Of a DNA stretch of 46,959 nt, positions 1-46,959 are shown one piece after another. Position 1 is the stretch's first letter; every line of letters starts with the position of its first letter. The DNA comes from Pachysolen tannophilus NRRL Y-2460 (taxonomy: Eukaryota). The stretch is from assembly GCA_001661245.1 (NCBI GenBank), contig KV454011.1, positions 410,108 through 457,066 of the forward strand, in the 5' to 3' direction. The notes beneath the pieces are model-generated. The model saw only the letters and a program-made list of their open reading frames with translations. It was not told the origin of the DNA and searched no databases. A program made the translations under genes and the position numbers.

Positions 1-1770
1 AAAAGAAATCCGAAATTTTTTGCATAAATAGTTATATACAACCCAATTGGTCTCTTCATTTTTATTGTATGTCAAAATCAAACTGTATAGTTGATCATAT
101 ATCTCAGGTAAACTTGTAGAATCATACCTCATTGCATTTCTTCTTTCCTCTTCTCCTTGTAAAGTCTCAGGCAGAGATAATTCTCTTTCCAAAAGTTCTA
201 TCCCATCACCAACATAATCGCTTTCAATTAATTTCAGTAAAAAAGCAGAAATAGCATTGTAGTCCAATCTTTGTCCAACAGATTTCAATAATTTATAATT
301 TTTAAAAATAGTTTTAATATCATCAGTCGTATCATGACAGTAATGTGTGAAAGCCTTAAATAATACGGATAAGTACATGCCATCTTCATCTGTTGACCAA
401 TCAATGTAATACTTTGGCCCAATGCTTTCAAGAAATAATTTCCATGCACGATTCGAATCACCTTTATTCAATTCATTATTTATCAATATTGCAAAAGACA
501 AACAATCTTCATCTATTTTAATTTTTTCCTTGAAAAAAGATCTCAACTGAGAAATATATAAGTCTGATTTGTCACAATAAGTACAGATTAATATTAGTTT
601 GTTGAATATTTTTTCCAAATCGGAATTCTCTAAAAGTGAATATGCTTTAATGAGTTTTTCTTTTATCAGTTCTGAAAGTTCATCACCACGCTCTTTTTTA
701 TAAATTTCATATTGTAATAACATTTCCCATGATGATGGTAACAGTGAATTTGAGTCTATGTTTTTCCTTGCTAACAATTCAATCACACCATAAGGATCAT
801 TATACTTAATACAGTTGGTAACAACTGTATTCACTGAATGATCTCCATAATCTTTATCTAAAAAGAATAATTTCTCCAAATTTGGGATTTTCGAAATTGT
901 CAACATCACAAATTTACTGAGTTCTTTATCAATAGAATTCTCTGCAACAAATTTTAATATACTACTCAAGTGATAAAATTTCTCAAAAGAATTAACATTA
1001 CAAAATTCATCTATAAGTTCCACCATTTTGTGCAAATTATCAACTAAATTATCTTTATAACCATTTTCAAGTTCTTCTTCGCATGCCTCTAAGAATAATT
1101 CGATAATCTCAGTACTTTGCGCAAATTCTTTAAATCTGTAATACTGCAGTAATATTAAAATATTTTTGGAGTCTGGTGATACTGATTTAAAAGATTCCAC
1201 TGATTTCATAATGAATTTGTTGAATAACTTTGGGTCAGGGTTTTTTGCGTAAAATTCTTCAATAAGTTTAGGAAAATGAAACCTTTTGTTAGACATTAAT
1301 ACAAAACGAACCATATGTTCGTAAATCTCTAACAATTTACCATTTTCCTTTGTTGATGATACCATTCCTTTCTGATTTAAAGCCAATCTATTAAGAAACA
1401 CAGGCAAGAATTGTAATGTCCTGATGTTTTCACTATTTAAACCTTTGATTGAATCCAATATATTCAATATTTCATTGTCATTTTTGAAAAAAGTACCTAA
1501 ATCATCTCCTTTATTAATTATAGCCTCCACAGAATCATTTATCAAAGAGTAATCTTGTCCACCATTATCTCGATTCTTATTAGAGATATAAGTGTTCAAC
1601 AATTCTTTCAACTTGAATTTTTTGTCATTGGACAAATTATCAGTTCTGCATAGTCTCCTGATTTCAAGAACAGTATCATCATTATTTAAAGAAGAGTAAA
1701 ATTTCAAATCGAAGTTCCTAATCAATACCCATCGCAAAGGTCTAATGAATTGGCATGATCGTAACATCAT
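1..1770 (-). CDS. Partial ORF (3' end outside window); probable mitochondrial helical-repeat (PPR-like) protein
   Basis: ATG at 1770 begins MMLRSCQFIRPLRWVLIRNFDLKFYSSLNN, an Arg-rich, nearly acid-free N-terminus like a mitochondrial presequence. The stretches I translated at both ends are open and in the same frame down to base 1 (about 590 codons). It is absent from the ORF track, consistent with the stop lying outside the window. The PPR-like call is inference from its Leu/Ile/Lys/Glu-rich helical composition. Confidence 0.7.
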   Translation of the reverse strand, partial: MMLRSCQFIRPLRWVLIRNFDLKFYSSLNNDDTVLEIRRLCRTDNLSNDKKFKLKELLNTYISNKNRDNGGQDYSLINDSVEAIINKGDDLGTFFKNDNEILNILDSIKGLNSENIRTLQFLPVFLNRLALNQKGMVSSTKENGKLLEIYEHMVRFVLMSNKRFHFPKLIEEFYAKNPDPKLFNKFIMKSVESFKSVSPDSKNILILLQYYRFKEFAQSTEIIELFLEACEEELENGYKDNLVDNLHKMVELIDEFCNVNSFEKFYHLSSILKFVAENSIDKELSKFVMLTISKIPNLEKLFFLDKDYGDHSVNTVVTNCIKYNDPYGVIELLARKNIDSNSLLPSSWEMLLQYEIYKKERGDELSELIKEKLIKAYSLLENSDLEKIFNKLILICTYCDKSDLYISQLRSFFKEKIKIDEDCLSFAILINNELNKGDSNRAWKLFLESIGPKYYIDWSTDEDGMYLSVLFKAFTHYCHDTTDDIKTIFKNYKLLKSVGQRLDYNAISAFLLKLIESDYVGDGIELLERELSLPETLQGEEERRNAMRYDSTSLPEIYDQLYSLILTYNKNEETNWVVYNYLCKKFRISF

Positions 1771-1821
1771 CGCCTTCGTTCTTAATTTATATTCATTACT
1801 TCTTTGTAAAATAGAGGGCGA

Positions 1822-1855
<34 letters not shown>

Positions 1856-2034
1856 TATTATTATGCGTAAATAAATACTTACATTAAAAAGTTAACATTT
1901 TGACATAGTAAAATTATACGCAAAAAAATAATAGTATTGAAAATATATACGGATTGCCCTTTATCTTTTGGCAATTTTTGTTGGTTGTTTTATAATTCTA
2001 TAAATATAAATATAAACATGCATAGGTGTAGAAT

Positions 2035-3258
2035 TCACTGTTTTTTAGAAATTTCATTACCGTCTTCATCATACTCTTTTATATCGCTTTGTAACCTTCT
2101 AATAGCCCAATTCTTCCCGATGAATTTAATATCAGGAGCACTAGCACCTTCAGTCAGAGTATATTCTTTCCAAAAACTTGGACTCTGTAATCTTGAATCT
2201 TCTTTTCTAAAACCCAAATGATTGTCTCTAATGTTTAAAACATTTTGTCTAATTTCAGCAGCTAATCTGCTTCTCAATTCCTTAGCTTCCTTACCAGTTT
2301 TCAATCTTTGAGATAAATCATATGGATTTTCAGGATCATAGTATTTTTCACATAAAGCTTCCCATTCTTTCCTATATTTAAAGATAATATCATCATCTAC
2401 TGGATCACCAATAGTTAATTTTATTTCAGCACCATAGTTCAGAGGAAGATAACGTTGAATAATATCTTCTGCAGCGGATTCAGGAGCAATTTTCTCAAAT
2501 CCAGTAGCAAAGATTGGTAAAACGATTGGGGGTCTTGTAGCTTCTAATACAAGTCTAGATATCCCCCATTTGAAATAACGCATTGAATTTGAATGTGGTT
2601 GTTGTAATTGACAAACAAAACCTTCTGGGAAAACATGAACCCATGAAGGTTTTGTTCTTATTACAGGAAGTTTATAATCATCAGAATAAAGTTTACTGAC
2701 TTGTTTTAAAAGGGAACTTTTCACCAATGACAGATCTAAATCTTGTTGTTCTTTCTGTGCCTGTGATAATACCGCCGATGGTACATATTCTAAATCTAAA
2801 GTATCATCTGGTGATAAAAGTCTAATTGTAGCATCTATACTTCCTTGAAATGGACCTCTACCAAACCTCTCAGTTGGTAATACTTTACCCAAAGAGAAAA
2901 AATAAGTTAAAACTTTATTTTTAAAACAAAGATTTTGTGCTCCAAGACACCATCTAATATTATCTATACCCCAATAGTATTTCAATGGTAACATCCCCCA
3001 CATTGATGGATCATCTACAACTGACATATGATTCATCACCGTGATAAGAGACCTGTTTTCATTCTTGGACCTCAAGAGAGCAGCATCCAACTTCTCCAAA
3101 CCTTCAACCTTCGGTGTGTATATGGTATTTAATATTACCTTCGATCCTAATATCATAAACATGCATGTAGCATGTGAAGCATATTGCCATAAAATCGAGC
3201 TTCTAGGAAACTCTTTTAAAAAATCATCACCTCTTTCTAAAACTTTAGGGAAAGACAT
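2035..3258 (-). CDS. TAZ1: Tafazzin, cardiolipin-remodelling lysophospholipid acyltransferase
   Basis: 407 aa with the acyltransferase HX4D motif (MNHMSVVDDP), IRWCLGA, WVHVFPEG and MRYFKWG motifs typical of tafazzin. Confidence 0.95.
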   Translation of the reverse strand: MSFPKVLERGDDFLKEFPRSSILWQYASHATCMFMILGSKVILNTIYTPKVEGLEKLDAALLRSKNENRSLITVMNHMSVVDDPSMWGMLPLKYYWGIDNIRWCLGAQNLCFKNKVLTYFFSLGKVLPTERFGRGPFQGSIDATIRLLSPDDTLDLEYVPSAVLSQAQKEQQDLDLSLVKSSLLKQVSKLYSDDYKLPVIRTKPSWVHVFPEGFVCQLQQPHSNSMRYFKWGISRLVLEATRPPIVLPIFATGFEKIAPESAAEDIIQRYLPLNYGAEIKLTIGDPVDDDIIFKYRKEWEALCEKYYDPENPYDLSQRLKTGKEAKELRSRLAAEIRQNVLNIRDNHLGFRKEDSRLQSPSFWKEYTLTEGASAPDIKFIGKNWAIRRLQSDIKEYDEDGNEISKKQ

Positions 3259-3386
3259 TGTTCCTTCTATCGCTCTCAGGACAGTCTATAGTTATTAATA
3301 TTATTATTAATATTATTATTCAGCGCCTCTCAGTCAACCAGTTCCACACATGTTTTCAGAAAACTAATTAAGCAAAAATTTTTTTT

Positions 3387-3424
<38 letters not shown>

Positions 3425-3440
3425 TTAGAAAAAATACAAA

Positions 3441-3612
3441 ATGCGCACCGCAGTTTAAAGTAAAATCCAAAATTGCGTATTGCTTGATGCGTACAGCAGA
3501 TGCGTAAACCTCTTGCTGTATGCATTTGTGTATTGCATTTGTAAATAAAGTGCGGTCCGCAAGTTAAAAGTGCAAGTGTGTACTGCAAATGCGGAATGTA
3601 AATGCGGTTCAT
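3441..3612. repeat. Degenerate ~13-bp-period TGC(G/A) motif array upstream of TAZ1
   Basis: TGCG/TGCA at 3442, 3474, 3488, 3501, 3521, 3534, 3551, 3571, 3584, 3590 and 3603; AAATGCGG occurs at 3587 and 3600. Confidence 0.6.
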
Positions 3613-4071
3613 TGTATGATCTATTTTTCCTTAAAATGGGACATATATCCAACCAACCAATCAATTAATTATACTGAAAAGATATTCAGAATAACTTTAA
3701 CAAACCGTTGATCTGTTTTGAAAAGAAATACAATTTGCTCATAATAATTGTTTATAGAGATCATTACTAGTGTTTATTCCATTCACTGCCTAGCTTCTAA
3801 TGCCTTGTTGAATTCTTTTTTTTTTTTTTCTTTTCCCCCAGCATAAAACATTTAATTAAATTACATCATTATTTAAAAAAAACTACCCCTTTCAACAAAG
3901 GTAATTATAAATTGAAGGGAAATCATAATCAAGTTTCGCGTTATTACCGTTTTCATCATAGGCGTCGAGAAGAAAAGAGAGAAAAAAAAAAGTAGAAATT
4001 ACATACCGGACGGTATTAAAGAATGTATAGCAGATCATCGACCTTTTTTTCAAACGTGCATCTCGCTAATG

Positions 4072-4095
4072 CAGCATAATTTTAAAATTATGCTG
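4072..4095. repeat. Perfect 24-bp palindrome CAGCATAATTTT|AAAATTATGCTG
   Basis: Read directly; the left arm 4072-4083 is the exact reverse complement of 4084-4095. Confidence 0.9.
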
Positions 4096-4286
4096 GATTA
4101 CAATATTACAATAAGATTCTTCTTTTAAACATCTACAATTTAATAAATTGAAAAAAAACCTTCAGATTGGAAACCAACGGAAAAAAGATTTTAAGAATTT
4201 ATATATAAAAAAAAGTTTGAAAAAGGGAACTGTAGAAAAGAATGGGTTTCTTGATGATCAACTCAAGAAACAGAAGAATTGAAAAG

Positions 4287-4317
<31 letters not shown>

Positions 4318-4389
4318 TTTGTTTTTTTGAAAAATAAAAAAAACTAACCACCCGATTTTAAAGTCCAAGTTTTAGTCTTCATATTGGCT

Positions 4390-4590
4390 TTAAAAAGTTT
4401 CCAATTGAGGTGGAGCTGAAGACAGTGGACCTGAAGACAGCGGAGCCGAAGATAATGGTGGTTGTGGATCACGCTTGACAAATGAACCATTGGTACAGTT
4501 ACCATAAGTTTGTTCTTCAACTGGCAGAGATTGGACAAATGAACCAACTAAAGCAACGACGCAAAATAATGAAAAGACTCTGAATTGCAT
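4390..4590 (-). CDS. Small secreted prepro-peptide, Kex2-processed candidate, 66 aa
   Basis: ATG preceded by an A-run, hydrophobic signal MQFRVFSLFCVVALVGSFVQS, pro region with NCT and NGS sequons, KR, DP-QP dipeptides, then three P-x-S-S-(A/G) units. TATAAAAA on the minus strand at 4747-4754. GC content is higher than the flanks. Confidence 0.7.
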   Translation of the reverse strand: MQFRVFSLFCVVALVGSFVQSLPVEEQTYGNCTNGSFVKRDPQPPLSSAPLSSGPLSSAPPQLETF

Positions 4591-5188
4591 TTTTTTTGAT
4601 TTTATTTTAAACTCTCTAAATTTCTAAATTTCTATAGTGAATGTAATCTATTGGTAGATAAAAACTATAACTGTATAACTTTTATTTACGAAAAGAATTT
4701 AAATTTTTTTTATTTTTTTTGAATCAATTAATAGGAATTCTTGAGGTTTTTATATTCTTTTATTAATTACCTACCTTTATGATTTTTATTCATCCCTTGA
4801 GACTCATTTGCTTTGCTGAAATCCATTGAAAAAATTGTTCCTAGGAAACAAAAAAAAGAAAAGAAACCCCAAAAAGATGAAAGAATAATAAAAAATTTGT
4901 AAAGTATATGCAACCATTTATTTCCGGAAAATCTAGAAACTGCTTTAATATAAGCTTTATTACTGAGGTTATAAAAGCAGGAGTACTCAAAAAGGTAGGT
5001 ACACCATCACTTTCAAAGTTTCGAAAGTTTATAGCCTATATTTTTCAGCTCTTACGTTTCACGATTATCATTTCAGTAAATTTTTTAATTTCTCAAAAAA
5101 ATTATCTTTAACTATTAAGTTCTATAAAGAATAACTTGCTATTACTCAAAAAAAAAAAGAAAAAAAAAAAAAAAAAAAAAAAAAAAAA

Positions 5189-5784
5189 NNNNNNNNNNNN
5201 NNNNNNNNNNNNNNNNNNNNNNNNNNNNNNNNNNNNNNNNNNNNNNNNNNNNNNNNNNNNNNNNNNNNNNNNNNNNNNNNNNNNNNNNNNNNNNNNNNNN
5301 NNNNNNNNNNNNNNNNNNNNNNNNNNNNNNNNNNNNNNNNNNNNNNNNNNNNNNNNNNNNNNNNNNNNNNNNNNNNNNNNNNNNNNNNNNNNNNNNNNNN
5401 NNNNNNNNNNNNNNNNNNNNNNNNNNNNNNNNNNNNNNNNNNNNNNNNNNNNNNNNNNNNNNNNNNNNNNNNNNNNNNNNNNNNNNNNNNNNNNNNNNNN
5501 NNNNNNNNNNNNNNNNNNNNNNNNNNNNNNNNNNNNNNNNNNNNNNNNNNNNNNNNNNNNNNNNNNNNNNNNNNNNNNNNNNNNNNNNNNNNNNNNNNNN
5601 NNNNNNNNNNNNNNNNNNNNNNNNNNNNNNNNNNNNNNNNNNNNNNNNNNNNNNNNNNNNNNNNNNNNNNNNNNNNNNNNNNNNNNNNNNNNNNNNNNNN
5701 NNNNNNNNNNNNNNNNNNNNNNNNNNNNNNNNNNNNNNNNNNNNNNNNNNNNNNNNNNNNNNNNNNNNNNNNNNNNNNNNNNNN
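5189..5784. other. Assembly gap (N run) following a poly(A) tract
   Basis: Run of n characters. Confidence 1.
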
Positions 5785-6555
5785 GAGATAAATCCTAAAT
5801 TCGACTAATATACAATAGATTGAAAGGTTCAAATTTAAATGAAAAACCACTCATTGGGTTTTTTTACTATTACCACTGTAAAGAGCAACTTGATAACTTT
5901 TGTTAAAAAGTATTTCTCTATGACTTTATGACTTCACCTTCATTTTTCCAAACTGTAATTTTAAAGTTTCGAGAGAGAGAGATTTTCCTTTAAGCATTTT
6001 TTGAGGCAGTGAAAATGCTCAACGAGGAATTTCAAACAAGAAATATTATTATTAACAGTTTTCACTTTAATACTCGCTTAATATAGAAACTGGTACTAGC
6101 TAATACATGAAATAGTTTAAAGTTTCTCTGATTTATTTTCTTTAATGGTTTGGTACCTTCTATTTTACTCAGAGCAATTTTGCACAACTTGATTTTTCGT
6201 CTTTTTTTTTTTTAAAGTTCTAGAAATTGTTTAATATGTAGACTAAGTCAGGAACGATTACGGAGGTTTTCGGTCTAATTTGTCTCAATTACCACAAATA
6301 TTTGACTTAAATTATCAATTATTACTTAATAAATTCAGGAACTGAAAAAAAAAAAAATTACATGTATTGATACTTAAGGCTTGATAATTCCCCTCTAATT
6401 TCAAAATGTTACTCTTTATCAAGATAATTCTATAACATAATTCATTATAAATTTAGCAAAAAAAAAAAGAAAAAAATAGTTTCCAGACAAACGCTATTAC
6501 TGGTAAATTATTAATAGACTTTATTGTAAAAGTATTGTTCAATTAATTCAAATTA

Positions 6556-6888
6556 TTAAAGTGTGAAAAGAAGGTTATTTTTGAAATATGCACAGCAGTA
6601 CCTCTTTCGGTGTCCACTCCGAAAAATGTATGATGAGTAATAAAAGCTTGAAAATACTGCTATAGCAAAAACGAAACAAGTTATTACTCTTTGAATAATC
6701 TTTTTTTTTTCTCTTATCGATCTTCGTTCGACCTTGGTTAATTGTAGAAGAAGCGATTTGCTGTTCTCCCAGGTAATTGTGCCACCATGTTTTTGGGAAC
6801 TGGCTTTTTTTGAAATTCTAATTAAGAAGATTTTGATCAAAGTAAGATCATCATAGCCTTGAGGCAATACTAAATTCTCGAAGATCAT
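6556..6888 (-). CDS. Hypothetical 110-aa orphan ORF with one possible transmembrane helix
   Basis: ATG start and a basic patch (RRSIREKKK) followed by hydrophobic VITCFVFAIAVFSSFYY. No family recognised. Confidence 0.3.
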   Translation of the reverse strand: MIFENLVLPQGYDDLTLIKIFLIRISKKASSQKHGGTITWENSKSLLLQLTKVERRSIREKKKIIQRVITCFVFAIAVFSSFYYSSYIFRSGHRKRYCCAYFKNNLLFTL

Positions 6889-7112
6889 TCTATTTTATGG
6901 TGTTGGGTAAATGAGTTAATTACAAAAATCAATGTCCTTTTGACCAAATGAAATTAAATGATAAACTGTACAATACAAGAAAATAAAAAAACTGAAATAA
7001 AAAAAAAAAAAAAAAAACAAGACAATAAAAAAACACAGACTTTTAACGTAAATTTCTAATTAATAATAGAAAATATGGAAGCAAACAAAGACCATATTTT
7101 ATTGTGAAATAA

Positions 7113-10100
7113 TCAATTAACAGGAGGCATTTTTGCCAAAACATCAAAACTACCGGTACCAACTTTTGATAGTTTACCAACAACAATTCTTGAAGATGGT
7201 GAATCAAGATCTTCACGGTCGTTATCTAGCACAGCTTTTGTTAAGAACAGACATGTAGTTTCATAAGACATCTTCATGAATGGAGATGTTGATGAGTCAA
7301 TACCTTGACGATTAAAAGCCAAATATGTACCTTCCCTGGTCATCATATCACCAATGAGGTCTAAATGTCTCGAAGAAACTGTAATAGCATAACGACCAAA
7401 GACATTATTTATTTCATTGACAATTGTATTTCTAGCAGCTTCGACACCATAGGTTCTTAAAACAGCAGCAACATCATTTGAAGTTATTCCATTAACATCT
7501 ACAAAGTCTTCTTGCTCCCACAAGGCTTGGAAATTGACACCTTCAGTAACAAGAACACGTTTTCCCTTTTCTGGCTCTGGATGAACACATCTACCAATAT
7601 TTGGAATTTCTCTAACGACAACTTCATTACACAATTGTTCAACAATATTAACCATCAACAACTTTTGAGTTTCAGCACTCAAATCAAGCTTGAATTTACA
7701 CCATGAACCTCTTTCATCATCAAAGTTGAATTTTGATATTAAATGATGTTGAGTAATAACCTCTTGTTCTCTGTCCCGAGCAAGTTTAGATAATTTCAAT
7801 GTTTTGGTTTCCGGTTCATCAATATCCATTTTATCATTAGGCTTTCCATCATTTTCATCAGATGAGAGATCATCATCAGATGATAAGTTATCTTCTTCGT
7901 CAGATGATTTTTCTGCTGCTTTCATCGTCTCCAACTCATCTTCATCAGGACCATCATATGAAACAGCTTGTTTAGTGTTTGAACGCAATTTGTCATCATC
8001 AGCATCTGCTTCATCTTCCCCATCGTTTGTTTTGACTGGAAGAATACGATCATCACTAGTTATTTCAGTCTGAGACTTAGGAACAGCCAAACCAATGGTT
8101 GGCAAAGACTCAGAATTTGGCTTCTTCTGTTTCTTAACTTCTTTGATAATAGCTGATTCTAACTGTCTCAAAAATTTAGTCACTATAACATGCTCTAATT
8201 CTTGTTTCGAAGAATCATATTCTTGTGCATACTCGTCACAATCATAAAATGTGATACGGATTACGTATGAACGTGCAGTTGCACCTCCATCTCCTGAAGC
8301 ACCTGTTGTCTCTGTAACTGTGACTTTATCAATGAATTCGGCAAGAGTGATTCTTGCAACCGATTTACAAAATGTATCTGCTTGTTCATCAGAAACATCA
8401 TCCAAAATCGGTAATGTCATCTGTGGAGTTTTGATTGAAGAAGAAGCAGTCATAATGATTTCTCTCATACGTGGAATACCCAATGTAACATTAGCAGCAC
8501 CATGTCCTGCAAAATGGAACGTATTCAATGTCATTTGTGTCGAAGGCTCACCAATTGATTGCGACGCTATAATACCAACAGCTTCACCTGGATTAATTAA
8601 AGATTTCATATATTTCAATTGCATCAAAGCACGGAATTTCTTTTCAGTCAAAGCACCAGATTGCTTTGCATCCTTGGAAGATGCAAAAAGGTTAGGATTT
8701 TCATCAATGAATTGGTCTAAGTGTTTCTGGAATGATTCTGAAACCGATCCCAAAAATTTGGATGGATTATATACAGATAAAACCGGATCATATTTATCAT
8801 CTTGAGAATAGTGAGGTAATGAGCCAATTTTTTTCATGTGTTTACGAACTTTCTTGGAATAACGTAATGCTGTTTCGGTATCAAGATGCTCAATCAATTC
8901 ACCAGGATTGTATTTCTTCAATAAGGAATCATAATTTTCAGCACAAAATTTAAATTCATACATGTGGGACTCTTTCGTTACATCAACAGAATCTCCACCA
9001 TATAAGAACTGAATCAAAGTACTATCACCATCCCTCACTGTATTATCGTAGCTGACATGAACACCTTCGAATTGTTTTGTTAAACAACGCTGTAAATAAC
9101 CTGATCTGGAGGTCTTAACAGCCGTATCGATCAAACCTTCTCTACCCGCCATACAATGGAAATAATACTCCTGTGGTCTGATACCAGAGTAAAAACGGCC
9201 CTTGATGTAACCACCTGCTCTAGCATCAGTCTCAAAAGGTTTGAAAGAAGGTAAAGTCTTACCACTGACCATAGTAGGAACTCTTCTACCTTCTAAAGCT
9301 TGCTGACCTAAAAGACACATAATTTGAGAGACATTAACATTAGAACCTTTAGCACCCGATAATGCCATCGCTTGCATAGAATTATATGGGAAACGTTTCA
9401 TGGTACCTTCAGGAACACATTTAGAGACAACTTGGGAGGTGATAGAGTTTACTTTAGATTGTGTGATAGCATCTAAAATTCCAGATTTGATGTCATCCCT
9501 TAATATTTCCTCGAGTCGTTTCAATAACTCAGGATCTTGATGATCAATATCAGAGGACAAATTTGTAACTTCAGCAGCAGCAATACGACCTATTTCTACG
9601 GAGGTCTTCAAAATATCATTTCTCCAATTATTACCCTCATCTGTTAATCTTAAATCATCCATACCACAAGTAAACCCAGTCATAGTGATGTAATTTGTAA
9701 ACAATCTACCTAAAACTGATAAAGCTTTACCTGCTACACTTGGACCATACACTTCATGAAGCGAATGAATAATACCAAATTTGGAAGCACCATATTGGGA
9801 TTTATCCAATATACCACAAATCAATTCACCATTTTTGAATATAACATCGTTCTCAGTAGAAGATGCACCCCAGTAATCTGATTTTATCTTGTTTTTGGAT
9901 ATCAAATTAACACCTGGCATATCTTCCGGTTTAATATTCAATAAAATAGTAGTGATGACTTGTTTACCAGTCCATAAAGGTTCCGGTTTAATGATGGCCG
10001 GTCTTACAGTGATTATTCTGTTTCTTGTTGAATGACCATCCTCTGGACGAATACAGCCGTAAATTAACTGCTGATATTTTTCCCTAGTGAAAAAAGAGTC

Positions 10101-12083
10101 CTTGCTTGTTAACCATACACCTGCAGAAATATGATCTTGAATTAAACCTCTTAATGGAGCACCAGATGTTGGTGTTAAATATTGAGAATCTGTGTTAGCT
10201 AAATTCAATGCTTCAGCTTTAGCATTTTCATTTTGGGGGAAGTGCATATTCATTTCATCACCATCAAAATCAGCGTTATAAGCACCGGTATTGGCGTAGT
10301 GTAATCTTAAAGTTTTTTCTCCTGGCAATACTCTGACCTTATGACCCATCATAGAAGCCTTGTGCAAAGTTGGTTGACGATTCATGATTACCACATCGTT
10401 GTTTTTAATATGACGATAAACTTTTTTATTAACGATATCAGATCCATTTGTTGGTGTCAATAATTGATTGGCAATAGCTGTTCTTTGTTCTAAAGTCATT
10501 CCTATCAAGGAAACTAAAGAACCATCTTCATTTTGAACATGAAGAGCACCTGGCCAAACATCAGGACCATTTATCACAGCCTGACGAAGTGATGAAACAT
10601 TATGAGGTGTAACTGGTTCTGGGTATGACAATTTTTTAGCAAAAACTGGAGGAACACCAATTTCATTTGTTTCAATCATAGGATCTGGTGAGATCACAGA
10701 ACGAGCAGCATAGTTGACTCTTTTACCCATCATATGTTTTCTGAATAAACCTTCTTTTTTCTCCAAGGCTTGTTTAATACCAGGGGTTGGATTTCTTGAA
10801 GCATTTTGGTTCTGATTCTTGGAAGAATCGATAAATGCATTAACATCATTTTGTATTGTGACAAATGCATTCATTAATCTATTAAATAAAATTTTTCTTT
10901 CTTCAACAGAAGTTTTCTCTTTTTGTAAAGATGAAATTTGTTCATTTAAATCTCTAATGAATAAAGACGTTGTTAAAACTTTTGATAATAATTCATTTTG
11001 TACGTTTTCATGAACATCATCTCCCAATTTAGTAGGGAGTCTGAATCTTGTTGGAGGTACAACTAATGCTTGGATAAAGAAAATATCTGAACTAATTTTT
11101 ATTTTGTGACTTTGTGGTCTTGAATTAAATAAGTAATAAATGACAGATTGTTCTTTTTTGAAAACTGATCTTAAGATATTTCTAATTTCAGTAGACAACA
11201 CATATTTAGATCCTACCTTATGCCTAAGACTTGGCATTGTGTCATTGACCTGTGAACCTGAACCTGAACCGGATCCATTTTTTAACATATCTCTTCTCAG
11301 TAAACCTTTAACTCTATTATTTGCAATTTGTTTATCTTTTAAAGCATTTTCAAAAATTTTTGTGAACCCATCTTTTCTAAAAGCTGGGGAATACATTCCA
11401 CAATTATCACATTTTGGTCTACTTAATAATCTTTTATAAAAATCATGAACTAATTTTTTTCTTTCTTCACCAACGGTGGCCGTGTGTAATCCATACTTGG
11501 TTGTAGTACCATTACTAATAGCCTTGGCAATTGATTCGTTGACATACAGCTCTCTACGTCCCATCAATTCCTTTTCAATTCCGGAATTACCATTTGAAGT
11601 ATGGAATCCATCTTCTTCTTCACCTTCTTCCGCTTGTGAATCATTCTCATTAGCACCTTCAAGATGGAAATTATCAATCTCAGCGGCTTCTAATATTAAA
11701 CCATATTGTAATAATTTCAACTTGCTCTTAATTTTATGCACTTCTAAAGCCTTCAATCTAAAAGAATGACAATATAAACATGCAGACCTCAAGAAAATGT
11801 ATAATTGGTTGAAAAACAATGGGTTATACACAGGTACTGGTAATTCAATATGACCTTGATGACCAGGACAAAACTTTTCATCCAACCCACAAGTACCACA
11901 TAAATTCCTCAAAAAAGCTCCCAAAGCTAAATCATACAAACCGCCATTTATAGGATGTCCTAAATTATCGAAAACTGTAGGGTTTGTTATTTGTTTCGCC
12001 GATAATTTTCTGATTTCATTGGCGCTTAATATACCAAAATCAACAGATGTGATTTCAGAACCAACTGGCTTCGAAATATCCAT
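7113..12083 (-). CDS. RPA190: RNA polymerase I largest subunit A190
   Basis: True start MDISKPVGSEI at 12083. Zn-binding C-x2-C...CPGHQGH, GKRVNYAARSVI and catalytic YNADFDGDEMN motifs, an acidic Pol I-type insertion, and C-terminal VGTGSFDVL. Confidence 0.98.
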   Translation of the reverse strand: MDISKPVGSEITSVDFGILSANEIRKLSAKQITNPTVFDNLGHPINGGLYDLALGAFLRNLCGTCGLDEKFCPGHQGHIELPVPVYNPLFFNQLYIFLRSACLYCHSFRLKALEVHKIKSKLKLLQYGLILEAAEIDNFHLEGANENDSQAEEGEEEDGFHTSNGNSGIEKELMGRRELYVNESIAKAISNGTTTKYGLHTATVGEERKKLVHDFYKRLLSRPKCDNCGMYSPAFRKDGFTKIFENALKDKQIANNRVKGLLRRDMLKNGSGSGSGSQVNDTMPSLRHKVGSKYVLSTEIRNILRSVFKKEQSVIYYLFNSRPQSHKIKISSDIFFIQALVVPPTRFRLPTKLGDDVHENVQNELLSKVLTTSLFIRDLNEQISSLQKEKTSVEERKILFNRLMNAFVTIQNDVNAFIDSSKNQNQNASRNPTPGIKQALEKKEGLFRKHMMGKRVNYAARSVISPDPMIETNEIGVPPVFAKKLSYPEPVTPHNVSSLRQAVINGPDVWPGALHVQNEDGSLVSLIGMTLEQRTAIANQLLTPTNGSDIVNKKVYRHIKNNDVVIMNRQPTLHKASMMGHKVRVLPGEKTLRLHYANTGAYNADFDGDEMNMHFPQNENAKAEALNLANTDSQYLTPTSGAPLRGLIQDHISAGVWLTSKDSFFTREKYQQLIYGCIRPEDGHSTRNRIITVRPAIIKPEPLWTGKQVITTILLNIKPEDMPGVNLISKNKIKSDYWGASSTENDVIFKNGELICGILDKSQYGASKFGIIHSLHEVYGPSVAGKALSVLGRLFTNYITMTGFTCGMDDLRLTDEGNNWRNDILKTSVEIGRIAAAEVTNLSSDIDHQDPELLKRLEEILRDDIKSGILDAITQSKVNSITSQVVSKCVPEGTMKRFPYNSMQAMALSGAKGSNVNVSQIMCLLGQQALEGRRVPTMVSGKTLPSFKPFETDARAGGYIKGRFYSGIRPQEYYFHCMAGREGLIDTAVKTSRSGYLQRCLTKQFEGVHVSYDNTVRDGDSTLIQFLYGGDSVDVTKESHMYEFKFCAENYDSLLKKYNPGELIEHLDTETALRYSKKVRKHMKKIGSLPHYSQDDKYDPVLSVYNPSKFLGSVSESFQKHLDQFIDENPNLFASSKDAKQSGALTEKKFRALMQLKYMKSLINPGEAVGIIASQSIGEPSTQMTLNTFHFAGHGAANVTLGIPRMREIIMTASSSIKTPQMTLPILDDVSDEQADTFCKSVARITLAEFIDKVTVTETTGASGDGGATARSYVIRITFYDCDEYAQEYDSSKQELEHVIVTKFLRQLESAIIKEVKKQKKPNSESLPTIGLAVPKSQTEITSDDRILPVKTNDGEDEADADDDKLRSNTKQAVSYDGPDEDELETMKAAEKSSDEEDNLSSDDDLSSDENDGKPNDKMDIDEPETKTLKLSKLARDREQEVITQHHLISKFNFDDERGSWCKFKLDLSAETQKLLMVNIVEQLCNEVVVREIPNIGRCVHPEPEKGKRVLVTEGVNFQALWEQEDFVDVNGITSNDVAAVLRTYGVEAARNTIVNEINNVFGRYAITVSSRHLDLIGDMMTREGTYLAFNRQGIDSSTSPFMKMSYETTCLFLTKAVLDNDREDLDSPSSRIVVGKLSKVGTGSFDVLAKMPPVN

Positions 12084-12248
12084 TTTCAACAAACCAAAAA
12101 AAAAAAAAAAAAAAAAGTAAAAATGAAAAGAGTCAACCAGCAATCTCCAGTAACCTTTTCAAACTACTAACTTTTCCTGTTTGTTTTACAGTTTGGTTGT
12201 ATGCTATTCTATTTTTTTCGATGAATTGAATTAAGAAGATGAACCTTT

Positions 12249-12302
12249 AAAATTTTTCAGTTTTTTAGAGAAATAAATTTTTTTTAATGCATGAAAAAAT
12301 TT
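12249..12302. promoter_or_regulatory. RRPE-like ribosome-biogenesis motifs upstream of RPA190
   Basis: AAAATTTTTCA at 12249-12259 (reverse complement TGAAAAATTTT) and TGAAAAAATTT at 12292-12302, 170-220 bp upstream of a Ribi gene. The AT-rich background limits specificity. Confidence 0.55.
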
Positions 12303-12471
12303 AGTAAAAAAAAAAAAAAAAAAAAAAAATTAAAAATTTCCAAAAAAGTAAAATTCCCAATTTGGAAGTCCAATTACAGTTGCCTAGTTTAGAATATGTG
12401 CTAGATGCACACTACTTTGTATTATCTATAAAATTTCTTATGTATTGTACTAGTAGTTGTAGTAGAGGGTT

Positions 12472-15400
12472 TTAGTTACAAATTCTTTTGACACAATTGT
12501 CCAAGTCGTTGTTGTACCATTCCATTAGTCTCTTCTTACTATTTTCGTTTTTATTGTTATCAGCACATACTTTAAACCTTAGCATTAGCTTTTGGTAATC
12601 AATGATACTCTGTTCATTTAGTAATTTTTCTCTGGTTAGCCTTTTTTTATTTTCATTTGAAATTTTGAATGCATTGAATTTTTGCAAATTCTGTTCCAGA
12701 TTAGCTAATATACCAAAACTTTTAATGAGTAAATCAACACCACCATCTATTTCTTGAATCTTCGAAAGAGTTTGTAAAATCAAAGTCCTTAGATTAGGAG
12801 CTATATAATTAGATTGGCTCAAGTTCAAAATCCATTCAATATAACCAGTTTTAATTAAAATTTTCAAATCTTTTGAAGTCTTTAAACTTTTAATGGTGGA
12901 ATCTAATAACCAATTAATTTGCTTATAATAATTTTCATTTTCTTCTGCGGAATCATCAGGATTGGCAATGTATTTGAACAACGGTAAATCGTTGGTTTTA
13001 AATTTATTAGAGTTTAATAAATAGCGACAAGATTTCTCGTACAAAAAATGTCCCGGATTATTTAATATTGGAATTAATCTTGAAATCATTATGAGAGTTA
13101 ATGGAGGAATTGAATTTTCAGTACTCTCGCTTTCCCTTAAAGTATTTAATAAGTTGTTCAAATAAACTTTGAAAACTTTATATTCTTTTTCGTTTTTCTC
13201 AATTGATCTCAATAAATTCAAAATCACAATTTTAACAATCTTTATTAAATTCAAATTTATATTTGCTAAATTCATGACAATATATTGTAATAATTTCGAA
13301 TCAAGAATTTTCTTAAAATGGAGTAAACTATGATCATCCTCTTTGGTCACTAATTCATCGTTGCTAATTATCAACATAATTAGAAATTCGGGATCGTAAA
13401 TGGTTGATTGATAACGGTTTCCAGTCTTATTGAAATTCAACATGATTGTCATATGCTCATGGAAATCATTCAAGTAATCCCAATTTTTAGATATACCAAT
13501 CATTTTATTAGAAGCAATCTTAGGAGCTTTGAAATTTTCAATGTGATAATCATCGATACTATTATTGAGAAATTTCTTGCTGAGATTTACCATTAGACCG
13601 TTAACATTATCAAGAACCACTAGCCTCGATTCACCAATTAATTCTATCTCGTCATTGGATAATTCTTCTGTAAATTCCCAGTTATTTACCCTATCGATCC
13701 ATGATTTGGAAAGATTAGCTTCAAGCTGAATTAAAATTTCTTTTAATATTAAATCTTCAGCTCTCAAAGATCCAAGATAAAATAATAATACCTTTTCCTG
13801 AGTAGCAACACTGGAGTTTTTAGCTGCATCAAATTCAAATAATTGCCAAATAATTAACGAAGAATAATAACGAGAACGAGAATAGTGCAAATGAGGAAAA
13901 CCCAATAGCACGTTGGTTTCATTATTAATAAAAATTTGAAATAATTTTGAAAATTCAATCATTTTTTTGTATTCAGCAGCTGATAACAAAATTAAGTTAA
14001 TATACTCTAACACATTCTCATCACAAACCCATTCACTATTAAGAATGACTTCTAGTTGTGTGTTCAAAACCGCAGAAGGGATATAGTTCCAAACATTTAG
14101 ATTAAATATAATTGATTTCATTGATTTCAAAAAATTCATAAAATTTGACGACAATGATTCTGATTCTGAAAATTTTTTAGTAACGTACAACATAGCTTTG
14201 TTCAACCATAGTCTAATAACATTATTAGAGTCCGTTCCAATGTTTTTAGAAATTAATTCAACAAACTCAAATGAAAAGATATAACTTGCATTTGTGACAA
14301 TCTTACTAGAACCTAATAAACTGTTTAAAATCCTTGAAATCTCATCCTTAGCAAGAAATTCAATCGAATTGTTGACTAACCTTAAATAATCTTTGATATA
14401 ATTATTCAAATCTTGAGTCTCGGTATTATTCAAAAATTCACAGAAATCGTCAATAGTGATATTAATAATTTTAGACAAAAATTTTGGAACCAAAGAACTG
14501 CTGCTAGAATTCGATATTGAAGAACCAACAAATATATACAAAGATTTATGTTGTTCAAGATCATCTTTTTCCATTAATGTTTCAATAAATGGCTCTAATA
14601 AATTCGGTTTCAGTTTAAGAATGGCTCTGATTATTGGATAATAATTGTCATTGCTAATGCTGAATTCAAAAGCATCAAATAAAATTTTACTGAATAACGA
14701 CTCATTTTTATCAACTACTAATTGCTTATCAATAATTTCAGCTAATAACAGAGCATTATTCTCAGATAATAATTCAATTATTTCATTTGTAGAAAGTTTC
14801 AGGTTTCGTTCAATGTTAACGTTGAGAATTAATGGTTTTAAAATCTTTATCTTACTGATTTTTAATAATTCTCTCAAGTCAGCATCCTGTAGACACCATA
14901 AACAACTTCCGATTAACAATTCAACACTTTGAGGTAAAGTGATATTATTTCCGCCAGACAAAGATAATAACTCCATAACATGTTTACTAAATTCATTGTC
15001 CTTATTCACTTTCAACTGGGAGAAAATTTCGTTAATTAAACCACTTACATAAATTAATTTTTCGTTCACAATTTCAATATCACTTATAAATAAATCTTTC
15101 CAAAATTTTTTATTATTGATAAAGAATGTTACATCATCGAGTGAAATCAAATAGTTACCTAATTTTGAACACATCTCTATCAAAATCTCTTGTACGTTGC
15201 TATCATATTTCAAATTATCATCCTGAATAATAAATTTCAATCTCGTTACTAAACCAATCAAATCCCAATTGTTGAATGGAATCTTGTTGTTTTTTAACAT
15301 TTTTTTCAACGGCGTAGTTAATACGTATTCAAAAAATGAATCATCATTCTCAAAAGGACCCTCGTTAATTTTTGCTATTTTCGACTCATAATTATTATGG

Positions 15401-17661
15401 TCTAATAAAGGATCATTTCTATCTATAAACTTAATATCATAGCTTTCACGGGCTAATTTAATCAAATCATCTATTGGTTCGCCAATAATGGATAAATATC
15501 TTATAAATAAAACTAACCATATTTTTATATTTTTGTCATTTTCAATAAAAGCCCATTGTTCAAAAAGAGTAACTACGAAAGGACTAATCACTTCTTTGTC
15601 ATTCACACTTCTCGACTTATCCAAGTATTTATATGGAGCTCTTACGCATCTTGAAATTGATTCATCTATCAAAGTCCAAATTTTAGTTCTTTCTTTATCA
15701 TCAGTTATAAGATTGAATGACAATTCCAACGAATGCAATAATGGTAAGATCTGTGAGTATAATACTTTTCCCGAAGTGAAAATAATGGTACTATTTGTTA
15801 AATTCTCCAATAAAGTTATAATCTTGTTGTTTATGGAAGATGAATTGAAATTATTCAATACTGTTAGTTTAATTAAGCTTGTGAAAAAAGAATTTGAAGT
15901 TCCATTAAAATTCCACCACTTATAAATGGAATTTGTTGAAGAAGTTGAATCATTATATAATTGCAAATAATTATCTAATAGTATGATGTCTATGCTTTGT
16001 AAATTTTTTTCATCTTCCAAGACATTAATATAAATTTGATTTGGAATTTGGAAATTATTTGACATGCTTAATGATGGGAAAGTAGTCAAATAATGTTTGA
16101 TAATCATTGTTAATGAAAGCATTAAAAGTTTATCTGTATTTTTATTATTATTTTTCACCAAATCACTCAAGGTAGTTATCATTATGCTTAAATCAGGTAA
16201 ATATTTAGATATCAAATTATCAATAATTTGAGCTTTAATTTGAACAATGGTACTATTATCATGGAAAAAATTTAACAATTCCAATATTGAATCTAATTTT
16301 TTAAAAATATGGAGTACTAATTGGGAAACAATTTGTTTTATAAATAATGATTCACTTTGAAAACCTTTTATTAAAGACGTCTTTGTAATCGGAGAAGGTA
16401 CAATACTTTCCATAATTAAACTAAAATCCAAATCAGCTTGTTCTTCTGTATTTAATAAAGAAAGACGATCATATAAATTTTCATCTATTGGTGTTGAAAT
16501 AACGTTTATTAAAAACAAAGTTTGTCCAATCCAAAATGAAGATAATCTTGGTTCATTAGAACCATGGAGTTGAAATAAATAATTCATCAATGGCAGAACT
16601 AATTCTGAAGATTTACGTAAAACTTTGATAGCTAATTGTTGTTGTAAATCATCTTCCCATGGTTTCAAGTTTGTAAGTAAGGTATAGATTAATTTGTTGT
16701 GAATTTTGAAAACTTTTTCATTTGCCTTAATAGGAGCTCCACTTCCATTATCTAAAGTAACAGTGCTACTGCTACTGATGCTGCTACCACTGATACCACT
16801 ACTAATGGTCTTTGACCATATTTTGTTACTATCTTGAAAAACTATACCATATTTATCATCTGTGGTTAAAGTAATTAAAAATTCATGTACTTTTTCCCTG
16901 AGTTCGGGAATACCATATAAACTAATTAACTTAATTAATACCGGTTCATTGAAAATCTTACATTTAGTTGTCTTTTTAAAATTCAATTCTTTTAAAATTT
17001 TTAAATCCAAGACATTTAAAATTTCTAAAATGATTTCATTAGAATCTGTATTTAAAAATTTGAAAAAATTTATTAATATTCTTTTATTATTAATCATTAA
17101 ATTTTTTCTTGTCAGAAAATTTGAATTTGAAATTAAAAGTAACCAAAATTTTATAAAATTAAATCTTATAGATGATTCTAATAAAGATTTTGGAGGTATT
17201 AATAATTTTGGCAATATAGCCAAATTTAAATCAAAATTATTTAAAAATTCTTCTACCAAGATTCCATTTTTAATTTTAATAATTAAATTCATCATTTGTA
17301 AAATTGGATTTGTCATTGATGGTCTTTGATTACTTAAACCTCTATATAATACTTTAGTATAATTTGTCAAGACATCTCTTATTACGACCAAACCATATTG
17401 AGTCAAATCTGCATGATCATTACAATATTCTAATAATTTAACAATATTCAAAGTTAAACGAGTGAAATTTTTATGATCATTTATTGTTGAATAATAAGAC
17501 CAAATGGTGATTATTTGATTTAACTTGTAGGAATCTTGGAAAAACAAAATGATGTCCTCCTTACTCTTTGTGAAAAGTGTATCCAACTTGGATAAAAGTT
17601 CATTGTCAATATTAATACTCGACTGAGAATACTGTGATTTCTTATTCTTTTTATTATCCAT
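12472..17661 (-). CDS. URB1: Nucleolar pre-60S ribosome biogenesis protein Urb1/Npa1
   Basis: 1729-aa helical protein. N-terminal Npa1-like region (IRFNFIKFWL, LKPWEDDLQQQL) and C-terminal NopRA1-like motifs (YDPEFLI, NPGHFLYEK). Confidence 0.88.
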   Translation of the reverse strand: MDNKKNKKSQYSQSSINIDNELLSKLDTLFTKSKEDIILFFQDSYKLNQIITIWSYYSTINDHKNFTRLTLNIVKLLEYCNDHADLTQYGLVVIRDVLTNYTKVLYRGLSNQRPSMTNPILQMMNLIIKIKNGILVEEFLNNFDLNLAILPKLLIPPKSLLESSIRFNFIKFWLLLISNSNFLTRKNLMINNKRILINFFKFLNTDSNEIILEILNVLDLKILKELNFKKTTKCKIFNEPVLIKLISLYGIPELREKVHEFLITLTTDDKYGIVFQDSNKIWSKTISSGISGSSISSSSTVTLDNGSGAPIKANEKVFKIHNKLIYTLLTNLKPWEDDLQQQLAIKVLRKSSELVLPLMNYLFQLHGSNEPRLSSFWIGQTLFLINVISTPIDENLYDRLSLLNTEEQADLDFSLIMESIVPSPITKTSLIKGFQSESLFIKQIVSQLVLHIFKKLDSILELLNFFHDNSTIVQIKAQIIDNLISKYLPDLSIMITTLSDLVKNNNKNTDKLLMLSLTMIIKHYLTTFPSLSMSNNFQIPNQIYINVLEDEKNLQSIDIILLDNYLQLYNDSTSSTNSIYKWWNFNGTSNSFFTSLIKLTVLNNFNSSSINNKIITLLENLTNSTIIFTSGKVLYSQILPLLHSLELSFNLITDDKERTKIWTLIDESISRCVRAPYKYLDKSRSVNDKEVISPFVVTLFEQWAFIENDKNIKIWLVLFIRYLSIIGEPIDDLIKLARESYDIKFIDRNDPLLDHNNYESKIAKINEGPFENDDSFFEYVLTTPLKKMLKNNKIPFNNWDLIGLVTRLKFIIQDDNLKYDSNVQEILIEMCSKLGNYLISLDDVTFFINNKKFWKDLFISDIEIVNEKLIYVSGLINEIFSQLKVNKDNEFSKHVMELLSLSGGNNITLPQSVELLIGSCLWCLQDADLRELLKISKIKILKPLILNVNIERNLKLSTNEIIELLSENNALLLAEIIDKQLVVDKNESLFSKILFDAFEFSISNDNYYPIIRAILKLKPNLLEPFIETLMEKDDLEQHKSLYIFVGSSISNSSSSSLVPKFLSKIINITIDDFCEFLNNTETQDLNNYIKDYLRLVNNSIEFLAKDEISRILNSLLGSSKIVTNASYIFSFEFVELISKNIGTDSNNVIRLWLNKAMLYVTKKFSESESLSSNFMNFLKSMKSIIFNLNVWNYIPSAVLNTQLEVILNSEWVCDENVLEYINLILLSAAEYKKMIEFSKLFQIFINNETNVLLGFPHLHYSRSRYYSSLIIWQLFEFDAAKNSSVATQEKVLLFYLGSLRAEDLILKEILIQLEANLSKSWIDRVNNWEFTEELSNDEIELIGESRLVVLDNVNGLMVNLSKKFLNNSIDDYHIENFKAPKIASNKMIGISKNWDYLNDFHEHMTIMLNFNKTGNRYQSTIYDPEFLIMLIISNDELVTKEDDHSLLHFKKILDSKLLQYIVMNLANINLNLIKIVKIVILNLLRSIEKNEKEYKVFKVYLNNLLNTLRESESTENSIPPLTLIMISRLIPILNNPGHFLYEKSCRYLLNSNKFKTNDLPLFKYIANPDDSAEENENYYKQINWLLDSTIKSLKTSKDLKILIKTGYIEWILNLSQSNYIAPNLRTLILQTLSKIQEIDGGVDLLIKSFGILANLEQNLQKFNAFKISNENKKRLTREKLLNEQSIIDYQKLMLRFKVCADNNKNENSKKRLMEWYNNDLDNCVKRICN

Positions 17662-17743
17662 TTATACAATTACAATTACAACTTCAAGTTCAAGTTCAAC
17701 TTAAAATATATATATATATATATATATATATTTACTATACGAC

Positions 17744-17750
17744 CTCATCT
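17744..17750 (-). promoter_or_regulatory. PAC-like motif (AGATGAG) upstream of URB1
   Basis: CTCATCT about 85 bp upstream of the URB1 ATG. The GATGAG core is the established PAC element of Ribi promoters. Confidence 0.55.
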
Positions 17751-17858
17751 CTCTATGTATTTACAATTTAAAAAAATTTTTTTTTGATTTTTTTTTTTAG
17801 TTTGAGAATAATGAATTATCATATAGGAAATTGTCAATAATACACACTACCTGGGATA

Positions 17859-18863
17859 TTACCATAGACTAACACCGTTACCATTTCCATGGTTCATATC
17901 GTTTGGGAAAGTTGGATTCTGGGCTGTGTTTGGTGTTAGCTGACCCATACCCATACCTCCACCATTGACGTTGCCACTGCCACTTCCACTTCCACTGCTA
18001 CTGCCTGCGCCGCCGCCACCAACACCACCACCACCACTAGCTGCTCTCGCCTGGTTTAATATTTGCTGTGGACTTAGTGCTTGGAGCCCATTGTTGATGG
18101 AAGGACTACCCACACTGTGCTGCAGTTGATGTTGCAGTTGGACTTGCAGTTGTTGAAATAGTTGCTGTTGGTGTTGTGGAGCAAGTTGCGGAACAAATTG
18201 TTGTGGTGTAGGCGCTGTTGAACCCATCGGACTTCCAAGGGCACTGGAATACGGTTTTTGCCCCACACCGTTACTAGATATATTGTTCCCACTGTCCATA
18301 AGCTGTTGTTGTTGTTGTTGTTGTTGTTGCTGTTGCTGTTGCTGTTGCTGTTGTTGTTGTCTGAGCATCAACAACCGTTTCTGGAAATACAGCACGCCCT
18401 CGGGGTATAGATGCTGCAAAGTATTATACAACTCGACCACCTCCGGCACATCCAGCGGTGGAGTCAAAATTTGCGGGAACTGAGGTTTGTTAGCCATATT
18501 AGCATTATCACCAGCACCACTTGTACCACTTGTACTACCATTAGCGCCAATGGCGGCAGCGGCGCTTTGCGCCGAATGCCGTTCATTTATTGTTGCTAAC
18601 ATTGTTAAATTACAATGTATTCTCTTTATATAATTCTGGAAATTCTCTTTCAACTGCTGGGGCCCATTATTACCATTATTCAGTAGAGTTTGTTGTAACA
18701 TTGAGCATTTTTGTATAAGAATTGAATTTATTGAAAGTAATATATGTATTCTTTTTTTATTTAGTTCAATTAAATTATTGGGAATACCAGCGTTGGGATT
18801 CCCAACGCTGTGGCCACTACTTGAATTACTATTCTCACTTAACTGTTGTTGAATCCCATTCAT
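17859..18863 (-). CDS. SNF11: Snf11/SS18-like (SSXT domain) Q-rich protein, probable SWI/SNF subunit
   Basis: ATG at 18863 (the track's 18866 start is GTG). RIHILLSINSILIQ...RIHCNLTMLATI resembles the SSXT helix pair. It is divergent from IPT1, as SNF11 (YDR073W) is from IPT1 (YDR072C) in S. cerevisiae. Confidence 0.65.
   Translation of the reverse strand: MNGIQQQLSENSNSSSGHSVGNPNAGIPNNLIELNKKRIHILLSINSILIQKCSMLQQTLLNNGNNGPQQLKENFQNYIKRIHCNLTMLATINERHSAQSAAAAIGANGSTSGTSGAGDNANMANKPQFPQILTPPLDVPEVVELYNTLQHLYPEGVLYFQKRLLMLRQQQQQQQQQQQQQQQQQQQLMDSGNNISSNGVGQKPYSSALGSPMGSTAPTPQQFVPQLAPQHQQQLFQQLQVQLQHQLQHSVGSPSINNGLQALSPQQILNQARAASGGGGVGGGGAGSSSGSGSGSGNVNGGGMGMGQLTPNTAQNPTFPNDMNHGNGNGVSLW
18303..18359 (-). 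repeat. CAA/CAG trinucleotide repeat encoding a 19-Gln tract
   Basis: Uninterrupted (ttg/ctg)n on the + strand, in frame in the SNF11-like gene. Confidence 0.95.
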
Positions 18864-19430
18864 CACTCAAAATCTCTTATTCTAATTAAACTAGTTAGTT
18901 TTTTCCCTTTGTTTCTATATTTTTTATATTTTTATATTTTTATATTTTCATGTTTGTTATTCTCCATTTTAAGAAAGTAGTGGCAAACATATCAAACCAA
19001 AATTGGAATTTTTGTAAAAAAATTTTTTTGTGGTAGTGCAGAAACCCACCTAACTACCTAAATGGGAAAACGTGTGGCACGGCAAAAACATGATACATAC
19101 ATACATACATATATACTTACATTATTGTTATCAATTACCAAATTACCAAATTACCAAATTTATCAAGTTACGTAATCGGTGGAAATTTTTTTTTTTTTTT
19201 TTTTTTTTTTTATTAAACAAAAAAAAAAAAAAAAACAAAACAAAAAACTTTGCCCTCGGACTTTAATAAAGAAGAAACAATTAAATTTTTTTTTTGCAAA
19301 ATAGTAAAAAAGCCTCTTTATGCACGAAAGAAAAAAATTACTAACAAAAAAAGACAAAAAAAAACAAAAAAAAAAGTTTATTACCTGAAAAATGCTTAGT
19401 TTATGGGATACTTTACTGTAAAATACTTAC

Positions 19431-19470
19431 AACACTGTAGTATACTGTAGTATATTGTAGTACACTGTAA
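19431..19470 (+). repeat. 10-bp tandem repeat x4 (consensus TAYAYTGTAG)
   Basis: aacactgtag tatactgtag tatattgtag tacactgtaa. Confidence 0.85.
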
Positions 19471-19736
19471 TTGTAGCATATTAGAATACTACATTATACA
19501 TATTTACATACTATTACTATTACTATTACTATAACAAACAATTTAATTATTTAAAAAAAAATTTTGGTATTATAGTTAATTTGGTATTATTCTTTGCGTC
19601 ACAGCAAAAGAGGCGCACAACACCAATTTTTTTATTTTCTTTTTTAGGTGACATTTCCGATTTTATTCATTCAATTTTCTTTTTCACAGTTATTATTACT
19701 GTTAATTTTTAATTTTTTCCTTAGTAAAATCTCCTC

Positions 19737-19767
<31 letters not shown>

Positions 19768-20110
19768 TTCTTTATTTCTTTTTAATAACATTGGCTTTGC
19801 TATATTTTCATTATATATATATATTTTTTTTTTTGGTGCCCTTAATTTTCCTTCGATACAGGGAAAGGTGTTTTCTTTTTTTTTTTTTATTTTTTTTTTT
19901 GGTTTTTTATTTTTTGGTTTTTTTGGTGTTTTTGTTAGTTTGATAACTTGTTATATTTTTTTGATTTCGGATTATCTAAAGCATCTATCTATCTATATAT
20001 ATATATATAAATATATATATATAAATATATATATTTATATATTTATATCTATGCAACTCGTTTTATCGCTAAAATTTTTCAAGAATCTATAATAATATAA
20101 TAATCAAGTA

Positions 20111-21637
20111 ATGAATATAAATATAAGGAATATATTTACACCGGTATGGTGGGTGATAGGTTTTATAATAAGGATAGTTAAAGCATGTTGTAATGGAAGA
20201 AATGTTTTCCAATTACTGTTAAATTTTTTTATAAATTTTTCATTAATACTGATTTGGTTATGTATGTTTAAAAATGCTGGTATTGTTCCAAATGATATAA
20301 GACCTCCTATTCATGTTAGATTAATTATGAATTTGGATGATTTCTTGTATAATTTTGCCTCATTACATGGATGGTTAACTTGTATTTTATCAATAGTTTC
20401 TGGTTATTTTATCTATGATTTTTGGTATACTATTGGAAAGACAAATACTGGTTCTAAATTAGTTACTAGTAATAATGTTGATGATACTGATTCTGGAAGC
20501 TTAGATTCAGGTTCTTTAGAATTTGATGAAGAAGATCATCGTTTGGAAAATTTTGTTGAATTTGATCTTTCTTCAAGTTCTTCTAGTACAAATAATAACG
20601 AGGATTTCCAAAAGCGTTTGGATGATCTGCAAATGTACTCGGGAAGTGGTAACAGTAATGAAAGAACAATCATCAACCCGGCCAGTAATGTTACAACCGC
20701 TGGTTCTGCTGTTTCTGGTGCCAGTATTCCTGATTCTGGTGCTGGTATTCCTACTGCTGGTTCCACTAGCGGGAGGAATGCACACTCGGAAAGTCCCTAT
20801 GATGAGTTTGATTACGATGATGACTTGTTTAAACATACTTTAATCAATTCTCGTTCCACAGTACACAAGGATTACGCTTACCTCCCTCTTGGGTGTTTAT
20901 ACTATGAACCTCCATTACTATTTGCATTATCCTGGTTGGTTTTAAATTTCGATTATTTGTTGCGTTTCCCACAAACAACTTTTAAAGATTTATTAGCTTG
21001 GACATCTTATGTCTTGGGTCATATCTTACTGCCAATTTTCACTTCAATTTGGCTTTACCTTTTCCATACCCCAGGACTGGTGAAATGGTTTGGTCTTACA
21101 ATGGGATTACAAAATATTGCCGCAGTAATAACACATATGGTTTTCCCAAATGCCCCACCATGGTTCATTCAATTATACGGTGAAGATGCTTCCCTGAACT
21201 ATGATATGTTAGGTTATGCTGCAGGATTGACAAGAGTCGATATTGCATTGGATACCCATTTAAATTCAGACGGTTTCCATAAATCACCAGTGGTGTTTGG
21301 TGCTTTCCCATCAACACATTCGGCAATGGCAGTCTTGGTTTGTTATTTCTTGAGTTATTATTCTCGTTGGCACATTGTAAAAGTCCTCGGGATTGGTTAT
21401 GTCGTTTTACAATGGTGGGCCACAATATATTTAGATCATCATTGGAGATTTGATTTATTTGCAGGTATGGTTTACGCATTAATTGTTTTCACATTATTCA
21501 AATCAAGATTAATCATTGCAGAAAAAGTTTTCGTCAATGCAAGATTATCAAATGATTTTAAAAATGGAAGTACTGCTGGCATGAGGATTTTTAAAAATAC
21601 AAGATTACAAAGATGGTTTGATCCTTACTCTAAATAA
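20111..21637 (+). CDS. IPT1: Inositolphosphotransferase (M(IP)2C synthase; AUR1/IPT1 PAP2 family)
   Basis: 508 aa with PAP2-type motifs FPNAPPWF, GYAAGLTRVD, FGAFPSTHSA and ATIYLDHHWRFDL. The N-terminal IWLCMFKNAGIVP..RPPIHV and GLQNIA match the IPT1 branch. Synteny with PAA1 and SNF11 supports the call. Confidence 0.88.
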   Translation: MNINIRNIFTPVWWVIGFIIRIVKACCNGRNVFQLLLNFFINFSLILIWLCMFKNAGIVPNDIRPPIHVRLIMNLDDFLYNFASLHGWLTCILSIVSGYFIYDFWYTIGKTNTGSKLVTSNNVDDTDSGSLDSGSLEFDEEDHRLENFVEFDLSSSSSSTNNNEDFQKRLDDLQMYSGSGNSNERTIINPASNVTTAGSAVSGASIPDSGAGIPTAGSTSGRNAHSESPYDEFDYDDDLFKHTLINSRSTVHKDYAYLPLGCLYYEPPLLFALSWLVLNFDYLLRFPQTTFKDLLAWTSYVLGHILLPIFTSIWLYLFHTPGLVKWFGLTMGLQNIAAVITHMVFPNAPPWFIQLYGEDASLNYDMLGYAAGLTRVDIALDTHLNSDGFHKSPVVFGAFPSTHSAMAVLVCYFLSYYSRWHIVKVLGIGYVVLQWWATIYLDHHWRFDLFAGMVYALIVFTLFKSRLIIAEKVFVNARLSNDFKNGSTAGMRIFKNTRLQRWFDPYSK

Positions 21638-21688
21638 AAAGAAAAAAAAAAAAAAAAAAAGCAAAAAAAAAAAAAAAAAAAAAATTTT

Positions 21689-22376
21689 NNNNNNNNNNNN
21701 NNNNNNNNNNNNNNNNNNNNNNNNNNNNNNNNNNNNNNNNNNNNNNNNNNNNNNNNNNNNNNNNNNNNNNNNNNNNNNNNNNNNNNNNNNNNNNNNNNNN
21801 NNNNNNNNNNNNNNNNNNNNNNNNNNNNNNNNNNNNNNNNNNNNNNNNNNNNNNNNNNNNNNNNNNNNNNNNNNNNNNNNNNNNNNNNNNNNNNNNNNNN
21901 NNNNNNNNNNNNNNNNNNNNNNNNNNNNNNNNNNNNNNNNNNNNNNNNNNNNNNNNNNNNNNNNNNNNNNNNNNNNNNNNNNNNNNNNNNNNNNNNNNNN
22001 NNNNNNNNNNNNNNNNNNNNNNNNNNNNNNNNNNNNNNNNNNNNNNNNNNNNNNNNNNNNNNNNNNNNNNNNNNNNNNNNNNNNNNNNNNNNNNNNNNNN
22101 NNNNNNNNNNNNNNNNNNNNNNNNNNNNNNNNNNNNNNNNNNNNNNNNNNNNNNNNNNNNNNNNNNNNNNNNNNNNNNNNNNNNNNNNNNNNNNNNNNNN
22201 NNNNNNNNNNNNNNNNNNNNNNNNNNNNNNNNNNNNNNNNNNNNNNNNNNNNNNNNNNNNNNNNNNNNNNNNNNNNNNNNNNNNNNNNNNNNNNNNNNNN
22301 NNNNNNNNNNNNNNNNNNNNNNNNNNNNNNNNNNNNNNNNNNNNNNNNNNNNNNNNNNNNNNNNNNNNNNNNNNNN
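21689..22376. other. Assembly gap (N run) flanked by A-rich tracts
   Basis: Run of n characters. Confidence 1.
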
Positions 22377-22480
22377 TAAAAAAATTTTAAAAACGTTTAA
22401 AGTAAAATAAGTAAGAAATAAAACAAAACAAAAAAAAAAAAAAAAAAAAAAATACAAAAAATACATAATATAATATTTTA

Positions 22481-22825
22481 TTAATTTCTCCCACCTGGGA
22501 CCAACATTGCAATATGATTCCCATTTAATAACTATTTTTTTTTCTTTTTATCTTTCTCATCTGATTCATCTTTTGGATCAATCTCTGTAACATCTTCTAG
22601 TATCATATTAACAAAATCATCAAATCCGATTAATTTTCCAATAAATTCTTTATCATCATCCATTATAATCCAAATTTTAGAACCAATACATTTGTCGATA
22701 AGTTCTAAAGGAAGTATTGTATTCGTTGTGGTGGATAAAACATCATCCGATGTAGAGGTTGCAGTTGTAGGTGTAGCAGCTGAAGATGAAAATTTCCCCT
22801 CTTGAGGAATTGATGCTGTCGACAT
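22481..22825 (-). CDS. LSM5: U6 snRNA-associated Sm-like protein Lsm5, interrupted by an in-frame TAG at 22532-22534
   Basis: ATG at 22825; Sm1 region [19 protein letters not shown]...[12 protein letters not shown]. After KKKKK-TAG the same frame reads [19 protein letters not shown], the conserved Lsm5 Sm2 motif. Confidence 0.92.
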
Positions 22826-23037
22826 TATCAATCAATCTATAAATAAATATATATATATATTATATCAATGTAGACTAAAAATTTTTTATATTTTTTATAT
22901 TTTTTAGAAATTTTTTTTTTTCGTAGTTTTATAAAATAGAAAATTCAACACATTAATGATAAAAATATAATATTTTTACAAAAGATAACTTGAATTTATA
23001 ATTTTTATAAATTTATAAAAAAATTAATATTTCAAAC

Positions 23038-23742
23038 ATGTCACAACCACCAGAACATTTATATATTAGACCACTTACAATTTATGATTTAAATCAATGT
23101 AATCAATTAGAAATTAGTGGTTTCCCAGAAAATCAACGTTGTACTTTAGAAAAATTTAGATATAGATTAACTGTATGTCCTGAATTATGTTCAGGAATAT
23201 TTATTAGAAAATTTACAACTAGATCTTCAAATTCATCATTATCTTCATCTTCAGGTGATGGTAATATAGGTACTGATGCAGAAGAAGATGATTACGAATA
23301 TTATCATAATTCAAAATTTGAATCTGAAAAATTAATTGGACACATCATTGGTACAAAAATATTTGATCAAAGAATAACAGAAAGATCTATGGAAATACCA
23401 AAATATATCACTAATACATCAACTACAATTGATCCTACAATCCCAGATAATGATAAAGTTGGTCATGTTGAAACTTCAAGTACTATAGGTGTACATTCAG
23501 TGGTAATTGATAATCAATATAGAAATATGAAATTAGCTACATTATTAATAAAAGATTATATACAAAAATTGACTCAACAAGAAATTGGTGATAAAATTGT
23601 AATTATTTGTCATGAAGAATTAATTCCATTTTATGAAAGAATTGGTTTCATAGATGATGGAGTAAGTGAATGCCAATTTGGCGGGGCCAAATGGCACGAT
23701 ATGTTCATTCCATTATCCAAAGAAGAAGACGATGAAGAATAG
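23038..23742 (+). CDS. PAA1: Polyamine N-acetyltransferase (GNAT, AANAT-like)
   Basis: YIRPLT, YRLTVCPELCSG, LIGHIIGTK, IGVHSVVI and LIPFYERIGF motifs; same orientation and downstream of IPT1, as in S. cerevisiae. Confidence 0.92.
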   Translation: MSQPPEHLYIRPLTIYDLNQCNQLEISGFPENQRCTLEKFRYRLTVCPELCSGIFIRKFTTRSSNSSLSSSSGDGNIGTDAEEDDYEYYHNSKFESEKLIGHIIGTKIFDQRITERSMEIPKYITNTSTTIDPTIPDNDKVGHVETSSTIGVHSVVIDNQYRNMKLATLLIKDYIQKLTQQEIGDKIVIICHEELIPFYERIGFIDDGVSECQFGGAKWHDMFIPLSKEEDDEE

Positions 23743-24312
23743 GAAAAAAAAAAGAAAAAAAAATAATAATAATAATTTTTTTCACCAACACCAACTAAAA
23801 TTTAGCTTAACATAAAGGAAAGTAAAATATGCAAAAAAAATTCAACTGCTCTGTGGACCAAAAAAAAAAAACAACAACCAAAAACTCAAAAAAACTACAA
23901 AAAAACTACCAAAAGAAAAAAAAAATATATATGTTTATATATATATATAATTATGAATTTGAATTTGAATTTGTCTTAGGTTAGGTTAGTTTAAAGAAAT
24001 AAAAAAGTTTTGACACTTTTATTTATTTTTATTTTACTTTTTTACAAACTTTTTTCTCTCTCATTTCAAATTCAGGTTTTATAGCCTTTTATTTGGACTT
24101 GATTTATTTTTCTCTCTTTTTGTCTATCTTTTTTTCAATTTTTCAATTTTTCAATTTTCCCATTTTTTCAATTTTTCTCTATGTGTCTTTATATATATAT
24201 ATATATATATATATCCTTTATATATTATTATTACTTACTACACACTACACACACACTATATAAAACTTTGTGAGGTTGACATGAAAAAGTAGCTTTTAAC
24301 CCCGAAACAGCC

Positions 24313-24680
24313 CCAATCTTGAGGATGAAATATTTTCTCTTTTTTGTTCATAAAAATTGAAAAACTAAAACGGGGGCTGTAAAACCAGATTTCTCCTAAA
24401 AACCGAAAAATTTGAAAATTTGAAAATTTGAAAAACGAAAACGAAAACGATAACAAAAAAAAAAAAAAAAAAAAAAAAAACAGAAGAGAGTGTAAATGAT
24501 CTCAAATATCCCAATATGGAAACCCTTATATTTATTTGAACCGTAGGAAACAAAAATGGCAGATTATGTGTTCTCCAATAAAAGTACGTGTCAGTAGCTC
24601 AAGCCAGTAGTAAAACGTTTTGGTTTTTTCGTCAAATTTGAAAAGAAAAAAAGAAGAAAAAAAAAATTTGGTTTTATTGG
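24313..24680. promoter_or_regulatory. Cluster of CCAAT boxes upstream of ATP7 (candidate Hap2/3/4/5 sites)
   Basis: CCAAT at 24313, 24511 and 24575 and ATTGG at 24676, upstream of a respiratory gene. Function is inferred. Confidence 0.4.
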
Positions 24681-24802
24681 ACAAAAAATAGGAGAAAAAA
24701 CCAAGATTTCAATATATAGTATACAATAATATATTTAAATATATATATATATTAATTATTATATATTATCATTATCATATTCATTAATAAAAACGTTAGA
24801 TA

Positions 24803-25626
24803 ATGTCTTCAGTCGGTGTATGTATACTTGAGTTTTCATAATTGTAATTGATTGGAATTGTAATTGTAATTGGAATTGTCATTGGAATTGTTGATGGTGT
24901 TAAGCGCCAATGGATTATTACTTATTATTGGTACATGTACTTTTTATGGTGGAGGTTAATTAACTAATCTCTAAATTTAAATTTTAATTTTATGGCAAAC
25001 TTCCCAGTTTAATCATAGGTTCAATTACAATTGGTTATTAATTGATAGAGAAAGTATGAATATTAACAAGTTTTTTTTTATTTTTTATTTTATTTTTTTT
25101 TTTGTGTGTTTAGAAAGCAGCAGCAAACAAATTAGACTGGTCAAAGATCATTTCCAAATTAGGCTTAACTGGTCAAACTGCTTCTGCATTGACTTCATTC
25201 AAGAAGAGAAACGATGAAGCAAGAAGAATCTTGTATGAATTAAAGGAAGAATCAACTGAAGTTGCTTTTGATCATTATAAATCGGTTTTAAAAAATCAAG
25301 ATATTGTTAATAAAATTGAAAAAGATTTTAAATCTTTTACTCCAATTAAGGCAAATTTAACAAAACAATTAAATTTAATTGAATCTTTTGAATCAAAAGC
25401 CATTGAAAATGCTACTGCAACAGAATCAGTTGTCTTGAAAGAATTGGAAGAATTAGAAAAAACTTTAAGTAATATTGAAAGTGCAAGACCATTTGAACAA
25501 TTGACCGTCCAAGATGTAGTCAAGGCTAGACCAGATATTAATGACAAAGTCACCGATATGGTTACCAAAGGTAGATGGGAAGTTCCAGGTTATAAGGAAA
25601 AATTTGGTGATCTTACAATTATGTAA
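24803..25626 (+). CDS. ATP7: Mitochondrial ATP synthase subunit d; exons 24803-24817 and 25114-25626
   Basis: The spliced product MSSVG|KAAANKLDWSKIISKLGLTGQTASALTSFKKRNDEARR...GRWEVPGYKEKFGDLTIM restores the conserved N-terminus missing from the ORF track. Confidence 0.95.
24818..25113 (+). other. Spliceosomal intron (296 nt, phase 0) in ATP7
   Basis: GTATGT donor at 24818, branch-like TATTAAC at 25061-25067, a long T-tract and TAG acceptor at 25111-25113. Removal joins the exons in frame. Confidence 0.92.
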
Positions 25627-26427
25627 GAAAAGAAAACTAAATTTCAAATTTCTTAACTTTCCTTTTTTAAAAAAAAGACAAAGATTCATGAAATGTAATG
25701 ACCAGAAAAAAGAAAACGATAAAACTCATTTTATAGTTTTATAATATGGAAACATATAATCGTTTTTGTTTTCTTTTTTGTTTTTTTTTTTTTTTATTTT
25801 TTATTTTTAATTAATGTCTTGGAAAAGAAGTTAAATTTTACATTACACATTACATTTACACATATATTATTATTATTTTGTTTTGGCAATTTTTAGATGA
25901 ACAACATATAATAAAACTAAATTGAAAAAAAAAAAAAAAAAAAAAAGATTAAATGAACAATGTCTCCTTTATAACATTGCTAAAGATTAAAACTAATCTG
26001 ATTTCATTACGTTGTCTTCTTTATTATAATTTTTAATCAATCTATCGATATTAACCTAATTTTACGTAGAAAATTAAATTAAATAAAAAATTTTTATTTT
26101 TATTTTTTTTAACCTAATTAAACTGATACACATACAAATAAACACAATAAGTAATTTTTATAGCAATCAGTTCAGTTTATAATATAAATTCATAAATTTT
26201 AATTTCATATAAGATTAATTGTCTTATTTGAATAGAAAAGATTATTTAGATTTAGATAAACCATTAAAGGTTATTAAAAGGTAGAAAAACAAAACAAAAA
26301 ATCAAAAAAAAACAAAAAACAAGTAATAAAAAATTTTTTAATAGAAAATTAGAAAGTTGTTAATATTATTAAAAGTTGATTACATGAGTTTGATATATTA
26401 CAGTATAATAATAATAATAATAAAAAT

Positions 26428-29400
26428 ATGATATTCAAAATGAATTTTAAAGTTCCACGAATACGGTTTATAGAACGACTGCGAATAAACCATTTAAGGA
26501 ATAAAGCATTGAAAGGTTCATATGGATTTAGAATAAGAAATAAGATTGGTTCTTTTGAAAAAAAATTTGGATCAAAGATTGCAAAGATAATTCCATCATT
26601 TATTGTTGCTCATTATTATTATATCATATTAATGATAATTATAACATCTGTATTAATATATCCACAGAAAAATATACTGTATATAGATGCACTTGTATTT
26701 GCTACGGGAAGTTGTACTCAAGCGGGATTGAATACAGTTAATGTCAATAATTTGACATTATTTCAACAAATGGTTATATATTCAATGTGTTTTTTCACTA
26801 CACCAATTTTTATTCATGGATTTATCTTATACTTGAGATTTTATTGGTTTGAAAGATATTTTGATGGAATTAAAGAAAGTTCTAAATTAAATTATAAAAT
26901 GAGAAGAACTGCAACATTGGCAACATATAGAACTCAGACAATGGATAATGACAATACAAAACGTCGTAATGGAGGTTTATTTTCTGGAATTGGTACTGCT
27001 ATGAGTAGATATAGTACTCAAGGTAGGATTCGACGTGTCTTATCTTCAGAATCTGATCCTCAAATGTACACAGGCTCAACAGCAAATGGTCAACATCCCG
27101 ATAGTCAACATCCTGATGGTCACCATGTCGATGGTCAACATTCCCAAGAGTATGCTTCAAATAATTATCATCCTAAATTTGATAGTAATCATACTTTAGA
27201 AGAGGTATTAGAGAATGATGGTTCCAATGATATAAATGGGAAAATTAGTGAAAGTAGTGAAAGTAGCGATAGCAACAACTTGAAGAAACAAGAAAATGCG
27301 GATTCTAAATCTGTAGAAATGAAAAATTTGAACAAGGGTAAAGGCATAAACTCTTTGGATGACATTAACTCAACTGGAAATCATCGGGATAATTATGTTG
27401 AACATTTAAGCGAACCAAGTGATCCAAGTGATGAAAGTGATGAAAATAATCAGAAACATGACATCCCTGTGGATGGAAGGGACATCAAGTTTGCAGATTT
27501 ACCTAATCCTAGAGCTATCAAAGACAAAACTGAGATTGAACCTAAAGATATGCTTATGTCTATTGCGCTAATGCAGAAAAACCATGACAAGGAAAATGAT
27601 GAAAGTGGTCCTGCATTGGTCATCAATGGACCTGCGGAACGTGAAAGAAAAAAACGCCGTCATCATAAACACAAGAAACCACATTATAAAAAATTTGTTT
27701 ATCAACCTTCTTCAAAACCAAAAATGGATATAAGACGTCCATCTATTCAATTTGATGTCCCTGAAGCTCCTTCTAGAACAACTAATATTATCAACAGTAG
27801 TGAAGATGAAAATAATGACAATAACTTTAACAGGAATAGGTTCAGATTCTTACGTGGAAATCGTAATTCTTCAAACCATTCAAAAGATCACCCTAGTTCT
27901 GGTGCTGACAATGATCACTATATGAATCGCAACGAAGAGGTTTTTGATTCCTCAAGTTTTTCTTCGCTGAATGACAATGAGGAAGCCGAAAGCGACGGTG
28001 ACATTGATGAAGTTTTAGCAAGGGCTCAAACAAATATTTCAGCATCTTCCCTGACAAGCAGTCAGAATAATTATAATGGTTTCAAGTTAAATAATAAGGC
28101 AAAGACATTTGATGTTAACGAAAGCAAGAAATCTGGTTCTCTTCGGAAATCCCCTACTTTTGAAAAATCTCTGTTAAGAAATTTTAACAGAAGAAAAGTT
28201 GGTCAGCGGTTAAGACGGTTAAGTAGATATAGTTCTTCTGTATTTGAGAATAAAACAAGTGATGATGACCGCTATGATTTGGATGAAGAGAAAGATTTGT
28301 TACCAATGAATAGTGTTCCACTGATGTCGACGAATTATTTATCATGGACCCCTACTATTGCCAGAAATTCAACATTTGTTGCATTATCAGAATCTCAAAA
28401 GGAAGAACTAGGTGGGGTAGAATATCGTGCTGTTAAACTATTAATCAAAATTGTAACAATATATTACATTGGATTCCATATTTTTGCAATAGTATGTTTT
28501 CTTCCTTGGATCTTAGTGAGAGGTTACTACATTGACGTTGTCAGAGATGATGGCGTATCACCTACTTGGTGGTCAATTTTTCATGCAGCTAGTGCTTTCA
28601 ACGATTTAGGTTTCACTTTAACCCCAGACTCGATGATGTCTTTTTACGAAAATGTTTATGTTCTTTTGATGTCTTCCTTTTTCATAGTTGTTGGGAATAC
28701 TGGTTTCCCAGTGATGTTGAGATTTATCATTTGGCTTTTCTTCAAAATATCACCTCCATTATCATTGATGAGAGAATCGTTGGGGTTCTTATTAGATCAT
28801 CCCAGACGTTGTTTTACTTTGTTGTTTCCATCGGTACCAACTTGGTGGTTATTTTCCACTCTTGTCTTGTTAAATGGTACTGATTTGGTCTTGTTCTTTA
28901 TATTAGATTTAAACAATAAAACTTTGACTACAATACCTACCGGCTTCAGAATTATCGATGGTTTGTTTCAAGCGATAAGCACAAGAACAGCGGGATTCAC
29001 CGTTGTCAATTTGGCAGATTTGCATCCATCTGTTCAAGTCAGTTACATGTTAATGATGTATATTTCCGTATTACCTTTAGCCATTTCTATTAGAAGAACA
29101 AATGTTTACGAAGAACAGTCTTTGGGTGTTTATAGTACTCCGAAAGATGACGACGAAAAAGATAATACAACCAAGACTTTTATTGGTACTCATTTGCGAA
29201 AGCAATTGTCCTTTGACTTGTGGTTTATTTTCTTGGGACTATTTATTATATGCATAGTTGAAGGATCTAGATTAGAGTCTGGCGACATTAATTTTACAAT
29301 TTTTCAAATTTTGTTTGAGATTGTTTCTGCATATAGTTGTGTTGGTTTATCTTTAGGATATCCGAATACTGATACTTCATTTTGTGCACAGTTTTCTACA

Positions 29401-30189
29401 ATTTCAAAATTGGTGATAATATTCATGATGGTTAGAGGTCGTCATCGTGGTTTACCATACGCTTTGGATCGTGCAATCTTATTACCATCTGATAAACTAC
29501 AAAAAATTGACGCAATGCAGGAGAAATATAATTTCAGCCGTACTAATACAAATGCTACCTCTGCTAAACTCAATCTGCGTCGCAATAGTCGTGAGAGTCA
29601 TGACTTTGGAAATCCTAATAATGGCAATGATGGTAACGTTGATTATGACGACCATAGCACTACTGAAAGTCAAAGAGAGGAGAATAAGGGCCATCATAGG
29701 ACTTCAAGTTTTATGAATCAAGCTAGTAATGCCTTGAAAAATTTCAAAGCTTTCGGATTAAGTCTTGATCAGCCCCATCATTATAGTCATCGTCAAGCTA
29801 ATCATCTGGGGTCAAAGCCAGCACCAGATTTGGAACATAATGAAAATAATTCTCTAATTGAGGAGGAACAAGAAAGATCAACCTTGAATAAGAGTCCAAG
29901 TCCATTAACAGGCGATAGAAACGAAACCCAAAATGAGCAAAATAATTTCAATTTCGTTGCTCATAATTCAAATAATAGAAACTTCCAACACATTGTGCGT
30001 AACGAAAATAATAGCCATAATGCCAATAATAATTCTTACTCTCCCCGTCATAATAATGATAATCATAATTATCGGGAAAACTCACAAATCAATTTTGCAC
30101 ACATCGACAATAACATTAATAATTATGAAGATTCTAGTCATTCCCCAAAACCGAACAATAGTTCTTTACCACATCGTAACTCATTTTAA
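26428..30189 (+). CDS. TRK1: Trk-family potassium uptake transporter
   Basis: TQAGLNTV, LGGVEYRA, SAFNDLGFTLTPDSM, STRTAGF and GRHRGLPYALDRA motifs, with a long hydrophilic loop. TRK1 and TRK2 cannot be distinguished here. Confidence 0.93.
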   Translation: MIFKMNFKVPRIRFIERLRINHLRNKALKGSYGFRIRNKIGSFEKKFGSKIAKIIPSFIVAHYYYIILMIIITSVLIYPQKNILYIDALVFATGSCTQAGLNTVNVNNLTLFQQMVIYSMCFFTTPIFIHGFILYLRFYWFERYFDGIKESSKLNYKMRRTATLATYRTQTMDNDNTKRRNGGLFSGIGTAMSRYSTQGRIRRVLSSESDPQMYTGSTANGQHPDSQHPDGHHVDGQHSQEYASNNYHPKFDSNHTLEEVLENDGSNDINGKISESSESSDSNNLKKQENADSKSVEMKNLNKGKGINSLDDINSTGNHRDNYVEHLSEPSDPSDESDENNQKHDIPVDGRDIKFADLPNPRAIKDKTEIEPKDMLMSIALMQKNHDKENDESGPALVINGPAERERKKRRHHKHKKPHYKKFVYQPSSKPKMDIRRPSIQFDVPEAPSRTTNIINSSEDENNDNNFNRNRFRFLRGNRNSSNHSKDHPSSGADNDHYMNRNEEVFDSSSFSSLNDNEEAESDGDIDEVLARAQTNISASSLTSSQNNYNGFKLNNKAKTFDVNESKKSGSLRKSPTFEKSLLRNFNRRKVGQRLRRLSRYSSSVFENKTSDDDRYDLDEEKDLLPMNSVPLMSTNYLSWTPTIARNSTFVALSESQKEELGGVEYRAVKLLIKIVTIYYIGFHIFAIVCFLPWILVRGYYIDVVRDDGVSPTWWSIFHAASAFNDLGFTLTPDSMMSFYENVYVLLMSSFFIVVGNTGFPVMLRFIIWLFFKISPPLSLMRESLGFLLDHPRRCFTLLFPSVPTWWLFSTLVLLNGTDLVLFFILDLNNKTLTTIPTGFRIIDGLFQAISTRTAGFTVVNLADLHPSVQVSYMLMMYISVLPLAISIRRTNVYEEQSLGVYSTPKDDDEKDNTTKTFIGTHLRKQLSFDLWFIFLGLFIICIVEGSRLESGDINFTIFQILFEIVSAYSCVGLSLGYPNTDTSFCAQFSTISKLVIIFMMVRGRHRGLPYALDRAILLPSDKLQKIDAMQEKYNFSRTNTNATSAKLNLRRNSRESHDFGNPNNGNDGNVDYDDHSTTESQREENKGHHRTSSFMNQASNALKNFKAFGLSLDQPHHYSHRQANHLGSKPAPDLEHNENNSLIEEEQERSTLNKSPSPLTGDRNETQNEQNNFNFVAHNSNNRNFQHIVRNENNSHNANNNSYSPRHNNDNHNYRENSQINFAHIDNNINNYEDSSHSPKPNNSSLPHRNSF

Positions 30190-30641
30190 TTTATAATTTA
30201 CTTCATTTCATTTGCACTTCATATTATCCATCGGTATTATTTTCTTTTTGGTTTGGATTTTTTGCTTTTTTTTTTGTTCAGCTTTTTGCATTCTCATCTA
30301 TATATGTATATACATATATATTAATACCAGCTTTTTTTCTTTTCTTTTTGTTTTTTGTTGGCTTCTTTCTCTTTGTTTACTTTGGCAATTATCAGCTTAT
30401 TATTTACTCCTCCAGACTTGTTTAATAGAATAAAATAGATTTATAGGAAAAGGGATAATATTTCATAAGAAAAGGGGTAACGTTACGGACGTAGTTTATA
30501 TGATCACCAAGATGCTAATTGGGAAATTTTCTCGCAAAAAGTGATTTGGTGGTAGTATTAAATGTTAAATGTTAGCTTTAGTTGAAGTTGTAGCAATGTA
30601 AAAATCTTGATGAACTTGAAATTATTTTCTTTTGCTGTGAA

Positions 30642-32852
30642 ATGTCTAATATCAGGTTAGGTGATTTATTTTTGGAATCAATTCACGCTGAAGAAGTAGC
30701 TGATTATGTTCAGACAGCTCAACTACTATCAACGTTGCCTCCGAAGGCATTACAACAAAAAGGTTTAGCTATACTAAATTTATCGATAAGTAATGTCAGA
30801 TCTGGATTAAGCGATAAGACCATTATAGAATTGAGAAAGCATGCAAATGTTATTACGGATGGTAATGAGTCTATTGAGAATGTAGATTCCATCAAAATTG
30901 GAGATATAGTTAAAATTGATAAGTTTTCTAAAAATGTTGGTAGTAGTGATGATCATAAGTTAAAGAAAAAATTGAAAAATTCTTCAAATAATAAAGATAA
31001 AGACTCATTTGAAAATGAAAATGAAGTTGAAATTAATGGTGTTGTCACTAAAATCACAAGTAGTCAGATAAACGTTACGTTAAATGAGGATTCTTCTCAT
31101 TTAGCAGGGTCTTCATCTAAAGTTGAAGACAAATTAATGAAGTTGTATTCGTCTTCAGATACGAAAATTTGGTTGGTTAAATTATCCAATTCAATCACTT
31201 ATAAAAGAATGCAATCTACAATGAGAAAATTGAAAGAGTTAGAAGTCCATTCATCTACTAAATTGGTTAAAATTCTATTGGGGGAATTACAATATGATCC
31301 ACCATCTGAAGGAACATTGACTGAAAACTTAAAGACTTTGAAGTTTTTCAATGAACATTTGAATGAATCACAAAAAAATGCAGTAAATTTCTCATTACTT
31401 TCTGATTTGACTATAGTTCATGGCCCTTTTGGAACAGGTAAGACATCAACAATCATTGAGATTATCAAGCAATTGTTAATAACGAAAAAAAGTAATAGAA
31501 TATTGGTTTGTGGGCCTTCAAATATTTCAGTTGATACTATATTGGAGAGGTTAGATGGTGATTTTTTGAATAGAGGTGAATTGATAAGAATTGGTCATCC
31601 TGCTAGATTATTAACAACAAACTTGAAGTACTCATTAGATTTAATTAGTAGAGATTCTGACCAAGGGATGATATTGAAGGATGTGATGGATGAGATAAAT
31701 TTGAATATTAGAAATTTGAAAAAATGCAAGAGGTCAAGAGAAAGAAGTGAAATTTATCAAAATTTGAAGATTTTAAGGAAAGATTTGAAATTAAGATCGA
31801 AAAAAGTTTTAAATGAATTAATTTTAAATAGTAAAGTCGTAGTCTCAACTTTACATGGAGCTGGTAGTAGGGAATTGACATCGGTGGAATTACCAAACCC
31901 TTCGATTCCTTTATTTGACACTGTAATTATAGATGAGGTTTCACAATCATTGGAACCACAGTGTTGGATACCTATAATAAATCATAAGAATGTACAAAAA
32001 CTAATCATCGCAGGAGACAATAAACAATTATCACCAACAATTAAAATTGAAAATGAAAGTTCCAAAAATTTTAAGAATTTAAACATGACCTTATTTGATA
32101 GGTTATTGAAGAACTATAATGGGGAAGAAAATGCAAAATTTTTAAAATTTTTGAATGTACAATATAGAATGAATGCTAAAATTTGTTATTTTCCATCTTA
32201 TCAATTGTACAATAATTTATTACAAACGGATGAGTCATGTAAAGATAATTTATTAACTAATCTAAATGGGAAAATTTTATCAAATGACGATACCACGGAA
32301 GCCATAATCTGGTATGATACACAAGGAGAATGTTTTCCAGAAAGAGATTTGTCACAAGATTCTGGAGAAGTTTCCTCATCAACTTTAGTTTCTTCGAAAT
32401 ACAATGAAAACGAAATATTGGTGGTGTTAAAACATGTGTCTTCCTTGTTAGCAAGTAATGTTCAACAATCAGATATTGGAATTATATCACCTTATAATGC
32501 ACAAGTTTCTTTTTTGAAAAAAGTGATATATTATAAGAAAAATTGGAAAGATATTGAAATATCAACAGTTGATGGTTTCCAAGGTAGAGAAAAAGAAGTG
32601 ATAATATTGAGTTTAGTAAGATCAAATTCAGAACAAAAAATTGGGTTTTTAAAAGATTTTAAAAGATTAAATGTCAGTATAACAAGATGTAAAAGGCAGT
32701 TATGTGTCATTGGGGACATGGAATTGTTCCAACGCTGCAATAATGATTTTTTGAAAAAATGGAGTCAGTGGTGTGAAAATAATGTTGATGTAAGATATCC
32801 TGATTTAGGAGATTTATTAGAGGAGTTTGGGAAAGATTTAGAAAACGATTAA
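30642..32852 (+). CDS. HCS1: Upf1-like superfamily 1 DNA helicase (Hcs1/IGHMBP2)
   Basis: LNESQ, Walker A HGPFGTGKT, RIGHPAR, IIDEVSQ, AGDNKQL, QYRMN, TVDGFQGREKE and RLNVSITR; convergent with SWD2, as in S. cerevisiae. Confidence 0.92.
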   Translation: MSNIRLGDLFLESIHAEEVADYVQTAQLLSTLPPKALQQKGLAILNLSISNVRSGLSDKTIIELRKHANVITDGNESIENVDSIKIGDIVKIDKFSKNVGSSDDHKLKKKLKNSSNNKDKDSFENENEVEINGVVTKITSSQINVTLNEDSSHLAGSSSKVEDKLMKLYSSSDTKIWLVKLSNSITYKRMQSTMRKLKELEVHSSTKLVKILLGELQYDPPSEGTLTENLKTLKFFNEHLNESQKNAVNFSLLSDLTIVHGPFGTGKTSTIIEIIKQLLITKKSNRILVCGPSNISVDTILERLDGDFLNRGELIRIGHPARLLTTNLKYSLDLISRDSDQGMILKDVMDEINLNIRNLKKCKRSRERSEIYQNLKILRKDLKLRSKKVLNELILNSKVVVSTLHGAGSRELTSVELPNPSIPLFDTVIIDEVSQSLEPQCWIPIINHKNVQKLIIAGDNKQLSPTIKIENESSKNFKNLNMTLFDRLLKNYNGEENAKFLKFLNVQYRMNAKICYFPSYQLYNNLLQTDESCKDNLLTNLNGKILSNDDTTEAIIWYDTQGECFPERDLSQDSGEVSSSTLVSSKYNENEILVVLKHVSSLLASNVQQSDIGIISPYNAQVSFLKKVIYYKKNWKDIEISTVDGFQGREKEVIILSLVRSNSEQKIGFLKDFKRLNVSITRCKRQLCVIGDMELFQRCNNDFLKKWSQWCENNVDVRYPDLGDLLEEFGKDLEND

Positions 32853-32934
32853 AGAAGTAATATAATAATATGAAAGAAAAGTGCAAAAAAAAAAAAAAAA
32901 GAACCATTTTTCTTATTTAATGAAATCTAATAAT

Positions 32935-34038
32935 CTATATCATTGAATTTTTAGAATCTGTTAACCAAAGTGTAACTGCTGTATCTGCTGTAGCAAAAGT
33001 TAACATTCTTGGATTGAATAAACACATTCTTGGTAATCCTTGATCTGAATTCAATTCTTTACAAGGAAATATTTGTTTATTTATATCATCTTTTTGTATT
33101 TCTTGTAAATCCCATATCATGACACTTCTATTTCCAGATCCACCATATACAAATCTACCATCAGGTGAAATAGTAGTTGAACCAGTACTTGGATAATTTC
33201 TATTAGGAAATTTTTTTGTACCAATTAATTTAGCTCTTATCACCCCATCAAATGCGTCTACTACTAAATGACATTCATTCAGGGCATCAGTCACTATTAA
33301 ATATTTACCATCATTACTAAATTCCAATTTATTCCAATTCATCTTCCCTATTAATTGTGTTTGTGTATTTGAAGTTATCAGTGAATCTCCTAAATTTGTA
33401 GAAATTGTAGACATTGAATTATTATTACCAATTTTTGGTACATTTACATTTATATCAAATGTAGCAAATGGATCTTTATCATAGTTTCTAAAATCATAAA
33501 GTCCTATTTCATTAGTATTATTACTTCCAATACCAAACACCATTCCAGTTGGATCAAATGAAATTAAACTAGGTGCTTTACAATTCATAAAACCTTGACA
33601 TGCACTTGATCTTAAATCCCAAACTCTAACAGAATCATCATATGCCGAACTCAAGAAAACATCATCAACAGGAGCCATCTCAAGAGCAGTAACTTGTGCC
33701 CTATGTCCTCTAAAATATCTTAAATATGAATTATCATGTAATGATAAATATCTAATTGTATGATCTTCTTTTGTTGAAGCATATAAACAATTTTTTTCAT
33801 GATGAGTAAATCTTGCTAAATGAACACCATATTTTTTACTAAAAATGGATTTAGAATGTTTTCCCTTATTAACATCATAAAGTTGAATTGATTCATCTAC
33901 TCCTGAAGATATCAAATATTGACCAGAATCATCAAAATCAATTGAAGTTATTGGAGAATCCACCTTATGATACTTGAAAGTCTTGGAAGCTTGGAAACTT
34001 TTCATCAAGTTTTCCGTTATAGGCACACTCGAAGTCAT
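32935..34038 (-). CDS. SWD2: WD40 subunit of COMPASS/CPF (WDR82 family)
   Basis: SKKYGVHLARFTH, TIRYLSLHDNSYLRYFRGH and VRVWDLR are characteristic of Swd2/WDR82. Confidence 0.93.
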   Translation of the reverse strand: MTSSVPITENLMKSFQASKTFKYHKVDSPITSIDFDDSGQYLISSGVDESIQLYDVNKGKHSKSIFSKKYGVHLARFTHHEKNCLYASTKEDHTIRYLSLHDNSYLRYFRGHRAQVTALEMAPVDDVFLSSAYDDSVRVWDLRSSACQGFMNCKAPSLISFDPTGMVFGIGSNNTNEIGLYDFRNYDKDPFATFDINVNVPKIGNNNSMSTISTNLGDSLITSNTQTQLIGKMNWNKLEFSNDGKYLIVTDALNECHLVVDAFDGVIRAKLIGTKKFPNRNYPSTGSTTISPDGRFVYGGSGNRSVMIWDLQEIQKDDINKQIFPCKELNSDQGLPRMCLFNPRMLTFATADTAVTLWLTDSKNSMI

Positions 34039-34494
34039 TATTCAATCAATACCTTTTAAGCATAAAAATCAAAAAAATTTAAAAAAAAAATTAAATTAAT
34101 TTAGTTATAGCATAACCCTATATAACTAACTAACTAACTCATTGTACCACATTTATGGCCGTTGTTATGTAATATTATTGTGTACATTTTCAAAATTTTT
34201 CACTAACAAAATTTGATGAAAAAAAATTAAAAAAATTACGATTTTTACAAAGGCCAAAAAGAGCTTTAAAATTAAATAACTAATTTCATCCCAACAACGA
34301 TTTGATGTAAGTCAAAAGTGTCTCGCATTATCGACCCATAAAGCAGAAAAAGCAAAAAAAAAAAAAAAAACTAATCTGGTACTTTATATTATTATAACGA
34401 AATTGAAAATATTATCATCGTTTTTGATTCTATTCATATCTCTCCACTAAAACCCATCAGTTATTCTAACATTAAGATTTTTTTCTTTTTTTTT

Positions 34495-35411
34495 TATTTT
34501 GGCGGGGAAATCAAGTCTCGTACCTATTTATTGCCAACACAAGCAATGATAACAAAAATCATGAACTCATTCTCTTGCTTTGCTTAGATCAATTTGGTTT
34601 GGTCAACCACAAGGCTAAGGCTAAGGTTTCTTGCATGCTGCAAAAATGGAATCACCGTCAGTACTTTTCCTCGGATACGTTAAATTTTTTTTTGTAATTT
34701 TTTGTAATTTCTACCCGCTCGCTCACGCCTAAAATATGCTTGGGGAAAGAGCCAATGTACTTGGTTCACCCGGTTATGTTTACGCGGCCGCCTAAAAAAA
34801 AAAAAATTTTTTTTTTTTTTGTTTTTCTTTTTTTTTTTTTTTTTACGGGATTTCCCTTGTTTCGGCAACGGGTAAAGGCAAACTCTCAGCAAGAAAAGTG
34901 AAGAGAATTATAATTACTTATTTCTGATTTCTAATTTCTTTTTATCCGACTTTAAAAAATAAAAAAGTTTAATTCATCTTTATTTCATCTTGAATTAATG
35001 AATAAATGTAATTTTCGTGCATGTTTCATTTAAACTGATAGGTAGTTAAAGAGTTTTTCCTTTTTACTTAGAAAAAAAAAATCTAAATTTTCTTGAACGT
35101 TTCAACAAAAAAAAAAAAAGAAAAAGACACCAATCACTTGATGATACGTTTTTACTTTGTCTGAATGCGAAAAAGCAAAAAAAAAAAAAGGGATGGAAAC
35201 ATCAAATGACAAACGACCCCATAATATTACAGTCACTGGAGAAGTTTGCAGTTTGCAGTTTGCAGTTCCAATGGCAATTGCAGTTGCAGTTGCCCTATTT
35301 TTTCCTTCTATCGATTAATTGCATGTTTTCAATTCAGATAAAATGAGTTTCTCTAGAGTTTTATCGGTCTTAGTGTCTGTATCTTTTTCTGTTTACATTT
35401 ACCAATATAAG

Positions 35412-35448
<37 letters not shown>

Positions 35449-35978
35449 CCGTAACTTAATATTACTAATAGAATCTTGGATCTGGATCTTAAATAATAGT
35501 GTCTTTCAATTAATCGGAAAAAAAAAATCAACCTAAATGAAAAAAAACAAACTTAAAAACGGCGCAAGCGAAACTTCTTTCAAAAAAAGTTTATTGTTAA
35601 AAACAATGATCAGATTTCTTTTTCTTTACGGAAATCGAAAAATTGTGCGCTGAAAATCCTCAGCTCACATCTTTTCCCAGTCCATTTTTTTTTTTTTTTT
35701 TTTTTTTTCCGGGCACGCTTGCATTGTAGTCAAATGACTTTTTACATGAACTCACTTAAACACTCCGGAAAATGTTTTTAAAATGTGCATAATTATGCAT
35801 GATTCCCGCATTTTTCCTTTTTTTCATAAAGGAAAACATTGAGAAACAGCCCAACACTATACTCCAGAAAGTATGCTATGTACGTTATGCGAAGCAAAGT
35901 GTTCCCACTACAATTTTAAAATATGGAGCAACAGCATAAAGTGTGAGTGGCCTTCTGACTCTTTTGATTGATATAAAA
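34495..35978 (+). promoter_or_regulatory. Extended HXT promoter with Rgt1-like and Mig1-like sites and a TATA box
   Basis: CGGANNA (either strand) at 34942, 35445, 35515, 35705 and 35766. AT-flanked GCGGGG at 34502, CTGGAG (minus strand) at 35862, and TATAAAA at 35972. Confidence 0.6.
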
Positions 35979-36227
35979 CGGCCAATTATTCCCCAAACTT
36001 TTTGTTCAAAAAAAAAACCATTAAAATCATAAAAAGAATAAATCTAAAAAGTATAGAAAGATTATTCTTTTCTAGATAGATTCCATTAGGATTCAACATT
36101 AATATTATTCACACTCAATAAGTCGTTGCACACTGTATTTGAATTAATACAGTTGTTACAACGTTCATTATAATAAAGTAAACAAAACTCAAAAAAAGAA
36201 AAAAAAAAATTTTTTTTGTTGTTGAAA

Positions 36228-37892
36228 ATGTCAGCATCTCCAGAACAAATATCTGAGGCTCCAACTAGTGGTACAGTCACACCAGTTGAAAATGAGGCCA
36301 TTGACAACCTTGACGCTGAAAAGACTGGTCTTGCAGCTTTGAATAAACCAAAATCTTCATATATTTTGGTTTCCATCTTATGTTTATTGATTGCATTTGG
36401 TGGTTTCGTTTTCGGTTGGGATACTGGTACTATTGCTGGTTTCGTCAATATGTCTGATTTCAAAGATAGATTTGGTTCAAAACATTCTGATGGTACTGCA
36501 TATTTCTCAAATGCTAGAACAGGTTTAATTGTTTCTATTTTCAACATTGGTTGTGCCATTGGTGGTGTCACATTAACTAAATTAGGTGATATCTTTGGTA
36601 GAAAATTAGCTTTGATGATTGTTATGGTCATTTATATGATTGGTATTATTATTCAAATTGCTTCAATTAACAAATGGTACCAATATTTCATTGGTAGAAT
36701 TATTTCAGGTCTTGCCGTTGGTGGTGTTTCTGTCTTATCTCCAATGTTTATCGCTGAAACTTCTCCACGTCAAATTAGAGGTGCTTTAGTTTCTTGTTAT
36801 CAATTAATGATTACCTTGGGTATTTTCTTAGGTTACTGTACTACTTATGGTACTAAAGGTTACTCTAACTCAGTTCAATGGAGAGTTCCATTAGGTTTAT
36901 GTTTTGCTTGGGCTCTTCTCATGATTTTAGGTATGACATTTATGCCGGAATCTCCAAGATTTTTAATTCAAAAAGGTAGATTAGATGATGCAAGAAAATC
37001 TATTGCAAGAGTTAATAAAACTAGTCCAGATGATGCTGCTGTCTTTGCTGAAGTTGAAGAAATTGACGCTGCAATTCAACTTGAAGCAGCTGCCGGTAAA
37101 GCAAGTTGGGGTGAATTATTTACAGGTAAACCAAAGATCTTTTATCGTCTTTGTACTGGTATTATGATGCAATCATTACAACAATTGACTGGTGATAATT
37201 ATTTCTTTTACTATGGTACTACCGTTTTCAATGCTGTTGGTTTAAGTGATGCTTTTGAAACTTCTATTGTTATTGGTGTCATCAATTTCGCATCTACTTT
37301 TGTTTCTTTATGGACAGTTGAAAGATTTGGTAGAAGAAAAGTTTTATTATGGGGTTCTGCTTCTATGATTGCTTGTTTAGTTGTCTTTGCATCTGTTGGT
37401 GTTACAAGATTATACCCAGATGGTTACAGTGCTGGTACCACATCTAAAGGTGCAGGTAACTGTATGATTGTCTTTACATGTTTCTACATTTTCTGTTTTG
37501 CTTGTACTTGGGCTCCTTGTACCTTTGTTGTTGTCTCTGAAATTTATCCACTTAGAATCAAATCAAAGGCAATGGGTATTGCTCAAGGTGCTAACTGGAT
37601 TTGGGGTTTCTTAATCTCCTTCTTCACTCCATTCATTACATCTGCTATTCGTTTTGCATACGGTTACGTCTTCATGGGATGTTGTGTCTTTTCATTCTTC
37701 TTTGTTTTCTTTGCAATTCCAGAAACTAAAGGTTTATCATTAGAAGATGTCGATCATCTTTACGAAACTGGTACTGCTGCTTTCAAGACAGGTTCATTTA
37801 TCCGCAGACCAAAAATGAATTTAACTAAAACTACAACTCCAAAAGTTGAAGATCCAGAACACGCAAGTGAGGTCGCAAGCCAAGATGTTTAA
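36228..37892 (+). CDS. HXT-family hexose transporter (MFS sugar porter)
   Basis: ATG at 36228. [45 protein letters not shown] and PETKGLSLE motifs. One-to-one orthology cannot be assigned. Confidence 0.95.
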
Positions 37893-38232
37893 AGTTTAAA
37901 AGAAAAAAATACTTATTAATAATTGATTTTACTTTTTTTTGTCTCTTTACTCTTACTTTTTTTTTGATTATTATTATTATTTTTTTTTTTTTATCCCTCA
38001 CTTAATTTTCACCTACAAATTTTAATGATGTTATGAACTAATCTATTTATATACTATATATACATATATATATAATTTTTTCTCAATGTTCCATTTTTTA
38101 TAGTCTTTTTATTTAGTCTTTTGTATAATACAATATAGACGCTTTAAATTTATACATACTTAAAGAACTTATACTAATAAAAAAAAAAAAATTGTAATTG
38201 AAAATTGCATTACAACAAAAAGCGAAAAACGA

Positions 38233-38248
38233 TTTCCTAATTGGGAAG
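38233..38248. promoter_or_regulatory. Mcm1/ECB-like site TTTCCTAATTGGGAAG
   Basis: CC-N6-GG core; the reverse complement CTTCCCAATTAGGAAA is close to the ECB consensus. About 130 bp upstream of the ORF at 38376. Confidence 0.5.
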
Positions 38249-38375
38249 TTGAGTAATGGAGCCACTACTTTATGAAGTATTGGGAATTTTTAATGGGAAA
38301 GAGAATCTTATAAACCGTCAACAACGATAACGAAGAACTTGATGACAAAGGCGGATGTATTAGAGGAAGAAGAGA

Positions 38376-38831
38376 ATGGCTGATGGAAGCATAGAGGTTA
38401 CAGGTGGTGCAGATGATTTAGATGACACCATTTCTTTACCGTCACCGACGCTTTTGAATAAGTTAAAGTCGTCGAATTTACCGATGAATTTATTTCACAG
38501 TGTAAATAATGCCTTTATAAGAAAGACTATTATTTTTACAAGTGAAGGAGAAATAATATGTGGATGGCTGAATAATGATAATATAGAGGTTGAGGACGGT
38601 GAGGAGTTGGGACTGGTTCCTAGAGTGTTTGCTGTGACTATTGTGAACTATTGTCTTCAGTTTTTAGGTAATTGCTCGGATTTAGCTAAGGAAATTTATA
38701 AAGAAGAAGAACAAGAACAAGAACAAGATGTCAAATCTATACGATTAAGTTTTGGTTCTAAAAATGAGTTCATATTGGTCCCAGACAATGAATTTGTAAT
38801 ATGTGTTGTTGCTGAAAGAAAGTACTCCTAG
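38376..38831 (+). CDS. Roadblock/LC7-family protein (dynein light chain roadblock-like)
   Basis: IRKTIIFTSEGEII and QDVKSIRLSFGSKNEFILVPDNEFVICVV align by eye with the DYNLRB motifs VQGIIVVNTEGIPI and [28 protein letters not shown]. Confidence 0.7.
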   Translation: MADGSIEVTGGADDLDDTISLPSPTLLNKLKSSNLPMNLFHSVNNAFIRKTIIFTSEGEIICGWLNNDNIEVEDGEELGLVPRVFAVTIVNYCLQFLGNCSDLAKEIYKEEEQEQEQDVKSIRLSFGSKNEFILVPDNEFVICVVAERKYS

Positions 38832-38893
38832 ATAAATAAATAATTATATATATATGTATATATATATATATATATGTGGTACATATTTTTTTT

Positions 38894-39691
38894 TTAATTC
38901 AAACAAGCATAGAAGCCTTTATATGCGTTATCTAAATCAAATAGGAATTCTTTAGAATCGTCGTCACTTAGCCTTTCGTTTATATCCAAATTATTCAATT
39001 TAATTAACCATTGTATGATTTTGGACCTACCTTCAAATTCTCCATTTTTCAATACTTTATTTGTACAAGTAACCAAATCTGATAATAACGGATGTAATTG
39101 ATCTTTTGTTCTATAATTTAACTTAACAGCATCCATAAGTGTTATAAAATTTCCAGTAGCCTCAGCAACAGCCTTTGCTGATATAGAAACATTATTATTA
39201 TTCCCACCGCCGTTGGCGCCTGTATTATTACCGTTATTCAGACCATTGCCACTGGCAAGACTCACACGTGAACTATCATCTTGACCTAGAAACGAGTGTT
39301 CTATAGTTGCAGGAACTCCAATCTCTAATCTTTGTTTTGCCAAGGGACAACAAATATCATATTTCTGGAAAAAACTATCTAAATTCACAAAACTTTTCTT
39401 AACTTCTTCATTTTTTAACAGTAAATTATACTGATTTATAAGCCGCGACACACTCTTGGTATAATTATCATTATCAACATCAACTTGTTGTAAAGTATCT
39501 CTTAAAAAAGATTTCTCCAAAAAATTTAATACTATTATTATAGAGTAAAGCTCAGCAAGTGATTCGTATAAACCTCTTTCTTTATTATTGCTAATCAATT
39601 CCATTTTTACATTATTAGCATCATTTTCAGTTGAACCACCTACCAACCCATTTATATGAAGTGAACCAGCACTGTTATACGGATATGACAT
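38894..39691 (-). CDS. VPS28: ESCRT-I subunit Vps28
   Basis: ATG at 39691 (MSYPYNS). YESLAELYSII, GVPATIEH, AEATGNFITLMDAVKLNY..KDQLHPLL and FDLDNAYKGF motifs. Confidence 0.95.
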   Translation of the reverse strand: MSYPYNSAGSLHINGLVGGSTENDANNVKMELISNNKERGLYESLAELYSIIIVLNFLEKSFLRDTLQQVDVDNDNYTKSVSRLINQYNLLLKNEEVKKSFVNLDSFFQKYDICCPLAKQRLEIGVPATIEHSFLGQDDSSRVSLASGNGLNNGNNTGANGGGNNNNVSISAKAVAEATGNFITLMDAVKLNYRTKDQLHPLLSDLVTCTNKVLKNGEFEGRSKIIQWLIKLNNLDINERLSDDDSKEFLFDLDNAYKGFYACLN

Positions 39692-39921
39692 AATTGTTCT
39701 TACAAAACTGTTATTTCCGTCTTTTTGCGTTGTTTCTTGTAGTTTCTTTATAGTTAAATGTATAATATTATAAAAAATCACTAAAAAATTTAAAATGGAA
39801 ATTAATAAAATCTAAAAAAACCATTCTTTCTTTGAATTATATTATATATATATATATATATAATATATCTATCTATCTTTTTCAGTTAAATGAGAATTGA
39901 TACCGACTGAGGAAAATCAAA

Positions 39922-41325
39922 ATGAATGAGGTTAGGTCTTTAATTCAGTTTGTTTCGAGGAATTTTTATCCAAAGCAATATATATTGGTATTGGATGCTC
40001 TTTTGGTTCATTCTGTGTTGTCAGAAGATGATTTATCTCACTTGGTTGGTATTCAGAGAAAAGAATTACGTGCTATTTGTAATAAATTAACGGAGGATAG
40101 ATTGATTGTTATTCATGCTCAAAGGGAAGAGGAAGGGAATCAACAAAGATTAAGGACAAAGACTTATTATTATATTCATTTCACCGAGGCTGTTGATTCT
40201 ATAAAATGGAAAATTCATAGTGTTGTCAAGGCTTTAAAAGATGAAATGAAAAAAGATGCAAATCCTGAAGGATATGTTTGCCCTCGTTGTCAAACCAAGT
40301 ATTCTCAGATAGATGCACTTTCGTTATTAAGTGATGATAGAAGTAAATTCATTTGTGATGTATGTAGTACTGAATTAGTTGAAGATAATTCAGGTGCAAA
40401 AGCAAAGCAAAGACAAAAGAAACTTGAAAAATTGATGCAACAAATCGATCCAATTATTACTTATTTAAAGAAAATTGATGATTCGCATATTGAAGATAAT
40501 ACTTTTGAAAGTTCTTTGACACGAGCTATTCCTGCTCAATCATCTTCTTCTGCATCATATGCGGTATCAAATAAGACAGTTATGAATTCAAGTAATAATA
40601 ATAATTACTTATTAAATGGACAGTTTGCTAATAATAAGAGTAAATATGATTCAAAATCTACAAATGCAATTTTGAATGTTAGAATCAGTAATGAAGATGA
40701 AGATTTATTACAACAACAGAAAGATATGGACTTGAAAAAAGAAAAATTAAGACAAAATGCAATGCCATCATGGCATTCGGAAAGTACTGTGGGACAAAAA
40801 AGTCTTGGTAGATTAGATGATGACGAAAAAGAAGAAATTGAAAATAATAAAGAATTAACAGAGGATTTTGAAAATGTGATGGATGTTGCAGATAATAGCA
40901 ATAACAGCAACGATAATAATAACAATAATGAGGCTAGCACACCTTCCGTTCTTAAACCAGATTCAACTCCTGGCTCAGCAATGGATGTGGACACATCATT
41001 TACCGCAGATTCTAGCGAATTTTCTTCCACTTTGAGTAATAAAGAAGCCAGAGATGCGTTAGCAGACTATTATGCTCAATTAGCTGCAAGAGAATCTCAA
41101 GAAGAGGAAGATGAAGAAGAAGATGAAGATGATGATGACGATGAAGATGATGCTGATGGTGATGCCGCTGCTGCCGATGGCGAGGATGATGAGTTTGAAG
41201 ATGTTATTGGTGATGAAGTAGACAACGCCGGAGATCAAAAGAGCGCAGAGAATGCTCCACCTGAAAGTATTTCAAACGATGTTGAAATTGAAGAGTTTGA
41301 TGGAGAAGAAAGTGATGAAGAATAA
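39922..41325 (+). CDS. TFA1: TFIIE large (alpha) subunit
   Basis: N-terminal winged helix (LDALLVHSVLSEDDL, AVDSIKWK), Zn ribbon CPRC...CDVC, QNAMPSWHSESTVG and an acidic C-terminal tail. Confidence 0.95.
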   Translation: MNEVRSLIQFVSRNFYPKQYILVLDALLVHSVLSEDDLSHLVGIQRKELRAICNKLTEDRLIVIHAQREEEGNQQRLRTKTYYYIHFTEAVDSIKWKIHSVVKALKDEMKKDANPEGYVCPRCQTKYSQIDALSLLSDDRSKFICDVCSTELVEDNSGAKAKQRQKKLEKLMQQIDPIITYLKKIDDSHIEDNTFESSLTRAIPAQSSSSASYAVSNKTVMNSSNNNNYLLNGQFANNKSKYDSKSTNAILNVRISNEDEDLLQQQKDMDLKKEKLRQNAMPSWHSESTVGQKSLGRLDDDEKEEIENNKELTEDFENVMDVADNSNNSNDNNNNNEASTPSVLKPDSTPGSAMDVDTSFTADSSEFSSTLSNKEARDALADYYAQLAARESQEEEDEEEDEDDDDDEDDADGDAAAADGEDDEFEDVIGDEVDNAGDQKSAENAPPESISNDVEIEEFDGEESDEE

Positions 41326-41624
41326 TGTCGAAATTTCAGACCTTGTTATGTTGTTAGCATTTACAATTTAAATACGTTTTTACATATATGTGTATCTATA
41401 TAGTTGATTTAATAGCATTTTTATAGAAATTTAATAAAGATGTAATCTTTTATTGCGGTAACGGTCCTGTACGCAGCTTAAAAAAATAATAATAAAAAAA
41501 AAATGAAAAATTTCCAGTTTGACTAAAGTGAGTTTATCAGTATGTGAATGAATAAATTAAGATAATTGAAAATAAATAAGAATCAGGAAGTATTGAGTTT
41601 GATTATTGGAGATTATTGTTAACA

Positions 41625-42521
41625 ATGGCATCGAAACAAGAGAGTGGAAAGGAAAAAGTTGATCCTTTCAAGTCATTTGTAGCAGGAGGTACTGCTGGTG
41701 CTGTCGAAGGATGTATAACGTACCCTTTTGAATTTGCTAAAACAAGACTTCAATTAGTGGATAAATCAATGAAGATGTCCCGTAATCCACTAGTTCTCAT
41801 CTATACTATTGCTAAAAACCAAGGAGTTTCTGCATTGTACGTTGGTTGTCCTGCATTTGTCGTTGGTAACACAGTGAAAGCATCGGTAAGATTTCTTGGG
41901 TTTGACTCTATAAAGAGATTGCTTGCCGATAAGGACGGAAAACTTTCTGGGCCGAGAGGTGTCATTGCTGGACTTGGAGCTGGATTAATGGAATCTGTGA
42001 TTGCTGTTACTCCATTTGAAGCTATTAAGACAGCGTTGATTGACGATAAGCAAACTTCAAAACCTAAATATCAAAATGGTTTGATCCGTGGGTCGATGAA
42101 CTTGGTAAAAGATTTAGGTTTTAAGGGAATATACGCAGGGGTTGTACCTGTTTCATTAAGACAGGCATCAAATCAAGCGGTAAGGTTAGGTTCTTATAAC
42201 GCTATCAAGACTTTCTTACAGAAACAAATGGGGATAAGTCCTACTGAACAATTGTCCTCAACGTTAACCTTTCTGGTCGGATCATTAACCGGAGTAATTA
42301 CAGTTTATACAACAATGCCAATTGATACTGTTAAGACGAGAATGCAGGCATTAGGGGCACAAAAATTGTACTCTTCGACTTTGAATTGTTTTGTAACCAT
42401 TTTCAAAAATGAAGGTATTAAAGTATTTTGGAAAGGTGCTACCCCAAGATTAGGAAGATTGGTTTTAAGTGGTGGAATCGTTTTCACAATATATGAAAAG
42501 ATGTTATCCATCATGCGCTGA
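41625..42521 (+). CDS. CTP1: Mitochondrial citrate (tricarboxylate) carrier
   Basis: ATG at 41625. Three carrier signatures (PFEFAKTR, PFEAIKTA, PIDTVKTR) plus GATPRLGRL; convergent with BSD2, as in S. cerevisiae. Confidence 0.95.
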   Translation: MASKQESGKEKVDPFKSFVAGGTAGAVEGCITYPFEFAKTRLQLVDKSMKMSRNPLVLIYTIAKNQGVSALYVGCPAFVVGNTVKASVRFLGFDSIKRLLADKDGKLSGPRGVIAGLGAGLMESVIAVTPFEAIKTALIDDKQTSKPKYQNGLIRGSMNLVKDLGFKGIYAGVVPVSLRQASNQAVRLGSYNAIKTFLQKQMGISPTEQLSSTLTFLVGSLTGVITVYTTMPIDTVKTRMQALGAQKLYSSTLNCFVTIFKNEGIKVFWKGATPRLGRLVLSGGIVFTIYEKMLSIMR

Positions 42522-43057
42522 TATGATATTAGACTAAGAAAATATTATTTTATAGAAATTAGTTAAAAATTTTATATATTATTTCAATATTATTTTATTA
42601 CCAGTATTCTTAATTATTTAAAAAAAATAGGTTCATTCAAAAAATATGAATCTTCAACTATGAAATTTGAATTTATCATAAATAGTCATTGTATAAAAAA
42701 ATACCTACATGAAAACATTGAAACGACATTATTAAACTTTGAAAACAAATAATGATGAAATAACATCAACCAGAATAAAATTTGATCTATAAATAATCAA
42801 CTCAAGTTACATCTTTTGATTCTAAGACTGATTAGAATGATTAAAGTCCAAACAATCATCACTAATAACTTCCTCTCTCTTTTTTTTTTTACTTTTTTTT
42901 TTTTTTGTGTGATTAAAAAAAAAAATAGAAGTGAAGTGATGATAGAGTTAACCGAATATTTCAGTGGAATTAAAAATTTTTTTTTTAAAAAAAAAAGACA
43001 CACAGACATAATATAAAACAAAACAAAACAAAACAGAACAGAACAAATGAAAGAGTT

Positions 43058-44389
43058 TCATACAGTTTCAGCCCCTGTTGTATTGGTGAAATTAGCAGGA
43101 GGATTTAAAATCACCTTCTCCATTTGCTTGGCCCTATGATAATCAATAATTGACTTTATCAATATGAACAAGCCCAATGCAATCAATCCATATGCAAACA
43201 CAGGAGGTTGTGAACCTTCATCTCCAGAAGTTGCAGCAGATGCATCATTTAGCCCAGTATTTTTAACAACTCCATTATTTAAATCACTTTGAAAGCCATC
43301 AAGATGTCCTTCCAAAGTTTTATCATTATCAATATCGATCGAATTTGGGTTGTTTGGTTCAAATTTATCACCATCTCTGCCTCCTGAACTATAGTAATTA
43401 TATGGAATCATATTGTATCCATAATTCATAAATGTCAAACCTAAACCTGCTCTTGAACCTTCTTTTGAAGCATGTGAAGTGTGTAATAAATAAGTCAACA
43501 AGAAACCCACAAACTGAAATGAAAGACTGACCATCAAATTCCAAATGAAATTTACCAAGTTACCAACAGGTAAACCATCAACAAATACTTCATCTTCAAA
43601 TCCCGGTGATATAACTGAGGTTTCCCAATATGGAGGAGTTGAATCTAACGCAGCTTCCTCATACGATGGTAATGTCTCATCATTATGAGCCTGTGAGCTA
43701 CTATCAGGTTTTGCCATTAAATTGTTAAACACACCATCATTATTCAAACCTTCTCCAATAGGACCACCTGTATATTTAGACTTCAGTAAGAAAAATCTTG
43801 GTATATATTTCGAAATCTTTGGATTATCCAACACATACTTGTGTACAAACGTATTTGGTGATTGATGTCTAGTACGAACAAGACCATTATTTTGACTTCT
43901 GCGTAAAGTTTGTTCAGACGAAGAAGATTCATTATTTTCATCATCATTGACACCATTACTGCCATTATTACCATCATTATCATCATTAGTACCACCTCCA
44001 CTGTTCTCATTATTATTGCGAAATATCGACTCCTGAATAATAGCATTAGTAGGGTTATTATTCCTTAAGTCCGTATCTGTGTTATTTAACCTCGTATCTT
44101 CTTCATCATCTTCTGACAAATCACTATTGTTCTCTATTCCAAATTTAGGATCAGATACATCTGTCCCAAACGACGACAACAACGGATTATTTTCTTCATC
44201 AATATTATTCTGGTGTATAGTCCCAGTATTACTCGAAACATTCAAACTATCTAATTCCATCTCTTCATTACCATCGCTTGTTTTTAACTGTTTTAATAAT
44301 AAATTGTTAGTACTTAAATTTTGTAAATTTTTTTGCGGGACAAAATGGAAGGCATCACGTACTTTGTGATAATGGTTACTAACACCCAT
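43058..44389 (-). CDS. BSD2: Rsp5 adaptor / metal homeostasis protein (NDFIP family)
   Basis: NDGVFNNLMAKP, LPSYEEAA.D.TPPYWE, DGLPVGN, FQFVGFLLTYLLHTSHASKEGSRAGLGLT and a C-terminal transmembrane helix. Confidence 0.92.
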   Translation of the reverse strand: MGVSNHYHKVRDAFHFVPQKNLQNLSTNNLLLKQLKTSDGNEEMELDSLNVSSNTGTIHQNNIDEENNPLLSSFGTDVSDPKFGIENNSDLSEDDEEDTRLNNTDTDLRNNNPTNAIIQESIFRNNNENSGGGTNDDNDGNNGSNGVNDDENNESSSSEQTLRRSQNNGLVRTRHQSPNTFVHKYVLDNPKISKYIPRFFLLKSKYTGGPIGEGLNNDGVFNNLMAKPDSSSQAHNDETLPSYEEAALDSTPPYWETSVISPGFEDEVFVDGLPVGNLVNFIWNLMVSLSFQFVGFLLTYLLHTSHASKEGSRAGLGLTFMNYGYNMIPYNYYSSGGRDGDKFEPNNPNSIDIDNDKTLEGHLDGFQSDLNNGVVKNTGLNDASAATSGDEGSQPPVFAYGLIALGLFILIKSIIDYHRAKQMEKVILNPPANFTNTTGAETV

Positions 44390-44669
44390 ATTTCTATTTC
44401 TAATTGAAAAAAAAAAAAAAAAAAAAAAATATTATCTATTAAATTAATAGACCTTTTCTATCAAACCACTACTATGAATACAAAAATATGATCTAATACT
44501 TATTTATTGGATGTCTATGATTTAATATATATAAATATAAATATATATATAATATATATATATATATTTATACAAAATGTTACTATATAACTAACTACTT
44601 TAAGCTACTATAATTACTCTGCGAAATACGCCTTCTTTTTACAACTCTTTTTGGGCTTTTGGACACTAC

Positions 44670-46706
44670 TTATTTCAGTAAGCGGATGCTGACAAACAAC
44701 GAGTTACCGTAATCGTGGTCTATAACGACTCTTCCTTTACCATCTTCTTTAGAGGAATCTGAGTCTCTTATATTGTGGTTCATATTGGAGTCCATAGCAT
44801 TATTGGAAGCCGAATTTTTATTATCCAAGCTGTTATTGTTGCTGGTGCCATAGTTATAATTATTTGTATTATTGTTGTTATTTGCAAAGTTGGGAGTGGT
44901 AGGAGTATTCTTGACAACAAACTGTTCCTGCGGGATACTTACACTTTCAACGGTATCAACAAATTCGAACGTGTTATGGTTGATATCCAATTCACCGCTA
45001 AGGACACTGTTTGGTAGTGGGGTTCTTATTGTTTTAGGGACATCGTTCAAATCCGGTAATATTGGACCACCTCTTCTTGAATTCGTCCTGCCTTGTGTAC
45101 GTCTTTTCCTTCTACTTTCTCTTTCTTTATCCTTATCTAATCTTTCCAATTCGCCTGCAGATATTTCCAAAACATTCGGTGTATATAAAGATAATAAATA
45201 TTTTGGTCTTAAAACGTTATCGTTAAGAGAGTTGTTGATTAAATTTTTCCGTATATCTTCTTCTTCAATTGGAGAACCATCAAATGGGTAACCTAACAAG
45301 TAAAGTGATTTAATGCACAATTGACATTGCTCTCTAATTGAATGGGAGATGGCAGTGACAAACTCTGAAGATAATGATAACTCTTTACACATAGTTGTGG
45401 CAAACTCTTCAGGATCATTTTCTTGATTTAAGATATCCCATTCAAATTGATCAATTAGTTGATTATTGGCTACAGTTATATTTAACTTTATAGGAATCTT
45501 AATTTCCTGTTGTGGTGCAAACTTGTTAAGATTGTTGTTGTTAGATATTAATGGAAGATAGTCACTGACTTGTTCTTTAATGCTGCTTAATATTGTGTTT
45601 GCAAATAATGGATTTGAAATTTTATAATCTTCCATCATTATAGAAACAAATTTTTCCAACGTTATTAAATCTTCATTCAAATTCCATAAAAATGTATCAC
45701 TTAATTTAAACTTATCTCTTTCTAAATCAAATTCTAATCTTATTGGAATTAAATTTTGTTTCAATTCTGCATTTTGTAACATCTGATATTTATTAAAATA
45801 TTGATCAGATATCCTTGAAAATCTCTTGTGTTGATGCGGATAAATTAAAGTCGTCGGAGTCCTTGTATTAGTGAATCCGTTACCATATCCTTGATATCCT
45901 TCACCCCAAATACTGTTGGAGAAATTTCTTAAGCTTTCTGATCTCTTAAATTTCAAATCGTTATAATATTTTAAATCCATTGATAATTTTTCAACTAGAT
46001 TTTTATTCATATCAAGATTCTTATTTAAATTTTTATTACTATTCAAATCTCTTTTAATAATTTGTTCATATAATAGCACATCTGTCGTGGGTTTTTTATT
46101 TTCCCTTGTCAATTTGTTTGACCAAAAATTGATAGAACTCATCTTGCTTAACGGTAAAACACTTTCTTGAACTTGTGAAGGTTTCTGCAGCATGACATCT
46201 TTCTTTGATTTTCTTCTTTGCCTTGGTTTGGGTTTTGGAGGTTGAGGTTGAGGTTGAGCATGCGGCAATTGCTGAAGTGGTGTTCCCATGACAGGTCCTT
46301 GACGTAAACCCTGTTGTTGTTGATGTGGTGGTAGCGGTGGTGGCTGCTGTTGGTGTTGCTGGTGTTGCTGGTGTACAGGTCCCGGCACAGGTCCTGGTAC
46401 TGGTCCTGGTCCTGGTCCTGGCATAGGCATTTGCGGTGGCACATGTAGACGATTATTAGCGTTATTATTATTATTGTTATTATTATTATTTGTAGGTGGA
46501 TTTCCATTATTCATATGCTGTTGCATCTGTTGTAATCTTTGCTGCTGTACATGTTGTAAAAAAGTAGCTAATTGAGGATGTTGAGCCAATACTTGTTGTT
46601 GTTGTTCTGACGTCATATTCGCCAATTGCTGTTGTATCACTTGTAATGAAATCTGAGGGGACATCCCTCCTCCAATATTATGCTGCTGCTGCTGTTGATT
46701 ATTCAT
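44670..46706 (-). CDS. SNF5: SWI/SNF chromatin remodelling subunit Snf5
   Basis: Q/P-rich N-terminus, IWGEGYQGYGNG, Rpt1 (IPIRLEFD...DTFLWN), Rpt2 (DQFEWDI...AISHSIREQ) and a coiled coil ending RRKRR. Confidence 0.94.
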   Translation of the reverse strand: MNNQQQQQHNIGGGMSPQISLQVIQQQLANMTSEQQQQVLAQHPQLATFLQHVQQQRLQQMQQHMNNGNPPTNNNNNNNNNNANNRLHVPPQMPMPGPGPGPVPGPVPGPVHQQHQQHQQQPPPLPPHQQQQGLRQGPVMGTPLQQLPHAQPQPQPPKPKPRQRRKSKKDVMLQKPSQVQESVLPLSKMSSINFWSNKLTRENKKPTTDVLLYEQIIKRDLNSNKNLNKNLDMNKNLVEKLSMDLKYYNDLKFKRSESLRNFSNSIWGEGYQGYGNGFTNTRTPTTLIYPHQHKRFSRISDQYFNKYQMLQNAELKQNLIPIRLEFDLERDKFKLSDTFLWNLNEDLITLEKFVSIMMEDYKISNPLFANTILSSIKEQVSDYLPLISNNNNLNKFAPQQEIKIPIKLNITVANNQLIDQFEWDILNQENDPEEFATTMCKELSLSSEFVTAISHSIREQCQLCIKSLYLLGYPFDGSPIEEEDIRKNLINNSLNDNVLRPKYLLSLYTPNVLEISAGELERLDKDKERESRRKRRTQGRTNSRRGGPILPDLNDVPKTIRTPLPNSVLSGELDINHNTFEFVDTVESVSIPQEQFVVKNTPTTPNFANNNNNTNNYNYGTSNNNSLDNKNSASNNAMDSNMNHNIRDSDSSKEDGKGRVVIDHDYGNSLFVSIRLLK

Positions 46707-46959
46707 TCTTTTCTCCGATTATATTGTACAAAATAAATAAAAAATTTAATAAAAATTCAAAGCACCCAAAGAATAAAAAAAAAAGACACACACACACACT
46801 AGCGGACACAAAGAAAAAATGAAAAATAAAAGAAATGGCAAAAAAAAAGAAGATTATAATACAATTATTGAAAAAAAAAAAAAAGAAAAAAAAACGAAAA
46901 ACAAAAGTACTAACAAAATAGAATAAAATTACCAATTGATTGAATAAGTCTTTGAAATA

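What the first reader, a model, noticed from the sequence alone, without database searches (positions are those of the whole stretch)
4390..4590. Tiny prepro-peptide gene with pheromone-like processing but an unfamiliar mature peptide
Seen: a 21-aa signal peptide, then (reading CTG as Ala) APVEEQ, two N-glycosylation sequons (NCT, NGS), Lys-Arg, dipeptides DP-QP and PLSSA-PASSG-PASSA-PPQLETF. Established: signal ending before AP, a glycosylated pro region, Kex2 KR and Ste13-removable X-P/X-A dipeptides is the alpha-factor precursor layout, and other fungal Kex2-processed peptide precursors use similar processing. The predicted 22-26-aa product has no Trp or basic residues and does not resemble alpha-factors I know. 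It has its own TATA box, upstream palindromes (TTCCTAGGAA 4838-4847, TTTCCGGAAA 4921-4930) and lies in a gene-poor interval. Inference: a possibly undescribed secreted signalling or O-mannosylated peptide that falls below usual annotation cut-offs. This is the best candidate for a new system in the window.
Basis: partly seen in the sequence, partly recalled or inferred. Interest (0 to 1): 0.75.

Follow-up and report, generated by a model that had tools for sequence, protein, structure and literature searches.

The report
Unannotated tiny secreted prepro-peptide gene
A 66-codon gene missed by annotation in a yeast that reads CTG as alanine probably encodes a secreted peptide cut out the way mating pheromones are, but it has no known relatives and its function is untested.

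Summary
A 66-codon ATG-to-TAA ORF lies on the minus strand at 4390-4590, and every listed motif is present. It looks like a real gene. Its codon statistics fall within the range of the window's large genes. It is a 43-49% GC island between flanks of about 18-25% GC. It has gene-like GC1>GC2>GC3, a 203-nt ATG-free leader, an A-rich start context and one TATAAAAA box. Reading CTG as Ala is supported by orthologue alignment. The product is a signal-peptide helix followed by a disordered chain. The only Lys and Arg after the signal sequence are adjacent (KR) and are followed by DP-QP; 0.0125% of composition-preserving shuffles reproduce that signature. Three tandem 15-nt units encode the Ser/Pro tail.

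No homologue, paralogue or Pfam family was found, and the ORF is absent from the protein collections that hold this genome's other proteins. Transcription, secretion and processing could not be tested: no genome is held and no yeast genomes were searchable. It is not a KEP (only one KR), and it matches no Pfam family, so no alpha-factor model either. Best reading: an orphan secretory prepro-peptide processed by Kex2/Ste13 and probably O-mannosylated. A signalling role remains speculation. Interest is moderate.

The parts
4390..4590 (-). 66-codon ORF (ATG 4590-4588, TAA 4392-4390) encoding the prepro-peptide
   Evidence: Codon log-likelihood ratio (LLR) 0.48-0.515 per codon. CAI-like index 0.72. 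GC 43-49% against flanks of 18-25%. Sequence confirmed without differences by contigs of 2 of 4 runs.
4528..4590 (-). Predicted signal peptide, residues 1-21 (n-region with R4, hydrophobic core, c-region V-Q-S)
   Evidence: AF2 helix 2-20, pLDDT 83-87. Passes crude signal-peptide criteria, as do only 2 of 77 small ORFs. SignalP was not available.
4471..4527 (-). Short pro-segment, residues 22-40: APVEEQTYGNCTNGSFVKR. It has two N-X-S/T sequons (N31, N34), one Cys, and ends in the only Lys-Arg (4476-4471).
   Evidence: Shuffles give two or more sequons in 2.9% and KR/RR adjacency in 2.2%.
4459..4470 (-). Ste13-type dipeptides D-P and Q-P directly after KR
   Evidence: KR[DE][AP].[AP] appears in 0.0125% of 200,000 shuffles. 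The X-A/X-P rule comes from passages of PMC6339444.
4393..4458 (-). 22-residue Ser/Pro-rich tail PLSSAPASSGPASSAPPQLETF. Residues 45-59 are three tandem 15-nt units.
   Evidence: TRF 4410-4452, period 15, 2.9 copies. Disordered in the AF2 model.
4591..4793 (-). ATG-free leader/core promoter: A-rich start context (AAAAAAAATG) and a TATAAAAA box at 4754-4747
   Evidence: nearest upstream ATG on this strand is 203 nt away, and this is the single TATA[AT]A[AT][AG] match in the 598 nt upstream.
4838..4847 (.). Palindrome TTCCTAGGAA, a possible regulator site
   Evidence: This site is the only TTCCNNGGAA in the window; one search lists it once per strand.
4921..4930 (.). Palindrome TTTCCGGAAA. It contains TTCnnGAA, a heat-shock-element-like dimer by recalled consensus.
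   Evidence: 17 ten-nt palindromes with 4 or more G/C occur in the whole window, two of them here 84 nt apart.

Best explanation
A real protein-coding gene, not present in the public gene sets searched, that encodes a 66-residue secretory prepro-peptide.

Shown by calls:
- The ORF exists and has gene-like codon usage.
- This genome reads CTG as Ala.
- The chain after the N-terminal helix is disordered.
- A single KR is followed by DP-QP.
- The tail is a 3-unit tandem repeat.

Inferred from established yeast secretory biology:
- Residues 1-21 direct the chain into the ER and are removed after V-Q-S.
- N31 and N34 are N-glycosylated.
- The Ser-rich tail is O-mannosylated.
- In the late Golgi, Kex2 cuts after K39-R40.
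- Ste13 trims D-P and Q-P.
- A 22-26-residue acidic Ser/Pro-rich (glyco)peptide is released into the wall or medium.

The downstream role is unknown. I rate a structural or extracellular-matrix-type or otherwise non-pheromone role as more likely than a mating signal.
For: Gene reality:
- Codon log-likelihood ratio (LLR) is 0.48 per codon. That is the highest of the 26 ATG-ORFs of 40 codons or more outside the 15 reference genes, whose own range is 0.219-0.541. After the LSM-domain ORF, the 151-aa ORF and a 41-codon ORF at 35193-35318 (0.216), all others score 0.042 or less.
- 0 of 5000 mononucleotide shuffles reach the observed LLR of 34.0 (mean -0.9, sd 7.2).
- The CAI-like index is 0.72, against 0.527-0.838 for 17 genes. 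0 of 5000 random synonymous recodings reach it (mean 0.406).
- GC1/2/3 is 0.53/0.48/0.24, against 0.40/0.34/0.24 for genes.
- It forms a GC island.
- It has a 203-nt ATG-free leader, an A-rich start context and one TATA box.
- The sequence is reproduced with 0 differences and 0 gaps by contigs of 2 of 4 runs, all from one sample that may be the source.

Genetic code:
- At the three conserved CTG positions of IPT1, Ala is found in 10, 15 and 16 of 24 orthologues, and Leu in 0, 0 and 1.
- The collection's own entry for this genome has Ala there.

Secretion and processing:
- Only 2 of 77 small ORFs pass the crude signal-peptide criteria. The other one is a poly-Phe ORF with LLR -0.33.
- AF2 gives a helix at 2-20 and disorder for the rest.
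- Shuffle rates are 2.2% for KR/RR, 0.65% for KR.[AP] and 0.0125% for KR[DE][AP].[AP].
- Acidic residues at P1' are over-represented in Kex2 sites cleaved in vitro (passages of PMC2515848).
- X-P/X-A dipeptides are the Ste13 signature (passages of PMC6339444).
Against: - No homologue was found anywhere, so there is no conservation evidence.
- No expression evidence could be obtained.
- Codon LLR does not separate the strands. The in-phase antisense frame scores 0.589 per codon. Only its 2 stops, the lack of an ATG, the reversed GC3 and a lower CAI of 0.59 argue against it.
- CTG is about 12-fold over-represented: 3 of 66 codons against 40 of 10,207. Two of the three sit in duplicated repeat units.
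- The signal-peptide call rests on my own crude rules, not on SignalP.
- The KR/Ste13 shuffle test was designed after seeing the motif.
- About one third of well-scoring predicted Kex2 sites were not cut in vitro (PMC2515848).
Confidence: 0.5

Rival explanations
1. It is a small secreted or wall-associated O-mannosylated protein in which the KR is incidental. The whole 45-residue chain after the signal peptide is the product. Its single Cys32 may link it to itself or to other wall proteins.
For: The signal-peptide and coding evidence is the same as for the best explanation. The tail is a mucin-like tandem repeat. Not every good KR site is cleaved (PMC2515848 passages). A single free Cys is present.
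Against: The only K and the only R after the signal peptide are adjacent and followed by two X-P dipeptides, which 0.0125% of shuffles reproduce. The site lies in a disordered and therefore accessible chain. There is no hydrophobic GPI-type C-terminus: the highest 15-residue hydropathy after the signal is 0.07.
Confidence: 0.2
2. It is this yeast's alpha-factor-type mating pheromone gene in a minimal single-copy form.
For: The pre / N-glycosylated pro / KR / X-P X-P / C-terminal peptide layout is present. By passages of PMC6339444, known alpha pheromones run from 1 to 16 copies and 9 to 24 residues, so 1 copy of 22 residues is within range. From recall, not from a call: the S. cerevisiae pro-region also starts Ala-Pro-Val.
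Against: No Pfam family matches at E up to 10, alpha-factor models included. The 19-residue pro-segment is far shorter than I recall for alpha-factor leaders. The peptide is a low-complexity P-x-S-S repeat with no aromatic or basic core. The 598 nt of promoter held carry no perfect TGAAACA and no CC(A/T)6GG (recalled motifs, and the promoter may run on into the N gap). I could not check whether a canonical MFalpha gene exists elsewhere in this genome.
Confidence: 0.06
3. It is not a gene. It is a chance ORF in a local GC-rich patch, for example a regulatory or non-coding RNA element, or an exon-like piece on the + strand.
For: ORFs of this size are common here: 26 of 40 codons or more lie outside genes. 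There are no homologues and the ORF is not in public gene sets. CTG is enriched. The antisense frame also has gene-like codon LLR.
Against: It ranks first of 26 in codon LLR, and 0 of 5000 shuffles or recodings reach its LLR or CAI. Its GC3 of 0.24 equals that of genes while GC1 and GC2 are raised. It combines a signal-peptide-like start (2 of 77) with the KR signature. The + strand open segment has no ATG, is only 32 codons long, and no splice signals were found around it. There was no Rfam match over the ORF.
Confidence: 0.13
4. It is a truncated remnant of a longer Ser/Pro-rich cell-wall protein gene.
For: The Ser/Pro repeat tail resembles the spacer regions of wall mannoproteins (recalled).
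Against: No longer relative was found by the word-indexed search of 117-2000-aa proteins or by HMMER over 1.84 billion representatives of any length. DNA downstream of the stop is about 18-25% GC with no coding-like segment in any frame. The other two reading frames past the stop end within 3 and 18 codons. No indel was seen in re-assembled contigs.
Confidence: 0.05

Closest known systems
Prepro-alpha-factor (MFalpha) pheromone precursors of Ascomycota
   Same: Signal peptide, N-glycosylatable pro-segment, Kex2 KR site, Ste13-type X-P dipeptides, and a product at the C-terminus. The 22-26-residue product is within the 9-24-residue and 1-16-copy ranges quoted in PMC6339444.
   Different: No Pfam family match. 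The pro-segment is only 19 residues. There is a single copy. The product is an acidic Ser/Pro tandem repeat. No Ste12 or Mcm1-type motifs occur in the promoter held.
KEX2-processed repeat proteins (KEPs; PMC6339444, PMC7329392)
   Same: A secreted precursor expected to be cut by Kex2, with Ste13 signatures after the cut.
   Different: KEPs are defined by three or more repeated peptides separated by KR/RR/KK (passages). Here there is one KR, and the three 5-residue repeats are not separated by dibasic sites.
Kex2-matured wall and secreted proteins with short N-terminal propeptides (Pir, Scw/Sun, Exg1; listed in PMC2515848)
   Same: A signal peptide plus a short propeptide ending in KR, with an acidic P1' residue.
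   Different: Those have folded catalytic or Pir-repeat domains after the cut. Here only 26 disordered residues follow, with no domain.
Small-ORF-encoded fungal peptide signals such as Cryptococcus Qsp1 (recalled, not checked in a call)
   Same: A very small gene below usual annotation cut-offs yielding a secreted peptide.
   Different: No sequence relation was tested and the processing route is different. The comparison is by analogy only.

Membership tests
Alpha-factor (MFalpha) precursor | N-terminal signal peptide | tested here: met
   Crude n/h/c-region and (-3,-1) rule test: 2 of 77 small ORFs pass, and this is one of them. AF2 helix 2-20. No SignalP was run.
Alpha-factor (MFalpha) precursor | Pro-region or hormone matching the Pfam alpha-factor models (names recalled: MF_alpha_N, MF_alpha) | tested here: not met
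   hmmscan against Pfam-A: 0 families at E up to 10, for both the Ala and Leu readings.
Alpha-factor (MFalpha) precursor | Kex2 dibasic site followed by Ste13 X-A/X-P dipeptides in front of the mature peptide | tested here: met
   K39-R40, D-P, Q-P. 0.0125% of shuffles reproduce it. This is met in sequence only; cleavage was not shown.
Alpha-factor (MFalpha) precursor | Mature peptide of about 9-24 residues, usually in several KR-flanked copies | tested here: inconclusive
   22 residues after trimming (26 before), in a single copy. PMC6339444 passages quote 1-16 copies.
Alpha-factor (MFalpha) precursor | Mating-type or pheromone-pathway control of expression, and activation of the Ste2 receptor | not testable with these tools
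   The only available check was for recalled S. cerevisiae motifs: 0 TGAAACA and 0 CC(A/T)6GG in 4591-5188.
KEX2-processed repeat proteins (KEPs) | Signal peptide plus three or more internal repeats with KEX2 sites between them | tested here: not met
   The definition comes from passages of PMC6339444. The ORF has one KR, and its repeats are not KR-separated.
GPI-anchored Ser/Thr-rich wall mannoproteins | C-terminal hydrophobic GPI-attachment signal | tested here: not met
   The C-terminus is PPQLETF. The maximum 15-residue hydropathy after the signal peptide is 0.07.
Kex2-matured wall proteins (Pir/Sun/Scw) | Recognisable mature domain after the propeptide | tested here: not met
   No Pfam family. 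The model is disordered after residue 20.

The most novel reading that the evidence does not exclude
A lineage-restricted secreted peptide signal. On this reading, a single-copy mini-precursor uses the alpha-factor processing route (signal peptidase, Kex2, Ste13) to release an O-glycosylated Ser/Pro-rich 22-mer. That peptide would act as an extracellular cue in CUG-Ala-clade yeasts, for density, morphology or mating. It would be a fungal counterpart of glycosylated Pro/Ser-rich peptide hormones and unrelated to known alpha-factors.
Probability: 0.12. Interest if true: 0.7.

Novelty: new member of a known kind. Interest (0 to 1): 0.38.

Why it matters
If the gene is real, annotation cut-offs hide secretory peptide genes even in compact, well-studied yeast genomes. 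It would also provide the smallest natural example of the pre / pro / KR / X-P layout that biotechnology borrows from alpha-factor leaders. It would be a clean substrate for studying Kex2/Ste13 processing and O-mannosylation in a yeast with an altered genetic code, since three of its 66 codons are the reassigned CTG. If the peptide has a signalling role, it would be a new fungal peptide cue. If it is only a wall or matrix peptide, it is an ordinary orphan gene.

Tried and rejected
- **Whole-genome search:** no genome is held for this window. Paralogues outside the window, a canonical MFalpha gene, and KEX2/STE13 genes could therefore not be sought.
- **RNA evidence:** no RNA holder was listed. 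The 4 runs listed are of one sample and one study and hold the DNA. Laying them gave contigs from 2 of 4 runs (X3, X4) identical to the window over 4320-5140. X1 and X2 laid nothing, which the tool says can be false. This says nothing on expression.
- **Homology searches:**
  - Word-indexed search of 36-116-aa proteins: 8 candidates, none at E 10 or better.
  - Word-indexed search of 117-2000-aa proteins: 243 candidates, none.
  - HMMER over 1.84 billion representatives: 1 hit, P0001 (E 5.5e-7). I rejected it. It is a 990-aa protein of about 9 near-identical repeats, each giving the same weak 33-column match (13-14 identities, one 5-residue gap) to the signal-peptide region, so the score is inflated by repetition.
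  - Metagenome contigs: 599 pattern matches, none confirmed.
  - ESM Atlas: best feature score 0.78, below the tool's lead threshold.
  - tblastn within the window: no paralogue, next best E 2.6.
  - Earlier findings of this scan: nothing for this genome or sequence, and one unrelated bacterial item.
- **Rfam over 3200-7200:** only a chance-level BaMV_CRE match at 3982-4099 (32 bits against a gathering score of 100).
- **Introns:** no GTATGT/GTAAGT-type or ACTAAC-type words on the minus strand in 3259-4700, except GTATGT at 4006-4001, which is 385 nt past the stop. No further coding-like segment that could be a second exon.
- **Bacterial-type promoter/terminator scan:** not applicable to a yeast.
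- **Supplements:** those of PMC4937558 (proteomics of Pachysolen) could not be read. They might list peptides and could bear on translation.
- **Literature:** a search for 'Pachysolen' plus 'pheromone' gave 10 papers. None is about a Pachysolen pheromone gene, judged by titles and abstract starts. I read passages of two of them.
- **Fold search:** not run, because the model is disordered.

Full report
**1. What is there**

The window is AT-rich yeast-like nuclear DNA: 30% GC, with two N gaps at 5189-5784 and 21689-22376. It carries ordinary eukaryotic genes:
- a TAZ1-like acyltransferase
- the RNA polymerase I largest subunit
- Npa1/Urb1
- IPT1
- a TRK transporter
- a sugar transporter
- VPS28
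- TFIIE-alpha
- SNF5.

On the minus strand, 4590-4390, lies an ATG-to-TAA ORF of 66 codons. Under NCBI table 26 it reads MQFRVFSLFCVVALVGSFVQSAPVEEQTYGNCTNGSFVKRDPQPPLSSAPASSGPASSAPPQLETF. Three codons are CTG, at residues 22, 51 and 56. Residues 45-59 are three tandem 15-nt units: TRF 4410-4452, period 15, 2.9 copies, 85% matches.

**2. Genetic code**

CTG is rare in the 16 large ORFs counted (40 of 10,207 codons). I tested its meaning on IPT1 (20111-21637), which has six CTG codons. I aligned it with 24 of the 120 listed homologues, chosen for having names and for spread across genera, plus the collection's own entry for this genome.

At the three CTG positions in the conserved PAP2 region:

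| Position | Ala (of 24) | Leu (of 24) | Other |
|---|---|---|---|
| 307 | 10 | 0 | Val 9 |
| 323 | 15 | 0 | |
| 362 | 16 | 1 | |

The three remaining positions lie in poorly conserved parts and are uninformative or contrary. Position 36 has Ala 2 and Leu 1. Position 47 has Phe 16, Leu 3 and Ala 1. Position 173 is mostly gaps.

The collection's entry for this genome (P0002) carries Ala at the CTG positions it covers. Passages of PMC4937558 report that 97.2% of the CUG positions fully supported by mass spectra are Ala in Pachysolen. The Ala reading is therefore justified. No tool named the organism.

**3. Is the ORF a gene?**

Length alone says nothing, because 26 ATG-ORFs of 40 codons or more lie outside the 15 reference genes. 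Several other measures do mark it as a gene.

- **Codon log-likelihood ratio (LLR; coding table against intergenic trinucleotides).** The ORF scores 0.48 per codon. That is the best of the 26 and inside the gene range of 0.219-0.541. Next come two ORFs that also look real: 22532-22825, which has an LSM domain, and 38376-38831. A 41-codon ORF scores 0.216, and all the others score 0.042 or less.
- **Shuffles.** 0 of 5000 mononucleotide shuffles reach the observed LLR.
- **Synonymous codon use.** A CAI-like index built on the window's genes gives 0.72, against 0.527-0.838 for 17 genes. 0 of 5000 random synonymous recodings of the same peptide reach it (mean 0.406, sd 0.039).
- **GC by codon position.** The ORF has 0.53/0.48/0.24, against 0.40/0.34/0.24 for genes.
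- **GC island.** The ORF is 43-49% GC between flanks of 18-25%.
- **Leader.** The 203 nt upstream on the coding strand contain no ATG. The start context is AAAAAAAATG. One TATAAAAA lies 164 nt upstream.

A caveat applies to the LLR. The in-phase antisense frame scores as high (0.589 per codon), so LLR does not choose the strand. The minus strand is chosen for other reasons. It is open from ATG to stop. The plus-strand open segment (4409-4504) is 32 codons with no ATG. That segment has reversed position-specific GC and a lower CAI of 0.59.

The sequence itself is sound. Contigs of 2 of 4 runs cover 4320-5140 with 0 differences and 0 gaps. All four runs are from one sample, which is possibly the source.

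The ORF is not in the protein collections that do hold this genome's IPT1. So it is unannotated there.

**4. What the product looks like**

AF2 without an alignment gives a confident helix over residues 2-20 and nothing ordered after it (mean pLDDT 61.8; blocks 87, 83, then 46-59).

I applied crude signal-peptide criteria:
- a basic residue near the start
- an uncharged 12-residue core with hydropathy of 2.0 or more
- a (-3,-1) site
- a hydrophilic remainder.

Only 2 of 77 ATG-ORFs of 40-140 codons pass. The other one is a poly-Phe ORF with non-coding codon statistics.

After the signal sequence, the only Lys and the only Arg are adjacent and in KR order. In 200,000 composition-preserving shuffles of the 45-residue chain:

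| Pattern | Share of shuffles |
|---|---|
| KR/RR | 2.2% |
| KR.[AP] | 0.65% |
| KR[DE][AP].[AP] | 0.0125% |
| two or more sequons | 2.9% |

These tests were framed after seeing the motif, so they overstate significance. Even so, the signature is hard to get from composition alone.

The literature passages read agree with the inference. Kex2 sites that were cleaved in vitro are enriched for acidic residues at P1'/P2', and about two thirds of predicted substrates were cut (PMC2515848). Ste13 removes X-A/X-P dipeptides after the Kex2 cut (PMC6339444).

**5. Most likely mechanism**

The proposed route is:
1. co-translational ER entry
2. signal cleavage after V-Q-S
3. N-glycosylation at N31 and N34
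4. O-mannosylation of the Ser-rich tail
5. Kex2 cleavage after K39-R40
6. Ste13 removal of D-P and Q-P
7. release of PLSSAPASSGPASSAPPQLETF, or the 26-mer if untrimmed.

All of these steps are inferred. Only the sequence features are shown.

The tandem P-x-S-S-[AG] units and the absence of aromatic or basic residues suggest a glycosylated extracellular peptide rather than a classical GPCR ligand.

**6. Comparison with known families**

- **Alpha-factor precursors.** The layout matches a miniature alpha-factor precursor, and the product size falls in the published range. Against this, no Pfam family matches at E up to 10 and the pro-segment is very short. The held 598 nt of promoter lack perfect Ste12- and Mcm1-type motifs (the motifs are recalled from S. 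cerevisiae, and the promoter may run on into the N gap).
- **KEPs.** The definition of three or more KR-separated repeats is not met.
- **GPI wall proteins.** There is no GPI-type C-terminus.
- **Remnant of a longer gene.** No longer relative was found. No coding-like DNA lies downstream. The other frames past the stop close within 3 and 18 codons.

**7. Promoter features**

The two palindromes are real. 17 ten-nt palindromes with 4 or more G/C occur in the whole window, and two of them lie here, 84 nt apart, sharing TTCC/GGAA half-sites. This is suggestive of a dimeric regulator, but it is weak evidence.

**8. Limits**

No yeast genome could be searched, no RNA evidence was available, and no homologues were found. 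The gene call therefore rests on intrinsic statistics alone.

**9. Verdict**

The best reading is an orphan, unannotated secretory prepro-peptide gene. It is a new member of the known kind of Kex2/Ste13-processed fungal peptide precursors. A signalling role is open but unsupported.

Noticed in passing
window 3440-3610: A GC bump (35-40%) upstream of the TAZ1-like acyltransferase gene. It consists of about eight spaced ATGCG/TTGCG/GTGCG words and may be a cluster of transcription-factor sites.
   Followed up: no
window 17859-18863 (-): A Gln-rich 334-aa ORF with no Pfam family carries 6 CTG codons, three of them inside a Q-A-Q type repeat. Clustering of the reassigned codon in low-complexity repeats is therefore not peculiar to the small ORF.
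   Followed up: partly
window 4409-4504 (+): The in-phase antisense frame of the small ORF is open for 32 codons (GGAEDSGPEDSG...) and scores as gene-like in codon LLR as the sense frame. This warns that this statistic does not pick the strand.
   Followed up: yes
window 5189-5784 and 21689-22376: Two assembly gaps of N. The first cuts the small gene's upstream region 598 nt from its ATG. The 278-aa 'ORF' at 21630-22466 is only the second gap read through.
   Followed up: partly
window 38376-38831 (+): A 151-aa ORF with coding-like codon statistics (0.335 per codon) and no Pfam family, lying next to VPS28.
   Followed up: no
window 4282-4315, 3395-3422, 5150-5188, 6985-7008: Long poly(A)/poly(T) tracts flank the small gene and the gap. 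Re-assembled contigs end at them: the 867-nt contig spans about 4292-5158.
   Followed up: no
window 3982-4099 (-): An Rfam BaMV_CRE match at 32 bits against a gathering score of 100. It is a chance match in A/U-rich DNA.
   Followed up: yes
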